Positions 1 through 64,000 of a stretch of DNA of 64,000 nucleotides are shown here, in pieces. The position numbers and the translations under genes were made by a program. Origin of the DNA: an uncultured Candidatus Saccharibacteria bacterium (GTDB taxonomy: Bacteria > Patescibacteriota > Doudnabacteria > UBA920); contig CAZHIA010000007.1 in assembly GCA_964532425.1 (NCBI GenBank), positions 8 to 64,007 on the forward strand, in the 5' to 3' direction. The notes beneath the pieces are model-generated. The model saw only the letters and a program-made list of their open reading frames with translations, did not search any database and was not told where the DNA came from. Within the stretch, counting starts at the first letter, position 1. Every line of letters starts with the position of its first letter.

Positions 1-161
1 TTACTTAACAAACTGCTTGTTGCCTGTTCCATTTGACTAGGTATGCCCCTCAGGCGGCTCTTGACAAAGTGGTTGGTATTATGTATACTATCCCGTTAAT
101 CTTTCGAGGGTATTTTCTCGAGATTACTGGTGTTTTGACATCTTCTCAGGAGGAAAAGACG

Positions 162-1208
162 ATGAGAAAATCGATGGTTTTTGGAACGCTGCTTGCAGCG
201 AGTGTGCCTGCTTTGGCGCAGGCAAAAACAGCAACGCCTGGAACAGTTAAGGCCTGTTTTGTTCTGTTGGCCTTTCTAATTGTTGTTGGAGTAGTATCGT
301 CGTTTCGTAGCATGTGGAAAGAGGCTGCGGAGCGAAGCAAAAATCTCGCGGCTCGGGATGAAGCCCAGGCTGCTGCCCGGGCTGCCGTACAGAAGGTCTC
401 TGATCGTATGCGGCAAGAGCAGGATGATCCCCGTCAGCTCGCGCCGCGCTTGGAAGCTCTGCTGAAGATGTTGTGCCCGAGTAGTCAGGAACAACTAAAA
501 GTTGCCTGGCAAAACTACCTCAGCGCGCGGTTGGCTGTAAACTTTTCGTACCAGACGCTCTGCGGGGGTAGTTTTAACCCTAACGATAAGCGGCTGTTCG
601 CCTCGTTCTACGAGTCGATCGTGTCGTGGTGCAGTAGTCTGACCGTCAAAATCGAGAAAGCGGCGGAGGCCTATCGTAGCTTCGAGGAACTGCTCACCAA
701 GCAGGAACGCAGAATTCTGTATTTGGAAGAAACGATCAAAGAGCTGCAGGCTGAGGCTGTACAGATCAGCGGACAGCTCGACGGTACCGTGCCTGCCTTC
801 GTGCATGATGCGATGTCTAAAACGATGGCCTCGCTTGGTGTGGCTGGGGCGGTTCTGGGCCGGGACAGGGGTGCGGCGATTATCCTTCTTCAGGAAGTGA
901 CGGAAATCCTGTACCTGGTTCGCACGGGCACCGAAGCCCAGCGGAACAGCACGGAACAACTGAACAAGTTTGTCCAAGACGCCGTGGATTTTGCGGAGAG
1001 CGTTCGCGGCCAACTCGCTGCATTCGCTGATTGCGGCGACCAGGCCCGTGAGCTGTTCGCGGTAGCGGAACAGGATCTCGCTGAACTCCAATCGGAGGGA
1101 CGGCTGTCGATCAGGGAGCTGGTCGCAAGCGACCTCAGGATCCATGCCGCCGCGGCTTTGGAGGCAGCCAAGAATCAGAGTCCTACTCCGGCTGAGACGG
1201 TTGCGTAG
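162..1208 (+). CDS. Hypothetical secreted or membrane coiled-coil protein. Start refined to the internal Met (MRKSMVFGTLLAASVPALAQA signal-like N-terminus).
   Basis: AGGAGG lies 8 nt upstream of the ATG at 162. Hydrophobic N-terminus. Long helical, charged body. Ends at a rho-independent terminator. Confidence 0.5.
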   Translation: MRKSMVFGTLLAASVPALAQAKTATPGTVKACFVLLAFLIVVGVVSSFRSMWKEAAERSKNLAARDEAQAAARAAVQKVSDRMRQEQDDPRQLAPRLEALLKMLCPSSQEQLKVAWQNYLSARLAVNFSYQTLCGGSFNPNDKRLFASFYESIVSWCSSLTVKIEKAAEAYRSFEELLTKQERRILYLEETIKELQAEAVQISGQLDGTVPAFVHDAMSKTMASLGVAGAVLGRDRGAAIILLQEVTEILYLVRTGTEAQRNSTEQLNKFVQDAVDFAESVRGQLAAFADCGDQARELFAVAEQDLAELQSEGRLSIRELVASDLRIHAAAALEAAKNQSPTPAETVA

Positions 1209-1244
1209 GTTCGTCTAGCCGAAGTGCTCATCGAAAAACTTGAA

Positions 1245-1275
1245 CCGGCCATCCTGGAAAGGATGGCCGGTTTTT
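1245..1275 (+). terminator. Rho-independent terminator: CCGGCCATCC-TGGAAA-GGATGGCCGG followed by TTTTT.
   Basis: Perfect 10-bp stem plus T-tract directly after the stop of the 162..1208 gene. Confidence 0.75.
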
Positions 1276-1350
1276 AATTTGCAGATTTAAACAATTGAGG
1301 TGTGTCAGTGAGTGCTTATTCGCACGAATAAGCACTTAGGGGGAGTAAAA

Positions 1351-1384
1351 CAAAAAAATACCCGGAAGCATTGCTGCTTCCGGG
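1351..1384 (-). terminator. Rho-independent terminator for the minus-strand gene ending at 1400: CCCGGAAGCA-TTGC-TGCTTCCGGG with T-tract on the minus strand.
   Basis: 10-bp stem. The A-run on the plus strand is a T-run on the minus strand immediately downstream of the stop. Confidence 0.7.
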
Positions 1385-1399
1385 CGGTGTGTGTTGTGC

Positions 1400-2659
1400 T
1401 TACTTACTTTCTTCCTCCGGTTCTTCGGTGAGTACTCGGCTGGCGCGCAGGCGGTCCTGGCGCTGGCGAAGCTCGTCAGCCATGGTGCAGAACTGGTCAA
1501 TGGCCTGAGTGGCCTGGGTCATGCCGGTGTGACTGGCTTCTTCCAGGTCTTCCATTGCCTGGATCATTTTTTGTTGGGCGGCCCGGTGCCGTTCCATGGT
1601 CACAGTCGGATTATAGTAGATCTGGGCTGCTGCTGCCGCGCCCTTGGTTGCCAGGTCCACGGTTAGCGCTTCGGCTTCAGCCACTCCTTCACTGGCAGCG
1701 GTCTGGGCTTTCGAGGCGCGCGCCAGGTTGCCATGCGCCTGCGTGATGGCTTGGGCCATGGGCAGGTACGAGGTGGTTACCATGGCGGTTTGGTTCAGTG
1801 ACTCGGCTACTTTGCATTCGGCATCAATGGTCAGGTCTGTGGCAGCTAAACCTTGCTGCATCAGGTACTCGGCTTCCCTGAGTTTCATGACCTTGACTGT
1901 CAGCCGCTCGACCGCTGTTTGTAAGCGGCCGCGCAATCGTTCCTGATCAGCGGACAGACCGCGGGCAGTTTCAACGAGTTGTTGCACCAGCAATTCCATG
2001 GTGTATGCCCGTTGCTGGACGCGGAGCTGGTCATTGGCCACCACGATGTCATACATCCGTGACAATTCCGTGCTGTCACTGAGGAGCTGCGAAGCGTTGG
2101 CTTCGAGGCTGTCGCGAATGGCTACGATTTGTTCGCGCGTAGTCTCGCGCTGCCGTTCGAACTCACGCAGTCCCGACTGCATCCAAAAATCGGCGAGTGA
2201 TTCGCCCATAAGAGGAACTTTGGACAACATCTTGCCGAAAGTGCTTTGGGTGGCCGGATCGGGATGTAATTCTTCCAGGGATTTGCGGAGCTTACCGACA
2301 GCGGTCGGAATTTCAGTCGAAACGCCCCTCAGCCTTTTGGACGTTTTGTGGATCCGCTCCTCGAGGAACGAGATCCGCTCGTTGACCAACGCGGTTTCTT
2401 CGTTTCCGATCTCCTCGATCTGCATGAAGAAGGTACGCGAGTGGGCCGACTGAACTATGGAGCCGGCGAGTGTGTCCGTTTCCTGCCGGAGCCGGGCGTC
2501 ATCCGCTTCGGCCAGTTGCTCCGGCCGTTTTGGCGTAATGGCTTTGGTCGCATGTCCGGTTTCCGGCAGTAAAGTTGCGGGGAGAGCCGGAGCGAGGGGT
2601 GGAATGATTTGCAGCGATTCCTGCTGTTTTTCAGCTGGGGAATTATCCTGGCTTGACAT
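1400..2659 (-). CDS. All-alpha coiled-coil protein, possibly TelA-like (toxic anion resistance family). Start refined to MSSQDN.
   Basis: AAGGAGGA lies 5 nt upstream of the ATG at 2659 on the minus strand. About 419 aa, rich in Q/E/R/A/L heptads. The TelA assignment is a weak pattern guess only. Confidence 0.5.
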   Translation of the reverse strand: MSSQDNSPAEKQQESLQIIPPLAPALPATLLPETGHATKAITPKRPEQLAEADDARLRQETDTLAGSIVQSAHSRTFFMQIEEIGNEETALVNERISFLEERIHKTSKRLRGVSTEIPTAVGKLRKSLEELHPDPATQSTFGKMLSKVPLMGESLADFWMQSGLREFERQRETTREQIVAIRDSLEANASQLLSDSTELSRMYDIVVANDQLRVQQRAYTMELLVQQLVETARGLSADQERLRGRLQTAVERLTVKVMKLREAEYLMQQGLAATDLTIDAECKVAESLNQTAMVTTSYLPMAQAITQAHGNLARASKAQTAASEGVAEAEALTVDLATKGAAAAAQIYYNPTVTMERHRAAQQKMIQAMEDLEEASHTGMTQATQAIDQFCTMADELRQRQDRLRASRVLTEEPEEESK

Positions 2660-2976
2660 GGGTATCCTCCTTGTGTTGTAAACAGTAAAAATCCGGTATC
2701 TCAATATTCCGTCGCAGAGGCGACGTTATGAGCTCACTAACATAGTACATTTGACGGATTTTGTCAACCGTAAATTTTTTTATTGTTGTTTTGCTCTTGA
2801 CGAAAAAAATAAAATTTGCTAGTCTGGACTGTCCATCTTGTTTGGCTTCAAAGCCAACATTGTTGATGGATACAAGATTTTTGCAGGAGGCTTTCCGGAG
2901 CGGATGTGCCCATAAGGGCAGGTCCGTATTTCGGATGATCTTTAACAAATCAATACAGCACTTAGGAGAGTGCCCT

Positions 2977-3702
2977 ATGGTAGAGCTGTTGTTGTGGTAC
3001 AATCTGCCGTTCGTGCTGCCGTTCGTTGCGGCGCTTGGCTATATTCTACTCCTGGCATCAGGAGCGGTTTCCGCCGGGCACGGCGGAGAGGCAGAAGTCG
3101 ACGTTGGTCACGATGTTGATGTTGGCGATGCCGATGCGGACATGGATCATGATCTGGGTGTGGAGCACGACAGCGATGTCGGCCACGATCACGATCATGA
3201 CGCCGGTGAGCAGAGCTCGTTCGGTAAAGTGTTGGGCTTGCTGGGCGTGGGGAAGACCCCGACCAGCATTGTCTACATTTCATGGTGCCTCATTTGGGGC
3301 TTTGTCGGCTACGCGGCCAATGTGCTACTGGCGCCGGTCCTCCGGTTCCCCGGGGTTTTTTTCTGGGGTTCGGTAGCCGCTGCGCTCTTCGCCTCAATCA
3401 TGCTGACTGGTGCGCTCGCGCGCATTATCGGCCGGTTGATGCCGTCCACGGAAACGTATGTAACTCAGACCCAGGAACTGGTAGGCTGCTCCGGTGTTGC
3501 CGAGCTGGCTATCAACGAGACCTTCGGAAGGGCTCAGGTCTATGACCGGTTCCGCAATCTTCACGCTGTTCCATGCGTGGTGCGGCCCGGACAGGATCCG
3601 ATCGCAAAAGACGCCGAGGTTGTTTTAACCGGTTACGATCGGAGTGGTGGTCGATTCTATGCCAGCCTTGCAAAAAAAGCTGGCGCAGGACTCGGCCGCT
3701 AA
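2977..3702 (+). CDS. NfeD/YqiJ-like membrane protein with an N-terminal TM region, a His/Asp-rich acidic insert and a C-terminal OB-fold-like domain.
   Basis: TAGGAGAG RBS before the ATG at 2977. Several TM helices. The insert HDVDVGDADADMDHDLGVEHDSDVGHDHDHD. Located immediately upstream of a flotillin gene, as in the E. coli yqiJ-yqiK arrangement. Confidence 0.6.
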   Translation: MVELLLWYNLPFVLPFVAALGYILLLASGAVSAGHGGEAEVDVGHDVDVGDADADMDHDLGVEHDSDVGHDHDHDAGEQSSFGKVLGLLGVGKTPTSIVYISWCLIWGFVGYAANVLLAPVLRFPGVFFWGSVAAALFASIMLTGALARIIGRLMPSTETYVTQTQELVGCSGVAELAINETFGRAQVYDRFRNLHAVPCVVRPGQDPIAKDAEVVLTGYDRSGGRFYASLAKKAGAGLGR

Positions 3703-3746
3703 GCGGTAAACAATGCAGTTGAATACAGAAGTACCAGGAGAAAAGT

Positions 3747-5855
3747 ATGGCTTCCCGAAACCCGTATCCCGATGAGCAGCCCTATGCGCAGGCTCAGGTC
3801 CCGGCCCATCGTCCCCGGAAGAAGTCTTCCGGCGCAGGCCTGGGAGTAATCATGGTCTTGTTTTCGCTGATCTTCATCGTCGGCCCGTTTGCGGCCCCGA
3901 TCAAGATCGACAGCTTAAGCCGGCTCATTCTGCTTGGCTTTGGCGTGCTCACGCTGCTCATTGGCAGCATCATTTTGGTCATCACGCGGCTCTACATGAA
4001 GGCTTCGGCGAACGAAGCGTTCGTCAAGACCGGCATGGGCGGCCGCAAGGCTATCATCGACGGCGGCGCCATTGTGGTGCCGGTCGTGCATGAAGTCATT
4101 TGGGTGAGCCTCGAGACTATGAAACTCGAGATCATTAAGATGGCCAAAGATGCGTTGCTGACCATGGACAAGCTGCGTGCCGACATTCGCGCCGAGTTCT
4201 TCATTCGCGTGGAGAAAACGCAAGAAGGTGTGTTGCAGGCAGCGACCTCCCTTGGCGACCGGTGCAGTGAGCCGGCGGCGGTCAAACAACTGGTGGAAGC
4301 CAAGCTGGTTTCCGCTCTGCGCGTCGTGGCTGCGACGATGAATCTCGAGGACCTCAACAAGAACCGTGATAAGTTCGCGGAAGAGGTACAGAAGATTGTC
4401 CAGAACGACATCAAGCATAACGGCTACATGCTGGAAACCGTGACCATTTCGCACTTGGACCAGGCGCCGAAAGACACGCTCGATCCCGAGAATAACGTGT
4501 TCGACGCTGAAGGCGCGCGCAACATGGCGGCCAAGATCCAGGTTCAACTGACCGAGAAGACCGAGATCGAACAGAAGCAGGCGGTCGCTCGCGTAAAGCT
4601 GAAGGCTGCTGCCGAGCAGGAAACCAAGCAGCGCGAAGTCGAGAAGAACGAGTTCATCTTCCAGCAGGACGTCGCCAACACGAAGGCCCAGCAGGACACC
4701 GAGCTGCAGAAGAAGCAGATTCAAGCCGAAACGGCCCGCAAGACTGCTGAAGTCGAAGCGGAAAATACGGCTGCATCAGAAGCGGTGAGGGCCCAGAAAG
4801 GCCGTGAAGCGCAGGAAGCCAAGATCATCGCGGAACAGGCTGTCCAGCTTCGTAACGTGGCCAAGGAACAGGCCGTGCAAGTAGCGAACACGGTTAAGGA
4901 AAAAGAAGTTCAGGCCGCACAGATCGATCGCGATACGCTGATCAAGACCAAGACCGTCGAACAGCAGAAAGACATCGAGACGGCTACGGTCGAAAAGCAG
5001 AAGGCAGTGGAAGTCGCCAAGCGCAACCAGGAAATCACGATTGCGACCAAGGAGCAGGAACTTGCCGCCGCTGCAGCCGCTAAGCTGACCGCCGAAGCCG
5101 ATCGTGAACGGGCCAACCAGGCCAAGCTTACGGTCGAGAAGGAAGGTGAAGCCCAGCGTGCCAAGACAGTTGTGGTCATCAACAAACAGGCCGAAGCCGA
5201 ATCTCGGCAGATTGAGCAGCAAACGCAGGTAAACGTCGAGGCGTATCGCACGACCAAGCTTGCCGAAGCTGAACAGCTTGCTGCGGAGAAGACGGCGACG
5301 GCTGTCCGTACGAAGGCTGAAGCCGATCGTGACGCCAAGCAGATGGCAGCGGCTGGCGATCAGGCTGTTGCGTTGGTGCCGGTCCAGGTCAAGCAGGCCG
5401 AGGTCGATGTCGAAGCCAAGCGGGTCACGGTCCTCAAGTCCGAACTCGAAGCCAAGACAGCCAACGAGAAGATGGCGTTCGATCTGCAGGTCAAGTTGGC
5501 CGAGATCGCGGCCGACCGCGATGTTCGCATGAAGGCTGCCGAGTCTCTCGGCGCCGCCTTAAGTGGTGCGAATATGACCATTTGGGGCGACCAGCGGACC
5601 CTGGAGCAGATCTCGGGGGCGTTCTACGCCGGCCAGCAAAAGGGCAAGTTCATCGAAGGGGTTGCCAATGCCACGCCGGCTGACGTCAAGGAAGCGGTGT
5701 TCGATTCCGTCGAGCGCATCTCCGGGGCAGTCTCCAATCTGGCCAAAAACATGTTCGGCAAGGATATCTCGCCGGACATGATCGCAACGCTGGTTAACGC
5801 GGAGCTGGAGAAGCAGCGTACCGGTGCGCCGGCCGCGGCATCCGCCAAGGCGTGA
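3747..5855 (+). CDS. Flotillin-like SPFH/Band-7 protein (YqiK/FloT family) with an unusually long E/A/K/Q-rich coiled-coil tail (702 aa).
   Basis: N-terminal TM hairpin, an SPFH-like segment (IIDGGAIVVPVVHEVIWVSLETMKLE...) and a long EA-repeat region. AGGAG RBS. Terminator follows. Confidence 0.8.
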   Translation: MASRNPYPDEQPYAQAQVPAHRPRKKSSGAGLGVIMVLFSLIFIVGPFAAPIKIDSLSRLILLGFGVLTLLIGSIILVITRLYMKASANEAFVKTGMGGRKAIIDGGAIVVPVVHEVIWVSLETMKLEIIKMAKDALLTMDKLRADIRAEFFIRVEKTQEGVLQAATSLGDRCSEPAAVKQLVEAKLVSALRVVAATMNLEDLNKNRDKFAEEVQKIVQNDIKHNGYMLETVTISHLDQAPKDTLDPENNVFDAEGARNMAAKIQVQLTEKTEIEQKQAVARVKLKAAAEQETKQREVEKNEFIFQQDVANTKAQQDTELQKKQIQAETARKTAEVEAENTAASEAVRAQKGREAQEAKIIAEQAVQLRNVAKEQAVQVANTVKEKEVQAAQIDRDTLIKTKTVEQQKDIETATVEKQKAVEVAKRNQEITIATKEQELAAAAAAKLTAEADRERANQAKLTVEKEGEAQRAKTVVVINKQAEAESRQIEQQTQVNVEAYRTTKLAEAEQLAAEKTATAVRTKAEADRDAKQMAAAGDQAVALVPVQVKQAEVDVEAKRVTVLKSELEAKTANEKMAFDLQVKLAEIAADRDVRMKAAESLGAALSGANMTIWGDQRTLEQISGAFYAGQQKGKFIEGVANATPADVKEAVFDSVERISGAVSNLAKNMFGKDISPDMIATLVNAELEKQRTGAPAAASAKA

Positions 5856-5887
5856 ACCAGAGTTGAGTGCTCGTATTGATTGACAGT

Positions 5888-5924
5888 GCCCGTCCTCCGA
5901 TGTTGGGGGACGGGCTTTTCTTTT
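5888..5924 (+). terminator. Rho-independent terminator GCCCGTCC...GGACGGGC + TTTTCTTTT after the flotillin gene.
   Basis: 8-bp GC stem followed by a T-tract. Confidence 0.7.
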
Positions 5925-6002
5925 GAGATGGCGAATGCGTTAAGCCTTGACACGAAGACGATTTTTCAGTAACCTGAGTGGAAGCCAAAAGGAGGGTAAG
6001 TC

Positions 6003-6755
6003 ATGACAGTTCAGGAAGAAAAGCCAATAGGCGAGACAGGATGGGAACAGCAGGCTGCTGCAGACATAAAACGGTTGGCTACGAGCGAACCGAGGATGGT
6101 GTTTCAACGGACGCCCGCTATTGAACGCGCGTTTACGCTGTCCGGTCGGCTGCTGTGCTGCGGAGATGAGGGTGTACCGCACGGGGTGCACCTGCCGGGT
6201 TCCGGCGTGCTGCTGCCTCTGGAAGAATTGAAGGCGGTAGTGGCAGCTGCTGGCATCGAGGAGTTAACCTCGCACGACAACTGCGGGGCTTACCGGATGA
6301 AGTTCCCGGGCGACCAAAATCCCAATCGCGGCGCGGAAGAGTGGGGGAGAAGGACCGCTTCCTTGCTGGGGATCAAACATCGCCATATTACCGCAGCGGG
6401 CATGGATCGCCCGGTCAGCCTGCATGCGGCAACCTGCGTGTACTACGATGGGACGGGATCGTTTAATCGAATCCCCGGATTGCCGAGCGGGTTCGTGGTG
6501 AGCCGAAGGTTTTCTCCGACTGGCTTGCAGGACTTGCAGCGATATCTCAGCATAGCGTTCGGTGAACATGGACTCGGTGATCGGCTTACGCCGCGGCAAC
6601 CGTTCCATGTCATTGTTCTGCCACACCCGACCGACCTGGGTTTGTCGCATAAAGTGCTCTCAAGAGAGGCGGTGCAGGCAGTTGTTCCGTACGGCCGCCG
6701 CGTGAGAGTCGGCGTGGTCAAGACCGGCTGGCATATGCGCAATCTTGCGCAGTGA
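6003..6755 (+). CDS. Hypothetical protein (250 aa), no family recognised.
   Basis: AAAGGAGGG RBS 6 nt before the ATG. Clean ORF between two terminators. Confidence 0.55.
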   Translation: MTVQEEKPIGETGWEQQAAADIKRLATSEPRMVFQRTPAIERAFTLSGRLLCCGDEGVPHGVHLPGSGVLLPLEELKAVVAAAGIEELTSHDNCGAYRMKFPGDQNPNRGAEEWGRRTASLLGIKHRHITAAGMDRPVSLHAATCVYYDGTGSFNRIPGLPSGFVVSRRFSPTGLQDLQRYLSIAFGEHGLGDRLTPRQPFHVIVLPHPTDLGLSHKVLSREAVQAVVPYGRRVRVGVVKTGWHMRNLAQ

Positions 6756-6775
6756 CGTGTCTTATATCCTAATGG

Positions 6776-6809
6776 CCAGATACCGTAGTTGCGGTGTCTG
6801 GTCTTTTTA
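6776..6809 (+). terminator. Rho-independent terminator CCAGATACCG-TAGTTG-CGGTGTCTGG + TCTTTTTA.
   Basis: 10-bp stem with a G.T wobble, then a T-tract. Confidence 0.65.
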
Positions 6810-6958
6810 TTTGTGAATCTTTAAAGACGGAAATGCTGCCCGCCCTTATAGGAGATGGGTTGGTGGTCCGCTAGGGGGTTGTGCGTAGCAGAGAATCTTT
6901 AAATCTTTCTATTTTTCAATCTTTAAATTTAGTCCCCGTTGGGCGGGGTCTTGGGTCC

Positions 6959-6987
6959 TTGACCTCTCTTGACAGGCATGGTAGAAT
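6959..6987 (+). promoter_or_regulatory. Putative sigma70 promoter for uvrA: TTGACC, a 17-nt spacer, then TAGAAT.
   Basis: Near-consensus hexamers with optimal spacing, about 220 nt upstream of the uvrA ATG. Confidence 0.5.
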
Positions 6988-7205
6988 GAGGACTGCTTAT
7001 ATCTCTATAAATAATCCCGGCTGATTTTAGAGTAGTTTCGAAATTTTCTTCCCTGTTTCGGCGTCATTCTGAGGGAGTGCATCCGACCGAAGAATCTCAT
7101 TTGAGATCCTTCGCCCTTCAGATGCATTCAGGACTCAGGATGACGCCAGAACAGGATTTGAGAACAGACTCTAATATTACCGTCTGAAGCTGATAATAAT
7201 TCTTT

Positions 7206-10055
7206 ATGGACAACAATAAAATTTCTATCCGCGGAGCGCGGCAGCACAATCTGAAGAATGTGGATGTCGATCTGCCCCGCAACAAACTGATCGTCATGAC
7301 CGGGTTGTCCGGCAGCGGCAAGTCGTCTTTGGCGTTCGATACCATTTATGCCGAAGGCCAGCGCCGCTATGTGGAATCCCTGTCCGCGTATGCCCGCCAG
7401 TTCATCGGGCTCATGGATAAGCCGGATGTGGACAAAATAGAGGGCCTTTCCCCGGCCATTTCCATCGACCAGAAATCCGCCAGCCATAACCCGCGCTCGA
7501 CCGTGGGTACGGTGACGGAAATTTACGATTACATGCGCTTGCTCTACGCCCGCATTGGCATCCCGCACTGCCCGGTCTGCGGTAAGAAAATAGCCGGTCA
7601 GACCATTCAGTCTATGGTTGACCAGCTTTTGGCTTTCCCTGAAGCCACGCGCGTCATTCTGCTTGCCCCGTTCATCAAGGACCAGAAAGGCGAGCACAAG
7701 GTTATCTTCGAACAGATCAAGCGCGCCGGGTTCGCCCGCGTGCGCGTAGACGGCGTACTGATGGATTTGGCCGAAGCCCAGCGTTTGAATTTGGACAAGC
7801 AGAAGAAGCACAGTATTGACGTGGTAGTGGATCGTCTTTCCATCTCCAAACAGGACAAGGGCAGAATTGCCGAAAGTTTGGAAAAAGCCGTTGACCTGGG
7901 CGATGGTATTGCCATGGTGCTTGTGATGAAAGGGGATAAAGCGGAAAAGGAACTCACCTTGTCGCAAAAGTTTGCCTGTCCGGACGGACACATTCAGCTT
8001 TCTGAACTTGATCCGCGCGATTTTTCCTTTAACAGCCCGCATGGTGCCTGTCCGGAATGCAAGGGTCTCGGGACCAAGCTGACGGTGGAACCTGACCTGG
8101 TCATCCCGAATCCCAAACTGACCCTGGCCGAAGGAGCCATCCGTCCCTGGAGCAAGACTACCTCGCGCCTGTCCTGGTACAGCCGCATTATGCAGGCTGT
8201 GGCCAAGGAATATGGTTTTTCCGTTAACACCCCGGTCAAGGACCTGCCTAAAAAGTTTGTGGATGTTATTCTGTACGGCACCGGCGACAAGAAGGTTAAG
8301 GTGGCGGGGGAATTTACCACGCGCGAAGGCGAATTTGAAATGATGACTGCGTTTGAAGGTGTTATCGGCAATTTGGAACGCCGCTACAAGGAGACGGATT
8401 CCGACTATATGCGCGGCGAGATCGAGAACTACATGCGCATCCGCACCTGCCAGGTCTGCCATGGCAAGCGCCTCAAGCCCGAAGTGCTCGGTGTGACTGT
8501 AGGGGACTGCAACATCGTGGATGTTTCCAATATGACCATCGAAAAAACGGCGGACTTTTTCAATACGCTCCCGAAGAAAATTTCGGGCAAGGACCAGGAA
8601 ATAGCCAAGCAGGTCTTAAAGGAGATTAACGCGCGCCTGTCGTTCCTTTTAAATGTTGGCTTGTCATACCTGTCGCTTGACCGCACCGCAGACACCTTGT
8701 CCGGCGGGGAAGCGCAGCGCATTCGTTTGGCTACCCAAATAGGCTCCGGCCTGACCGGTGTCCTCTATATATTAGACGAACCATCCATCGGCTTGCACCA
8801 GCGCGACAACGGCCGCTTGCTGCAGACACTCAAGGATTTGCGTGATTTGGGTAATACTGTCATTGTCGTCGAACACGATGAAGAGACCATCCGCGAGGCT
8901 GACTGGGTCGTGGACATTGGGCCGGGTGCCGGCAAGCACGGCGGGGAAATTGTGGCCGAAGGAACACCCAAGCAGATTGAGAAGGACACCAAGAGCGTGA
9001 CCGGGCAGTATTTGTCCGGCAAGGAAATGATCGAGGTGCCCAAACGCCGCCGTCCGGGCAATGGCCGCAAAATTTCCGTAGTCGGAGCCGAAGAGTTTAA
9101 TTTAAAAAATGTCAGCGTAGACATCCCGCTTGGGAAATTCGTCTGCGTGACTGGTGTGTCCGGTAGCGGCAAATCCACCTTGTTCAATGATATTCTGGCC
9201 AAAGCCCTCTATAAATACTTCTGGGGCAGCAAGGACGAGCCGGGCAAGCACAAAAAGATTTTGGGCATGGAGCATATCGACAAGATCATCAACATTGACC
9301 AGAGTCCTATTGGCCGCACGCCGCGGTCGAATCCGGCCACCTATACCGGACTGTTCACGCCCATTCGCGAACTGTTTGCGGATACGCGCGAGGCGCGCAT
9401 GCGCGGCTACAAGGCCGGGCGCTTCTCGTTCAACGTTAAAGGCGGACGCTGCGAACGCTGCGCCGGCGACGGCGTGCTGCGCGTGGAAATGAACTTCTTG
9501 CCTGATGTCTATATTACCTGTGAGGAGTGCCACGGTAAGCGCTATAACCGCGAGGCGCTGGAGATCCACTATAAAGAACGGACCATTTCTGATGTTCTGG
9601 ATATGACCGTAGACGAGGCTAAGACCTTCTTCGCTTCGGTGCCGGCCTTGTTTAAGAAGCTGGAAATTTTGTCGCAGGTCGGTCTGGGTTACATGCGCCT
9701 CGGTCAGAATGCCACGACCCTGTCCGGCGGTGAGGCCCAGCGCATTAAGCTGGCTACGGAACTTTCGCGCGCCAGCACGGGCCGTACCTTGTATCTTCTG
9801 GATGAGCCGACCACCGGGTTGCACTTTGCCGATGTGAAGAGGTTGATCCACGTTTTGAACCGCCTTGTCGACAAAGGCAACACGGTTGTGGTCATCGAGC
9901 ACAATCTGGATATGATCAAGACTGCGGACTGGATTGTTGACCTCGGACCCGAGGGAGGGGACAAGGGCGGGACCATCGTGGCCACCGGCACGCCTGAAGA
10001 CATTGCTAAAGTAAAGGCGAGCTACACGGGGCAGTATCTGAAAAGCATACTATAG
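7206..10055 (+). CDS. uvrA: Excinuclease ABC subunit A (UvrA).
   Basis: 949 aa. Two ABC ATPase modules with Walker A ([24 protein letters not shown]), LSGGE signatures and zinc-finger Cys pairs. N-terminus [24 protein letters not shown] is typical of UvrA. Confidence 0.96.
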
Positions 10056-10386
10056 TGAAATAGAGAATTAGAGAACTAGTGAACTAGAGAAATAGTAAAC
10101 TAGAAAAGCGAAAAGTAGAACACGGATAAACACTGATAAAATACAAACTGATTAACACAGATAAACCGCCTCGACAATCTGATCGGGGTGGTTTTGTAGA
10201 GCAGGCCCATGGCCTGCATGTGTAGGGGCGGGTCGCTACCCGCCCTTTTGCATTGTCATTGCGAGTCGTTTAAGGGCTTTGGCTTAAACGGCGTGGCAAT
10301 CTCTTTCATCTGGTGTAGATTGCTTTGTCAACAAGTCAAAACCCTTGCTTCTTCACAATGACAAGCAAATTATCTCATATATGCTA

Positions 10387-10422
10387 TTCATCACAATTCA
10401 ACGATCGTTGAATTGTGATGAA
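10387..10422. repeat. 36-bp perfect palindrome TTCATCACAATTCAACGA|TCGTTGAATTGTGATGAA.
   Basis: Exact 18+18 inverted repeat read directly from the sequence. It sits just upstream of the terminator for the minus-strand gene ending at 10509. Confidence 0.8.
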
Positions 10423-10423
10423 T

Positions 10424-10475
10424 AAAAAACACCCCGCTCTTTGATTCGCCAATTGGCGAAAAAGGGCGGGGTGTT
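10424..10475 (-). terminator. Terminator for the minus-strand gene ending at 10509: ACACCCCGC...GCGGGGTGT stem, a nested TTCGCCAATTGGCGAA palindrome, and a T-tract on the minus strand.
   Basis: GC-rich stem. The A-run on the plus strand equals a T-run on the minus strand. Confidence 0.65.
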
Positions 10476-10508
10476 GTCGTATGTCGAAGTCAGGCGAGAT
10501 TATGGGAC

Positions 10509-10940
10509 TTACTCGTGGACCACGTGCTCCTCATAGAGCGGGAACACGTAGACATCGTACTCCCTGTTGAGTAACCAGCATTTGCGGCTGGAGATCTCCG
10601 AGCGGACCACTATAGCGACCAGGTTTATGCCGGGGCGCAGATGGTCGGAAATAATTCTTCCGATTGTCTCAGACGCAGGAATGGCGCTGACATGAAACGA
10701 GCCATCTGTCTCGACAATCAGGTAGGGTTGCTGGAGGTAAACCAGCTTGTCGTTGTGGTTGCGATTTCCTACCAAGTGTTCGCTGGTCATGCTCCCCAGG
10801 TCCTGGTCCAGTTTGGAAAACTGGCAGAACGCGATGTGGTGGACCTTGTCCTTGACCAGCTCGTCTGTCGCCTTCGGATCGACAACCAGCTTTAGCCACG
10901 GGTTGTCTTCCAGAATCTTTCTGTACTTTTCGACTTTCAT
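10509..10940 (-). CDS. Hypothetical protein (143 aa).
   Basis: GAGGAGGA RBS 4 nt upstream of the ATG on the minus strand. No family recognised. Confidence 0.6.
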   Translation of the reverse strand: MKVEKYRKILEDNPWLKLVVDPKATDELVKDKVHHIAFCQFSKLDQDLGSMTSEHLVGNRNHNDKLVYLQQPYLIVETDGSFHVSAIPASETIGRIISDHLRPGINLVAIVVRSEISSRKCWLLNREYDVYVFPLYEEHVVHE

Positions 10941-10994
10941 CGTATCCTCCTCTTCCGGATTTGGATTTTACCAGCCCGCCCTTCCGGGGCACTC

Positions 10995-11100
10995 GGCTGG
11001 GTACTACTAGTGGAACCTGTAGCGTACCGGTTCATCGGCAACCCAAAGCCCATAAACCTGTCCCGTCGAATGACGGGATGGGCACGCTACAAAATCGTTC
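10995..11100. repeat. Structured element copy A, closed by GTAGCGTACC...GGCACGCTAC, containing a CCCGTC-GAAT-GACGGG hairpin and a TTGCCGATGAAC core.
   Basis: The outer 10-nt inverted repeat and the inner conserved block TTGCCGATGAAYCGGYACGCTAC are shared with a second copy at 17163..17220. Confidence 0.5.
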
Positions 11101-11182
11101 TGTCTTACTGCCTCTGCAGCAAGCCTCTGGTGAGACTTGCTCGAGAAGCAGGCGGATCAAGGTGCGATCCGCCAATGCGTGG

Positions 11183-11908
11183 TTAGCGTTGTTGTGGGAC
11201 GGCGGTGGCGTCGATCACAGGCGTGGCCGAGTATATCGGCGTGGCGGTTTGAGTCATGCAGAGCCAGGGTTCGCCCTGGTCCAGCATGGCCCAGTAGACC
11301 GGGTGCCTCCCGCTGGCATCACAATCCAGAAAGTCCACTACCTGGTGGCCTGGTTTAACGGTTTTGATGTGTCCGTCTGGAAAGCGAATCGCATACTGCC
11401 ATCCGTCGGCCGAGTCGCGGTTCCCGACGGTTCCGAGCAGCGTGCCGTCCAAAAGTTCGTAGTCGTCGCGGAACGTCCTGCTTTTTCGGTGATTGTAGAT
11501 GACGAGCGCCAGGACTAGGACAGCGAATGCTATTACCAACGCGATGGGGCTGCTGTACTCCGAGAAAAACGACGCTTTCTTTGTGTAGGGCGTGGCGAAG
11601 TCGCCGGTCTGAGTCTTTCCTTCCAGAGCGTCGAACACTCTGTCGAATGCGTGACCAAGCTTTAAATCAGCTTGTGATTGTTGAAACTTTGTCGCAGCCT
11701 TTCCTTTAACGGTATGGCTGCTGTCTTGTTTCCATTTGTCAGCGCACACGATAACGGTCTCTCTGTGGTCGTCGACGGCCGCGATCTGGTATTTGCAGCC
11801 GGACTGATGAGCAGGGAGAGAGGGGTAGCTTTCGGTGGCGATGTCAACGCTGGCAAAAGCCAGCGCGGAAATTACCAGAAAGAGAACAACAGTAGTGGGC
11901 GTCCTCAT
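11183..11908 (-). CDS. Paralog 1 of a tandem pair of single-pass membrane proteins: signal peptide, Cys-containing extracytoplasmic domain, TM helix, and a conserved C-terminal GTVGNR-x4-GWxYAIR domain.
   Basis: AGGAGGA RBS before the MRTPTT start. Clear similarity to the downstream paralog in the signal region, the CADKW motif and the C-terminal GTVGNRDSADGWQYAIRFPDGH block. Confidence 0.6.
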   Translation of the reverse strand: MRTPTTVVLFLVISALAFASVDIATESYPSLPAHQSGCKYQIAAVDDHRETVIVCADKWKQDSSHTVKGKAATKFQQSQADLKLGHAFDRVFDALEGKTQTGDFATPYTKKASFFSEYSSPIALVIAFAVLVLALVIYNHRKSRTFRDDYELLDGTLLGTVGNRDSADGWQYAIRFPDGHIKTVKPGHQVVDFLDCDASGRHPVYWAMLDQGEPWLCMTQTATPIYSATPVIDATAVPQQR

Positions 11909-12063
11909 AACGCGTAATCCTCCTGTTTTGGTGAACTGGATCCACGGATCTTTCCTAGACCCGCATAAATTTACCTCTTCAGTCAGCCTCAATGGAGACT
12001 AACTAGAGAAGCAGGCGGATCGTGGTGCGATCCGCCGGTGCGCCATATGGCGCGGATTGACGC

Positions 12064-12876
12064 TTACGCGACGGCTAACTCGACTGCCCGGTCCCTGGTC
12101 TCAATGTACCAGGGGCTGTCGTTATCATCGAACCCGGCGACGTACGCCGGGTACTTGTGAGCTTCGGAGAAGTCGGTGAGGTCTTCGACCTCGTGCCCGA
12201 CTTCCACGGCTTCGACCACCCCATCCTTGTCACGGATGGCATACTTCCACCCATGTTTCTTGTTGCGGTTGCCGACTGTGCCGAGCTCCGTGCCGTCCGA
12301 GAGTTTGCATTCGCTCTGGAAAGTCTCTTTTCTGAAGGGGCTGGGTTTCGTGATCACGAATGACATTGTGAACAGGAATCCGATCCATAATACAGCAAGG
12401 AACATTGTGGTTGGGCCAGAGTACTGCTCGGTGGACGAAGGACGGTTGATTTCGTCCTTGATCGCAGCTAGCTCTCGTTCAGCCTGGTGGAGCTCACTTT
12501 CGAACATGAGGTTGGAAAGCTCCGCGACTTGACGCCGGAGCCTGAGCAGCTCGCGATGGTCAAGCTCAGCCTGCACACCTCTTGAGACCGCGGCGTTGAC
12601 GTTGGCGCGGGTCGCGTTGACCCACTTGTCTGCGCAGGTGACTGACGTGGTTCCGTTATCCCACATCGTAGGGATGGGGTTTTTGCACGTCGTATCCTTC
12701 TCTACGATCGCGCCATCCGCTTTCACGTAGGTGTCCGTGCAGACAAACTTCGTCTGCCCATTTTTTGCCAGCGTCAGCTGGCAGGAGGTGGAAAGGGTGG
12801 GATAGCTCGTGGTAGCAACGTCGGTACTGCCAAACATGGCAGCCGAAATCATCAGGGCGAGTGTAAGCGTCTTCAT
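12064..12876 (-). CDS. Paralog 2 of the tandem membrane-protein pair. It also carries a coiled-coil segment before the TM helix.
   Basis: AAGGAGGG RBS 6 nt before the MKTLTLAL start. C-terminal GTVGNRNKKHGWKYAIRDKDG block matches paralog 1. The same 3' hairpin motif (GGCGGATC..GATCCGCC) follows each paralog. Confidence 0.6.
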   Translation of the reverse strand: MKTLTLALMISAAMFGSTDVATTSYPTLSTSCQLTLAKNGQTKFVCTDTYVKADGAIVEKDTTCKNPIPTMWDNGTTSVTCADKWVNATRANVNAAVSRGVQAELDHRELLRLRRQVAELSNLMFESELHQAERELAAIKDEINRPSSTEQYSGPTTMFLAVLWIGFLFTMSFVITKPSPFRKETFQSECKLSDGTELGTVGNRNKKHGWKYAIRDKDGVVEAVEVGHEVEDLTDFSEAHKYPAYVAGFDDNDSPWYIETRDRAVELAVA

Positions 12877-12982
12877 GAATACCCTCCTTGAACATAGGCC
12901 CGAATGTAGCTCTCCGTGAGCTCTAAGGCCGGGGTTGGGGGAGGGGAATCCCACAAACCTGGCATTACAGCTTTAACTGTAT

Positions 12983-13011
12983 ATTATAGCACTTTTTATA
13001 CTTTTTGTCAA
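12983..13011 (-). promoter_or_regulatory. Consensus sigma70 promoter on the minus strand (TTGACA, 17 nt, TATAAT) driving the 12064..12876 paralog.
   Basis: The reverse complement reads TTGACAaaaagtataaaaagtgcTATAAT, located upstream of the AAGGAGGG RBS. Confidence 0.6.
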
Positions 13012-13052
13012 CACTAAAACCCCTTATTTAACAGGGGTTTTGGGGGTTATTC

Positions 13053-13080
13053 TTGACATCTTAGAGAAAAACCGTATAAT
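13053..13080 (+). promoter_or_regulatory. Near-consensus sigma70 promoter (TTGACA, 16 nt, TATAAT) facing the 13170..13739 gene.
   Basis: ttgacatcttagagaaaaaccgtataat. Divergent from the minus-strand promoter, with an AAAACCCCT...AGGGGTTTT hairpin between them. Confidence 0.55.
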
Positions 13081-13169
13081 TAATAGTCCGCTTCTGGCGG
13101 ATATCAAAGGCGCGGCCGCCTTACAAATTCCGGCCGTTATCGCCCTATGGGTGATGCGAGGAGGATCTG

Positions 13170-13739
13170 ATGATCAGCCTTTCTTTGACAATAATGTGCA
13201 GCGATGCGCAACTTGAGGATTTTATCCGAGGGTTTTCACCCCGGGTCAGTAAGATCACTTCGCAGACCATTGTCGATGGCGTCACTAGGATCGTCGATCT
13301 GGTGTGGGAAGAAACCCCAGCTGCGCCCGTGTATCTGGAAGAACCGCTGTGGCATTTTTTCCACGCGCACATCCCGATCTGGGGAGCTGAAGTTTCCATC
13401 GATCAGCAGTTGGGAAGCGGCACCTCATTTTCCCAGGATGGGTACGAAGGTTCCTGGGGATACAACCGCGAGCGGAGGGTTTCCTACTTCCGGCTGCGCG
13501 CGCTGACCGGGGAAGCCTGCGAGAAGATCACGGTTCTGTATTACCAGTTCATGCCGGTTTTTTTACTCTCCTTCAGAATCGCGCGGAAGAACGCCCAGGC
13601 ATTCGGTTTGTGCTGTACGGGGACAATTCCCAAGGCCAAAGAAAAACTGACAGAAGTTTCGTCAGGCATCCATCAGCTTGTTGATGATGTATTCAACAAC
13701 CTGCTGACGTATCAGATGCCGTCGGCGAAAAAAGCCTGA
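13170..13739 (+). CDS. Hypothetical protein (189 aa).
   Basis: GAGGAGGA RBS 4 nt before the ATG. No family recognised. Confidence 0.5.
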   Translation: MISLSLTIMCSDAQLEDFIRGFSPRVSKITSQTIVDGVTRIVDLVWEETPAAPVYLEEPLWHFFHAHIPIWGAEVSIDQQLGSGTSFSQDGYEGSWGYNRERRVSYFRLRALTGEACEKITVLYYQFMPVFLLSFRIARKNAQAFGLCCTGTIPKAKEKLTEVSSGIHQLVDDVFNNLLTYQMPSAKKA

Positions 13740-14117
13740 GAGGTAAAACAAATGCAGCGGTCGCACCTCGTGCGGCCGCTCTTTTTATTTGGTGTTAGCA
13801 CATGTTAACGTACCCCCCTCCCGTCAGTCCGACTGACGGACTCCCCCTATGTAGGGGGAGAGTGACTGCAAGGTGTAGGTCTTCTTACCATAGTAAGTGA
13901 GACGATCTGTTTCCTGCAGTGATGTAGGGGAAGCTACTAGCTTCCCTTGTTTGTGTGAGGGCGGTTAATAACCGCCCCTACATCAGAAGCAGCGGGTTAC
14001 AATTGTTCCAAATTTTTTATTTTTCTATCTTTCTATCAACAGGCCTGCACTACATTGAGATGGTGATCGTCTCAATAAAAAATGCCCCGCCCAAAGAACA
14101 AAGGGCGGGGTGTGTTG

Positions 14118-14366
14118 TTATTTGCCGTCATCGGGGAGGGGGAGTCTGGTGTCGCCGAGCCAAGGAAAATGGGCGTGCAGCCGATCCGAGAGGTGGAGCG
14201 TCCTGTCGAAATCTTTGGAATTGGCAACTGCCATCCGGCCGATGGGGTGCACATGGTGCTGCGCATTGACTGCGGCCTGGCCGCCAAAGGCGGTGATGAG
14301 CTCCTCGGTAAGGCTGGCGTCTTGATGATTGCGCTCGTCGCGTCGGATGGGGATGATGCGTGCCAT
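14118..14366 (-). CDS. Small hypothetical protein (82 aa).
   Basis: Strong GGAGGA RBS 3 nt before the ATG on the minus strand. Preferred over the overlapping plus-strand ORF 14082..14459, which has no RBS. Confidence 0.5.
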   Translation of the reverse strand: MARIIPIRRDERNHQDASLTEELITAFGGQAAVNAQHHVHPIGRMAVANSKDFDRTLHLSDRLHAHFPWLGDTRLPLPDDGK

Positions 14367-14596
14367 ATATCCTCCTGCACATATGGTAGCAAAAAAACAA
14401 CCATAGAGCGAGCGGAGCGAAGCACCTATTTATTCTCCCCCTCCGCAAGTCCGACGTAGCCTTGTGCGAAGTTGGATAGGGGGGAGATGTCCGCCTGAGG
14501 CGGACAGAGAGGGTGTTTATTCGGGCGACCTAGCGATATTGTTGTAAATTTTCGGCTTGGACAAACGTCTTTTATGGTAACTATAGATCCAAACCT

Positions 14597-15829
14597 ATGA
14601 ACATAAAATTTGCGAGTGTTGCGTTTAGCGCTGTTACGGTATTGATGTTATTTGCAGCCCAACCGGCTCGCGCCCAGCAAGTCCCAACATCAACTGGGAC
14701 TGGACAGGCGAGCCTGTCGGGCACAGGCACGTATGATTCCCAGACCGGACAGATCCACTACCAACTTTCCTTTCAGGCCCCGACTGGCACCGCAGTGTCT
14801 CTCATGGTGCCAATTCCTGCAGGTACGACTTTTGTCCCATCCAGTACTCCCGGTACCTTAAACAATAAAGCGGTGGTCTGGGACGTGCGCGGCAGTACGG
14901 CGACAAGTGTCACGTTCTCAGTCTTGGTCGATGCGGCACATATGCTTGATCCGTGGGCGTCAACAATCGTTTCCGTGAATCCCGGTACTGACAGGTTCGG
15001 CAATCGGATTGCTATTCCCGCGGCTGACCAAAAACAAGCCTTAGGACAGGGTGATGGGAATTCGGTGCCTTTAGGGTTCGGCGGCAGCATGGTCCTGGCA
15101 TTCAAAATGCCGATAATCAACGGCCCAGGGGATGATGTGGCAGTATATACGCCGGACAGTCTGGGTCAGGCTATTAAAGTGGAGGCCAGCCAAAATGGCA
15201 GTGATTGGCTGACGCTCGGTACGTTCCATCAGAGCGGTTCGGCAGACTTGGGAAGCTTGCCTTCGGCAACATTTATCCGCCTGACGGATGTCTCGCCCAT
15301 TTCCAGCTCTAACGATTTAGGTTATTCAATAGATGCGGTCCGGCAGTTACAGCTGGTCCCTTTCTCGTGCGGCATAGTCACTAATCCGACGCTGGTCGGA
15401 CAATTTGGCACGCTCGCCACGGCTTCTATTCGTACGGACATCGTGCAAGGATGCGGCGGGGGATCGGGCATGAGCGGTGTACCTATGTCAGGAGTTTCGC
15501 CACCGGCAACTCCAACCTCATCTCAAACTTCCACTGGTTCTGTTCCAACAGCATCAAATACTAACGGCGGCAGTGGGAGTTCGACTGGCTCGCCGGGGAG
15601 CAATCCTGCGGGTGCAGCAGCAGAGCCGACAGGGCCTTATATTGGCAGTAACGGGTTGCTGCATTTGCCGCTCAGTTCAGGCGGAGGAGCGGGGAGCCCT
15701 TCCGGGGAGGTTTTGGGAGCAGGTACGACGTTGCCGCGAACTGGCATACCGCTGGAATTTTACGCTTTTCTATCCCCGGCAATCTTGTATCCGTTATTGA
15801 GGAAGCACGGGAGTGTGAAGAATAAATAA
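14597..15829 (+). CDS. LPXTG-anchored cell-surface protein (sortase substrate).
   Basis: N-terminal signal peptide (MNIKFASVAFSAVTVLMLFAAQPARA). S/T/G-rich body. C-terminal LPRTG followed by a hydrophobic stretch and a basic tail (RKHGSVKNK). Confidence 0.7.
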   Translation: MNIKFASVAFSAVTVLMLFAAQPARAQQVPTSTGTGQASLSGTGTYDSQTGQIHYQLSFQAPTGTAVSLMVPIPAGTTFVPSSTPGTLNNKAVVWDVRGSTATSVTFSVLVDAAHMLDPWASTIVSVNPGTDRFGNRIAIPAADQKQALGQGDGNSVPLGFGGSMVLAFKMPIINGPGDDVAVYTPDSLGQAIKVEASQNGSDWLTLGTFHQSGSADLGSLPSATFIRLTDVSPISSSNDLGYSIDAVRQLQLVPFSCGIVTNPTLVGQFGTLATASIRTDIVQGCGGGSGMSGVPMSGVSPPATPTSSQTSTGSVPTASNTNGGSGSSTGSPGSNPAGAAAEPTGPYIGSNGLLHLPLSSGGGAGSPSGEVLGAGTTLPRTGIPLEFYAFLSPAILYPLLRKHGSVKNK

Positions 15830-15984
15830 TCTTACTCTATCTTTTTCAAAGATGTTCCCTTAAAGTATTTTTAAGCTTCAGGTTTATTCAGCGTACTATC
15901 AGCGGGTTGTAACAAAAAAACCGCCAAGCTGCTGCTTGGCGGTTGGGGTGGGTTCGTGATGTGCGCGATGCGGGGGTGCTATCA

Positions 15985-17124
15985 TTAGTCGATCTTGACG
16001 ACTTCTGCGATCTTGTCGCTACCGGGCTTTTTTCGAATAACTCTCTTAGTAGAGAGTTTGAGTGTCGGGATCGAAGGATCTTTTCGATTGCCGTCCAGGA
16101 TGACCGTGTCATATAGCTGGATGTGGCTATACCTCGGTGGGTCTGGAACCGGATCTGGCGGGTTGCTTGCCGCGGCAGCTGCCGGAACTGTCCTCATGGT
16201 GGGGACGGTGTCCATGTCCATCTGGCTGTAGGGCTGGGTAAAGATGGACGGAATCCGGTACACCGGTTGATCCTTTGATCCGGGAGGGTCCAGGAACTCG
16301 TCGAGTTTCTGCGAGACCCAGTCCCAGAACCTGCTCCAGCTCGGCATTTTGACCTTAGTGGTCCACTGGGGTAATCCGAACTTGAACTTGGGGACTGTGA
16401 CCTTGAACCTCGGTATATGCCAATCCGGCATCTTCGGCCTGGATACCTTGATCTTAGGGAACTTAACCTTGCCGAGCAGTTCTCTGATGCGTTGGCGGTT
16501 GTTGTAAGCCAGCATCAACAGAGCACATATGGCTCCCAGCAGAACCGTCCAGGCAATGACAGTCACGACCTCTATAAAGAACGAAGTATTCGTACCAGTG
16601 GCCTGCTTGCCGTTCTTGCGGCTGCCGCCTAAGGTGCGGTCTGCGTTCTGTTTCGGGGCTGCAGACTTGGGCTGGGCAGTCGACTGGGGGGCAGGGTTCT
16701 TCTGGACTCCGTTACCCGCACTTGGCACCGTAACAGTAACTACGGTATTGTTCGGATCAGGTGCCTTGGTGCTCGAAATCGTCCGCTGGGGGGCGTTCGT
16801 CTGCCGGGTAGCCACTCGAGTGGGGGAATACGTCGCGTTTTCCCATGCGAGCCACTCGGCTACTTCCTGATGGTTAACAGTCGCAGTGACTGGCAACCAA
16901 ACCGGCTGGCCTTCCTGCAGTTGACGGATGTCGGTTTTCTGGATCTTCTGTGTCAGACTGGCGTTCAGGTACAGGTTCGGGTACAGCGTAGGCTTATAGC
17001 CATTCATCTGGAGCGTGGTCCAGGCGGACCGGTGGATATGCATCGCAACAGCCTTAGTGGTCTGTGCGAAGCTTGCCACCATGAACAGCACCAAAAGAAT
17101 GATGGTGCGCATCACGAATTTCAT
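15985..17124 (-). CDS. Hypothetical membrane protein with a signal peptide, a central TM helix and a cytoplasmic Lys/Pro-rich repeat region (KVKFPKIKVSRPKMP...).
   Basis: GGAGGAG RBS before the MKFVMRT start. Topology read from the hydrophobic segments. Confidence 0.55.
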   Translation of the reverse strand: MKFVMRTIILLVLFMVASFAQTTKAVAMHIHRSAWTTLQMNGYKPTLYPNLYLNASLTQKIQKTDIRQLQEGQPVWLPVTATVNHQEVAEWLAWENATYSPTRVATRQTNAPQRTISSTKAPDPNNTVVTVTVPSAGNGVQKNPAPQSTAQPKSAAPKQNADRTLGGSRKNGKQATGTNTSFFIEVVTVIAWTVLLGAICALLMLAYNNRQRIRELLGKVKFPKIKVSRPKMPDWHIPRFKVTVPKFKFGLPQWTTKVKMPSWSRFWDWVSQKLDEFLDPPGSKDQPVYRIPSIFTQPYSQMDMDTVPTMRTVPAAAAASNPPDPVPDPPRYSHIQLYDTVILDGNRKDPSIPTLKLSTKRVIRKKPGSDKIAEVVKID

Positions 17125-17162
17125 GACTCCTCCTAAAATACAAAAGGAACAATTGGGTTCTG

Positions 17163-17220
17163 TAGCGTGCCCATTCATGGGTCTCTCCGGATTGCCGATG
17201 AATCGGCACGCTACCAAACC
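17163..17220. repeat. Structured element copy B: GTAGCGTGCC-CATTCATGGG...CCGATGAATCG-GCACGCTAC.
   Basis: 10-bp outer inverted repeat plus inner CATTCAT/ATGAATG arms. Shares TTGCCGATGAAYCGGYACGCTAC with copy A at 10995..11100. Lies in the 5' leader of the 15985..17124 gene. Confidence 0.5.
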
Positions 17221-17264
17221 TGTTTCGAAGGAACGTTCGAGATTGTTGTCTCGCTTTTGCTTTT

Positions 17265-17435
17265 GTAGGGGCGGGTCGAGACCCGCCCAGAGAAGAGGAA
17301 CGGTCGAGACCGTTCCCTACAGCTGTAGTGCAGGCCCGTGGCCTGCAATGACAGCCAGGTATTTAGGCAGGCCACGGGCCTGCACTACAAGAGAGCCAGT
17401 TCCATCTGCCTGTAGGGGCGGATAGTATCCGCCTG
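17265..17435. repeat. Cluster of GC-rich REP-like palindromes, including a 22-bp-arm inverted repeat GTAGTGCAGGCCCGTGGCCTGC...GCAGGCCACGGGCCTGCACTAC (17325..17388).
   Basis: Four consecutive hairpins (GGGCGGGTC-GAGA-CCCGCCC, GGAACGGTC-GAGA-CCGTTCC, the 22-bp-arm IR, and GGGCGGATA..ATCCGCC). Related copies occur at 10196..10245, 13841..13984, 28900..28975, 29229..29282 and 38140..38215. Confidence 0.6.
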
Positions 17436-17660
17436 TGATGGGACCATGGCTGGCGCTCCTTACGCAAAAGCCAAACAACAAAATGTCATCATATTATACC
17501 GTTTTTCGGGAAAAAGTCAAGAGCTATTAAACCTAATTCCTCACTCTTCGCCAAGGCTTCGGAGGACAGGTAATTTCCAATAAACTTAGCTGTTTAGTAT
17601 TTGCTCTTCGGCCATAAATTAGAAATTGGATATTAGAAATTGGATATTTTATAAACTACC

Positions 17661-18236
17661 ATGCCCTCCCCCCGTTCCCTTCTATTCTCCTCTATTATAA
17701 TACTCGCGCTATTTAGCGTACTCAATTTTGGCTATGTCTCCAAACAGGTGGTATACCGGTTAGGGATTCATACGTCCGAGCCGATGTCTGAGATCCAGAG
17801 AAGCGGTGTTTCCAACCGGGTAGTGGTCCCGAGCCTGCACATAGACGCGCCCCTCGTTGAACCGCGGGGTACCTCCGACAATGAGTTTGAAGCGGCTCTG
17901 GCCGGCGGCGTGGTGCACTATCCGGGAACAGCCGAACCGGGCGAGCAGGGGACTTGCTATCTGTTTGGTCACAGCTCGGACTACCCTTGGGTAGCCGGAA
18001 AGTACAAAGCAGTTTTTGCGCTGCTTCCCTCTATAAAGACGGGCGAGCAGGTGATACTTTTTGGACAGGAGGGAAAGCCGTACATTTATACGGTCACGGG
18101 GACCAAAGTCGCAGCTGCAAGCGATGTGCAGTACGTGCAATTAAAAGATCTTTCAAAAAAGCAGCTCATCCTCCAAACCTCGTACCCGGTAGGCACGGCG
18201 GCGAAAAGGTTTTTAGTGTTTGCTGAGATGAAATAA
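17661..18236 (+). CDS. Sortase-family protein (SrtA-like fold) with Ser at the position of the catalytic Cys.
   Basis: N-terminal TM anchor. YLFGHSS aligns with SrtA IAGHTF (His). KKQLILQTSYP aligns with QLTLITCDD, with Cys replaced by Ser. AAKRFLVFAE aligns with EKRKIFVATE (Arg). An LPXTG substrate gene lies 1.8 kb upstream. Confidence 0.65.
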   Translation: MPSPRSLLFSSIIILALFSVLNFGYVSKQVVYRLGIHTSEPMSEIQRSGVSNRVVVPSLHIDAPLVEPRGTSDNEFEAALAGGVVHYPGTAEPGEQGTCYLFGHSSDYPWVAGKYKAVFALLPSIKTGEQVILFGQEGKPYIYTVTGTKVAAASDVQYVQLKDLSKKQLILQTSYPVGTAAKRFLVFAEMK

Positions 18237-18270
18237 AAAATCCGTTCCGGCAGTAAGCCGGAACGGCGGT
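18233..18270. terminator. Bidirectional terminator CCGTTCCGGC-AGTAA-GCCGGAACGG between the sortase gene and the convergent 18273..18590 gene.
   Basis: 10-bp stem with a preceding A-run and a following T-containing run. Confidence 0.65.
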
Positions 18271-18272
18271 GG

Positions 18273-18590
18273 TTAGCGTCCTGTGATCCAGACCGCAACA
18301 GGGCAGGAGCCGTGGTGGAGCTCGTCGTAGTATCGCTGCCACTCCGTTTCGGGAACGTAGTAGCAGCCGTACGCGCGGCGGAACTTGCCGAGCTTTTCTT
18401 TGGCCGCAGCTTTGGCTGCGTGCGAGACCGGATATATAATCCTGTACTTAGCGGTGCTGGCGATCAGCATATCTGTGCCTTCGCACTTTGCCGTGGATTT
18501 GTCCAGCCAGTTTATGGGACTGAAAAAAATATCCCGGGTCAGATAGACGAGCAATGCCAGAACTGCGACAATCGCTATGGCTGTGAGCAT
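18273..18590 (-). CDS. Small membrane-anchored hypothetical protein (105 aa).
   Basis: AAGGAGGG RBS 5 nt before the ATG on the minus strand. N-terminal TM helix. Confidence 0.5.
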   Translation of the reverse strand: MLTAIAIVAVLALLVYLTRDIFFSPINWLDKSTAKCEGTDMLIASTAKYRIIYPVSHAAKAAAKEKLGKFRRAYGCYYVPETEWQRYYDELHHGSCPVAVWITGR

Positions 18591-19829
18591 AGTTTCCCTC
18601 CTTTACGTATTACGGCTTATCATAGAGTTTTGGGAGGCCGCTGTCAAGCCATAAAAATTTGACTCGAAGGCTGTTTTTATTGGGGAAAAAATTCCAAAAA
18701 CACTCAAAAATAAGGGGTTTTTGCTATTGCAATTTAAGAATTGGTTGCTATAATAATTACAGCCAAAAACAAAATGGCAATTCAAAAAAGTCATGGTTTA
18801 TAGAGTGACTTTTTTAATTCGGAGACAAATATATGATGGCCTTTGAGCCGCACAATTCCTGTGGAATCCAAATATCGAAAGCCCGCCAGACCTTCGTGTT
18901 TTAGTACGGGTTTTTTAATTTGTATTTCACGGTCGATTGTCTGCCTATGGCAGATAGAAATACATTAAAAAGACTTATGAGTTTTGCCCTCATCCCGGAT
19001 CAAGTCCGGGGCAAGCACTAACCTCTCTCTTTAAAGGGAGAGGAATAGATGCAGTGTCTCCTCTCCTTGTCTAAGGAGAGGATTAAGGTGAGGTTGTCTG
19101 CATTCGTATTCGAGTGACAGATGAGGTAATAAGAAAAAATCTTTCACCGCGAAGCACCTAAGTCTGCAGAATATAAAAGACTCTCCTATTGTTTGCGCAA
19201 TAGAAGAGCCCGTGGCACTCTCAAACGGGGGGTGCCCGATAAGAGAGTGCAAAAGAAAGCTACACGTGATCATGGCTAGCGACCTATGACTTTTGTGTTG
19301 CTTTCATGTGCCTTGCGGCGTTGTCATTTTACCATTTTTGAATAGTTTTTTCAAGGGTTTTAGGCCTAAAAGTTGATTCGCTGTAAGTTTAAGCGAGATT
19401 TTCTCAAACTCTTTCTCAGCCAGACCTTCTTCCGAGAGGTGAGAGGCTTAGTATTTCCTCTCCTTATCATAGGAGAGGATTAAGGTGAGGTTATATGTGT
19501 TTGTGACTTGCAGTGCATGAAAAGAATCAGCGATTCTCAAAAGAATTTGGCCTTCAATAAGGGGTCGTCAATAAAATTCAAATTTACCCGCACACCAAAG
19601 TTGTCTGAATAGGTTATTAGTAACTTTGGAATCTCCAGTAAGAATCTCACATCATTGTTAGATGAATTTGGTGTGTGGGATTAGTTGATTGCTCCTATTG
19701 GGGGCGTTAAAAAATTCTTTAATCTTTCTCTCTGTGTCATTCTGAATTTATTTCAGAATCCATGGATTCCGGCTCTTAGGCCGGAATGACACAAAAGTCA
19801 GTTCTCAAGCAAACAATTAAATTCTAAGT

Positions 19830-22800
19830 ATGAACAAACTTATTAATCTCAAAGCTGCTGCCGCTGCGGCCATCATGGCCCTGGCCAGTGCCCTGACCCT
19901 CCTGGTCCCACAGCCGGCGTTGGCAGCACAAACCATCACTTCCGCCACACTTAATGGGGGAAGCTCAGTAGTGGTCAAGCCAGGTACAACCATAACGGCA
20001 AATGTTGTTGGCAGTTTAACTGGAGGGGATCATTGGCACGGCACTCAGTGGCGCATCAGTACCACACCACCTTCAGGGTCTGGTACATCTACTTGTTCAG
20101 ATACAACAGATCATAATAGTGGCACTGGTGTATCATCGGGAAATTTCAACATTACAGCCCCAGGAACAGCAGGTACCTATAATGTCTATTTTATAATGGA
20201 CTCGTCAAGTATTTGTAATGGTAGCGAAGGGGCATACTTTACATTAAGTAATGCAGTGGTTGTCGATGCTACAGCTCCTACAATTACCATCACACCTGGT
20301 GATTCAACCTCGCCAGTAAAGACCGTAACCTGGAACTGGTCGGCTAATGAGGCCTCTACTTATCGGTATATTATAAGCACCAATCCGGCCACAATGCCTT
20401 CCGGAAGTTTTTCTTCCGTGACATCTGCTACTCAGAGTACAGGGAATGGCACATACTATTTGAAAGTTGAGGCACAAGATGCAGCAGGGAATACAACTGT
20501 AAAAGGCGTGTACGCTATTTTGGATAACACAGCGCCAGTAATCGCTCCGGCTTCCGATGTTATCGCTACAGCTAATGCATTGGGTGGTGCAACAGTAAGT
20601 TATGCTCTTCCCACAGCTACAGACAATCATGATTCTACGGTAACTGTAACGTGCAGTCCGGTTTCCGGGAGTTTCTTCTCTCTTGGCCAAACAACTGTTA
20701 CCTGCAATGCCAGCGATGCTGCAGGAAACGCGGCCACTCCTGTTACCTTTAAAGTTACCGTAAATCCAGGTCCGGTCAGTGCGAGTCAGTCAACTGTTGA
20801 AGTGAGTGTCAGCTCCGCTACTACGAACGGCGGCAATGTCATTATTACCATTACTGCCAAGGACCAGTTTGGGAATGTCATACCGAATATTCTGCCTGCA
20901 AATGTAGTCATCTCAGCAAGCGGCAGCGGTAATACTGTTCACCAGCCTTCAGCTCCGACAGATTCCAATGGGAAGACGCAAGGCCAATTGGGATCAAGTG
21001 TTTCAGGGACTAAAACAATTACGGTAACGATAAACGGAACCCCGTTAACACAACAGCCGCAAGTTACATTTACAGTCGGCGATCCGGTCAATGCCACCGT
21101 TACGGCAACACCTAAGCCCCGGGAAGCGAGCCTTTCTGGAGCTTCGGTGGCTTTAGATATTTTTGTCGACGATGGCAATGGCAATGCGGTCAATGATGGT
21201 GTTATTTTAACGGTTACACCGTCTACCTCAGCTCCCCATGGTACACCTACGGTCACCGGTTGTACTCCCACCTCTGCCGGCCATGTCAGCTGCACGTTAA
21301 GCTTCAACTACAAGGGTACGGTCTCTTTAGCCATTTCTTCCTATAAGGGAAGCTTGAATGTACTCGGAGATAATCCGGTAAGCTTTGTTGATACCACCAA
21401 GCCGATTATAGCCGTTATACCGCCGAATCCGGACAGTGTGGAATATAAGGGGACATATACCGATCCTGGCGCAACGGCAACTGACAATATTGATGGTGAT
21501 TTGACTTCGCAGATTGTAAAAACCGGTACCGTCGATCCCAATACGCTCAACGGCGTACCGAATACGACCACGAAGGTGGTAGGCGTGTACACGCTCTATT
21601 ACAATGTGTCCGATTCCAGCACAAACGCCGCTGTACAGCAGACTCGTACGGTCAATGTGGTGGATACCACACCGCCGGTTATTGAGTCAATTACTTCTGA
21701 TGCAACAGCAAGCGGATGGTTAAAGGTCACAGATTCTATTACGTTTACGTTAACGACATCTGTAGTTGAACCCGCTGGTACAATAGTCTCAGGTTCCTAC
21801 AACGGTCGTTCTTTGACCTGGACCACAACGGATAATCGGCACTGGACTGCGGTCTATACGGTAACGGAAGGGGACTCCGATCAGCTTACGCCTTTGCAAA
21901 TTTCCGGTGTAAAGGTTACTGATGAAGCCGGAAACGATAGCACCTTAGCTTCGGGTATTGATGTTCAGAAGACTATTGATGCAAATACGCCAACGACGCC
22001 TACCGTCAACCTTCCTACGTATATCAACAATGCAGGAAAGAGCAATGTAGAATTAACAATTAGTGGCGAGTCGGGAACGACAGCTGATTACGCGCTCACT
22101 GATAGCGGTACTGGTTCAGTTACGGGCTCGGTGGTAATTCCGGGAACCGGTACTGCCGTTGTAAATCTCGATTTGTCTGGTTTGGCTGATGGCACAGTTA
22201 CCGCTTCTGTTACATTGACTGATGTTGCCGGAAATAAAAGCCCGGCAGGTACGGATACTGCCACGAAAGATACCGTTGCTCCCGCCGCCGGAACTCTGAC
22301 CATCGATCCGTACATAAACGTTACGAACCAGTCGCCGTTTGCCGTGAACGGGACGGGTGAGCCAAATGCCAAGCTTCATATTACCATCACTGATTTTGAT
22401 GGTCACACTGAAATTATCGATTACGGAGCAGTGACCGTAGGCGGCAATATTTACGCCATAAAAAATCTCTCGAGCTTACACGACGGAACAGTGACGTTTG
22501 CCCTCGCTTTGGAGGACGCTGCTGGTAATGTTGGCCCGGAATCTACAACTACTGCCGTAAAAGAGACTATCAGGCCTACATTGGTATCACTCGATAACGG
22601 CTCTTTGTACAAAGCCGGTACTTATACCTTGTCGGCGGAGTTTAGCGAAGACGTAACTGCGCCGAAAATTTCCATTGCATATACTTCGGTGAACGGCACT
22701 TGTTCTGATGTGACTAATGCAGCCATGACGCCGGGTAGTGATGCTCTTCATTACACGTACGATCTCGTGATCGATGATGCTTGTGATGGAGCAAATGCCA

Positions 22801-25800
22801 CCATCACCGTCAGTAATGCTACTGACACGGCTGGTAACCCCATGTTAGACGACGCTACTCACACCTTCAAAGTTGATACTTTAGCACCTGCTTTGGCTAT
22901 TACGAGCCCGGCGACTGATGCATATATCAACGCAAACTATTCGGTCAGTTATACTATGAGTGAAGATCTGCAGAGCGGCTCGCTAGTCTTCCACAGCATG
23001 ACTCCTGGCATGACCTGCCCGCTCACAGGCAGCGACTTGTTGTCCGGTACACATACCATAGCTGCTGTCGCGTTGACGACCTGTGGTATTACTTTGACCG
23101 AAGGGACTCATACTATAACGCTCAACGGCACTGATCTGGCTGGTAACAGCAACACGACTACTAACACTAATATCACCTACGATGTGACCGCGCCGACGGT
23201 CGTGAATGTGACTTCTCCTAAAGCAGATGGTATCTACAAGGCCGGTGAGGTGATAGATGTCACTGTACAGTTCAGCGAGCCGGTTAATGTGACTTATGAC
23301 TACACGTCCGGCGGTTGTGGTTATTGGCCGTGGTCACCGTGCTGGGACGGCCACTATTATGCGCCCCAGGTTGCCTTAGAAACAGGCTCGACTGATAGAA
23401 ATGCTGTGTACGACCGGGATGCGGGCGGCAGCGGTACCAACACAATTTCTTTCCGGTACGTAGTAGAAGCTGGTGACATGACATCTGACCTGGATTATAT
23501 ATCCGCCAGTGCGCTCAGTATGAACGGTCAGAGTATTCGCGATTTGGCTGGCAACGATGTTGTTGCAACCCTTGCCGTTCCTGGTGCAGAACATTCATTA
23601 GGCTTTAACAAAGCAATTGTCATTGATACCCAGGCTCCGACAGTTGCTTTGACGACTCCGGTGGCTGATCCGACAAATGTCACGCCGTTTACGGTAACGG
23701 CGACGTTCTCGGAAGATGTAACCGGGTTTGAGTCCTCCGATATAGTAGTGGGAAATGGTTCTGTCAGTAACTTTGCCGGCAGCGGTTCTGTGTATACCTT
23801 TGATGTAACGCCAACCGGCGACGGTTCGGTTACGATCGATGTCCCGGCTGCGGCAGCTGTTGATGCGGCTGGTAACGGTAATACGGTAGCGACCCAACTG
23901 ACTCGTGTCTTTGATGCAACCAAACCAACCGTAACTGCAGTAGCTTTGATGGAAGGAACAGTTGCTTCTGATGGTTTGGTTAAGGCTGGAGATGTGCTCA
24001 CGGTGAATGTGACCTTCAGTGAAGATATGGCGAGCACACCAGTTCCTCAAATCTCTATTGCCGGCGCAAATACGTTGACAGGGGCCGACATGACCAAGGT
24101 TGATGCCAAACATTATACCTACAACTTCACAGTCGGTTCCGGAGACGGTACTGCTACTATTACGATCGATAACGGAAAGGATTTGGCTGGCAATGCCCAG
24201 GTGGCCAATTCCAGTGCAACCTTTAAAGTCGATAACACCGCCCCAGTCATTTCCGGCACTCCTTCCAGCTTTGCCACAACGGCCAATACTACTGGCTATG
24301 CGAACGGCGTAACCTATACCATGCCGACTGCCGCCGATGACGTCGACGGTTCGGTGGCGGTTACCTGTACTCCGGCTTCCGGATCGAATTTCCCGCTCGG
24401 CGGAACAACGGTAACCTGCACAGCCAAGGACGCGGCCGGCAACAATGCCACACCAACAACCTTCACGGTTACCGTTAATCCTGCCGTCATTGCCAAAGTT
24501 ACGGTTTCTGCCTCTCCTTCTACCTTGACCACGGCAGATACTTCCACCCTGACCATCAATGGCCGCGACCAGTATGACAATGTGACGACCAATCAGAGCG
24601 GTACGGTTGTGGCGATCAGCGCGGACAATGGTGGCGCTTTGGGCGCAACCATTGTGACGCTTGCAAGCGGTGCGGCTACGACGAGTCTCAATAAGACTTC
24701 TGCTGGCGATGTGCATGTCACGGTGACCAGCGGTATCCTCACTCCGGGCAACACCACGGTGACGTTTACGAAGGCTGATGTAACTCCTCCGACTGTAGTC
24801 AATTCAAATCCAGCTCCGGGAGCCACAGGGGTTTCGGTGAATGCCTCCCTGTTCGTAACCTTCAGTGAACCCCTTAAGTCCACAAGCATCAATTCCACCA
24901 ACGTCCAGCTGTGGCGCGTAGCTACGGGAACCGAGGTTTCCGATGTGCAAATTCCGGTTACGGTCTCCCTGGTGTCCGGCGATATGCAAGTGAACCTTAC
25001 GCCTGCCGGACCGCTTGAATACACGAATTCTTACTACTTTGTAGTCAGTGGCGTGCAGGATGCCGCGGGTAATGCCATGGCCGACCCGTACACCACCGCG
25101 GGTAATCCGTTCAAGACCGAAGACAGCACGGCGGATGTAACAAACCCGACAGTAAAGAGTCAGTATCCCGCAGCCGCTGCAACGAATGTTGCTATAACAG
25201 TCAAGCCGTCCGTGACCTTCTCGGAAACGATGGACACTACCACGCTGACTGACAGCAACGTCCAACTCATCAAAGATTCAGACAGCTCTGTTATCCCTGC
25301 AACGGTAGTAGTGGGCAATGGAGGCACCCAGGCTATTCTGGAACCGGCTACCGCCCTCTTAAACAGCACGAGCTACCATGTAACCGTTAGTACTGCCGTT
25401 AAGGATCTTGCAGGCAATCCGTTGGCCAGCAGCTATGTTGGAGACAGCTTCACCACGGAAGCCGAGCAGGTGGTAGACTTGGCCGTGACCCAGACCGAAC
25501 TGCTGCAGAGCTATGCCACTCCGAACAATACCTATGCCAGTGGCTGGAAGTGGAAGCTCAAGGTCACGACCCCGAAAGATGAGACTAAATTGCGCATGAA
25601 GTTTACTGACTTCACCAGCGGCGCCAATACCGTGCCCGCTGCAGGCAATATCCATTTCTACTCTGCTCAGTCCTCGGATGCCGCTACGTCTGACACGGCC
25701 CGTGAGATCACGGCAGCCGGCACGTTCAGCTCGGACATTACCCTAAACGGCGATACCGATACCTCCGCTCCTGGACGGCAGATTGAAATTATCGTTGAGG

Positions 25801-25880
25801 TTAAAGTTCCGGCCGGTACCCCGGGCGGTTCGTACTCCAATAGCTACGATATCCAGACCAGTACTCCTTCTGAGACGTAA
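19830..25880 (+). CDS. Giant secreted cell-surface protein (2016 aa) with repeated Ig-like/HYR-like modules; putative adhesin.
   Basis: Signal peptide MNKLINLKAAAAAAIMALASALTLLVPQPALAA. Two near-duplicate HYR-like modules (ATDNHDSTVTVTCSPVSGSFFSLGQTTVTCNASDAAGNAATPVTFKVTVNP and AADDVDGSVAVTCTPASGSNFPLGGTTVTCTAKDAAGNNATPTTFTVTVNP). T/S/V/N-rich beta-type repeats throughout. Confidence 0.8.
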   Translation: MNKLINLKAAAAAAIMALASALTLLVPQPALAAQTITSATLNGGSSVVVKPGTTITANVVGSLTGGDHWHGTQWRISTTPPSGSGTSTCSDTTDHNSGTGVSSGNFNITAPGTAGTYNVYFIMDSSSICNGSEGAYFTLSNAVVVDATAPTITITPGDSTSPVKTVTWNWSANEASTYRYIISTNPATMPSGSFSSVTSATQSTGNGTYYLKVEAQDAAGNTTVKGVYAILDNTAPVIAPASDVIATANALGGATVSYALPTATDNHDSTVTVTCSPVSGSFFSLGQTTVTCNASDAAGNAATPVTFKVTVNPGPVSASQSTVEVSVSSATTNGGNVIITITAKDQFGNVIPNILPANVVISASGSGNTVHQPSAPTDSNGKTQGQLGSSVSGTKTITVTINGTPLTQQPQVTFTVGDPVNATVTATPKPREASLSGASVALDIFVDDGNGNAVNDGVILTVTPSTSAPHGTPTVTGCTPTSAGHVSCTLSFNYKGTVSLAISSYKGSLNVLGDNPVSFVDTTKPIIAVIPPNPDSVEYKGTYTDPGATATDNIDGDLTSQIVKTGTVDPNTLNGVPNTTTKVVGVYTLYYNVSDSSTNAAVQQTRTVNVVDTTPPVIESITSDATASGWLKVTDSITFTLTTSVVEPAGTIVSGSYNGRSLTWTTTDNRHWTAVYTVTEGDSDQLTPLQISGVKVTDEAGNDSTLASGIDVQKTIDANTPTTPTVNLPTYINNAGKSNVELTISGESGTTADYALTDSGTGSVTGSVVIPGTGTAVVNLDLSGLADGTVTASVTLTDVAGNKSPAGTDTATKDTVAPAAGTLTIDPYINVTNQSPFAVNGTGEPNAKLHITITDFDGHTEIIDYGAVTVGGNIYAIKNLSSLHDGTVTFALALEDAAGNVGPESTTTAVKETIRPTLVSLDNGSLYKAGTYTLSAEFSEDVTAPKISIAYTSVNGTCSDVTNAAMTPGSDALHYTYDLVIDDACDGANATITVSNATDTAGNPMLDDATHTFKVDTLAPALAITSPATDAYINANYSVSYTMSEDLQSGSLVFHSMTPGMTCPLTGSDLLSGTHTIAAVALTTCGITLTEGTHTITLNGTDLAGNSNTTTNTNITYDVTAPTVVNVTSPKADGIYKAGEVIDVTVQFSEPVNVTYDYTSGGCGYWPWSPCWDGHYYAPQVALETGSTDRNAVYDRDAGGSGTNTISFRYVVEAGDMTSDLDYISASALSMNGQSIRDLAGNDVVATLAVPGAEHSLGFNKAIVIDTQAPTVALTTPVADPTNVTPFTVTATFSEDVTGFESSDIVVGNGSVSNFAGSGSVYTFDVTPTGDGSVTIDVPAAAAVDAAGNGNTVATQLTRVFDATKPTVTAVALMEGTVASDGLVKAGDVLTVNVTFSEDMASTPVPQISIAGANTLTGADMTKVDAKHYTYNFTVGSGDGTATITIDNGKDLAGNAQVANSSATFKVDNTAPVISGTPSSFATTANTTGYANGVTYTMPTAADDVDGSVAVTCTPASGSNFPLGGTTVTCTAKDAAGNNATPTTFTVTVNPAVIAKVTVSASPSTLTTADTSTLTINGRDQYDNVTTNQSGTVVAISADNGGALGATIVTLASGAATTSLNKTSAGDVHVTVTSGILTPGNTTVTFTKADVTPPTVVNSNPAPGATGVSVNASLFVTFSEPLKSTSINSTNVQLWRVATGTEVSDVQIPVTVSLVSGDMQVNLTPAGPLEYTNSYYFVVSGVQDAAGNAMADPYTTAGNPFKTEDSTADVTNPTVKSQYPAAAATNVAITVKPSVTFSETMDTTTLTDSNVQLIKDSDSSVIPATVVVGNGGTQAILEPATALLNSTSYHVTVSTAVKDLAGNPLASSYVGDSFTTEAEQVVDLAVTQTELLQSYATPNNTYASGWKWKLKVTTPKDETKLRMKFTDFTSGANTVPAAGNIHFYSAQSSDAATSDTAREITAAGTFSSDITLNGDTDTSAPGRQIEIIVEVKVPAGTPGGSYSNSYDIQTSTPSET

Positions 25881-25909
25881 TTACCATCTAACCGCTAACA
25901 TTCAAGACC

Positions 25910-27409
25910 ATGAAGAAATATTTGTTCCTGACATTGCTGCTGGCGGGGATGGCGGCGGCGCCGAAAGTGTTGGCCGTAGCCACACCGCCGGTAACCGGAC
26001 ACACCTCTACCATTTCCGGCACCCTCACGACCGGATTGTCGAGCGGGCCGCAGGTAGTCGTGGTTGTGCCGCCGAGCGCGAGCCCTGATGCCGGCACATA
26101 TACCTCGACCCAGAATGTCGTTTTGACTGCCACGGGCAGCCAGAGCATCCACTACACCACGGACGGCACTGAGCCGACGTGCACTACCGCCTCAACGTAC
26201 AGCGCCGCTATTCCCGTATCCGCCACGCTGACCGTTAAAGCCATCTCCTGCTATCCTGACAGCCATGCCTCAACCGTTGCCAGCTTTACCTACACGATCA
26301 ATACCCCTGCCGCTCCTTCCAGCCCCTCCGGCGGGGGAGGGGGCGGGGGAGGCGGATCGTTCGCACCCTCTTCTCCCTTTGGCACAATTTCAGTCGCCAT
26401 CAATGGCACTGCCACGACAACTTCGAGCCGTACGGTAACGCTGACGCTGACCGCGACCGGCGCGACGCAGATGATCATTTCCAATGCAGCCGATTTATCC
26501 GGATCTTCCTGGCAAACATTCGCTACGACCACAACCTGGACCTTGCCGGCTGGCGATGGCATAAAGGCGGTGTATGCCAAGTTCAAGAACGCTTCGAATG
26601 AATCTTCCGTCGTCAGCGATACCATAACGCTGTACGAAGGCAAGGTCTTGGGAGAAAGCACAGCACTGAATGCTCATCCGAATGGTACTTTGATTCTTGA
26701 CGGCAAAACTATCTATCTCATTGAGAACCGCGAGCGTCATGGTTTCCGCGACCCGCAGGAGTACGCCTCCTACGGTTATCGGTTCGACCAGGCAGTGCCG
26801 GTCATTGAAGCGGACAGCCTATTGCCAGTGGGTGACATCATGAAAGCTATGACAGGAACCCTGGCCCTCGACACTTCCGATAACCGTACGGTCTACATGG
26901 TAGGCAAGAACGCCACCAAGCGCGGTTTCGCCTCGTACAGCGTCTTTACCGGCCTTGGCTATGCTAAAGGTTCGGGTATGTCCGGCCAAGCGGTTAATGG
27001 CATGTTCAAGATTAACATGACCGATTACCCCGCAGGCCTGCCCATTACCTCGGCCACGGAACCGCATCCTGAAGGTGCACTGGTCCGCCAGAGTAACGGT
27101 ACTATTTGGTGGATATTGGACGGCAAGCGCAGTGGCTTTGAATCCGAAGCGGTGTATAACACCTATGGCTTCACCTTTGACCGGGCTGTTCCAGCCAATG
27201 CGGCTGATCTGGCTCTCTCTGAAGGACCGCTGGTCAAGTTCCGCGACGGGACGCTGGTTCGGGACGGTACGGTTTACTATATTATTACCGACGGGCAAAA
27301 AATGCCCTTTGCCTCGGTCCAGTCACTGGCGAGCTGGGGCTACAAGACCTCCAACGTCATAACCGCAAACCTCAGTACTTACACGCAAGCGCCAACTACG
27401 CTACCCTAA
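25910..27409 (+). CDS. Secreted protein with a poly-Gly linker and four C-terminal approximately 45-aa repeats (G-x-KR-x-GF...GY motif); possible cell-wall-binding repeats.
   Basis: Signal peptide. GGGGGGGGG run. Repeats of the form IYLIENRERHGFRDPQEYASYGY, VYMVGKNATKRGFASYSVFTGLGY, IWWILDGKRSGFESEAVYNTYGF and VYYIITDGQKMPFASVQSLASWGY. Confidence 0.65.
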   Translation: MKKYLFLTLLLAGMAAAPKVLAVATPPVTGHTSTISGTLTTGLSSGPQVVVVVPPSASPDAGTYTSTQNVVLTATGSQSIHYTTDGTEPTCTTASTYSAAIPVSATLTVKAISCYPDSHASTVASFTYTINTPAAPSSPSGGGGGGGGGSFAPSSPFGTISVAINGTATTTSSRTVTLTLTATGATQMIISNAADLSGSSWQTFATTTTWTLPAGDGIKAVYAKFKNASNESSVVSDTITLYEGKVLGESTALNAHPNGTLILDGKTIYLIENRERHGFRDPQEYASYGYRFDQAVPVIEADSLLPVGDIMKAMTGTLALDTSDNRTVYMVGKNATKRGFASYSVFTGLGYAKGSGMSGQAVNGMFKINMTDYPAGLPITSATEPHPEGALVRQSNGTIWWILDGKRSGFESEAVYNTYGFTFDRAVPANAADLALSEGPLVKFRDGTLVRDGTVYYIITDGQKMPFASVQSLASWGYKTSNVITANLSTYTQAPTTLP

Positions 27410-27417
27410 GCAATAAA

Positions 27418-27450
27418 ATCCTCCGCCCATATTTGGGCGGAGGATTTTAT
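27418..27450 (+). terminator. Rho-independent terminator AATCCTCCGCCC-ATATTT-GGGCGGAGGATT + TTT.
   Basis: 12-bp stem with a trailing T-run directly after the stop at 27409. Confidence 0.7.
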
Positions 27451-27516
27451 ATATCCATCAACACCCCGCACCATCTTAGTTTTGAAATAACCTAGATTCA
27501 ACACAGCAAAATTTAA

Positions 27517-27558
27517 TTCAGTGGGGAAGTTGTACAAATGTACAACTTCCCCACTGAA
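27517..27558. repeat. Perfect 20-bp-arm hairpin TTCAGTGGGGAAGTTGTACA-AA-TGTACAACTTCCCCACTGAA (copy 1).
   Basis: Exact inverted repeat. A second copy with loop TT (the exact reverse complement) lies at 28298..28339. Confidence 0.85.
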
Positions 27559-27573
27559 ATCGAAACAAAAATA

Positions 27574-28248
27574 ATGACACGATATTATCGTCAAAGATCG
27601 GGATTGGTTGCGGAATTAATGCAACAGATTCCGAAAGCACCGCGTAAGAGGAAAGAGGAGGCGAATTATGATAATCTCAAGCGCGCCAGCGAGATTGTCC
27701 TTGCGGTGGTGGCGGTGGCGGGGTTGGCATCGGTTGCGGTAGTGGCGCCCAATGCGCTGCTTGCCCTGAATAAGTTCTTTTTGAAAAAACACAAGCATCT
27801 CAGTCCCGCAGAGCAGCAACGGAAGATGGTGGACACTTTCTACTATCTGAAACGGAGCGGTAAAATTGACTTACGTCCTGATGGCGGATCATGGAAAGTG
27901 TGGTTGACCGCCAAAGGGAAGCGGCAAGTTTTAGAAATGGACATTGCGACGGTCTATATACCCAAAGCGTCAAAATGGGGAGGCACCTGGTGGCTCATTG
28001 CAGCAGACGTTCCCACGAAGGATCACCGGCAGGGTGCAGACCGGTTGCGTCGCAAATTGAAACAGCTTAATTTATTTCCGCTCCAAAGGACCTTGTGGCT
28101 TTACCCATATGATCCCTGTGAGGCTTTGGAAGTCATACTTCATGCCTATCATATAGAAAATTTTGTAACAGTCATGGAAGTCCGTAAGCTGGACCGGGAG
28201 GATGAAAGGAAAGCCAAGGCACATTTTCGTAACACGGGTGTGCTATAG
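27574..28248 (+). CDS. Hypothetical protein with an N-terminal TM helix, a winged-helix-like segment and a C-terminal Cas2-like/PaaX-like segment. Start uncertain; the ORF could begin at 27538 inside the hairpin.
   Basis: Clean ORF bracketed by the two hairpins. The C-terminal motif GGTWWLIAADVP...DRLRRKLKQLNLFPLQRTLWLYPYD resembles the beta-alpha-beta core of Cas2/VapD-type proteins. This is a pattern-level resemblance only. Confidence 0.45.
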   Translation: MTRYYRQRSGLVAELMQQIPKAPRKRKEEANYDNLKRASEIVLAVVAVAGLASVAVVAPNALLALNKFFLKKHKHLSPAEQQRKMVDTFYYLKRSGKIDLRPDGGSWKVWLTAKGKRQVLEMDIATVYIPKASKWGGTWWLIAADVPTKDHRQGADRLRRKLKQLNLFPLQRTLWLYPYDPCEALEVILHAYHIENFVTVMEVRKLDREDERKAKAHFRNTGVL

Positions 28249-28297
28249 CCGTAGTAGTTTTAATCATGTTTCTATAATAGAAAATTAGTGTAATTAA

Positions 28298-28339
28298 TTC
28301 AGTGGGGAAGTTGTACATTTGTACAACTTCCCCACTGAA
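28298..28339. repeat. Perfect 20-bp-arm hairpin (copy 2, inverted orientation, loop TT). It also serves as a likely bidirectional terminator between the 27574..28248 gene and msrB.
   Basis: Sequence TTCAGTGGGGAAGTTGTACA-TT-TGTACAACTTCCCCACTGAA. Confidence 0.85.
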
Positions 28340-28385
28340 TTTGAGTGTCAGGGCATATATCAAGGGTGTATGTTTTGGATGCTTA

Positions 28386-28847
28386 TTATTGGGAATCGGC
28401 TGGTTTGTGTACCAGGCACGCGCCGTTGATGCAGTACCTTTTTCCTGTCGCAGGCCGCGAGCTGGGCGTGGCGGCCGGAGACCCTGAGCCTGTCGAAGGG
28501 TCGACGAACGCGGGCCCATCGTCAAAAATATGGCCTAAGTGGCTACCGCACGTAGCGCAGACCACCTCGGTGCGGTGCATGCCGTGGCTGTCGTCATCCT
28601 GGAGAATGACCGCGCCGGGCAGGGCTTGGTCAAAACTCGGCCAGCCAGTGCCGGAGTTGAATTTAGCATCCGAGGCAAACAATTGGCTACCGCAGACCGC
28701 GCAGGCGAACATTCCGGGTTCGTGCACATTCAGCAGGGCAGAGGTGTAAGGCGCTTCGGTCCCGTTCTCACGTAGAATGTGGTACTGCTCGGGGGTCAAT
28801 TTTTTCTTGAGTTTTTCTTCGCTAATCTGTTTTGATTGGTTTAACAT
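28386..28847 (-). CDS. msrB: Peptide methionine (R)-S-oxide reductase MsrB.
   Basis: Two CxxC zinc motifs (CAVCGSQLF, CATCGSHLGHIFDDGP) and the catalytic RYCINGA motif near the C-terminus. Confidence 0.85.
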   Translation of the reverse strand: MLNQSKQISEEKLKKKLTPEQYHILRENGTEAPYTSALLNVHEPGMFACAVCGSQLFASDAKFNSGTGWPSFDQALPGAVILQDDDSHGMHRTEVVCATCGSHLGHIFDDGPAFVDPSTGSGSPAATPSSRPATGKRYCINGACLVHKPADSQ

Positions 28848-29159
28848 ACATACGTTTCCTTAATTACTCTTGTCTCTTGGTTATGTATGACGGGCGCCTC
28901 CTGCCTGCCGGCAGGCAGGGTCGGCAGCCCCTACACTGCTGCTTTTCATCGTAGGGGCGTGCGACAGCAGCCCGTTCCCACACATTTTAGTATAAGACGT
29001 AGCAGTAAGAAATTTGTAGCAAATAAAAGGGCGTCTTCCTAATGAAGTCAGCTTAAGGATTAGCACTTGACCCTGCTTCGCATAAAGCTGGGCAGGGCGA
29101 GCATCAGGTAGTGTTTTTTAAGAGAGGCTCGTTTTAGACGACTCTGGTGAAAGAGGGGA

Positions 29160-29186
29160 TTAGCACTTGACAGCCTAGAGTGCTAA
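29160..29186. promoter_or_regulatory. CIRCE operator (HrcA binding site) TTAGCACTT-N9-GAGTGCTAA.
   Basis: Matches the CIRCE consensus TTAGCACTC-N9-GAGTGCTAA with one mismatch. Lies upstream of hrcA. Confidence 0.8.
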
Positions 29187-29199
29187 TAGTAAAATAGTT

Positions 29200-29226
29200 T
29201 TAGCACTCAAATATGGGAATTGCTAA
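29200..29226. promoter_or_regulatory. Second, degenerate CIRCE-like element TTAGCACTC-N9-AATTGCTAA.
   Basis: The left half is perfect and the right half partly matches. It is 13 nt downstream of the first CIRCE. Confidence 0.5.
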
Positions 29227-29286
29227 CTGTAGTGCAGGGCCGTGCCCTGCCCTCAAGAAAGCAGGCCGAGGGCCTGCACTACATCT

Positions 29287-30045
29287 ATGGACAATCCTGA
29301 AATTACAACCCGGCAAGCGAAGATCCTCGCTGCCATCGTGAAAGAGAATTGCGACACCGGCGAGCCGGTGGCGAGCGCCGATTTGGTGGAAAAATACCAG
29401 CTCGACGTGAGCACGGCCACTATCCGCAACGAGATGGCGGCTTTGGAGAAGCTGGGATATATTTACCAACCGCACACTTCTTCCGGCCGCGTGCCGACGG
29501 ACAAAGGCTTTCGTTATTTCGTTAACCAGCTCATGGATAAGGTCAAGCTGACCTTAAAGGAGCAGGAGCTGCTCAAGCGGGAAATGATCAAGCTACAGAT
29601 TGCGCATCACGAGCTCGGTCGCCGATTGACTAAATTGCTCTCTGATCACAGCCAGCAGGCCAGCTTTGCCCTGTTTCCGGAAGAAGTCTCGACTATGGGA
29701 CTTTCAAAGATTTTGAATAATCCCGCCCTGCCGCCGGAAGATGCTCGCGAGATTGCCGAGTTCTTCGATAATATCGATTCCTATGCCGAACAGATGATGA
29801 AAGACTACGGCGAGAAAGGCCAGGCGGAAGCGTACATCGGCAAGGAACTGACCTTGTCTAAGAAGAGCGACTACTCCATGATCGTCTCGCCACTGAAACT
29901 CCCGAGCGGGAAAAAAGGAGTCATCGGACTTATTGGTCCGAAGTCCATGAAGTACGAAAAGAATTTGTCGCTGTTAGAATATATCGCGAAGTTATTGGGA
30001 AGCGGAGGAGGTGCGGCGATATTGGTCATGTTGTTTATTAAATAA
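29287..30045 (+). CDS. hrcA: Heat-inducible transcription repressor HrcA (short form, about 252 aa).
   Basis: N-terminal wHTH (TTRQAKILAAIVKENCDTGEPVASADL). Located downstream of CIRCE and upstream of grpE-dnaK-dnaJ. Start set at MDNPEI; the longer ORF beginning at 29242 starts inside a REP-like palindrome. Confidence 0.75.
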   Translation: MDNPEITTRQAKILAAIVKENCDTGEPVASADLVEKYQLDVSTATIRNEMAALEKLGYIYQPHTSSGRVPTDKGFRYFVNQLMDKVKLTLKEQELLKREMIKLQIAHHELGRRLTKLLSDHSQQASFALFPEEVSTMGLSKILNNPALPPEDAREIAEFFDNIDSYAEQMMKDYGEKGQAEAYIGKELTLSKKSDYSMIVSPLKLPSGKKGVIGLIGPKSMKYEKNLSLLEYIAKLLGSGGGAAILVMLFIK

Positions 30046-30128
30046 AATTAACAAATTCACAAATTAACAAATTGAAACCGCAGTAAATTTTATTTAATTT
30101 GTTAATTTTTACTTAATTTTGTTCAATT
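30046..30128. repeat. AT-rich MITE-like palindromic element (arms AAATTAACAAATT / AATTTGTTAATTT, centre CCGCAGT) in the hrcA-grpE spacer.
   Basis: Internal inverted repeat. A 36-nt near-identical block (AATTTTATTTAATTTGTTAATTTTTACTTAATT) is shared with 44625..44720. Confidence 0.6.
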
Positions 30129-30755
30129 ATGTCTGAAGACAATAACCAGAACGACGAGAATACCCAGCATGAAGAGGTGGCTACCGAACAGCTTCAAGCC
30201 GATCTCAATGCCATGACGGACAATTGGAAGAGAGCCTTGGCAGATTTTGAGAACTATCGCCGCAGGACCGAGGAGCAAAGCCAGGAACTGATTAATTTCG
30301 CCAAGGAAACCGTGATTGCACGGCTGCTACCGACCTTGGATGCGCTGGAGCAGGCGCTTAGGCATCTGCCGGAATACTCCGAAGATGAACCCCTCCTAAC
30401 CTCCCCTTTTGAAAAAGGGGAGGAAACTGCAGGAACCATAGCAAAAGAGAAGGGGTCTGCAGAAACCCCCTCTGTGCAAAAGAGGGGGCAGGGGGAGTTC
30501 AAAAAACAGTACGCGAACTGGCAAACAGGAGTGAACGGCATTATCCTGCAGCTCGACAAGACCTTGGAAGAACTCGGCGTGAAGAAAATTGAAGCCGTGG
30601 GCAAGAAATTTGACCCCAACTTCCATGAAGCGGTTCGCGAAGTGGAAGGGGAAGAGGACGGCATGGTCGTGGAAGAATACCAGACGGGGTTCGAGCTGAA
30701 CGGAAAAGTTATCCGGCCGAGCCAGGTAGTAATCAGCAAGAAAGTTCAAAATTAA
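30129..30755 (+). CDS. grpE: Nucleotide exchange factor GrpE, with a low-complexity insert.
   Basis: GrpE-like coiled-coil N-terminus and C-terminal beta domain (ILQLDKTLEELGVKKIEAVGKKFDPNFHEAV). Sits between hrcA and dnaK. Confidence 0.85.
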   Translation: MSEDNNQNDENTQHEEVATEQLQADLNAMTDNWKRALADFENYRRRTEEQSQELINFAKETVIARLLPTLDALEQALRHLPEYSEDEPLLTSPFEKGEETAGTIAKEKGSAETPSVQKRGQGEFKKQYANWQTGVNGIILQLDKTLEELGVKKIEAVGKKFDPNFHEAVREVEGEEDGMVVEEYQTGFELNGKVIRPSQVVISKKVQN

Positions 30756-30777
30756 AAATGAAAAATTCAAAGTTGAT

Positions 30778-31149
30778 ATGCAGGATTCAAACAAGCAGTT
30801 CAAGGTAGAACTGAAAAAGAGGGTCTATGTTTGGGTTTTGCGCTTAATAAGGTTCTTGAAATCCTTACCGAAAAATTATGTATTTGAGGTATTAGGGAAG
30901 CAGCTATTGAGAAGTGGTACAAGTATCCTGGCTAATTTTATAGAAGCTCAAGCTGCTTCTTCAAGAAAGGATTTTACAAATTTTATTAATCATAGTTTGA
31001 AATCAGCAAATGAAACGAAGGTTTGGTTAAGTCTGTTAAAAGATTCTTTATCTAAAGACTATGAACGTGAAGCAGGTGGGTTGTTAAAAGAAGCAATTGA
31101 ACTATCAAATATTTTTGGAAGTATTGTAACTACGTTGCGGATGAAGTAA
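30778..31149 (+). CDS. Four-helix-bundle protein (the family often found in 23S rRNA intervening sequences), AT-rich, apparently inserted between grpE and dnaK.
   Basis: About 120 aa helical protein matching the four-helix-bundle family (VLRLIRFLKSLPKNYVFEVLGKQLLRSGTSILANFIEAQAASSRKDF...). Flanked by imperfect inverted repeats (AAAATGAAAAATTCAAAGTT / ACTTTGAATTTTT). Confidence 0.7.
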   Translation: MQDSNKQFKVELKKRVYVWVLRLIRFLKSLPKNYVFEVLGKQLLRSGTSILANFIEAQAASSRKDFTNFINHSLKSANETKVWLSLLKDSLSKDYEREAGGLLKEAIELSNIFGSIVTTLRMK

Positions 31150-31197
31150 TTTTTAATTTTTCACTTTGAATTTTTAACTAACAACAGGAGTAATAGT

Positions 31198-33132
31198 ATG
31201 CCAAAAATTATAGGAATTGATTTAGGAACCTCAAACTCAGCCGCGTCTGTTATGGAAGGCGGCAAGCCGGTCATAATTCCGGCGGCGGAAGGCGCCAGCC
31301 TTGGCGGCAAGGCCTTTCCGTCGTATGTGGCGTTTACCAAAGAAGGCCAGCTCTTAGTGGGCGAGCCAGCCCGTCGGCAAGCCGTGACCAACCCGGACGG
31401 CACCATTTTTGAAGCCAAACGCAAAATGGGAACCAACTTCCGCTACACCGTCAACGGCAAGGAATACAGCCCGGAACAAATTTCCGCATTCATTTTGCAG
31501 AAGATCAAGAAAGATGCTGAAACCTTCCTGGGTGAACCGGTCGCTAAAGCCGTCATTACCGTGCCGGCCTACTTTGACGATGCCCAGCGCCAGGCTACTA
31601 AGAACGCCGGCGAGATCGCCGGGCTCGAAGTGGTGCGCGTCATCAACGAGCCGACCGCGGCTGCCTTTGCTTATGGCCTCGATAAGTCTTCCTCCAAAGA
31701 TCAGAAGATTTTGGTTTTTGACCTCGGCGGTGGTACGCTCGATGTGACCATTATGGATTTTTCAGAGATCGACAACCAGGCCACCTTTGAAGTACTGGCC
31801 ACCTCAGGCGACACCCAGCTCGGCGGCAAGGACATGGACAAGGCTCTGATCGATTACATCGTGAACACCTTCAAGCAGGAAAACAGCGTAGATTTGAACA
31901 ATGACAAGATGGCTATGAACCGCGTTAGGGAAGCGGCGGAAAAAGCCAAGATCGAATTATCAACCACCTTGGAGACCGACGTAAACCTGCCATTCATTAC
32001 GGCTGACCAGAACGGTCCCAAGCACTTGCAGATGAAGATTACCCGCGCCAAGCTCGAAGAGCTCATTAAACCCATCGTGGACCGCATGCGCCACCCGGTC
32101 GAGCAGGCTATCAGTGATGCCAAGCTGACCCCGCAGCAGATCGACAAGATCATCTTAATCGGCGGTCCGACCCGTATGCCCGCAGTCAAGAAATTCGTGG
32201 AAGACTACATTGGTAAGCAGGTGGAAGGCGGTATTGACCCCATGGAGGCTGTAGCCAAGGGTGCGGCCATCCAGGCTGGCATTCTGGGCGGCGATGTCCA
32301 GGGCAAAGAAATCTTGCTGCTTGATGTCACACCGTTGACCATGGGTATTGAAACGCTCGGCAGCGTAATGACCCCCATGATCCCGCGCAATACGACCGTG
32401 CCGACATCTAAAACCGAGACATTCTCGACTGCGGCCGATAACCAGACCTCCGTGGAAGTCCGTGTCTACCAGGGCGAGCGTCCGTTGGCTCCGGATAATA
32501 AATTTTTAGGCAATTTCCAGTTGGACGGCATTCCTCCGGCGCCGCGCGGCGTACCGCAGGTGGAAGTCACGTTCGACATTGACGCCAACGGTATTTTGAC
32601 GGTCAAAGCTAAGGACAAGGCTACGGGCAAGGAACAACATATTACCATCCAAGGGTCTTCCAACCTGTCCAAGGACGAGATTGAGCGCATGAAGAAGGAA
32701 GCCGAAGCCCATGCGGCAGAGGACCGGAAGCGCAAAGAGACCATCGACGCCCGCAACCAGGCCGATACGCTGATCTCCGTTTCCGAACGCACGCTTAAAG
32801 ATGCCGCCTCGACAAGCTCGGGGTCTTCGACCGGCTCCAAAGTTACTGATGAGATGAAAAAAGAAGTTGAGGAAAAGATCAAGGCTTTAAAGGATGTCAA
32901 AGACAAGGATGATGTGGATGCCATAAAGAAAGCTATGGACGAACTTTCCACTGCCATCCAGAAGGTTGGCGCGGCTATGTACCAGAGCCAGCAGCCGGAA
33001 GCCGGCAGTCCGAAACCGGAAGCGGGAGCTAATCCGGAGGGGCAAAACCCTTCGTCCGCCCAAGGCGGATCAGGGTCTAATGGAGGCCCCGTTGATGCCG
33101 AATTTTCTGAAGTCAACAATCAAAATAAATAG
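31198..33132 (+). CDS. dnaK: Molecular chaperone DnaK (Hsp70).
   Basis: Canonical Hsp70 motifs [23 protein letters not shown] and [11 protein letters not shown]. 644 aa. Confidence 0.97.
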
Positions 33133-33220
33133 TTTATAATGAAGGTAATTCGCCGCACGGCGAATTACCTTCAAAAGATTTAAAGCGGTGCCGGAATATC
33201 CGGCATTTGCAAACACAAAA

Positions 33221-33961
33221 ATGGACTTCAAACGATTCGTTCTTTGCTTGCTAATCATCTTCATGGGCGTATTTATTTACGTGCGCATCATGTCTTTGGG
33301 TGATGAGCATAGTCGGTTTAACCAGACAACCCGAATCCAACTGGGCAGATTTGCCGTTCTGCGCACGCTCTTTGGCCTGCACAGCGCGGGGGATGCGCGA
33401 GCCGAGTACCTCAAAGCATCAGGACCTATTAGTGTGGAGATTGTCCAGGCGGAAAGCCTGAATCTGCCGCAGGAGGTCATTGATGATTTTACCAGCAAGG
33501 TCAAAGAATACACGGGCCGCCAAACCGTCTTGTATAACATTGATACCGTAAAGCGCGGTTCTTTGAGCGATGCCGATATTAATGATATTATCGCCACTAA
33601 CCGCAGGCATGTTTCGCCGGCCGAGACAAACCTGTTCGTGATTTATGCGGACGATTTTAACAGTAAGACGGATGAAGTTGGCCGGACCGTGAGAGATTTC
33701 GGCATGGTCATTTCTTCAACCCGCCTCCAAGACCTGACCAGGCAATCTCCGAAAGCGCTCAATAGCTATATTCTCTCCACCATGCTTCACGAGTTCGGCC
33801 ACCAGCTCGGCCTTGATCATGTTGGCGACGACCGCTGCATCATGAACAAAGATATCGAAGCCTCTCCGGAACAGTCGTCATTCATAGTCTCATATACGCC
33901 GACTTCGTTTTGCGACAAGGAATTGGAACAGCTGAAGGGGATTAAGGCGGCATTGCAGTAA
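33221..33961 (+). CDS. Membrane-anchored zinc metalloprotease of the metzincin / archaemetzincin-like type.
   Basis: HEFGHQLGLDH (HExxHxxGxxH) followed by C..M and Cys residues. N-terminal TM helix. Start chosen at MDFKRF; the ORF could begin at a GTG at 33188. Confidence 0.6.
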   Translation: MDFKRFVLCLLIIFMGVFIYVRIMSLGDEHSRFNQTTRIQLGRFAVLRTLFGLHSAGDARAEYLKASGPISVEIVQAESLNLPQEVIDDFTSKVKEYTGRQTVLYNIDTVKRGSLSDADINDIIATNRRHVSPAETNLFVIYADDFNSKTDEVGRTVRDFGMVISSTRLQDLTRQSPKALNSYILSTMLHEFGHQLGLDHVGDDRCIMNKDIEASPEQSSFIVSYTPTSFCDKELEQLKGIKAALQ

Positions 33962-34021
33962 GGTGTTAACTTTATTTGTTCGGTGTATGTCTGAGAAGTT
34001 ACAAATTCACACTAAAAAATT

Positions 34022-34330
34022 ATGAACGACAACAAACCATCCCAGCCCGAGAGCGGGCAGCAGATACAGATTAAGATCACTGACGAAACCCTGAGGGGAT
34101 CGTACGCGAATATGCTCCAAGTAGCCCATACTTCCGAGGAGTTCTTTCTGGATTTTATGAATATCATGCCGCCTGCGGGCATTGTCTCCGCCCGGGTCAT
34201 TGTTTCTCCCGGCCACATCAAGCGGATGATAGCGGCAATGCAGGAGAACCTGAAACATTACGAAGAGCAGTTTGGCGAGGTGAAGGCCGCAGCGGTTCCT
34301 GACCACCGAATTGGATTCAAGACCGAATAA
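34022..34330 (+). CDS. Small conserved hypothetical protein, DUF3467-like.
   Basis: About 100 aa. The motif SYANMLQVAHTSEEFFLDFMNIMPP...VSPGHIKRMIAAMQENLKHYEEQFG resembles the DUF3467 family. Recalled from memory, not searched. Confidence 0.45.
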   Translation: MNDNKPSQPESGQQIQIKITDETLRGSYANMLQVAHTSEEFFLDFMNIMPPAGIVSARVIVSPGHIKRMIAAMQENLKHYEEQFGEVKAAAVPDHRIGFKTE

Positions 34331-34411
34331 CTAACCGATAAACACAGATGAAAAACTGATGAACACGGATCCGTGTTTATCTGTTTGCAGTTAATCAGTG
34401 TTAATCACTGT

Positions 34412-35560
34412 ATGAACAAGAATTACTACGACATTTTAGGTGTTTCAAAATCCGCTTCGCAGGAAGAGATTAAGCGCGCGTACCGCAAGTTGGCGCATCA
34501 GTATCATCCTGACAAAGGCAATGGCAACGAGGAAAAATTCAAGGAAGTCAACGAAGCGTACCAGGTCCTGGGAAGCGAGGACCGGCGCCGGCAGTATGAT
34601 ACGTTTGGAACCACCTCGAACCAGCCGCCCGGCGGGGGGTTCGGCGGATTTAACTACCAGGGAGAGAATCCTTTTGGGGATTTTGGATTTGGCGGCTACG
34701 GCGGTGAAGCGGGTTTTGATTTTGGCGACATCTTTGGCGACATCTTCGGGACCCGGACCGAGCGGGCCAGTCGCCGAAACCGTGGCATTGACCTGGAGAT
34801 GGCACTGAAGCTCACGTTCGAGGAGGCGGTCTTTGGGGTGGAAAAAACCATCACGGTCGAAAAACAGGATGCCTGTGCCACCTGCAGCGGCAGCGGGGCT
34901 GAGCCGGGATCTAAAATAGTGACCTGTTCCAAGTGTCACGGCCAGGGACAGATCCGCACTCAGCGGCGTACGATTTTCGGCATGGTGGCATCGTCGACGA
35001 CTTGTGATATGTGTTCGGGGACGGGTAAGGTCCCGGAAACGCCTTGCCACACCTGCAAAGGTAGCGGCGTGGTCCGGCAGGAAAAAACCATCAAGGTTAA
35101 AATTCCAGCTGGTATCGATGACGGGCAGCGCATTCGCGTAGCTGGGGAAGGGGAAGCGGGGTACCGCGGCTCCACTCCTGGTGATTTGTTTTTGGTGATT
35201 CAAGTTGAGCCGTCTAAGGAATTCACTCGGGACGGTTTTACGCTGCATAAGGAATTGCCAGTCAGTTTTACACAGGCTACGCTGGGTGCCCGGTTGATCG
35301 TTAAAACCCTGGATGGTGACATTGAGTTGAAGATTCCGGCCGGCACCCAATCGGGCACTGTTCTTAAGGTTAAGGACAAAGGCGTGCCGAACCTGTCAGG
35401 TAAAGGCAGAGGAGACCTGCTCATTACGGTCCGGGTGGTGGTACCGAACAAATTAAATAAGAAAGAAAAAGAGCTGCTCAAGCAACTAGCCGAAATTCGG
35501 GGTGAGTCTGTGGAGGTGGATCCCGGGTTCTGGGATAACATCCGGGATTCGTTTACATAA
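34412..35560 (+). CDS. dnaJ: Molecular chaperone DnaJ.
   Basis: J-domain (NYYDILGVSKSASQEEIKRAYRKLAHQYHPDK), G/F region, four CxxCxGxG zinc motifs and a C-terminal domain. Confidence 0.93.
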   Translation: MNKNYYDILGVSKSASQEEIKRAYRKLAHQYHPDKGNGNEEKFKEVNEAYQVLGSEDRRRQYDTFGTTSNQPPGGGFGGFNYQGENPFGDFGFGGYGGEAGFDFGDIFGDIFGTRTERASRRNRGIDLEMALKLTFEEAVFGVEKTITVEKQDACATCSGSGAEPGSKIVTCSKCHGQGQIRTQRRTIFGMVASSTTCDMCSGTGKVPETPCHTCKGSGVVRQEKTIKVKIPAGIDDGQRIRVAGEGEAGYRGSTPGDLFLVIQVEPSKEFTRDGFTLHKELPVSFTQATLGARLIVKTLDGDIELKIPAGTQSGTVLKVKDKGVPNLSGKGRGDLLITVRVVVPNKLNKKEKELLKQLAEIRGESVEVDPGFWDNIRDSFT

Positions 35561-35645
35561 AAACAGCGCGTGCGCTGTTTTTTTGATTTTTCTGAATTTT
35601 TGTGCTATAATATATTCAAAAGTTCAATCCGAAGAAACAAAATCC

Positions 35646-36191
35646 ATGTCTGTACATGAAGTTACTACACTCCTCCAGAATTTCAACTGGCACACGCCCA
35701 GCTGGGATTTGTTTATTTTGGGTTTTTGGGCCCTGGGCAGCATTTTGTACGCCTTTACTGCGGGCCGCGGCCGCGTCATTAATATTTTGCTCAGCATCTA
35801 CATCGCCAAGCTCATGGTCTATGAAGCGCCGTTCCTGACTCATGTGGTATCGGGGAAACTGCCCACCACCATGGTGTCTCTGCAGCAGCTTGCTACGTTT
35901 GTCTTGGTCTTTTTGGTACTGTTCTTATTCCTCGGCAGGTATGCCTTCCGTACTTCTGCGGATGGCCGTCAGGCTGGAGCGATCTTGTTTGGTGTTGTAT
36001 TCTCGTTTTTGCAGATTGGGCTGCTCATAAGTATTATTCTCCATTATCTGCCCGCCGGGGCTCAAAGCGCATTCGGCCCCCTTATCCAACTTGTCTTTTT
36101 AAGCAGTATGGCAGGCTTTGTCTGGCTTGCTGCGCCATTGGCTTTTCTTATCTTCCTCGGCAAATTTATTGCTGACCCGAACGAATTATGA
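35646..36191 (+). CDS. Small polytopic membrane protein, possibly CvpA-like.
   Basis: Four predicted TM helices in about 180 aa. The family assignment is tentative. Confidence 0.45.
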   Translation: MSVHEVTTLLQNFNWHTPSWDLFILGFWALGSILYAFTAGRGRVINILLSIYIAKLMVYEAPFLTHVVSGKLPTTMVSLQQLATFVLVFLVLFLFLGRYAFRTSADGRQAGAILFGVVFSFLQIGLLISIILHYLPAGAQSAFGPLIQLVFLSSMAGFVWLAAPLAFLIFLGKFIADPNEL

Positions 36192-36580
36192 CCGCAAATA
36201 AACATATCCTGCTTGTCGTCGACGACGATACGCTCATTTTGAATACCCTGACAAAACGATTTTCGAATTGGGATCTGAATGTCTATACGGCCACCACCCA
36301 GAAGGAAGCCCGAACAATTCTGGATTCAGTCACGCCCGAGGTAGTCATTTTGGATCTGATGCTGAAAGGCGAGGTTAGCGAAGGATTGTTGGATTACATG
36401 CAAAGCCAAGAGCGCCTGGCGGATGTACCGGTGCTTGTGCTGACTAATATGGACAAACCGGAACTCCGCCGCGTGTTGCTCTCGCGCGGGGTCAAAGAGT
36501 ATATCATCAAGGGCAGCATTAGCTTGGATGACTTGTATAAGAAGGTAGTAGGGTATTTGGAGCCGCAGCGAAACATGTAA
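36188..36580 (+). CDS. Stand-alone response-regulator receiver domain (CheY-like).
   Basis: KHILLVVDDD...VILDLMLKGE...PVLVLTNMDKP...KGS. No output domain. Its start overlaps the upstream gene's stop. Confidence 0.7.
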   Translation: MTANKHILLVVDDDTLILNTLTKRFSNWDLNVYTATTQKEARTILDSVTPEVVILDLMLKGEVSEGLLDYMQSQERLADVPVLVLTNMDKPELRRVLLSRGVKEYIIKGSISLDDLYKKVVGYLEPQRNM

Positions 36581-36664
36581 CCTTTGACCATTGACATTTG
36601 ATAAAACCGCAGCCAAAAGGCTGCGGTTTAAAAGTCAAATGTTAAATGTCACCTGTCAAATGTC
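36578..36664. repeat. MITE-like palindromic element with a central GC hairpin (AAACCGCAGCC-AAAA-GGCTGCGGTTT) that doubles as a bidirectional terminator, and arms made of TTGAC heptads (TTGACCATTGACATTTGA).
   Basis: Left and right arms are reverse complements. The stop codons of the convergent genes 36188..36580 and 36649..37575 fall inside the arms. Confidence 0.65.
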
Positions 36665-37575
36665 TTCGAGCTCCATCGTGCAAAGATTCCGGTCGATATC
36701 ATTCGACTCGTTTTTTGTTTGAGACAGAGCTCTCCGGCTTCCACGGTGCCTCCGCGCTGGCGGATGGTGTCTTCCAGGAGGTTATTGATGGCAAGGGCGG
36801 AAGAATTGGTGGCATACCCGTTGATGACTAAAAATCGGGCATTGTCCGAGAGCAGTTGTACGCACTCGGTCAGCATCTTGGGCAAGTCCTTGTTGAACTT
36901 CCAGGTCTTGCCGGTCGGGGAGTGGCCAAAGGCTGGCGGGTCCATGATGATGCCGTCATAGGTGTTGCCGCGCTTGAGTTCACGGTTGACGAATTTTGCC
37001 GCATCGTCCAGGATCCAACGGACTGAGTCGGCTGGTAACTGGTTCAGGGTATGGTTTTCGTTAGCCCAGGTGATGGCCGGCTTGCTGGCATCGACATGGG
37101 TAACATGGCATCCGGCTTTCGCGAGAACCATGGTTGCGCCGCCGGTATAGCCGAATAAGTTAAGAATTTTATATTTTTCTATTTTTATATTTTTCAATCT
37201 GTCTATCATGAATTCCCAATTGGCTGCCTGTTCGGCGAACAGTCCTGTGTGTTTGAACGGGGAAAGTTTGAGCAGGAATTTGACCGGATCACCGGACTGG
37301 CCATCGGGGAGAGGGAAGCTAGCTATCCATGGATTCGGCAGCTGTTTTTTTATGTCCCAGTACCCTTTGTCTTCTCCGCTGGCTGACCTGAACGTGGCAT
37401 GCGTTCTATTCCACTCTGTATCCGGCAGGGATCTTCGCCAGATAATTTGCGGGTCGGGTCGTTGCAAAATAACCTGCCCCCAGCGCTCCAGCCGATAGCC
37501 GTCGCCGGTATCAAGGAGTTCAAAATCGGGGAAATGTTTAAATGTCTCTAATAGCATGTATGAATCGATAATCAA
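36649..37575 (-). CDS. Class I SAM-dependent methyltransferase, probably an RlmI/RlmK-like rRNA methyltransferase.
   Basis: Motif I LNLFGYTGGATMVLA. DPPAFGHS (the DPP(Y/F) motif of N/C5 methyltransferases). About 308 aa. Confidence 0.7.
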   Translation of the reverse strand: MIIDSYMLLETFKHFPDFELLDTGDGYRLERWGQVILQRPDPQIIWRRSLPDTEWNRTHATFRSASGEDKGYWDIKKQLPNPWIASFPLPDGQSGDPVKFLLKLSPFKHTGLFAEQAANWEFMIDRLKNIKIEKYKILNLFGYTGGATMVLAKAGCHVTHVDASKPAITWANENHTLNQLPADSVRWILDDAAKFVNRELKRGNTYDGIIMDPPAFGHSPTGKTWKFNKDLPKMLTECVQLLSDNARFLVINGYATNSSALAINNLLEDTIRQRGGTVEAGELCLKQKTSRMISTGIFARWSSKTFDR

Positions 37576-37661
37576 AATGTATAGTAACTATACCATATTT
37601 TGCCCATCATCATGAAAACGCCATGGCAGGGGAGCCATGGCGTTCGGACATGATTGGATGT

Positions 37662-38069
37662 TTACTCCGCGGCTGTAATGTTGCCGAGTACAAAGCTGTC
37701 GAGCGAGCCTTCGTACGTAACGATAACTTTTTTTCCGATAAGGGAGGAAAAATCGCGGCTGGTTTTGAGATAGATATTCCGCTCGGGGGTGGCAAGCATG
37801 AGATTGCCCTTGGCCCGGTTATTGGATTCTTTCAGAACGCCTTCCCATGAGCTGCCTGCCTGCTTGGTGGTCGTTGTTGCGGCTGGTGCGGGTGTGGAGG
37901 CCTGTTGTTGCTCCTGCTTTTGCGCTTCGCTGTTCGGAACTGCTTCCTCATGCGGATTGCGGGCGAAGAACCAAATGACCGCGGCGATAATGGCAAGTAC
38001 TACAATGGCATACCCCCAGTAGGTTTTGATGATTTTTCCCATAATTATGCTAGATAATGTTTCATACAT
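37662..38069 (-). CDS. Hypothetical membrane-anchored protein (about 125-135 aa).
   Basis: N-terminal TM helix, Q/A/T-rich linker and small C-terminal domain. Start ambiguous, with no strong RBS. Confidence 0.45.
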   Translation of the reverse strand: MYETLSSIIMGKIIKTYWGYAIVVLAIIAAVIWFFARNPHEEAVPNSEAQKQEQQQASTPAPAATTTTKQAGSSWEGVLKESNNRAKGNLMLATPERNIYLKTSRDFSSLIGKKVIVTYEGSLDSFVLGNITAAE

Positions 38070-38287
38070 AGTGTAGCGGTTTTACGGCTTTTGTCAAAGC
38101 ATAAAAATTCCTAAGAAGTCTTAGGGGCTTTTATGGCGAGGCAGACCGCGCCCTGCACTGGATGGTGCAGGGCGGGGATTCCGCCTCGTGGCCCTGCAGG
38201 GCCACTTCGTTGTCCGGGGCAGGGGAGACTAAGGTCCGGCGGGGATACATCCTACGCTAAAGCTTCGGAGTACTGGAGTCGGTCGCC

Positions 38288-38575
38288 TCACGCTGCGCTT
38301 AGATACCCTCTGACCATTTGTCTCAAAGTAACCTTTCCTTTGGTTGTTTTGAAGTAGGATTCTCTTCGTAAAGCGTCTTTCTTGGACGGAAAGGCTTCGT
38401 AGAAGATTAGTTCAAGAGGGCGTCGGTCTTTCGTTGACACGTTTTTCCCGGAATTATGATCGCGTACTCGGGTTTTTAAATTCTCGGAATAACCAATATA
38501 AAACAGCCTATCTTTGAGGCTGCGAAGTATATACACATAATGAAATTGTATTGGCATATAGTTAGCGGTTACCAT
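38288..38575 (-). CDS. GIY-YIG nuclease superfamily protein (UPF0213-like).
   Basis: YVYILRS...LFYIGYSENLKTRVRDHN...KTTKGK matches the GIY-YIG core. The true start may be the internal Met (MPIQFHYVYIL). Confidence 0.7.
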   Translation of the reverse strand: MVTANYMPIQFHYVYILRSLKDRLFYIGYSENLKTRVRDHNSGKNVSTKDRRPLELIFYEAFPSKKDALRRESYFKTTKGKVTLRQMVRGYLSAA

Positions 38576-38747
38576 TGTTTATAGTATACCACTAGTATAA
38601 AACACAAGCCGTGTACCGCTCGCTACGACATAAATGTCGGCTCGGGTACACGGCATGAACCAGTCGCACATAGTTTCGCGCCCATAAACTTACTCAAGTT
38701 CGTGGCCGTGCCATGAACCGGAGCGAATTTGATGAGCGACTGGTTCA

Positions 38748-38823
38748 TGGTGGGTCCGGCGGGGATCGAACCCGCGACAAACGGCTTAAAAGGCCGCTGC
38801 TCTACCAACTGAGCTACAGACCC
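38748..38823 (-). tRNA. tRNA-Lys (anticodon UUU), with encoded CCA.
   Basis: Reverse complement reads GGGTCTGTAGCTCAGTTGGTAGAGCAGCGGCCTTTTAAGCCGTTTGTCGCGGGTTCGATCCCCGCCGGACCCACCA. Canonical cloverleaf, anticodon loop CTTTTAA. Confidence 0.9.
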
Positions 38824-38835
38824 GGATGGATCAAA

Positions 38836-38906
38836 CAATTGACCTTTAACCTTTGACATTTAACCACCCTGCAGCTGTCAAAGGTCAAATGTCACCTGTT
38901 AAATGT
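38836..38906. repeat. MITE-like palindromic element (TTGACCTTTAACCTTTGACATTTAACC - CCTGCAGCTG - TCAAAGGTCAAATGTCACCTGTTAAATG).
   Basis: Central CTGCAG and TTGAC-heptad arms, the same architecture as 36578..36664 and 58078..58147. Confidence 0.6.
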
Positions 38907-39028
38907 TTCATTGCCTTGATATTCTATAATAAATCGCATTTTTTTTCAAGGGCGCGTAGCTTTGAGGATTTATCCACTGGCAATGTCTATTTATTTATGC
39001 CATAATAATAACGAACTGTAAAAAATCC

Positions 39029-39565
39029 ATGAAAAATAAAAATCAAAGCAAGAGCCTCTTCCATTCCAACAAGAGCGCGTCCGGCTTCACCCTTATCGAG
39101 TTACTTGTGGTGGTAGCTATTATCGCATTGCTTGCATCAGTTATTTTGGTTGGTATGTACCAAGCCCGGCAGAAGTCTCGGGATGCCAGACGTATTGCTG
39201 ACATGGCTCAAATGAATACGGCTCTAGAGATTTATTTTAATACATATCGCGGGTATCCTGCGGATGACGATACCAACGGCCAGCCTGATAATTTTGACCA
39301 GTTTACCAGAGTTTTGCCCGTGGCTCCGGTGCCTCCTGACGGGACTTGTTCGGGTTCGACCCATAGCCCGGGGTCTTGTGGAGGAGCTAATCAGATCCCG
39401 TGCGGTATTCCTGCTAACACCTATTATTACGCTCCGACCGGAACCCCTCAGACCATCAATGGCGTTAAGGTGTATCCCGGGTATAATTACCTCTTTTGTC
39501 TTGGCGCTCCTACTGGGAATTTCAGTGCAGGTGAGCATGTGCTTACCGCCCAAGGCATTCGTTGA
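39029..39565 (+). CDS. Type IV pilin-like / pseudopilin protein with a prepilin-type N-terminal cleavage/methylation motif.
   Basis: GFTLIELLVVVAIIALLASV (class III signal, G-F-T-L-I-E) followed by a Cys-containing globular domain. Confidence 0.75.
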   Translation: MKNKNQSKSLFHSNKSASGFTLIELLVVVAIIALLASVILVGMYQARQKSRDARRIADMAQMNTALEIYFNTYRGYPADDDTNGQPDNFDQFTRVLPVAPVPPDGTCSGSTHSPGSCGGANQIPCGIPANTYYYAPTGTPQTINGVKVYPGYNYLFCLGAPTGNFSAGEHVLTAQGIR

Positions 39566-39643
39566 CATTCTGCCGTTTCAAATCCCGGCCTGCAAGACAG
39601 GCCGGGATTTTCATTTGCCCGCAAATCGGTATAATATGAACGT

Positions 39644-41122
39644 ATGCAGTTAACCTTGAATGAAATCAAAAGCCAGGTATACGCTAAACGGCCGATACTG
39701 GGGGAAATCATCGCTACTCATGGGCATCGCACGCTTTTGGACTATGCCAGGCAATATGCGGATAATTTAGCCGCGGTCGAGCCCGCCCGAAAACGCGATT
39801 TTGTCAATGTTGTGGCAGAAGAAGCCGGTCGGGTGCTTGGTGCGGCGACAGCTGAGAGCGTACGCCGTCATTTGAATAAATACTACTATGTTTCTACCAC
39901 CGACCACCATGGTCCGCTCAGTCATCCGTTTTTTTTGCATGCCAACCTGTTAGCCGCTGCCCCGCACGAGCACGCCGAGGCTGGCCATGAGCAATTTGTC
40001 GTATTGGCATGCAGTAATGTCTCGCTGAATAACTCCTCGTATCCCCGCGGCGTTTTATTCCACTCCCATTTGGGCGATGAAGTTTCGCTGAGGTATGTCA
40101 GTTTGTTTCCTTCCCGGGACCGGCACAGCCCGGTCTTCAACCAGCCGGCGTATTCCAGCCGGGCGGCAGCACTGTTGCGCCGCGAGCTGGAACAGACGGT
40201 GGCAGCGGGAGTCCCGCGGTCTCGTGTTGACGCAATTGTCGACCTGTTTGGCCGCGCGGCTTTTTCAGATCAGAATTACTCGGACCAAATTACCAGGATC
40301 AATGCGGAATTATGGCACATGTTTTTTCCCGTGCACAGGACTGCCCCTGGGCTGGTGACCTTGAGCCAGGAGCGTGTGACCTTGCTTTTGCTTGAACGCT
40401 ACCATCTATTCCAGGTAACTGACATACACCGGATCCTGTTTGACCCGGACATTCATCGGGAAGTGTTGGACCGTTTTGAGGGGATCCCCGGAGCCTTCAC
40501 GCTCCGCGAAGGTAGGGGAACGTTTCTGTTCTGGGGGTATGATCGCAAAACCCGATTGCGGTTCAAGCTGCTGCCGGAAGACGGATATCTTGTCTCCCCC
40601 GACCGGACGTTCCGCGTGCGGCTGAATCCGGAAGCTGTAGCTGTGGCTATCAGGGCGGGCGAACTCATCCCAAGCATGCTCGTAACCTTGCTGCTCTATT
40701 CGTGTTATTACGGGGTGAAGTGTTTGGGAGGGTTTAGCCAGGTCAACTATTTGACTTGGATGCAGCAGGCATATGCGAAAATTTTTCCTGCCGCTCAAGC
40801 CATGGGTGATACTAAAGCGCTGTGTGGCGATCTGGTGTTTGCGAATATTTCTCTCGGGAACGACGATACGGCTGCGGCAACCGGACTGGACTTTATTCTG
40901 TACGGGTCGGAAGACTCATATCAGCAGTTTTTAGATCTCTGTCATCGGCACACGTTGGCTGAAACGCTAGATCCTATCCTGCCCGTGCTGCACCGCATCC
41001 TCTATGCTGAAAGCAGTCCGGTCGAATATTCCGGCTCTACTTATGACCGGGAATTTAAGATAGTCAGGCATCCGGCCCAGCCGCTTTTTAAGGTGCGTAA
41101 CCATGCCTTTTGCCCCGTTTAA
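39644..41122 (+). CDS. Hypothetical protein (492 aa), no family recognised.
   Basis: Long clean ORF. The spacer between the pilin gene and this ORF contains a short hairpin. Confidence 0.5.
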   Translation: MQLTLNEIKSQVYAKRPILGEIIATHGHRTLLDYARQYADNLAAVEPARKRDFVNVVAEEAGRVLGAATAESVRRHLNKYYYVSTTDHHGPLSHPFFLHANLLAAAPHEHAEAGHEQFVVLACSNVSLNNSSYPRGVLFHSHLGDEVSLRYVSLFPSRDRHSPVFNQPAYSSRAAALLRRELEQTVAAGVPRSRVDAIVDLFGRAAFSDQNYSDQITRINAELWHMFFPVHRTAPGLVTLSQERVTLLLLERYHLFQVTDIHRILFDPDIHREVLDRFEGIPGAFTLREGRGTFLFWGYDRKTRLRFKLLPEDGYLVSPDRTFRVRLNPEAVAVAIRAGELIPSMLVTLLLYSCYYGVKCLGGFSQVNYLTWMQQAYAKIFPAAQAMGDTKALCGDLVFANISLGNDDTAAATGLDFILYGSEDSYQQFLDLCHRHTLAETLDPILPVLHRILYAESSPVEYSGSTYDREFKIVRHPAQPLFKVRNHAFCPV

Positions 41123-41573
41123 GGTGCTTTGCTGGGGCACATGGCTGCCATGAGCGTATTGTCCAGGGATTTCGTTATGGGACAGTGAACCGTCCGTGTT
41201 GACAAAAGTGAGTAGCAACGATACCATATCCGTATATGAAGCGCTTCGCTCAAAATTTCTGGTTTTATTTTATGTTCGGCCTTAAGGCCGGAAGTTTTGA
41301 GTTGATCAGATCGCAGATACGCGGATAGCGCGGATGACGCTGAACTTTCGACTCCTGACTTCCGGCCTTAAGAGGGGCCGGAGTTTTTTATTTTTGGGGT
41401 CTGTTGCCGAATGCCATTTTGACTGTAATTGCAGAATTTCGGCCATTCGGCCAAAAAAATTTTTCCGCTTAGCCTACAGCTAAACATCAAAATTTATTTT
41501 GCCCGACTGTCTCGAGATTCTGCAATCTCGTCTGAAAAGCGCATTCGGCAATAGACCCATTCAAGGAGGAATC

Positions 41574-41792
41574 ATGTCGCTGTTTGATTTGGTGGGGACC
41601 CATGTCACCATTAATACGCCTGAACACCCACATACGCGCGTGCGGGTCGTCCATGTGTTTCGTGCGCCCGAAGAAAACTGCCAGCGTGCCGGCACTGAAC
41701 AAAAGGCCGAGCTATGGTGCGAGGTTGTACTACCCGATAACCAGGTAGTCACTGTGCAAAACTTGACCATGGAACGAGTGTTGTCGCACTAA
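41574..41792 (+). CDS. Small hypothetical protein (72 aa).
   Basis: AAGGAGG RBS 4 nt before the ATG (MSLFDLVG...). Confidence 0.5.
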   Translation: MSLFDLVGTHVTINTPEHPHTRVRVVHVFRAPEENCQRAGTEQKAELWCEVVLPDNQVVTVQNLTMERVLSH

Positions 41793-41813
41793 GGAATGTA
41801 CCAAGGAGGTTAT

Positions 41814-42050
41814 ATGGATGCTGTTATTAATGATTCCAGCCAGCGAGACCCTGGGAAAGAACCGGTATTTCTGCACTTGCCTGACCATTGCATTATGGTG
41901 CGCCTGGGAGAATACCATGTGCGCTGCGTCTACCATGATACACCGCCGTTAGTTATTAGCGATCCATCTGTTATTACCGCAGCGCGGTTGAAGGAAGAAT
42001 GGGGGAGCGCGGGGGATCGGATGGGAGGTAGGCCGGTGCCTGCAGCCTGA
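41814..42050 (+). CDS. Small hypothetical protein (78 aa).
   Basis: AAGGAGG RBS 5 nt before the ATG (MDAVINDSS...). Sits 21 nt after the preceding small gene. Confidence 0.5.
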   Translation: MDAVINDSSQRDPGKEPVFLHLPDHCIMVRLGEYHVRCVYHDTPPLVISDPSVITAARLKEEWGSAGDRMGGRPVPAA

Positions 42051-42254
42051 TTATGGAGCGAGGTCTGTATCGTCATGTGTGGGGAGATACTCATGTCTCC
42101 CCATTTTTATTTTGTCGGTCGTCTATAGCTTTACTGGAACCGCCTGGGGGTTTTCCGCAACACCCTATGTATGGTATGATTAATCATGCGGGATTAGACT
42201 AAAATTCCCAGAATTAAGCACAGGAAGCGCGGAGTATAATTAATTTTTACGTTC

Positions 42255-43820
42255 ATGAATGCCCGGGGCTTTTTTACCAAAAAGAAAATAATTTGGACAA
42301 TCATCATCCTTCTCATTGTCGGATTTGTCGGGTACCGCATTTCCCAGCGGGGGAAGGGGGTGTCCGGTATACAGACCGATACGGCCAAGGTGCGAAATCT
42401 GAAGTCAACAGTGCTGGCTACCGGCCAAGTAGTCTCGGGCACCGATCTTCAGCTGAGCTTTAAATCGGGCGGAATCGTGGAGCGGGTTTTAGTTAAAGAA
42501 GGTTCAAAGGTCAAACAGGGAGATGTCCTGGCGTCTTTGGACCAGCGGGACCAGCAGGCCAGTCTGACTTCGGCCCGTGGGAGCTTAGCCCAGGCCCAGG
42601 CCGGTTATCAGCGCGTCATTGCCGGGGCATCCTCTGAAGAAGTAGCGGTTTCCCAGCGTGCGGTAGATGCCGCCCAGGTGGCGCTTGAGAGCGCAAAAAA
42701 GAGCCTTGAGAATACCCGGCAGCAGCAGGAAACAGCCGTGCAGAATGCTTACTCAAGCTTGCTGAATTCCGGCTTGGCAGCGGTTGCCAGTCCGGGGAAT
42801 ACCGGCAGCGGTTCCCTGGCGGTGACCGGCACCTATACCGGTACGGACCAGGGTATGTACAAGATTTCTATTTATAGTTCCGGTTCTGGGCAGCGCTTCC
42901 AGATTTCCGGATTGGAAAGTATGGACGGCGAAGTGAAGTCGGTCCCGGTTCCTCTCGGTACCCGCGGGCTGTTCGTTCAATCCGTTGGCCAGTTGAACGC
43001 TAATGATTCCTGGACGGTTACGATCCCGAATACTATGTCAGCCACCTATGTGACCGCTTATAACGCGTATCAGGCGGCCTTAAAAGCCAGGCAGTCAGCC
43101 GTGGACGCCGCCCAATCTCAAATCAACAGCGCCCAGACGAGCCTAGACCAGGCTCGCGCCGCCCTCGACCTGAAGCGGGCCCAGGCCCGTCCGGCCGACA
43201 TCGAAGCGGCGCAGGCTCAGATTTTGACTGCTCAAGGACAGGTACAAGCCGCACAGGCAGCTTTGGAAAATACCGTCATTCGCGCGCCGGCAGATGGCAC
43301 CATTACCGGAGTCGATATTAAGCCCGGCGAACTGGCGACAGCTATGAAAGAGGTTTTCGTCCTGCAGGATATCGGCAATTTGCATGCGGAAGCCAATGTT
43401 AGCGAAGCTAATATTGCTTCGCTCCAATCCGGACAAAGCGTTGATCTGACCTTTGATGCTTTAGGCCCGGACCGGCATTTTACCGGTACCGTACAAACGG
43501 TGAACCCGGCCTCAACTGTGGTTTCTGGGGTGGTAAACTACAAGGTAACCGCGAGTCTCGACAATATTCCGGACATCAAGCCGGGTATGACCGCGAATAT
43601 GACAGTGCTGGTCGCCCAAAAGGATAATGTCCTGGCCATTCCGCTGCGGGCGGTCATAAACCGGGATAACAAGAAGTATGTACGGGTTATTACTGATCCC
43701 AAAAAGAATACGTACGAAGAACGCCAGGTCACGACCGGCTTGGAAGCGGACGAAGGCCTCGTCGAAGTAACCTCAGGCCTGAAAGCAGGAGACGTTGTGG
43801 TGACGTTTATTAAGCAATAG
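42255..43820 (+). CDS. Efflux-pump periplasmic adaptor (HlyD/MacA family) with an enlarged central domain.
   Basis: N-terminal TM helix. Lipoyl-like GDVLASLD motif. Long coiled-coil hairpin (QAQAGYQRV...AAQAQILTAQGQVQAAQAALENTVIRAP). C-terminal beta-barrel domain. First gene of an operon with an ABC ATPase and two FtsX-like permeases. Confidence 0.75.
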   Translation: MNARGFFTKKKIIWTIIILLIVGFVGYRISQRGKGVSGIQTDTAKVRNLKSTVLATGQVVSGTDLQLSFKSGGIVERVLVKEGSKVKQGDVLASLDQRDQQASLTSARGSLAQAQAGYQRVIAGASSEEVAVSQRAVDAAQVALESAKKSLENTRQQQETAVQNAYSSLLNSGLAAVASPGNTGSGSLAVTGTYTGTDQGMYKISIYSSGSGQRFQISGLESMDGEVKSVPVPLGTRGLFVQSVGQLNANDSWTVTIPNTMSATYVTAYNAYQAALKARQSAVDAAQSQINSAQTSLDQARAALDLKRAQARPADIEAAQAQILTAQGQVQAAQAALENTVIRAPADGTITGVDIKPGELATAMKEVFVLQDIGNLHAEANVSEANIASLQSGQSVDLTFDALGPDRHFTGTVQTVNPASTVVSGVVNYKVTASLDNIPDIKPGMTANMTVLVAQKDNVLAIPLRAVINRDNKKYVRVITDPKKNTYEERQVTTGLEADEGLVEVTSGLKAGDVVVTFIKQ

Positions 43821-43907
43821 TTAGTTCACGGATACGCTGATATCACGGATGACGCAGAAGTGCCATCCGCGGGGTCCGCGTACTCCGCGTATCAGCGAGA
43901 TAACTGT

Positions 43908-44624
43908 ATGAGCTTAATCAAAGTAGATAATCTTAAAAAGGATTATGTGAATGAAGGCGTGGTCACACCGGTACTCCACGGAATGTCTTTTGCTATTGAG
44001 CCCGGCGAGTTCGTGGCTATTATGGGTCCGTCCGGTAGCGGTAAATCCACGCTCATGCATATTTTGAGCTTTCTCGACCGGTCGACGGGTGGTCGGTACG
44101 AGTTTGAAGGGGAGGATACCGTGAATTTTGACGATGATTACCTGGCTGAGCTGCGCAACCAGCGGGTCGGTTTCGTATTCCAATCATTTAACCTTCTCGC
44201 CCGCACTACGGTGTTCGACAACGTAAAACTTCCCCTACTGTACAGCGGCAAGAAGGATCAAAATGCCCTAGCCCGCCAAGCGCTGGATGCGGTGGGTCTG
44301 TCCCACCGGCTTGGGTACTATACTAATCAGATTTCCGGCGGGGAGAAACAGCGCGTGGCCATTGCGCGCGCCTTGGTCTGTGATCCAGCCGTTATTTTTG
44401 CCGATGAGCCCACCGGCAACCTGGATTCCAAATCCGGCAATACGGTTATGTACCTGTTACAGCAACTTAATGATCAGGGGAGGACTATTATTCTGGTTAC
44501 GCATGAGTCCGATACGGCCAATCATGCCAAGCGTATCATTCGCGTTAAAGACGGCTTGCTCGTAAGTGACCAGCCTGTGACGCACCGGACAATTGCCACG
44601 GCGGACAAAGAACTGATAAAGTAA
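43908..44624 (+). CDS. ABC transporter ATP-binding protein (MacB/LolD-type).
   Basis: Walker [10 protein letters not shown], signature [15 protein letters not shown] and Walker [13 protein letters not shown]. Start set at MSLIKVDNL. Confidence 0.9.
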
Positions 44625-44720
44625 TTGATCAAAATTAAATAAACTTAAGTAAAATTGACAAAATTGACTGCAGTTACAATTTGTTAATTTTATTTAATTT
44701 GTAAATTTTACTTAATTCCG
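44625..44720. repeat. AT-rich MITE-like palindromic element (centre GACTGCAGTTAC) in the ATPase-permease spacer.
   Basis: Shares the block AATTTGTTAATTTTATTTAATTTGTAAATTTTACTTAATT with 30046..30128. The left arm also carries TTGAC repeats. Confidence 0.6.
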
Positions 44721-45992
44721 TTGAATTTTTTAAGCACGCTCAAACTCATCTCCCGTACCTTGCTGGCCCGCAAAGGCCGGTCCTTTTTGACAATCCTTGG
44801 GATCGTGATCGGCGTTGCTGGTGTTATTATCATCATCGCACTTGGCGCCGGGGCGCAGTCATTGGTCCTCGGTCAGGTGACCAAGCTCGGTTCGAACCTG
44901 CTTTCAGTCCAGCCGGGCAAGAGCAATGAAAAAGGTCCGCCGTCCCAGGTATTTGGTATCGTGGTGACTTCCCTGATCGGGCAGGATGCTGACGCGCTGC
45001 GTGATTCCGGCCGCGTACCGCATGCTGCGGCGGTCAACGCCAATGTCAGGGGTGGGGGAGCGGCGGTGTGGGGCAACCAGAGTACGGATACTAATTTCGT
45101 CGGAACGGATTACGCTTACCCGCTGGTGGTGAACATTACCATGAAGGAAGGGCAGTTTTTAGACAAGCAGCAGGACCAGGGAAATGCCAACGTTGTTGTG
45201 TTGGGGTCGCAGGTGGCCGATGAATTGTTCGGCGGCAGCGGCGTCGATCCGGTTGGTCAGGTGATAAAGCTTAAAAGCGCCAATAACCCTGATGCAGGAG
45301 GCGTGCCGCTGCGTGTTATCGGCGTAGTGGCCCCGCGCGGTAGCGCGTTTTTCCAGAACATGGACGACCAGGTTTTTGTACCGCTCGCCATTGCTCAGGA
45401 GCAGCTGCTCGGTATCCATTACTTGCAGGCGATTAACATTAAAGTCGACAGTTCCGAAAATGTAGACCAGACCATCAGCGACGTAAAAGCAGTGTTGAAC
45501 CAGCAACACCATATTAAGCGGGATATTGACGCTGATTTCACCGTACGCAACGTTGCGGATGCCGTGGATATTTTAAAGACTATCACCAATGCTTTGAGCC
45601 TGTTCCTGACGGCTATGGCTGCCATTTCGCTCGTTGTCGGCGGGATTGGTATATTGAATATCATGCTCGTGACCGTAGCGGAACGGACGCGCGAAATTGG
45701 ACTGCGCAAGGCGGTCGGCGCGAAGAATGGAGCTATATTGACCCAGTTCCTGTTCGAAGCCGGTATTCTGACATCTCTCGGAGGCATTGTTGGAATTATT
45801 GTCGGCGTGATCGTTTCGTATTTGGCTGCCGTGCTTATGGACCATTTGGGATACGACTGGGCTTTCGTGGTCTCGCCGTTGTCAGTGGTTCTCGCAGTCG
45901 GTGTCTCCATTCTGACCGGTGTGGTATTCGGCTCCTACCCGGCGTATAAGGCCAGCAAACTCGACCCTATAGAAGCGCTCAGGTACGAATAA
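44721..45992 (+). CDS. ABC transporter permease, FtsX/MacB-type (1 of 2).
   Basis: N-terminal TM helix, large periplasmic domain and C-terminal three TM helices with the RTREIGLRKAVGA motif. Confidence 0.85.
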   Translation: MNFLSTLKLISRTLLARKGRSFLTILGIVIGVAGVIIIIALGAGAQSLVLGQVTKLGSNLLSVQPGKSNEKGPPSQVFGIVVTSLIGQDADALRDSGRVPHAAAVNANVRGGGAAVWGNQSTDTNFVGTDYAYPLVVNITMKEGQFLDKQQDQGNANVVVLGSQVADELFGGSGVDPVGQVIKLKSANNPDAGGVPLRVIGVVAPRGSAFFQNMDDQVFVPLAIAQEQLLGIHYLQAINIKVDSSENVDQTISDVKAVLNQQHHIKRDIDADFTVRNVADAVDILKTITNALSLFLTAMAAISLVVGGIGILNIMLVTVAERTREIGLRKAVGAKNGAILTQFLFEAGILTSLGGIVGIIVGVIVSYLAAVLMDHLGYDWAFVVSPLSVVLAVGVSILTGVVFGSYPAYKASKLDPIEALRYE

Positions 45993-46086
45993 GGTATTAG
46001 CTGCCAGCTTATAGCTTATAGGAGAATCCGATTAAGTGTTCTGAACAGGTGTTCCTATAAGCTGAAAGCTATAAGCTCATAAATAT

Positions 46087-47334
46087 ATGTTTCGCTCATT
46101 TACTCTCGCTATTAAACAGTTGTTCTCTAATCCCGCCCGTACAGGGTTGACGACACTTGGTATTGTCATCGGCATAGCAACAGTCATTTTGGTATTGTCT
46201 GCCGGGGCGGGATTTCGGAGTCTGATCAATAACCAGGTGGAGCAGGCGGGAACCAATTTGGTCGAAGTTCAAACGCGCGTACCGGCGGTGACCAAAAACC
46301 GGAGTGCGGCCAGTGCGGGAGTCAGCCGCGCTAATTCCGCCGTAGCAATTACGACGCTCAAGAATCGAGATATTGCCTCGATCAAGCGCGTGCCGAACGT
46401 AGTCAATGCTTACGGGGTCGTGCTGACCCAGAAGGTTGCCGGTTACCGCGATGTAGTTAAGAACGTGCTGGTCTACGGGGCCGGTGCCGAACGGTTTGAG
46501 ATCGACAAGAATACTTTGAGCGAAGGGCAATTCTATACCCAGGAGCAGGATAACGCGGCTGACCAGGTAGTGATCTTGGGCAACAAGCTGGCAGAAGACC
46601 TGTTCGGGCAAGACGAGCCGCTTGGCCAACTGGTTAAGATTGGCGATTTGAATTTCCGCGTCATTGGCGTGTACAAGACCATGGGCGGTTTTAACTCCAT
46701 GGAAGACGAGGCGGCGTTTGTTCCACTCGTGACGACCCAGAAAAAGCTGATGGGTGTCGACTATATGACGGTGATAGTCGCGCAGATGAGGGATGGTAAT
46801 CTTGGTGAATCAACGTCTCAGGATATTACTGCCGTGCTGCGACAGAATCATCGCATCACCGACCCGGACAAGGACGATTTTATCGTTCAAACTGCAACTC
46901 AGGCACTGGATACGTTTAATACTATCTTCAACGGCATCACTATTCTACTCATTGCCATAGCGGCAATTTCACTCGTAGTCGGTGGAGTGGGAATTATGAA
47001 TATTATGTACGTGGTGGTGACCGAGCGCACTTCGGAGATTGGCCTGAAAAAAGCCGTAGGCGCGAAAAATTCCGACATTTTGTCCGAGTTCCTCATAGAA
47101 TCGATATTGGTCACGGTTGTGGGAGGGGGAGTGGGGATATTGTTCGGAGGTTTCTTGGGCTGGGTGGTGGCCGTCATTGCTGAAGCCAATAACTTGGCGT
47201 GGACTTTTTCCGTGCCGCTCTATGCAGTTCTGATAGGTTTTGGGGTTTCGGCTGCCATCGGCATTGTGTTCGGCGTTCTTCCTGCCCGGTCTGCGGCTAA
47301 GCTTGATCCAGTCGAGGCAATGAGATACGAATGA
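46087..47334 (+). CDS. ABC transporter permease, FtsX/MacB-type (2 of 2).
   Basis: Same architecture, with the motif RTSEIGLKKAVGA. Confidence 0.85.
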   Translation: MFRSFTLAIKQLFSNPARTGLTTLGIVIGIATVILVLSAGAGFRSLINNQVEQAGTNLVEVQTRVPAVTKNRSAASAGVSRANSAVAITTLKNRDIASIKRVPNVVNAYGVVLTQKVAGYRDVVKNVLVYGAGAERFEIDKNTLSEGQFYTQEQDNAADQVVILGNKLAEDLFGQDEPLGQLVKIGDLNFRVIGVYKTMGGFNSMEDEAAFVPLVTTQKKLMGVDYMTVIVAQMRDGNLGESTSQDITAVLRQNHRITDPDKDDFIVQTATQALDTFNTIFNGITILLIAIAAISLVVGGVGIMNIMYVVVTERTSEIGLKKAVGAKNSDILSEFLIESILVTVVGGGVGILFGGFLGWVVAVIAEANNLAWTFSVPLYAVLIGFGVSAAIGIVFGVLPARSAAKLDPVEAMRYE

Positions 47335-47527
47335 TTTCTACTAAATACGAACACTGCGTACGAAACTACTAAATCTTTCATGTACGGTTTAGTAGTTTAG
47401 TACAATTTAGTATTTAGTAGAGAAATGGAGATTGTTAAAACGCACGGTCTGTACAAGACCGTGCGTTGTGCGTATGTATGGCAGGGGCAGTGTTGGTGCC
47501 GTCCCAAGCCGTGGGCCTGAAGATATA

Positions 47528-47914
47528 TTAGGTCTGGCTGACGGGTGGTGCCGGTTCCTGCTCGAAAGCCTGGGTAGCCTCGAGTTCCGTGGCATACACC
47601 GGAAAAAGCTGGAGTAGGCAGCAAAGTCGTAACTTATCTTTCAGCTTGCTGTCAGGCGCCATTATGAAGTGGACGCGGCCTCCGCGCTCTGAAACTTTGG
47701 TCAACAACCAGGCCATAGGCCCAATGCCTGCCTGGCCAATCACCATGCAATCGCGAAGATTGACGAGTACGCGGGTGACTCGGATGTCTTGAACGAGCTC
47801 TTCGCATTTTTTATCAAATAGCAGATCCAGGTCGCCGCCCTCTTTCATGGTGCCGATGACGGTGATGAGCGAGATGGGGGTTTCCCCGTCAAACACACCG
47901 GTAATAATTGCCAT
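47528..47914 (-). CDS. STAS-domain protein (anti-sigma-factor antagonist, SpoIIAA-like).
   Basis: Very strong AAAGGAGGG RBS 3 nt before MAIITGV. The body DLDLLFDKKCEELVQDIRVTRVLVNLRDCMVIGQAG...LCCLLQLFPVYATELEA follows the STAS pattern. Confidence 0.65.
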   Translation of the reverse strand: MAIITGVFDGETPISLITVIGTMKEGGDLDLLFDKKCEELVQDIRVTRVLVNLRDCMVIGQAGIGPMAWLLTKVSERGGRVHFIMAPDSKLKDKLRLCCLLQLFPVYATELEATQAFEQEPAPPVSQT

Positions 47915-48122
47915 GTTCCCTCCTTTCACATCATCATACCATACCCCATTCATAAATGGCTGTCAATAACGGCAGGGTATGATGCGAGAACATGCATCCT
48001 ATCCCAGGCGAGCGAACATGTGAACGCACACCCTTTTCGCATGTTCGCATTGCATTTAGATTTCGCCTCATGGTTCCAATAATGGTATACTATAGGGGAA
48101 GGTAAGACACCCAGAAACAAAT

Positions 48123-49358
48123 ATGAAAAATATAGTTATTATCGGCGCAGGCTATGGCGGGGTGGCTGCAGCCCTGAATCTCTCCAAACGGTTTCGCGGC
48201 AGAAGCGATGTATTGCTGACTCTTATTGACCGGCGCAACTACCATTTATACGCGCCAGATCTGTATGAGGTCGCCAGCTCCGAAGAGGAATTAACGACTG
48301 TACAGGGGCTTCAGAAAAGCATTACCGTGCCATTGGCGGAAATTTTTGGCGCTGCAAGTCCGGTTAGGATAGTTACTGCAGAGGTGACTGGGGTTGATAT
48401 CGGAAGCAAGACCATTACAGCTGGCATTGCGAAGATCCCATTCGATTATCTGGTCATGGCTGCCGGATCGGTGACTGATTATTGGGGAGTGCCGGGTGCG
48501 GAAAAATTTGCGATGCCTTTAAAGACTTTGCCGGACGCGCTGGCCATCCGCAACCGCATCGGTTTTGTCTTTGAAACGAGAAAATTGGAATATAGCAACC
48601 GGACCATCCGCATGATTGTAGCCGGCGGGGGATATACGGGTTGCGAGCTGGCAGCAGAGCTTGCGGGTTTGGCAGAGTTCCTATGCTGGAAATACGGCTG
48701 TCCGCGGGAGCAAGTGGAGATTATGGTGCTGCAAGCGGGCGGCGAGCTTATTCCGGGCTTGTCTCATCAGCTCAGCCGCGATACCTGGGGTCGCTTGCGC
48801 GAGCTCGGAGTGCGCGTGGAAGTACAGAGTAGGATTGTGGCCGTCACGGAACATTATGTCGAGCTCGATTCGCTGCAGCGGGAGCCATATGATGTTTTGG
48901 TGTGGGCGGCCGGGGTGAGGGCAGTGAAAATACCGCTTGTCGGCACGTGTGATATTGATGGTAAAGGGCGGATTGAAGTGAATGAGCTGCTCCAGAGCAA
49001 GTCCTGCGATTTTATTTATGCAATTGGGGATACGGCGGCGGTTCATGATTCGGATGGCCACGTATTGCCCGGGACAGCGCCGAATGCAATTGACCAGGGA
49101 CGCTATGTGGCGTACGCTTTGCCGCTTATTATGCAGAATATTCGTCCGAAACCCTATCAAGCCCGACACTACGGTTTTATTGTGGCGCTCGGCGGCAAAT
49201 GGGCCATCCTTAAATCCGGACCACTCTATTGGTTTGGCTGGTGTGCCTATGTGATTCGGTCTTTGGTTACGCTGCATTATTACCATAGCATTGTTGGCTG
49301 GTGGCGCGCCGTGAAATACGTTTGGCTGCAATGGGAAGAATATGAAAAAAACGATTAA
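48123..49358 (+). CDS. Type II NADH dehydrogenase (NDH-2) / FAD-dependent pyridine nucleotide-disulfide oxidoreductase.
   Basis: N-terminal Rossmann motif IVIIGAGYGGVAAAL. A second dinucleotide motif IVAGGGYTGCELAAEL. C-terminal membrane-association helices. Confidence 0.8.
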   Translation: MKNIVIIGAGYGGVAAALNLSKRFRGRSDVLLTLIDRRNYHLYAPDLYEVASSEEELTTVQGLQKSITVPLAEIFGAASPVRIVTAEVTGVDIGSKTITAGIAKIPFDYLVMAAGSVTDYWGVPGAEKFAMPLKTLPDALAIRNRIGFVFETRKLEYSNRTIRMIVAGGGYTGCELAAELAGLAEFLCWKYGCPREQVEIMVLQAGGELIPGLSHQLSRDTWGRLRELGVRVEVQSRIVAVTEHYVELDSLQREPYDVLVWAAGVRAVKIPLVGTCDIDGKGRIEVNELLQSKSCDFIYAIGDTAAVHDSDGHVLPGTAPNAIDQGRYVAYALPLIMQNIRPKPYQARHYGFIVALGGKWAILKSGPLYWFGWCAYVIRSLVTLHYYHSIVGWWRAVKYVWLQWEEYEKND

Positions 49359-49400
49359 CCGCTGAAAGATCGCTAATAGCTACGTTGATCACTCGTTGAA

Positions 49401-49436
49401 AATCGCTCCGACGTTAGGCCGGAGCGATTTTGTTTG
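49401..49436 (+). terminator. Rho-independent terminator ATCGCTCCG...CGGAGCGAT + TTTGTTTG after the NDH-2 gene.
   Basis: 9-bp stem followed by a T-rich run. Confidence 0.65.
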
Positions 49437-49440
49437 CGAT

Positions 49441-49698
49441 TCAGGTATTGACGATGAGTGTCATGTCTTTTGCGGTCATCCGCTGCGAGCGTGCTATCGC
49501 ATCTCTCAGCGGCTTGGTCCGTTTTTTCCAGGAGCGGCGGCTTTTCTCCATGCGCGCATACGCTGGCGTGCCCGGAGTGTTAGCTTCCACCAAGAGTTTC
49601 TCGATGTTTGAGCTGTCCGTCTTTGCGGGCGGGGGAGGGGTTTTGCTTTTCGATTTTGTACTGGGTTTGCCTGCATGCATCGTCACTGCTTTTGCCAT
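49441..49698 (-). CDS. Small basic hypothetical protein (85 aa, Lys/Pro/Thr-rich N-terminus).
   Basis: AAGGAGG RBS 4 nt before the ATG on the minus strand. Preferred over the overlapping plus-strand ORF 49430..49798. Confidence 0.5.
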   Translation of the reverse strand: MAKAVTMHAGKPSTKSKSKTPPPPAKTDSSNIEKLLVEANTPGTPAYARMEKSRRSWKKRTKPLRDAIARSQRMTAKDMTLIVNT

Positions 49699-49766
49699 GA
49701 TTCCTCCTTATGAGGGCAGTATGCCACATTATCTTTGTACATTCCAGGGGAAGACTGCTTTGACAT

Positions 49767-50147
49767 TTATTCTGTCAGGGTCTTCTGTAAGCTGCTAATG
49801 AGCTCCGGGACGCTAAATGGTTTGCTCAAAAAAACTGTCTTTCCTGGAGGGAGTGATGATTCCGGCTGTAAATATCCGGAGATGGCGATGACCGGAGCAT
49901 GGGGATGAGAGCGGTGAAAATAATCGCTGACTTCGTACCCGCTCTGGTATGTGTGATCTGGTCGCGGCAGGGTCAGGTCGACGATTGCCGCGTCAAAGTT
50001 TTTAATACTGTCAATCAGCTCATATGCCTCCCGGCTGTTTTGAGCAGAACTCACTTGGTAGCCGCTCTGTTCCAGGAAAATACGTATCAGGCCTAGTAAC
50101 TGTTTTTCGTCTTCCACGACCAGTATGTGGCGCGGTTGTTGTTCCAT
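49767..50147 (-). CDS. Stand-alone response-regulator receiver domain.
   Basis: HILVVEDEKQL...AAIVDLTLP...PVIAISGY...KPF. No DNA-binding or other output domain. Confidence 0.7.
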   Translation of the reverse strand: MEQQPRHILVVEDEKQLLGLIRIFLEQSGYQVSSAQNSREAYELIDSIKNFDAAIVDLTLPRPDHTYQSGYEVSDYFHRSHPHAPVIAISGYLQPESSLPPGKTVFLSKPFSVPELISSLQKTLTE

Positions 50148-50198
50148 ACACTCCTCCTTCGTACTTAAAACGCACTATGTGAAATACTCTTAGTGTTC

Positions 50199-50230
50199 AA
50201 AAACGAAAAGCCGCCTTTCAGGCGGCTTTT
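50199..50230. terminator. Terminator AAGCCGCC-TTTCA-GGCGGCTT, flanked by A and T runs, for topA on the minus strand.
   Basis: 8-9 bp GC stem. T-tract on the minus strand immediately after the topA stop. Confidence 0.7.
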
Positions 50231-50253
50231 ACTGTAAGGATATCTGATTTGGT

Positions 50254-52572
50254 TTAAGAACTACCGCTCAAAGCTGTCTTTTTTTTGGCAAAGACTTTTT
50301 TCGGCTTTGGCGGATTGGTTAACCAGTCCTGGTAGGCCTGGTCCAGCTGTTCCTGTGATTCCGGCTTGCTGTTTAAGACGAAGGTGCAATCCGGGAACCG
50401 TGTGCAACCGTAAAACGGTTTGCCGCGGCCGCGGGACTTCCGTTCAACAACGTCGCCAGGATTGTCTTTGCGGGCTTCGGTATGTTGACAGGCCGGGCAC
50501 TTGTACCCGGTTTTGTTCCAAATTTTGCTGATACCTTTGCATTTCGGGTAGTTCTTGCAGCCCAGGAAAAAACCGAATCGGCCGCGTTTGACGTCCATGG
50601 GTCCGCCGCAGAGCGGGCATTTTTCACCTTTGGTCTTTTCTTCCAGTTCTTTGATCTTAGCTGCTTCTTCCGGCATGGGCTGGGTAATCTTTTCGCCTTC
50701 CGGGCAGGCCAGGAATTTTCCCATGCGTCCGAATTTGATAAGCATGGGTTTGCCGCAGTGCGGGCAGGGGGTATCGGAGACTTCGACCTGCTTTTCCACT
50801 TCCTTTTCTTTGATGGTTAGATGCTGTTTGAACGGGCTGTAGAACTCACGCATGACTTCGGTCCAGCTGATCTTGCCTTCAGCAATGTCGTCGAGCTCCT
50901 CTTCGATGTGCGAAGTAAAATTGACATCCACAATCTCGGGGAAATGTTCGACCAGGAGATCATTGACCAGCATGCCTTCCTCTGTCGGCTGGTACTTTTT
51001 TTCGATCTTTTCGACATAGCCGCGGTCCTGGATGGTCGAGAGAGTCGGGGCGTAGGTGGACGGCCGACCGACGCCGGCAGCTTCCAGGGCTTTGATGAGG
51101 GTTGCATCGGTATAACGGGCAGGGGGTTCCGTAAAGTGCTGGAGTGGCTTGAGTTCGTGCAGTTTGAGTTGCTCTTGTACGGTAAGCTCCGGCAGTACGC
51201 CTTCAATTTCATCTTCGGCTTTTTCATCCTGGCCTTCGGTGTAGGCGCGGATAAAGCCGTCGAACTTGATGGTCTGGCCGTTGGCGCGGAAAATATACGG
51301 TGCAACAATTGACCTTTGACCATTGACATTTGACGCGCTGATATCAACAGCCGTCTGCTCCAATACGGCCTGCGCCATCTGGCAGGCAATGGTGCGCTTC
51401 CAAATCAGGTCATATAATTTATATTCATTCCGGTCGAGGAACGATTTTACCGCTTCCGGTTTGCGAAAGACGTCGGTCGGCCGGATAGCTTCGTGTGCTT
51501 CCTGTGCACCCTTGCTCTTGTTGGTATAGTGGCGCGGCTGATCCAATACATACTGGTTGCCGAATTCATTCGTGACGACTTGTTTGATAGCAGTAAGGGC
51601 TGACTGGGCAAGGTTCAAGCTGTCGGTTCTCATGTAGGTGATAAGACCGACACTGCCCTCACTTCCGAGTTCGATGCCCTCATACAGCTTTTGGGCAATA
51701 ACCATGGTCTGTTTGGCGGAAAAGCCAAGCTTGCGCGCGGCTTCCTGCTGAAGAGTGGATGTCGTGAACGGGGCAGCGGGAGTGCGTTTGACCTCTTTAG
51801 TCTGAATTTCAGCCACGCGGTATTCGGCGCCGTTAAGATCGGCGACGATCTTTTTCGCATCAACCTCGGCGGTGATGTCCATTTTACCGACAGTCTTGTC
51901 GCCAATCTTGTGGAGTTTGGCGGTAAAGATTTTGCTGTCTTGCTGTTTTGATAGCTGGGCTTCTATGCTCCAATATTCTTCCTGCTTAAAATTCCGTATC
52001 TCTCGTTCGCGTTCCACGACTAAGCGGACCGCAACCGATTGGACACGCCCGGCAGAAAGGCCGAAGCGGATTTTTTTCCATAGGAAGGGGGAAAGTTCGT
52101 ACCCAACCAGGCGGTCAAGGACGCGGCGGGCTTGCTGGGCATCCACCAGGCGCAGGTCAAGATCACGCGGGTTTTTGAGGGCTTCCTCGATAGCCGATTT
52201 GGTGATTTCGTGGAAAACGATGCGCTGAATGCGCTTATCTTTAAGACCGTTCGCAATATCTTTCTCTTTGCCTAAGCCCAATGCCTGCACCAAATGCCAG
52301 GAAATGGCTTCCCCTTCGCGGTCCTCGTCAGTTGCCAATATAATAGAGGGGGCTTCTTGAGCCTGTTTTTTCAGTTTCGTTACGACTTCCTTGGCTTTCG
52401 GGGGTATCACATAGGTGGGCTCGAAGTCATGGTCTACGTCAATTGAGAGCTTGCTCTTGGGCAGGTCGCGCACATGACCCATGCTGGCTTCTACCAGAAA
52501 TTGGCCGCCAAGAAAACGCGAGATGGTTCTCGCTTTGGTAGGTGATTCAACGATAATAAGAGGTTTGCTCAT
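50254..52572 (-). CDS. topA: DNA topoisomerase I (TopA) with C-terminal zinc-ribbon repeats.
   Basis: TOPRIM N-terminus (MSKPLIIVESPTKARTISRFLG). Active-site region. Multiple C4 zinc fingers (CPHCGKPM, CPLCGGPM, CPACQH). Basic tail. Confidence 0.95.
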   Translation of the reverse strand: MSKPLIIVESPTKARTISRFLGGQFLVEASMGHVRDLPKSKLSIDVDHDFEPTYVIPPKAKEVVTKLKKQAQEAPSIILATDEDREGEAISWHLVQALGLGKEKDIANGLKDKRIQRIVFHEITKSAIEEALKNPRDLDLRLVDAQQARRVLDRLVGYELSPFLWKKIRFGLSAGRVQSVAVRLVVEREREIRNFKQEEYWSIEAQLSKQQDSKIFTAKLHKIGDKTVGKMDITAEVDAKKIVADLNGAEYRVAEIQTKEVKRTPAAPFTTSTLQQEAARKLGFSAKQTMVIAQKLYEGIELGSEGSVGLITYMRTDSLNLAQSALTAIKQVVTNEFGNQYVLDQPRHYTNKSKGAQEAHEAIRPTDVFRKPEAVKSFLDRNEYKLYDLIWKRTIACQMAQAVLEQTAVDISASNVNGQRSIVAPYIFRANGQTIKFDGFIRAYTEGQDEKAEDEIEGVLPELTVQEQLKLHELKPLQHFTEPPARYTDATLIKALEAAGVGRPSTYAPTLSTIQDRGYVEKIEKKYQPTEEGMLVNDLLVEHFPEIVDVNFTSHIEEELDDIAEGKISWTEVMREFYSPFKQHLTIKEKEVEKQVEVSDTPCPHCGKPMLIKFGRMGKFLACPEGEKITQPMPEEAAKIKELEEKTKGEKCPLCGGPMDVKRGRFGFFLGCKNYPKCKGISKIWNKTGYKCPACQHTEARKDNPGDVVERKSRGRGKPFYGCTRFPDCTFVLNSKPESQEQLDQAYQDWLTNPPKPKKVFAKKKTALSGSS
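51305..51336. repeat. Half-copy of the TTGAC-heptad element (AATTGACCTTTGACCATTGACATTTGACGCG) lying in-frame inside topA.
   Basis: It encodes SASNVNGQRSIVA in the TopA reading frame, at a position where E. coli TopA lacks about 10 residues. The nucleotide string matches the arms of the MITE-like elements at 36578 and 38836. Confidence 0.5.
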
Positions 52573-53006
52573 GGATAGATTTAAGATGCAGGATTTAAGA
52601 TTAAAGATTCCAGTGCAGATACGAGATAGATATTACAGATGAAAAAAATATTTGTCAAATAATGCCTCAATAAATTTTTTTTAATAAGGCACCATTCTCT
52701 GTATCCCTGAAAGCATTTTAGGGGAGTAGCAGGATCTTTCTAGGGAGAAGAAGTTGCTTAAACCCAATGCACCAATGACGGACGTGAAAACATATAATTA
52801 CACGCGGCGTCTTTATGGTAATTCGTTTAAGTTGTGATCTATGGGTTTATTGTTGTCAAAAATAGGACTGGAGAGTTGAGTGGTAGAGAGATAACAGGTG
52901 TCACTTTAGAGCACTAATTTGTCAGCTACTGATATTAAATGCCAAAGGTATTGACATTCCAATAAACCATGCGCTACTATACGAGGAATGTTCTAAAGGA
53001 GGAGTT

Positions 53007-53222
53007 GTGAAAATCGTATGGAATTGTCTTGCCGTCGTCTTTTACGGAATAGCCGTATTGGCGTTACTTCTGACGACCCTTTCAGCCTATTTGATGTCTC
53101 AAGGGTACCTCTACCATATGCGGGGGTGGAATCGGTGGTTCGTGCTGGGGTTCTTGATGGTTTGGGGGTTTTCGTCTTTTCAAACCGCCAAACTTTGCCG
53201 CAATAAGGCTATACAGCGTTAA
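53007..53222 (+). CDS. Small membrane protein (71 aa, two TM helices).
   Basis: AAGGAGGAG RBS upstream of the ATG. Confidence 0.5.
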   Translation: MKIVWNCLAVVFYGIAVLALLLTTLSAYLMSQGYLYHMRGWNRWFVLGFLMVWGFSSFQTAKLCRNKAIQR

Positions 53223-53233
53223 AGGAGAGGGTA

Positions 53234-53536
53234 ATGGCTAAGAAATTAGCACATCGCATGACACCTGCCGAAATTCGGGATCGGCTGAAAAAACTTGCAA
53301 AAGCAGATAGCAATCCATTTCGCTTCGAAAACTGCTATGAACGGGCTGCCCGCCATGTGCAAGAGCGCGAGGTTCTTGTTTTGAAGCTTTGGCTGAAACC
53401 GGACTACGGTACGTGTTCGCTATGTCATATGGCCGGACGTGGCAAGGTGCCATTGGTTCCGGTTGAGGCTGAAGCTTTGGAAGGATTCCTGGCCTGCGCC
53501 CACCCTGAGTGTGGGTTGGTGTTTTACAGGCCATGA
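53234..53536 (+). CDS. Small hypothetical protein (100 aa) with a Cys/His cluster (possible zinc ribbon).
   Basis: AAAGGAGAGGG RBS 3 nt before the ATG. The motif CSLCHM...CAHPEC. Confidence 0.5.
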   Translation: MAKKLAHRMTPAEIRDRLKKLAKADSNPFRFENCYERAARHVQEREVLVLKLWLKPDYGTCSLCHMAGRGKVPLVPVEAEALEGFLACAHPECGLVFYRP

Positions 53537-53583
53537 ACCCTGAGGCTTATAACAGATGGACGGTGCGCAAGCGCCGTTCTTTT

Positions 53584-54924
53584 TTATTTTAATACGTTTT
53601 GTGTTTCTCCGATCTCACCTAAGATTTTTTTTGCCTCTTCGGCCGTAGCTGGACGAGGGGTGCTGTAGTTTTCGATGACTACGGGAATGAGTTCTATTGA
53701 TTCCAGTTTGGCCGGCTGCCGCGGGCCTTGGAGATCGCTTAGGGTAGCGGCGTTGGTTGATTTTCCCGGTACGGACAGGTCGCGACCTGTCCGTACACCA
53801 TTTTCCGATAGCGTAATCTTAAGTGCCAGCCCTTCTTTTGTCTCCCGGCTCCACTCTTGGTCAAAAATGAAATTACCGAGGGAATAGAAGATATACTTGG
53901 GGTTTGGACAGGGGGGTGCGGAAATTTTGGGATCAGGAGACTCAACCTCTCCCCCCGCCCCCTCCCCATTTCTTGGGGAGGGGAAGTCCGATTTTGTTGC
54001 GTTATTGCTGGCGCAATAACGCTCTATGGTTTGCACCCAGTGGGGATGAGCGCCAATAACCATGTCGGCTCCGTCTTCGATGGCTGCATGGGCAAAATCG
54101 ATCTGCGCTTGATTGGGATCGCGGGTATATTCGGTACCGGCATGCATGGTAACAATTACGAAATTGCATCCTAATTTTGAATTTTGAATTTTTAACTTTA
54201 AATTCTCTTTATCTTCAATTCTAGCCACATAATCATTTTTCGATACGCCATTATCATTAATCGATGCGTATGATGCGCCGATAAAGCAGATTTTAACGCC
54301 TTGGGCCTCAACGACAGCTGGCTGCCAGGCTTCGGCTGTGGTCGATCCCGTGCCTACGTGCCGAATGCCGAAAGTATCGAGGAAGCTCTGGGTATGGAAC
54401 AGCCCTTTAAGTCCCTGGTCAAAGGCGTGGTTGTTAGCCAGGTTCAGTACTTGGAAATTATAACTTCTAAGCTTGCTCGCATATTCTTCCGGAGCATTAA
54501 AGACCATGCTGCCGGATCGGCCGAATGAGTTACTGCCAGAAACGGGGGACTCCAGGTTGGCGAAATTAAAATCCGTGGACTTGAGGATTGACGCCATTTT
54601 TTCGAATGGCAAATCGGGATTGCCGGATTTTTGAATAGTCGCGGCTACGCTGCGGGAAAGTACAATATCGCCTGTAGCCAAAAAAGATACGGTAGTATGC
54701 CGACTGCTGCTCGCGATTTCCTGGCCTTTTTGGTAGTATCCTTCCAGACTGTCAGCACTCGGCTGGGTAAAATGGGGGACGGCCGATTCTTTGAGGTGCG
54801 GCTCGTACGTGCGCTGGTAAAAACCCAAAGCGATGGCAGCGGCCATCAATAACGGAATGAGATATTTCAGCAGTACAGTTTTTTTCATATCTGCATCATA
54901 CCGAACTTTGCGTGGTTTTGCCAA
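53584..54924 (-). CDS. CapA-family (PGA_cap) metallophosphoesterase-like protein, membrane anchored, with low-complexity inserts.
   Basis: N-terminal TM helix. Metal-binding motifs (LATGDIVLSR, NLESP, MHAGTEY, IGAHPHW). Pro/Gly-rich insert near the C-terminus. Confidence 0.7.
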   Translation of the reverse strand: MAKPRKVRYDADMKKTVLLKYLIPLLMAAAIALGFYQRTYEPHLKESAVPHFTQPSADSLEGYYQKGQEIASSSRHTTVSFLATGDIVLSRSVAATIQKSGNPDLPFEKMASILKSTDFNFANLESPVSGSNSFGRSGSMVFNAPEEYASKLRSYNFQVLNLANNHAFDQGLKGLFHTQSFLDTFGIRHVGTGSTTAEAWQPAVVEAQGVKICFIGASYASINDNGVSKNDYVARIEDKENLKLKIQNSKLGCNFVIVTMHAGTEYTRDPNQAQIDFAHAAIEDGADMVIGAHPHWVQTIERYCASNNATKSDFPSPRNGEGAGGEVESPDPKISAPPCPNPKYIFYSLGNFIFDQEWSRETKEGLALKITLSENGVRTGRDLSVPGKSTNAATLSDLQGPRQPAKLESIELIPVVIENYSTPRPATAEEAKKILGEIGETQNVLK

Positions 54925-54997
54925 TTGACCTGACCGAACCGCCTATGGTACGGTGTGGGTACGCTTGGTAAGATTCCAAAATGTTGAAGGAGGTTCA

Positions 54998-55801
54998 GTG
55001 GAACCTGCAATAACTGATGTGCGGCTGCCAGGATTGGAAGCCATGTGCCAGAGCATCCCGATTGCCCGGCTTTGGTCCCAGAGCCAGCTAATGCTGCCGA
55101 ATGTGGTGCGCTGGGGAGGTTTTTACGGCCGCGGCAAGTGCCGGCGCCAAGACGATCTGGAACATAGCCATTCGGTACAGTTGGCCGGTTCGTTCATTAT
55201 CGGAAAGCTTAAAAAGCATCTGGTTTTTGACTCCGATCTTCTGAGGGATGCCCTGCTGCTGCACGAAATGGGCGAAGCCATATTGCAGCGCGACGTGTTG
55301 GCCAACATTAAAAACGGCGATCCCTACCACGACGCCCGGGAGTACGCGGCTTTCTTGGAGTCCATTGAATCGATCCGGACCTTAGACAGCTGCTTGTACG
55401 ACTACTACCAGAAAGCCTTTCTGCTCCAATTCTGCCTCGGAAACGGCACACTGAAAGGATTTCCTGAACCGGCATACGCTCTCATGCGGCAACTGGCCTC
55501 AGAATGCCGGATTGAAGCGTTGCTGTTTAAGGCTATTGAGCGATGGGATTACGTTTTGTTTGCTTATGAACAGGCCGTACAGCGGCAATCCTTATTGTTG
55601 CTAGTCGGCGTGCTTCACGACGAAATGACCCCGCTCAACCAGCTGGCTTTGGAGCTCCCGCCGTTCGGTAGAGAGATCTGGACACCCGAAGTGGAGCAGG
55701 AAGCTGGACGGTTCGTGGCTAACCACCCCGAGTTGCTCGCTGAGTACCAACGGATCCAGCAGGAAGAGAAAGAAAAATACCTTGCCGCAAAGCAAGGCTA
55801 A
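54998..55801 (+). CDS. Putative HD-domain hydrolase (YfbR-like 5'-deoxynucleotidase pattern). The start could be the GTG at 54998 (4 nt after GAAGGAGG) or the upstream ATG at 54953.
   Basis: EHSHSV...LLHEMGEAI resembles the H..HD signature of YfbR-type HD domains, with E in place of D. Weak assignment. Confidence 0.4.
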   Translation: MEPAITDVRLPGLEAMCQSIPIARLWSQSQLMLPNVVRWGGFYGRGKCRRQDDLEHSHSVQLAGSFIIGKLKKHLVFDSDLLRDALLLHEMGEAILQRDVLANIKNGDPYHDAREYAAFLESIESIRTLDSCLYDYYQKAFLLQFCLGNGTLKGFPEPAYALMRQLASECRIEALLFKAIERWDYVLFAYEQAVQRQSLLLLVGVLHDEMTPLNQLALELPPFGREIWTPEVEQEAGRFVANHPELLAEYQRIQQEEKEKYLAAKQG

Positions 55802-55963
55802 ACTCGAACGCCCTGATCGTCAGATTGGGGTGTTTTATAATGCCAATTTACAGATAAGAACAAATCTACAAATACCTACGAATACTGTTAATGGGGATCT
55901 GTAGGTATTTGTAGATCTGCATTCATCTGTAGATTTGTTATTACTCAGTCATGTATGAACATA

Positions 55964-57061
55964 TTACCTACTGAGGATATACTGCTGCCCTCCAAGATTT
56001 CTAATCCGGCCTTTCATCTCCAAAAATGTCAGTGCCGAGGTTGCGTCGGCAGGGGAAAGTCCAGATTGCTTAATAATCTCATTGATGTTGGTGGGCTGCC
56101 GCGTAATGACTTTTAGCAATGCGCTCTCGGCGGGGCTGTCCCCGAACATGTCTTGGACAGAGCGCTGGTCTGGCAGGGTATTAAGATTGAGATCTTCGAA
56201 AATGTCGTCGGCCGATGTCAGCGGCCGCGCGCCCATCTTGAGTAAATTGTTCGGTCCCTGGCTTTGCGGGGAATAGATGGGACCGGGAACGGCATAGACG
56301 GTGCGGTCCTGCTCCAAAGCAAAGCGCGCGGTAATGAGCGATCCGCTTTTTACGTCGCACTCGACCACTGCCGTAGCTGTACTCATACCGGATATAATGC
56401 GGTTGCGCGCTATGAAGTGGTGTCTGAGCGGCGGCATGCCCGGCGGATACTCGCTCATAATGGCACCGCCGGCTGCAATAATTTCGTCAGCCAGATACTG
56501 GTGCTCTTTGGGATAGAAAGAGGCCGCATCAAGTCCGCCGCCCAACACCGCTACGGTGCGCCGGCCGTTCTTTGCCGCGATGCGTTGGACTTCGCTGTCG
56601 ACGCCATAGGCCAGTCCGGAGACGATGGTGACGCCGGCATGTACGAGCGGTTCGATGAGATATGTAATAGCTGCCCGCCCGTACCCGGTGATCTTCCTCG
56701 TTCCAACCACGGCTACGCAGAGGTCGTCACTGTCCCGCATGGATCCTTTATAGTACAACAACTGTGGGGGAGCGGCTATTTCATTCAGGAGCGCGGGGTA
56801 GCCGGGGTCGCTTCTGCCAAGTAGTGAGATATGCTCGCGTTCAAGGCTGGCTATCTCCCGGGCCAAATCGATGCTGTGGGTATGGCTGGCTACGACTTTA
56901 GCTAAATCCGGCTCTAATCCTGCTTCTTTAAGCTCTGTCTGGCTTGCAAAATATACCTTTCGGGCGCTGCCGAAGCGTTTTACCAACTGTGCCGTGCGAA
57001 CCGGACTCAGCTGAGGCAGGAGATTGAGCGCATGGCAATAGAAATTTTCAGGGAAATCCAT
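55964..57061 (-). CDS. dprA: DNA processing protein DprA (Smf).
   Basis: Rossmann-like core (VAVVGTRKITGYGRAAITYLIEPLVHAGVTIVSGLAYGVDSEVQRIA...VLGGGLD) plus a C-terminal winged helix. Confidence 0.85.
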   Translation of the reverse strand: MDFPENFYCHALNLLPQLSPVRTAQLVKRFGSARKVYFASQTELKEAGLEPDLAKVVASHTHSIDLAREIASLEREHISLLGRSDPGYPALLNEIAAPPQLLYYKGSMRDSDDLCVAVVGTRKITGYGRAAITYLIEPLVHAGVTIVSGLAYGVDSEVQRIAAKNGRRTVAVLGGGLDAASFYPKEHQYLADEIIAAGGAIMSEYPPGMPPLRHHFIARNRIISGMSTATAVVECDVKSGSLITARFALEQDRTVYAVPGPIYSPQSQGPNNLLKMGARPLTSADDIFEDLNLNTLPDQRSVQDMFGDSPAESALLKVITRQPTNINEIIKQSGLSPADATSALTFLEMKGRIRNLGGQQYILSR

Positions 57062-57116
57062 AGTCTTTTATAGAGGGGAAGTGTTAAAAACCTAATAAAA
57101 CCGTCTATTTTAGGCC

Positions 57117-57145
57117 TTGACAAATTCTCGAAATAGGAGTATAAT
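57117..57145 (+). promoter_or_regulatory. Perfect consensus sigma70 promoter TTGACA, 17 nt, TATAAT.
   Basis: ccTTGACAaattctcgaaataggagTATAATattg, read directly. No protein-coding gene follows on this strand before the terminator at 57436..57459. Confidence 0.7.
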
Positions 57146-57151
57146 ATTGAT

Positions 57152-57440
57152 ACTGAAGTTGTAGTACCTTGTATTAGCACCCAGTGCCCTATTTGCAAGT
57201 CGCAAGAGCCGGTATCATCCCTCCTACTACTGGCTTGAGCATTAAGCAAAGGTTTGTAGGCGTCTGTCTGCAGCCTTTCACTTGCAAGTGGGGTTCTGGG
57301 TGGTATTTTTTTAGGAAGACAAACCCTACCGGGTTTTTCTTCCCAACCATTTCAACTTCGTCGAAATCCCATCTTTTCCGGAGAGGTTTTTCTTTGGCAC
57401 GGAGTGAATCCGATGCCAAAGAAATCTACAAGAATTAAAA
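57152..57440 (+). ncRNA. Candidate novel structured non-coding RNA (about 290 nt) transcribed from the consensus promoter to the GC hairpin terminator.
   Basis: Long-range helix CACCCAGUGCCCUAUUUGCAAGU paired with ACUUGCAAGUGGGGUUCUGGGUG. Internal hairpin GCCGGUA...UACUGGC with a CCCUCCU loop. A 5' GAAGUUG / 3' CAACUUC closing pair. No convincing ORF: the only one uses a GTG start and lacks an RBS. Not recognisable as 6S, RNase P, tmRNA or SRP RNA. Confidence 0.35.
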
Positions 57441-57459
57441 AACGCCCATGGGCGTTTTT
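57436..57459. terminator. Bidirectional terminator AAAAAACGCCCA-TGGGCGTTTTTT shared by the candidate ncRNA (+) and pth (-).
   Basis: Perfect stem ACGCCCA/TGGGCGT with an A-run before and a T-run after. Confidence 0.8.
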
Positions 57460-58010
57460 TAATTGGCAGCAATAAAATTTTTAATTTGTTCAGCTATCTT
57501 CGGAAAGATCTCCGAATTCAGCATCATGAGTTCTTCATCGGTGAACCTGCTCAGGACGAAGTCAGAAGTTTCCATCGGACTTTCTGCGGGCCGGGCTTCC
57601 ACGCCGATGCGGATGCGGTGGAAATCCTGCGTTTTAATTTCCTCGATAATACTCTTAATGCCATTATGTCCGGCAGCTGATGAGCTGTCCGTGGACCGGA
57701 TAGTGCCAAAGGGTAAGTCTTTGTCATCATGAATGACGAGCAGATCTTTGGCCAGGTCCATCTTATAGAAGTTGCAAATAACCTTCAAAGCTTGTCCTGA
57801 GTCGTTCATATACGTCTGCGGCTTCATGAGAATGATTTTTTCGTTATTGCTGCCGAGCGTATAGGTTTCTGACTTGAATTCATGGCTTGGGCGCGCCTCC
57901 ATAAAGCCATCGCCATCATTCAAGATAAAATCTATGGCTAAAAAGCCCGCGTTGTGGCGGGTGTATTTATATTTTTCCCCGGGATTACCGAGTCCGACAA
58001 TGAGTTTCAT
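57459..58010 (-). CDS. pth: Peptidyl-tRNA hydrolase.
   Basis: MKLIVGLGNPGEKYKYTRHNAGF...HNGIKSI, the classic Pth signature. Confidence 0.9.
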   Translation of the reverse strand: MKLIVGLGNPGEKYKYTRHNAGFLAIDFILNDGDGFMEARPSHEFKSETYTLGSNNEKIILMKPQTYMNDSGQALKVICNFYKMDLAKDLLVIHDDKDLPFGTIRSTDSSSAAGHNGIKSIIEEIKTQDFHRIRIGVEARPAESPMETSDFVLSRFTDEELMMLNSEIFPKIAEQIKNFIAAN

Positions 58011-58077
58011 GGGAGTATTATAGCAGTTTCAGCTCTTGCTGATAAGAGCCGACATCGAGGACTTTGGGGGCGAGTAA

Positions 58078-58147
58078 CATTTGACCTTTAACCTTTTACT
58101 TTTGGCTTACTGCAGCTGGTCAATGGTTAATTGTTAATGGTCAGGTG
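58078..58147. repeat. MITE-like palindromic element (TTTGACCTTTAACCTTTTACTTTTGG - CTTACTGCAGCTGG - TCAATGGTTAATTGTTAATGGTCAGGTG).
   Basis: Central CTGCAG. TTGAC-containing arms. Located between pth and the 58238 small ORF. Confidence 0.55.
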
Positions 58148-58237
58148 TTGCCTTCTTTGTCTCAAGAAGGCGCCTTCTGGGCACGCTTGACGGGTCGCTC
58201 TGAGGCGGGTAAGCTAAGGGCACCCAAAAAGGAGGCG

Positions 58238-58411
58238 TATGATAAGCGATGTGGAGTTCCAGCAAAGGCTGGAACGGGCTATTGCGATGGCGCAGGCTCC
58301 AATCAAGCCGTGCGGCATCTGGCGTGAAGTGGTAAAACCCATTTTTCCGCTTTTGTTGAAAGCCGGCCGCCAGTTTTTGCAAGAGAAACGGCTGTTGGGC
58401 AGTAAAGCGTG
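58238..58411 (+). CDS. Small ORF (57 aa) with a strong RBS, not present in the supplied ORF track.
   Basis: AAGGAGG 4 nt before ATGATAAGCGATGTGGAG. Ends 16 nt before the next gene's RBS. Confidence 0.4.
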
Positions 58412-58427
58412 AGCCTGGAGGATATAT

Positions 58428-58850
58428 ATGGTCACAGATCAGAGCGCGGGGATTCATAACCAGACCGGTGTCCAGGAACTATCCTGCCCAGAAGGGAAGC
58501 TTGAGTGCCGGTCAATTGTCGTGGCGGGGACGGTTTATAAGTTCGTAAAGATTCCGGAACCGATCGATGACAGCCAGTTCCTAGACATGTGTGGGAAATG
58601 CGGATGCAAACCGCTCCCGACGGATGTCTTGACGATCGATCTAGCCCGGGAGATTGAACGCGTATCAGGCTGGTGGGCAGGCAGGGTTGAACCGCATCCG
58701 GCGCGCGGGTTCGAACACTATTACCAGTTTGTCAGCTGGTGCAGCTTCATATTCCAGCTTCGTTTCTTCGAATCATACCTTGGCGGCAGTTTCGCTGCCG
58801 TGATCGATCATAAGGACTTCAGTGTCTGGCTGATGGTCGAGAGCGCATGA
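58428..58850 (+). CDS. Hypothetical Cys-rich protein (140 aa).
   Basis: GGAGGA RBS before the ATG. Motifs CPEGKLEC and CGKCGC. Confidence 0.55.
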   Translation: MVTDQSAGIHNQTGVQELSCPEGKLECRSIVVAGTVYKFVKIPEPIDDSQFLDMCGKCGCKPLPTDVLTIDLAREIERVSGWWAGRVEPHPARGFEHYYQFVSWCSFIFQLRFFESYLGGSFAAVIDHKDFSVWLMVESA

Positions 58851-58933
58851 ATTCGCCGCATCCAAAAAAGCCCGCAGACCACCGGTCTGCGGGTTTACTT
58901 TATAACTTTCAACTTTATAACTTAATAACTCGT

Positions 58934-60265
58934 TTAAGCCTTGTCCTTCCCGTGCAGCCTGAGGTTGATCGGCGTGCCCCAAAAATCCAGGTCCTTGATG
59001 ATGGAGTTTTCCACGAACTTCCGGAACTGCTGGGAAATGGCGGCCGGATGGTTGACGACCAATTCGAATAGGGGTGGGTTGGTGTCGATCTGGTGGAGTG
59101 AGAAGACTTTAGGCTTTTTTTGGTCGCGCAGGAGCTTGGGAGGGTTAATCTTCATCTTCTTGTTCAAAAACTCGCTCAAGGTCTGGTTGTCGATAGTCTT
59201 ATTGCGGCGCTCCCAGATCGGTTTGATAGCAACCAGCGCCTCTTCGATGCCTTGTCCTGTCTTGCCTGAAACGAAAAACAGGGGAGACATCCACAGGAAC
59301 GGGAAGTGCATAGAAATATAATCCTGCAGTTTTTCCCGGTCACCCTGGTATAGATCGATCTTGTTGGCAAGGATCACGATTCCTTTGTCGAGTTGGAAGG
59401 CTTCCTGTGCTACCCGCTGGTCCTGTTTAGTGATGTCTTCGATCGAGTTGATAACAAACAGACAGATGTCAGACCGCCGAATAGCCTTAAAAGTTTGGAA
59501 GCCGCCGTAAATGTCCGGCTGGGCTTGGCGGTAGCTTTTCTTCTTCAAACCTGCGGTATCGACGAAAGTAAAAGCCTGGCCGTCCAATTCCAGCCGGCTG
59601 TCAATGGCGGTGCGGGTGGTCCCCGGCACTTCCGACACCACTACCCGTTCTTCTTTTAAGATTGCGTTAAAAATACTGGATTTGCCAACGTTCGGTTTTC
59701 CAATAATGGAAACGTGGATAGAGTTAGATTCTTCTGGTTGTTCGGCGCCCAAACCAAGTTTTTTGAGTTCCTCGGTCAGATGGTCAAGCATGTCCCCGGT
59801 ACCGCGCCCATTGAGCGCTGAAATAGGAAAAATGGGCTTGAGGCCTAAGGATGCGAACTCTGCGGATTTTTCTTCCCAGCGTGCGGGCGAGTCCAACTTG
59901 TTGAGGGCGAATATGACGGGCTTTTTGGCCTTACGGAATTTTTGAAGTGTGCCTTGCTCTACGGAAAAGCGGTTCATTCGGCCGTCGACGACGAATAATA
60001 AGGCATCAGCCTCTTCCATGGCAATGTCAATCTGGCGGTTAAGGTTGACCTCAAGCTCATCCTTAGCAGCAAGGTTCAGTCCTGCCGTATCGACGAGTGT
60101 AAAGTGGGCGCCGTTCCAGGCGACATCAATATATTGCCGGTCGCGGGTCGTGCCGGCAACGGGGGAGGTGACGGCCACGGGCCGGCCGGCTATTTTGTTG
60201 AGGAGTGTCGATTTGCCGGCATTCGGCTGTCCGACAATGGCGACGATGGGAAGCTGGGTGTTCAT
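58934..60265 (-). CDS. der: Ribosome-associated GTPase Der (EngA), double GTPase.
   Basis: Two G-domains (GQPNAGKSTL, DTAG; GKPNVGKSS, DTAG, NKID) and a C-terminal KH-like domain. Confidence 0.93.
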   Translation of the reverse strand: MNTQLPIVAIVGQPNAGKSTLLNKIAGRPVAVTSPVAGTTRDRQYIDVAWNGAHFTLVDTAGLNLAAKDELEVNLNRQIDIAMEEADALLFVVDGRMNRFSVEQGTLQKFRKAKKPVIFALNKLDSPARWEEKSAEFASLGLKPIFPISALNGRGTGDMLDHLTEELKKLGLGAEQPEESNSIHVSIIGKPNVGKSSIFNAILKEERVVVSEVPGTTRTAIDSRLELDGQAFTFVDTAGLKKKSYRQAQPDIYGGFQTFKAIRRSDICLFVINSIEDITKQDQRVAQEAFQLDKGIVILANKIDLYQGDREKLQDYISMHFPFLWMSPLFFVSGKTGQGIEEALVAIKPIWERRNKTIDNQTLSEFLNKKMKINPPKLLRDQKKPKVFSLHQIDTNPPLFELVVNHPAAISQQFRKFVENSIIKDLDFWGTPINLRLHGKDKA

Positions 60266-60354
60266 ACGTTTAACAATAACAATAAAGGTAACGATAACTG
60301 TAAAAATATAATAATATTAGTGTCGGGTGATTGTAATTTTTATAGTTATGGTTA

Positions 60355-62055
60355 TTATTTCGTGGTGCTTGCCGTCCTGTTTTGCTTTGTCGTTTGCAGT
60401 TGTGCCGGCGTGGTGGTCGGTAATTTCATTAGCGTCGACGTGGCAGTGCGCGACGGGAGCGTAGAGGTCGGGAGATAGTCGGGGGTAGAGGTGGAAAGGT
60501 CGGTGTTCAGGTCGGTTTCCGGTGTGGCGGTTGCTTTGCGGGATGGTGGTGCAATGTATGGAGCCGGATCAGGTTCGACAAGAGCATCCTGGCCTAGTAT
60601 CACTATCGCGTCGACGCGGTCTTTGGAAATGTGCACGCTCGGCGGGGGCAGGGTAACTTCGCTGGCATTTAGCGTGTTGGTGATGAATTCGACCGTCGCC
60701 GGCTTTGGGTTAGCTTGATACACAATGGAATGGGGGAGATTGTCTTTGCTATAGGAAAGCTCGAATACGGTAATCCCCGCGTCGACCAGTTTGCGATAGG
60801 CGGTTTTATACGCTTGCTTATCGCCGGTCGACGAGGCCAGCCAGACCGTAGCCTGCTCCGAATTGAGCCGGCTGATGGCAAAACTATTCTTAAAGAAATT
60901 CTTAATGTCTTCCTCGCTTTTACCCGGGCAGGGGACTAATACATAGGCACCGTTGGATTCCAGAATCTCCGGGCACACCATGTTTGTTTCGGGGTCAAGG
61001 CTGAGTGAGGCGGTGGACAGGTTCTTTTCGCGCGCGATGGAATACAGGCGAAAGATCTCGCCGGGACCAAGGTTGGTATGGAAGTGGTCGGCGAATGTAT
61101 CGAGCAGGCTGTTAATTTTGCCCGCATCGGTAATCATATTCAACTGGAAGACTCTAGATTTGAAAGCTTCTATGATCTTTTGCTGCCGCTGACCGCGGGC
61201 GAAGTCTGACCCTTCTGGCCCGGCGGCATGCCGCGACCGGGAAAAGATGAGGGCGCGCGAACCATTCATATGCTCGTCGCCTTCCTTAAAGGTTACTGGC
61301 GGCAGATAGCCGTTTGTCGCGTCGTTGGGGTAGCTGTAGTCCGTGAATGTGCGGTCTATGTGCACATCGACACCTCCCACTTGGTCAATAGCTTTCTCAA
61401 ATCCATTGAAGTCGATGACCGCGAAGTACGGTACCGACAATCCGGACATTTTTTCTACGGATTGCCGGGCCCATTGCCCGGCTGTGTTGTAGTCATGGGA
61501 TTTGGAATAGCCTTGGGCAAAAGCGGCATTGATCTTTTGCTGTCCGAAGCCGTCAGGCAGGTCTGTCAAATAATCGCGGGGAATATGGGTCAAGGTGATC
61601 TGTCCAAGGTCAGGGCGGATTTGAGCCAGGATGATGGTGTCGGTGAGGTATGGTCCATCATGACCTTCGCCGCCGATGCCAAGCAGGAGAATGTTCACCT
61701 GCCCCAGATCCTCGCCTTGGAGCTGAGTTTGGCCGGAAGACCCGCGGATAATTTCTCCGATCTTATGGATAAAGCTGGTCTTTTGACCGACGAAAATTTT
61801 ATTGGAAAGGTTGATTGCCCGCGCCGCTACATACACGCCTGCTGCTAACAAGCATAAAAAAATAAGCGCAAGGATGGTTTTAAATATCTTGCGCGGCTTC
61901 TTGGCCGTAGTCGTGCCGAGCAGGTCGACTTTGGCGGGGGAGAGGCCGGTGCTGACTGTCACCCGGGGGCCGTGCAGGGAAGGCTTTTGGCCAGACTCAA
62001 TGGAATCGAAATTTTTCATGCGTATTTCCTGGTGCGTCCGCAGCGGTAGCGTCAA
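60355..62055 (-). CDS. LytR-CpsA-Psr (LCP) family cell-envelope phosphotransferase with a C-terminal Thr/Pro-rich extension.
   Basis: N-terminal TM helix. LCP core (NILLLGIGGEGHDGPYLTDTIILAQI...THIPRDY...). The true start may be the internal MKNFDS. Confidence 0.8.
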   Translation of the reverse strand: MTLPLRTHQEIRMKNFDSIESGQKPSLHGPRVTVSTGLSPAKVDLLGTTTAKKPRKIFKTILALIFLCLLAAGVYVAARAINLSNKIFVGQKTSFIHKIGEIIRGSSGQTQLQGEDLGQVNILLLGIGGEGHDGPYLTDTIILAQIRPDLGQITLTHIPRDYLTDLPDGFGQQKINAAFAQGYSKSHDYNTAGQWARQSVEKMSGLSVPYFAVIDFNGFEKAIDQVGGVDVHIDRTFTDYSYPNDATNGYLPPVTFKEGDEHMNGSRALIFSRSRHAAGPEGSDFARGQRQQKIIEAFKSRVFQLNMITDAGKINSLLDTFADHFHTNLGPGEIFRLYSIAREKNLSTASLSLDPETNMVCPEILESNGAYVLVPCPGKSEEDIKNFFKNSFAISRLNSEQATVWLASSTGDKQAYKTAYRKLVDAGITVFELSYSKDNLPHSIVYQANPKPATVEFITNTLNASEVTLPPPSVHISKDRVDAIVILGQDALVEPDPAPYIAPPSRKATATPETDLNTDLSTSTPDYLPTSTLPSRTATSTLMKLPTTTPAQLQTTKQNRTASTTK

Positions 62056-62196
62056 TTCTTAAAGGCTGCATGGTACAAGCAAGTCGCGTTTATTATACCG
62101 TAAATCGAAGGTTTGTGGTAGTGTGTTTTGATTAAGAGGAGGTATTGGGTAAATGCGTAATTTGTTGCTGTCATAGATCGTTATAAAGTAGTTATC

Positions 62197-62270
62197 TCGC
62201 GGATACGCGGATAACGCTAAAGCCGCAAATACCTATTCCAGCGCATTCCGCGTTATCCGCGTATCCGCGA
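62197..62270. repeat. Inverted repeat with 21-bp perfect arms TCGCGGATACGCGGATAACGC...GCGTTATCCGCGTATCCGCGA separated by 32 nt.
   Basis: Exact arms read from the sequence. Related CGGATACGC motifs occur at 41322..41347 and 43835..43900. Confidence 0.8.
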
Positions 62271-62397
62271 AAGAACTAGCATAAATCGAGAAAGGGTCGA
62301 GAGCTTGTCAACCAGTTGCATAACGTTCAAAGGAGTGATATAGTTTACCCAGCGCTGTGTGAAAATTTTCGTCGACGGCGCATGCTTACGCAAACTT

Positions 62398-62419
62398 GGA
62401 CCTGTAGCTCAGTTGGTTA
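62398..62419 (+). other. tRNA 5'-fragment 1 (GGACCTGTAGCTCAGTTGGTTA, 22 nt) with no matching tRNA body.
   Basis: Identical to the first 22 nt of the fragment at 62538. It is followed by unrelated hairpins rather than D-stem closure or an anticodon arm. Confidence 0.5.
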
Positions 62420-62537
62420 TCCGCCAAAAGGCCGCAGGCCATTTAGGCGGACCCGCAACAATGTTCGCCTTCGGCGAACTTTGGGCGGGGAGCACGCCGT
62501 TTCACCCCGCACCTTTTGTTTACTTTTATTTGAGGAC

Positions 62538-62586
62538 CTGTAGCTCAGTTGGTTAGAGCGTTCGACCTGCCTGCCGGCAGGCAGGT
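62538..62586 (+). pseudogene. tRNA 5'-fragment 2 (27 nt through the D-arm) fused to a 22-nt REP-like palindrome ACCTGCCTGCCGGCAGGCAGGT. No anticodon or T arm follows.
   Basis: GGACCTGTAGCTCAGTTGGTTAGAGCG, then the palindrome (also present at 28900..28919), then the flank of tRNA-Val. Confidence 0.5.
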
Positions 62587-62611
62587 TCACACCCGCCCCG
62601 TCACCTATGCT

Positions 62612-62688
62612 TGGACAATTAGCTCAGCTGGTTAGAGCGCGCCGTTCACATCGGCGAGGTCACTGGTTCGAATCCAGTATTGTCCACC
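62612..62688 (+). tRNA. tRNA-Val (anticodon CAC), with encoded CCA.
   Basis: GGACAATTAGCTCAGCTGGTTAGAGCGCGCCGTTCACATCGGCGAGGTCACTGGTTCGAATCCAGTATTGTCCACCA. Canonical arms, anticodon loop TTCACAT. Flanked by a perfect 13-bp inverted repeat CCCCGTCACCTAT / ATAGGTGACGGGG. Confidence 0.88.
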
Positions 62689-62760
62689 ATAGGTGACGGG
62701 GTGAAAAAGGTCAGAGGTTCGCCAGGTCATCCGACCTGGCGTCCGGTCGAATGACCGGAC

Positions 62761-62781
62761 GAATCCAGTATTGTCCACCAC
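62761..62781 (+). repeat. 21-nt direct duplicate of the tRNA-Val 3' end (CGAATCCAGTATTGTCCACCA); att-site-like scar.
   Basis: Exact copy of 62668..62688, 72 nt downstream, preceded by a GTCCGGTC-GAAT-GACCGGAC hairpin. Confidence 0.7.
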
Positions 62782-63118
62782 TTCTTCGCCAAAGCTACGA
62801 AGTGCAAGCACTCACTTGCTATGTACGTTGGCGGTGAAGCGGGGTTTCAAAATATAGTTGCGAAGAAGTGTACTGCGAAGCTTTATGCGGAGCAGTGCAG
62901 TGCAATCTTTGTGTTAAGGCCTTATGCCGAAGTAAAACCTGTAACTCAGACCGTGTTCCTCTTGCAATATTTTGGTGCCTGTGGTAAACCCAGGCACCAA
63001 AGCGGAAACTACGAGGACTGAATTGCTGAAGTGGGCCATAATCAAGAATTTAAATCTGTACTCTTGCAATATTTTGGTGCCTGGGTAAAATGAACTTACA
63101 CTAATATATTTTCATTCT

Positions 63119-63721
63119 ATGGAGACGGGTGGAAACAAAAATCATGAGCAGCAGCCAAGCACGATGAGTGAGATAGGGTCTTTTTTCTGGGACCTGTTCA
63201 AGATTTTTTTGGTTGCTCTCGTTATTATTATCCCATTCCGCATTTTTGTAGCCGAGCCGTTCGTGGTATCCGGTTCCTCCATGGTGCCTAACTTCCACAA
63301 CCGCGATTATTTGATCGTTGACCGCCTTAGTTACCGGAGCCACGCCCCGCAGCGGGGAGATGTGGTGGTGCTGAAATACCCAAAGGATACGAGCCAGTAT
63401 TTCATTAAGCGCATTATCGGGCTGCCGGGTGAGACAGTACAGTTCGAGGGCGGACATGTCGTGATCATAAATAGCAGCCATCCGCAAGGCTGGATTTTGA
63501 ATGAACCGTACTTGCAGAGCCAGGTAGAGACGATCGGACGCCGCGACCCGCTGACATTGCGGGAAGGTGAATATTACGTTTTGGGAGATAATCGCACGGC
63601 AAGTTCCGATTCTCGCGTCTGGGGAGTGTTGCCGGCTGATGATATTGTGGGAAGAGCCTGGCTGAGAGTATTCCCGGTCGGCAGTTTTTCCGTTGTAAAA
63701 ACACCAACATACAATCAATAA
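63119..63721 (+). CDS. lepB: Signal peptidase I (LepB).
   Basis: TM helix, then the SGSSMVP catalytic Ser box, the GDVVVLKYP/KRIIGLPGE Lys box, and GDNRTASSDSRVWG. Confidence 0.85.
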   Translation: METGGNKNHEQQPSTMSEIGSFFWDLFKIFLVALVIIIPFRIFVAEPFVVSGSSMVPNFHNRDYLIVDRLSYRSHAPQRGDVVVLKYPKDTSQYFIKRIIGLPGETVQFEGGHVVIINSSHPQGWILNEPYLQSQVETIGRRDPLTLREGEYYVLGDNRTASSDSRVWGVLPADDIVGRAWLRVFPVGSFSVVKTPTYNQ

Positions 63722-63816
63722 TTTAAAAGATTGACATGATTGGTCAGGATTGACAAGATTGCCAGTCCTCATTCATGTTCAATCATTTAATTCTTTTAAA
63801 TCTTGTCAATCTAACT

Positions 63817-64000
63817 ATGGGCAGACCCAAAAAGAATCCGACGGCTGCAGCCGTGCCTCCGAAGAAGATATTAAGCCTGGACGGTTTAAACGATGTTTTG
63901 TCAGAAACTGATGTGCTGTGGGATGCAATCCTACGGCGTTTGACGAAGGTTTCCCGCACCTACGGATTCTTTCGCGTGGAAACGCCGTTAGTCGAGGATG
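63817..64000 (+). CDS. 5' end of a class II aminoacyl-tRNA synthetase gene, HisRS-like (truncated by the window end), with a short basic N-terminal extension.
   Basis: LDGLNDVLSETDVLWDAILRRLTKVSRTYGFFRVETPLVED aligns with the HisRS N-terminus (IRGMNDYLP...W..IE..L..V...YGYSEIRLPIVE). Confidence 0.45.
   Translation, partial: MGRPKKNPTAAAVPPKKILSLDGLNDVLSETDVLWDAILRRLTKVSRTYGFFRVETPLVED

Follow-up and report, generated by a model that had tools for sequence, protein, structure and literature searches.

The stretch of DNA analyzed here, hereafter the window, is 64,000 nt long and belongs to a Patescibacteria (Doudnabacteria-like) genome. Its tRNA-Val(CAC) locus is a single one, located between a gene of the LCP (LytR-CpsA-Psr) family and lepB, and holds one intact tRNA-Val(CAC), two 5′ pieces and one 3′ piece of tRNA-Val, a 14-bp inverted repeat, and a further, exact copy of the 21-nt tRNA 3′ end (Table 1). 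The pieces are concentric around the live gene (5′ piece, 5′ piece, intact gene, 3′ piece), with the native promoter to the left of the first 5′ piece and native flanking DNA to the right of the last 3′ piece. BLAST of tRNA-Val alleles against the window flanks returned, in order, a 5′ piece, a second 5′ piece, the intact gene, B-type positions 43-58, and then positions 57-77. By alignment, 10 related loci have the same promoter box (TTGC..GTGRTATAKT) ahead of tRNA-Val; in the window, the box stands before the first 5′ fragment instead of the intact gene, and a generic promoter consensus scan did not flag it. On the other side, the homologous flank lies directly 3′ of the tRNA CCA end in two of the DNA sequences compared (designated L followed by a number), L099 and L091, as seen by BLAST.

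Table 1. Features of the tRNA-Val(CAC) locus, in window coordinates.
Feature	Position	Strand	Basis or remark
Native tRNA promoter box	62316..62344	+	TTGCAT 62316-62321, 17-nt spacer, extended -10 GTGATATAGT 62335-62344
5′ piece 1a, old tRNA-Val copy, positions 1-21	62398..62419	+	exact 22-nt repeat of 62534-62555; BLAST to tRNA-Val 6-22
Two GC-rich hairpins (62420-62451, 62452-62489) in D loop of piece 1	62420..62489	+	sequence and fold
5′ piece 1b GAGCACGCCGTTTCAC, tRNA positions 22-36	62490..62505	+	anticodon stem CGCCG, as in inner gene and L097/L099 alleles
Degenerate cassette left end CCCGCACC, then AT-rich spacer	62506..62533	+	sequence match to cassette right end
5′ piece 2, B-type tRNA-Val positions 1-31 (anticodon stem TTCGA)	62534..62565	+	allele comparison
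20-nt palindrome CCTGCCTGCCGGCAGGCAGG, between anticodon stem and loop of piece 2	62566..62585	+	copies elsewhere
TTCACA, piece 2 anticodon-loop positions 32-37, last bases before cassette	62586..62591	+	alignment with L006 and L106
Cassette: CCCG, left arm, CTT, tRNA-Val(CAC), right arm, TGAA	62592..62705	+	
Inverted repeat arms CCCCGTCACCTATG and CATAGGTGACGGGG	62596-62609 and 62688-62701		14 bp; right arm overlaps last two bases of CCA end
Intact tRNA-Val(CAC), sole functional-looking copy	62613..62689	+	ARAGORN; Rfam 68.8 bits
3′ piece, first part AAAGGTCAGAGGTTCG, B-type tRNA positions about 42-57	62706..62721	+	94% identity to L106 positions 43-58
Two 18-nt hairpins joined by CG, in T loop	62722..62759	+	CCAGGTC-ATCC-GACCTGG, TCCGGTC-GAAT-GACCGGA
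3′ piece, second part, tRNA positions 57-76/77	62760..62780	+	exact 21-nt repeat of inner gene 3′ end; native flank directly after
Native downstream flank: hairpin arms CACTTCTTCGC / GCGAAGAAGTG, then GAAGAAGTGTACTGCGAAGCTTTA	62779..62885	+	homology to L099 and L091

Most of these elements had been described in an initial annotation made from the letters alone, and their existence held up with some corrections of position and length. The intact tRNA-Val(CAC) is the object of one ARAGORN call and scores well above the second 5′ fragment with the Rfam tRNA model; the two identical 22-nt 5′ ends (GGACCTGTAGCTCAGTTGGTTA) are present, with 0 matches in 100 shuffles, the second starting at 62534 and not at 62538; the perfect inverted repeat around the tRNA measures 14 bp instead of 13; the exact repeat of the tRNA 3′ end (CGAATCCAGTATTGTCCACCA, at 62669-62689 and 62760-62780, again with no match in the shuffles) has a gap of 70 nt between its copies (91 nt start to start), not 72. 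The region as a whole is far more strongly structured than its shuffled versions (z = -7.9), and 62398-62781 contains neither an ORF nor the remnant of one. At permissive thresholds, tRNA was the sole Rfam family found in 61500-64000, without any group I intron, and likewise the sole one in the related loci.

The fragments are dead remains of tRNA-Val and not complete tRNAs of an unusual kind. In agreement with the first description, they never complete a cloverleaf: ARAGORN sees the intact gene alone, even when introns of up to 400 nt are allowed and thresholds are lowered, and the second 5′ fragment reaches 22.1 bits with the Rfam tRNA model, under the gathering score of 29. When the inserts are removed in silico, the outer copies do not fold and escape ARAGORN even at 80-90% thresholds; their acceptor strands (GGACCTG on the 5′ side, ATTGTCC on the 3′ side) have mispairs at 3 of 7 positions, and pairing is also broken in the T and anticodon stems. 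As the outer 5′ pieces do not pair with the outer 3′ piece, recombination between copies has blurred the history of the locus.

Short palindromes sit in the D, anticodon, and T loops of the displaced pieces. The one following piece 2, which starts after tRNA position 31, can be read as 22 nt (arms 62565-62575 / 62576-62586), and its earlier designation as REP-like appears justified, with an identical 20-nt copy at 28900-28919 and copies of 95% identity in two other CPR genomes (L058 and L079). A hairpin of the TCGAATGA type also occurs at 11061, and GTAG-headed hairpins are present elsewhere in the window; the GC-rich pair in the D loop of piece 1 had no further copy in the window or in the other DNA compared. 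For the T-loop pair, a by-eye comparison, without a score, revealed that L006 has this architecture at the corresponding tRNA position (L006:5660-5697), in reverse orientation and with compensatory stem changes. Dispersal of short palindromes, a trait of REP/REPIN sequences, is thus seen in the small debris hairpins and not in the tRNA cassette; the scanned ORFs of the 64-kb window gave no Pfam match to a RAYT (Y1 HUH) transposase.

The unit bearing the live gene is about 110 bp long and ends in CCCCGT...ACGGGG followed by TGAA; its terminal repeat is perfect over 14 bp and reaches 18 bp with imperfect pairing. It splits an earlier, B-type tRNA-Val in the anticodon loop, after position 37, the remains of which are 5′ piece 2 and the 3′ piece. 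Piece 1 is an even older 5′ half that starts at the native promoter and gives way, at its anticodon, to a degenerate copy of the cassette end (TTTCACCCCG-CACCT agrees with the reverse complement of the right end at 15/16 positions, with one gap). Such flanking repeats are no general feature of CPR tRNA genes: among 44 tRNA genes from the window and the compared DNA, the background was 4-8 bp, and the one 11-bp case was a nested tRNA-Arg. The window holds one cassette and one degenerate end, which is not the profile of an abundant family. Traits of miniature inverted-repeat elements are found (terminal inverted repeats, a length of about 110 bp, no ORF).

Comparison with relatives, recommended at the outset as a way of finding an undisrupted gene, did bring one to light, the intact B-type tRNA-Val of L106 (L106:2725-2801), and established that the arrangement differs between relatives. 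The B-type gene is therefore available as an empty site (L106) and as homologous filled ones (the window, L006, and L108), these being different species and not strains. A remnant of the cassette 3′ end, together with ACGGGGTGA, follows the B-type gene of L106, in the reciprocal order. The same cassette as in the window is found in L006, a Doudnabacteria contig of 949 kb from a different study, in which the layers are cleaner than in the window (by BLAST, A-type 1-15, B-type 19-38, intact gene, B-type 43-77, A-type 37-58). The two junctions are identical between the window and L006 over 25/25 and 27/27 nt, whereas the LepB, LCP, Der, and HisS proteins are 59-62% identical and the rest of the intergenic DNA cannot be aligned. 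Debris near tRNA-Val is absent in 8/12 related loci examined, and the genomes with a plain locus resemble the window as much as L006 does, or more. The relatives being about equally distant, the case for horizontal transfer is made by the identity of the junctions and not by a tree.

Units sharing the cassette ends were found in L006, L108, and L059. In L108, L109, and L110, three separate assemblies of a further lineage, the D-loop position is filled by the intact tRNA-Val unit and the anticodon-loop position by an AT-rich unit of 100 bp; relative to L006, the two units have swapped positions on the same scaffold. One inversion between the filled positions does not account for the swap, as the orientation of the middle tRNA piece and of the live gene is unchanged, and the AT-rich unit has no likeness by eye to a decayed tRNA. 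In L059 (Giovannonibacteria), a tRNA-Arg(CCU) lies within a 100-bp CCCC...GGGG unit with a 16-bp repeat, with CTTG as left flank and TGAAG as right flank, and is nested in an older tRNA-Arg. The letters beyond the repeats (CYYG left, TGAAR right) are constant at two tRNA positions, whichever way the AT-rich unit points; judging from these letters, a pre-existing hairpin “slot” with exchangeable content would describe the site equally well as an inserting unit. No clean target-site duplication was found at the tRNA-bearing units; 4-bp repeats, CTTG or TAAA, flank related units of about 100 bp (CCCCGT..ACGGGG) in L030 and L108. A 100-bp unit in L068 was rejected as a family member, since it lies inside the 16S rRNA gene and looks like a native rRNA hairpin expansion, and L064 was dropped too. 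A metagenome scan with the right junction (GGTGACGGGGTGAAAAAGGTC) gave five chance matches, none with a tRNA, and the one inspected lay in coding sequence; viral contig scans with the right end, the 5′ part of the inner tRNA, the AT-rich-unit end, and the left junction gave nothing or chance coding matches without tRNA, and the only matches from phage and plasmid BLAST were generic tRNA bodies.

The nesting of 5′ piece, 5′ piece, intact gene, and 3′ piece, with the native promoter and flank on the outside, points to a small tRNA-bearing cassette inserted in a resident gene and not to an attL/attR pair. On balance, we favor the view that the locus has been overwritten more than once by small foreign pieces of DNA bearing their own tRNA-Val. 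A broader proposal, which we put forward tentatively, is that CPR bacteria may harbor a family of hairpin-ended units of about 100-115 bp (CCCC...GGGG, with CTTG/TGAA flanks) inserting in tRNA loops; some of them would carry the very tRNA that they disrupt and persist for that reason, and would act as self-rescuing, gene-replacing mini-elements that move between lineages, turn over tRNA alleles, and leave concentric dead pieces behind.

The mechanism we envisage is as follows. The unit would be mobile and would pass from one lineage to another; its insertion into an essential single-copy tRNA gene would be survivable only since it supplies a working copy. The cargo matches the target (Val in Val here, Arg in Arg in L059), as expected if only units supplying the same tRNA survive. 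The old promoter would probably drive transcription across the debris and into the intact tRNA, which the usual tRNA-processing enzymes would then release. The moving enzyme would have to act in trans. Candidates are a transposase recognizing the repeats at the ends, an HUH-type (single-strand DNA) enzyme specific for hairpins, or a small GIY-YIG homing nuclease such as adjoins other tRNA genes in these genomes.

The last of these candidates leads to a related explanation, which overlaps with cassette insertion and differs from it mainly in the enzyme and the mode of entry: free-standing GIY-YIG cassettes would cut tRNA genes lacking them and enter by repair together with a replacement tRNA part, the nuclease ORFs at tRNA-Val having since been deleted. 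The window itself offers a precedent, since its tRNA-Lys (38748-38823) is followed by a 95-aa GIY-YIG ORF at 38288-38575 and then by a 14-nt exact repeat of tRNA-Lys 58-71, which begins in the T loop like the 21-nt repeat of tRNA-Val; in L077, a GIY-YIG ORF comes after each of two tRNA-Ile 5′ fragments, with the intact tRNA-Ile last. The inner tRNA-Val genes are moreover mosaic, with shared acceptor and T arms and local-type anticodon stems, as co-conversion during repair would produce. A similar arrangement is known from the tRNA gene clusters of phage T4, which have free-standing GIY-YIG homing endonucleases such as SegB, where, reportedly, a small GIY-YIG gene adjoins tRNA genes and neighboring tRNAs are duplicated or co-converted (PMC2988022, PMC13096335); the layout is the same at the window tRNA-Lys and the L077 tRNA-Ile, but the tRNA-Val debris has no nuclease gene and the hosts are CPR chromosomes, not phages. 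The tRNA-Val region 62398-62781 lacks the nuclease ORF present at the other two loci, without even a remnant of it, the nested units of L006, L108, and L059 are also devoid of a nuclease gene, and homing neither needs nor explains the conserved inverted-repeat ends. We consider this explanation of the tRNA-Val debris unlikely.

The initial annotation had read the 21-nt direct repeat as an attL/attR signature and proposed repeated integration and excision at the site; in that scheme, islands borne by an integrase would have come and gone serially, leaving attachment sites as fragments while the island bodies were deleted. Part of this survives: the LCP-lepB interval is an insertion hotspot among relatives, with a 4.9-kb island carrying a truncated large serine recombinase in L097 and a ParE toxin module in L098, both at the exact site, and the arrangement varies from one relative to the next. 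The exact repeat does begin in the T loop, and in L006 a B-type 3′ part is followed by the displaced A-type 3′ part, as serial 3′-end replacement predicts. However, just 70 nt separate one copy of the repeat from the other. They consist of the cassette end, tRNA-like sequence (tRNA positions about 42-57), and two hairpins and include no island, which does not sustain the attL/attR assignment. The search for an integrase was equally negative: the 50 largest of the 53 candidate ORFs of the window had no Pfam match to an integrase, transposase, or recombinase, and none was annotated in the 10 kb downstream, where housekeeping genes are found. Integration at a tRNA 3′ end yields neither orphan 5′ halves upstream nor a complete gene bounded by an inverted repeat within an anticodon loop, and the L097 island has no bounding tRNA repeat and a recombinase of the serine type. 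Serial island integration is, in our opinion, an improbable origin of the fragments.

One could also dispense with mobility altogether and suppose that an old local duplication of the tRNA decayed in place, the repeat being a conserved RNA processing stem and the junctions being kept by selection through vertical descent. Conservation is higher at the junctions than in the tRNA's own anticodon stem, structure is strong across the region, and the debris, lying between the promoter and the gene, is probably transcribed, all of which would suit such a role. We nevertheless give this scenario little credence, as at eight related loci, similarly or less diverged, the gene is plain and free of debris and repeat, related units occur at other sites in either orientation, and neutral pieces that old would no longer be recognizable as tRNA. 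The position of the stem relative to the tRNA ends also differs among L108, L059, and the pair formed by the window and L006, and we rejected for that reason a bulge-helix-bulge or RNase III-type processing stem of fixed geometry.

Stitching of strain variants of the locus during metagenome assembly is very improbable: the Logan contig of the same run does break inside the tRNA, a sign that the region is hard to assemble, but the independent Logan assembly (run SRR11567520, L001) matches the right-hand part base for base, and the nested architecture recurs in the 949-kb L006 contig, from another project, and in the three L108-L110 assemblies. As for the outer pieces being exons of a functional multi-intron or split tRNA like those of some archaea, with the inner tRNA in an intron, the insertions do fall where archaeal tRNA introns occur, namely in the D, anticodon (37/38), and T loops, but the joined pieces do not fold, ARAGORN finds nothing in intron mode, no intron family is detected by Rfam, and no bulge-helix-bulge motif was seen by inspection around the junctions, and we dismiss it.

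Overwriting by small tRNA-bearing units has to be set against what is known of DNA that targets tRNA genes, which are classic landing sites for mobile DNA. The tRNA-targeting elements of which we know measure kilobases, bring an integrase gene of their own, and repair no more of the target than its cut end; integrases reportedly have sublocation preferences within tRNA genes, a subject attributed to Williams in 2002. Prokaryotic tRNA gene fragments left behind by integrating genetic elements have been reviewed (PMC9897764). The locus described here resembles the products of such elements in that a tRNA gene is the target, the incoming DNA restores the gene, and the displaced part stays as a dead partial copy with a direct repeat; it differs in having no integrase or island, in the size of the unit (about 110 bp), in bringing a whole tRNA and not a 3′ part, in its inverted repeat, and in leaving both a 5′ half and a 3′ half around the unit.

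Miniature inverted-repeat elements, REPINs (REP doublets), and Rickettsia palindromic elements are non-coding sequences of about 100 bp with terminal inverted repeats that form a long hairpin, are moved by an enzyme acting in trans, and are tolerated in genes. The unit is like them a small, non-coding, hairpin-folding sequence with terminal inverted repeats inside a gene; whereas they are abundant and gene-free, it is rare per genome and carries a functional tRNA inside the gene of the same tRNA. A parallel comes from the archaeon Caldiarchaeum subterraneum, in which the tRNA-Thr locus reportedly consists of a 5′ fragment, a 1.8-kb recombinase-encoding element, and a replacement tRNA (PMC3293823). 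There too, an orphan 5′ fragment lies upstream of a newer copy and is attributed to a mobile element; however, that system is archaeal, with its own recombinase and introns in the new copy, whereas the present one is bacterial, non-coding, and nested (PMC3293823). The literature searched gave this archaeal parallel and the background on tRNA fragments but no description of nested tRNA cassettes in bacteria, which is no proof of novelty.

If our reading is true, a non-coding unit of about 110 bp carrying a whole replacement tRNA and nested in its predecessor would be a minimal form of the strategy used by tRNA-targeting elements, and it would account for a horizontal turnover of single-copy tRNA alleles in the tiny genomes of CPR bacteria. 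The pattern lends itself to searching: an inverted repeat enclosing a tRNA, and halves of that tRNA to its left and right. For annotation, tRNA-like fragments and palindromes around CPR tRNA genes would then be taken as scars and not as unusual genes.

The tRNA-Val debris lies in a 1.06-kb gap between a gene of the LytR-CpsA-Psr (LCP) family and lepB, with der, pth and dprA upstream and hisS, a HIT-family gene, rpsU, yqeY, ftsA and ftsZ downstream; to judge from the annotation of the best LepB relatives, the source of the window is a Doudnabacteria-type genome of the Patescibacteria (CPR). The elements listed in the initial annotation were recovered, some of them with small shifts: two identical 22-nt tRNA 5' ends, at 62398 and 62534 (the second had been placed at 62538); a 22-nt palindrome in the second fragment; a single intact tRNA-Val(CAC); a perfect inverted repeat around it, 14 bp long instead of 13, whose right arm begins within the CCA end of the gene; and a perfect 21-nt copy of the tRNA 3' end, 70 nt downstream and not 72. 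The right half of the region was recovered by an independent assembly from the same sequencing run, and compared with shuffled sequence the region shows a strong excess of structure (z = -7.9).

Read on from each 22-mer, both 5' pieces extend beyond it. In the first (piece 1), the D loop is broken by a 70-nt double hairpin, after which GAGCACGCCGTTTCAC corresponds to tRNA positions 22-36; the second (piece 2) reaches tRNA position 31 and continues with a 20-nt palindrome, then the anticodon loop TTCACA. Past the intact gene and the right repeat arm, AAAGGTCAGAGGTTCG represents the variable loop and T arm of a dead copy, whose T loop is broken by two 18-nt hairpins joined by CG, with the 21-nt repeat at its end. 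These assignments were confirmed by BLAST of all the relatives' tRNA-Val alleles against the flanks. ARAGORN called the intact gene only and no second tRNA among the outer pieces, even with the intron search and lowered thresholds, nor were these pieces recognised as a tRNA once their inserts were removed in silico. The outer pieces form no tRNA; they mispair in the acceptor, anticodon and T stems alike, and the mismatch between GGACCTG of the 5' pieces and ATTGTCC of the 3' piece indicates that layers were mixed by recombination between copies. An anatomy of nested dead pieces around a live gene carried on a repeat-bounded unit is well supported.

Which parts are old and which are new can be read from the flanks. 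A conserved promoter box (TTGC, 17 nt, GTGRTATAKT) is found 25-75 nt upstream of tRNA-Val in ten related loci; in the window, it precedes piece 1 and is separated from the intact gene by about 270 nt. In two relatives (L099 and L091), the CCA end leads directly into a hairpin, then a conserved box (CTTCTTCGCC ... GAAGAAGTGTACTGCG), a flank that in the window is placed after the second, downstream copy of the tRNA 3' end. With the promoter before piece 1 and the native flank after the downstream 3' copy, the resident gene therefore extended from 62398 to 62780, and everything inside it, the live gene included, was inserted. In the same gap, a lepB promoter-like box (CTCTTGCAATATTTTGGTGCCTG..TAAA) is doubled; the copies stand 102 nt apart and enclose inverted repeats of 11-14 bp.

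The order LCP gene, tRNA-Val(CAC), lepB is kept in twelve species-level relatives. Eight loci (L003, L091, L095, L097, L098, L099, L104, and L054) have no tRNA debris within ±450 nt of the gene by BLAST; in L097 and L098, possible decayed 3'-end-like remnants were noticed by eye further downstream. Between tRNA-Val and lepB, L097 also carries a 4.9-kb island that contains a truncated large serine recombinase as well as small unknown ORFs and has no tRNA repeat at its far end, and L098 a ParE-type toxin module. Debris is borne by four loci: the window, L006, L106, and L108-L110 (three assemblies). L006, a 949-kb Doudnabacteria contig, shares the cassette with the window, both junctions agreeing exactly over 25 and 27 nt, and its layers are clean by BLAST: A-type 1-15, B-type 19-38, intact gene, B-type 43-77, and A-type 37-58, the A-type allele matching the intact tRNA-Val of L003. 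In L106, the B-type gene is undisrupted, i.e., an empty site, and a remnant of the cassette tRNA 3' end with ACGGGGTGA sits just downstream, which is replacement in the reverse order. L108-L110 share this B-type scaffold, in inverted orientation with respect to lepB, with an intact tRNA-Val unit bearing a different repeat at the D-loop position and a 100-bp AT-rich unit with CCCCGT...ACGGGG ends at the anticodon-loop position; the contents of these two positions are swapped relative to L006, and the AT-rich unit has the opposite orientation relative to the scaffold. Housekeeping proteins of all compared genomes are 50-72% identical to those of the window, and L006, at 59-62%, is no closer to it than genomes with plain loci.

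Coordinates of features in the window and in the compared contigs
Contig	Feature	Position	Strand
Window	LCP family gene	60355-62055	minus
Window	Intact tRNA-Val(CAC)	62613-62689	
Window	T-loop double hairpin	62722-62759	
L006	Counterpart of T-loop double hairpin	5660-5697	
Window	Doubled lepB promoter-like box	62959-63090	
Window	lepB	63119-63721	
Window	tRNA-Lys(UUU)	38748-38823	minus
Window	Stand-alone GIY-YIG ORF, 95 aa, downstream of tRNA-Lys	38288-38575	minus
Window	14-nt exact repeat of tRNA-Lys positions 58-71	38233-38246, matching 38753-38766	minus
L077	tRNA-Ile fragments and GIY-YIG ORFs	3628-4391	
L059	tRNA-Arg(CCU) locus	815-1075	minus
L006	Hairpin-ended non-coding unit, CCCCGT..ACGGGG ends, ~100 bp	5334-5433	
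L108	Same type, ~100 bp	2335-2434; 2613-2713	
L030	Same type, ~100 bp	12131-12228	
L108	Same type, 69 bp	2778-2846	
Window	Intergenic GC-rich hairpin clusters, many GTAG-preceded	11020-11090; 13820-13980; 17260-17430; 28900-28919; 29230-29285	
Window	Single 18-nt hairpin	11061-11078	
Window	23S rRNA intervening sequence protein family ORF	30778-31149	
L097	Island	5094-10000	
L098	ParE-type toxin module	4395-4933	
L068	Partial 16S rRNA gene	1-1739	

Among 44 tRNA genes of the window and the compared genomes, flanking inverted repeats have a background of 4-8 bp, reaching 14 bp in the window and L006 and 11 bp at one other gene, an intact tRNA-Arg(CCU) from the Giovannonibacteria genome L059. 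It lies in a unit with CCCC and GGGG ends, exactly 100 bp in length; the 16-bp inverted repeat of the unit, CCCCCACACCAATTCC, is similar to the one in the AT-rich unit, and the flanks of the unit (CTTG left, TGAAG right) are those of the L006 D-loop position. The gene is nested within an older tRNA-Arg whose 3' part follows, and the design thus extends beyond tRNA-Val and beyond one lineage. Recurrence of the nested repeat-bounded arrangement is well supported, the general design being a tRNA with a hairpin-forming repeat around it, set into a dead version of itself. Two of the five CCCCGT..ACGGGG units are homologous AT-rich copies within dead tRNA-Val pieces; the other three are flanked by direct repeats of 4 bp (CTTG or TAAA), and two of these three units lie at a promoter -35 box CTTGAC. 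Separately, a partial Magasanikbacteria 16S rRNA gene (L068) has large insertions, since it takes 1739 nt to cover 811 model positions; one is a 100-nt hairpin that, by eye, apparently replaces a native rRNA hairpin. In the window itself, the heat-shock operon has an ORF between grpE and dnaK that belongs to the "23S rRNA intervening sequence protein" family.

Smaller hairpins are also repeated. Further copies of the 20-nt palindrome of piece 2 are found at window 28900-28919 and in two more CPR genomes. L006 has a counterpart of the T-loop double hairpin at the same tRNA position in reverse orientation, with compensatory stem changes and the same loops by eye; also by eye, the double hairpin resembles a 38-nt element that entered the palindrome TTCGAA and duplicated CG. 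Its members are 18-nt hairpins with the core TC-GRAT-GA, paired and CG-joined; a single one stands elsewhere in the window. Many GTAG-headed REP-type hairpins are present, with inverted doublets of REP/REPIN type among the GC-rich clusters, and Pfam revealed no RAYT-like gene in the window. In the window, L006 and L108, each insertion into a dead tRNA piece falls, by inspection, at a loop-coding position; the events are not independent, but they hint at a mechanism with a preference for hairpin loops.

Another kind of element is a candidate for some of the layers. In the window, tRNA-Lys, the GIY-YIG ORF and the 14-nt repeat together (38233-38823) resemble a ~0.5-kb nuclease cassette delimited by a repeated tRNA 3' part. 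In another CPR genome (L077), two tRNA-Ile 5' fragments, each with its anticodon replaced by a 14-nt palindrome and each followed by a GIY-YIG ORF (~90 aa), precede an intact tRNA-Ile(GAU). Small nuclease cassettes that duplicate parts of tRNAs therefore exist in these genomes, and they may have caused some layers of the tRNA-Val debris; this applies above all to the 21-nt repeat, which starts in the T loop as does the tRNA-Lys repeat. Repeated invasion of the tRNA gene, as first proposed, holds in spirit, but not its agent (integrase islands) or its attL/attR geometry. A Pfam scan of the 50 largest of 53 candidate window ORFs, about twenty of which had no match, detected no integrase, transposase or recombinase.

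For the repeat-bounded unit, we infer mobility and horizontal spread from sequence comparison, because junctions are identical between genomes whose proteins are ~60% identical, both empty and filled sites exist, and related units occupy other positions in either orientation. Integrating elements are well known to leave partial tRNA genes (PMC9897764), and the nearest published parallel we found is archaeal: a 5' fragment, followed by an element with its own recombinase gene and by a replacement tRNA (PMC3293823). Our literature search, itself incomplete, returned no description of a non-coding, repeat-bounded unit that carries a whole tRNA and is nested in the gene for it. An essential single-copy tRNA gene would tolerate an insertion only when the unit supplies that very tRNA, and survival is the best explanation for why cargo and target match.
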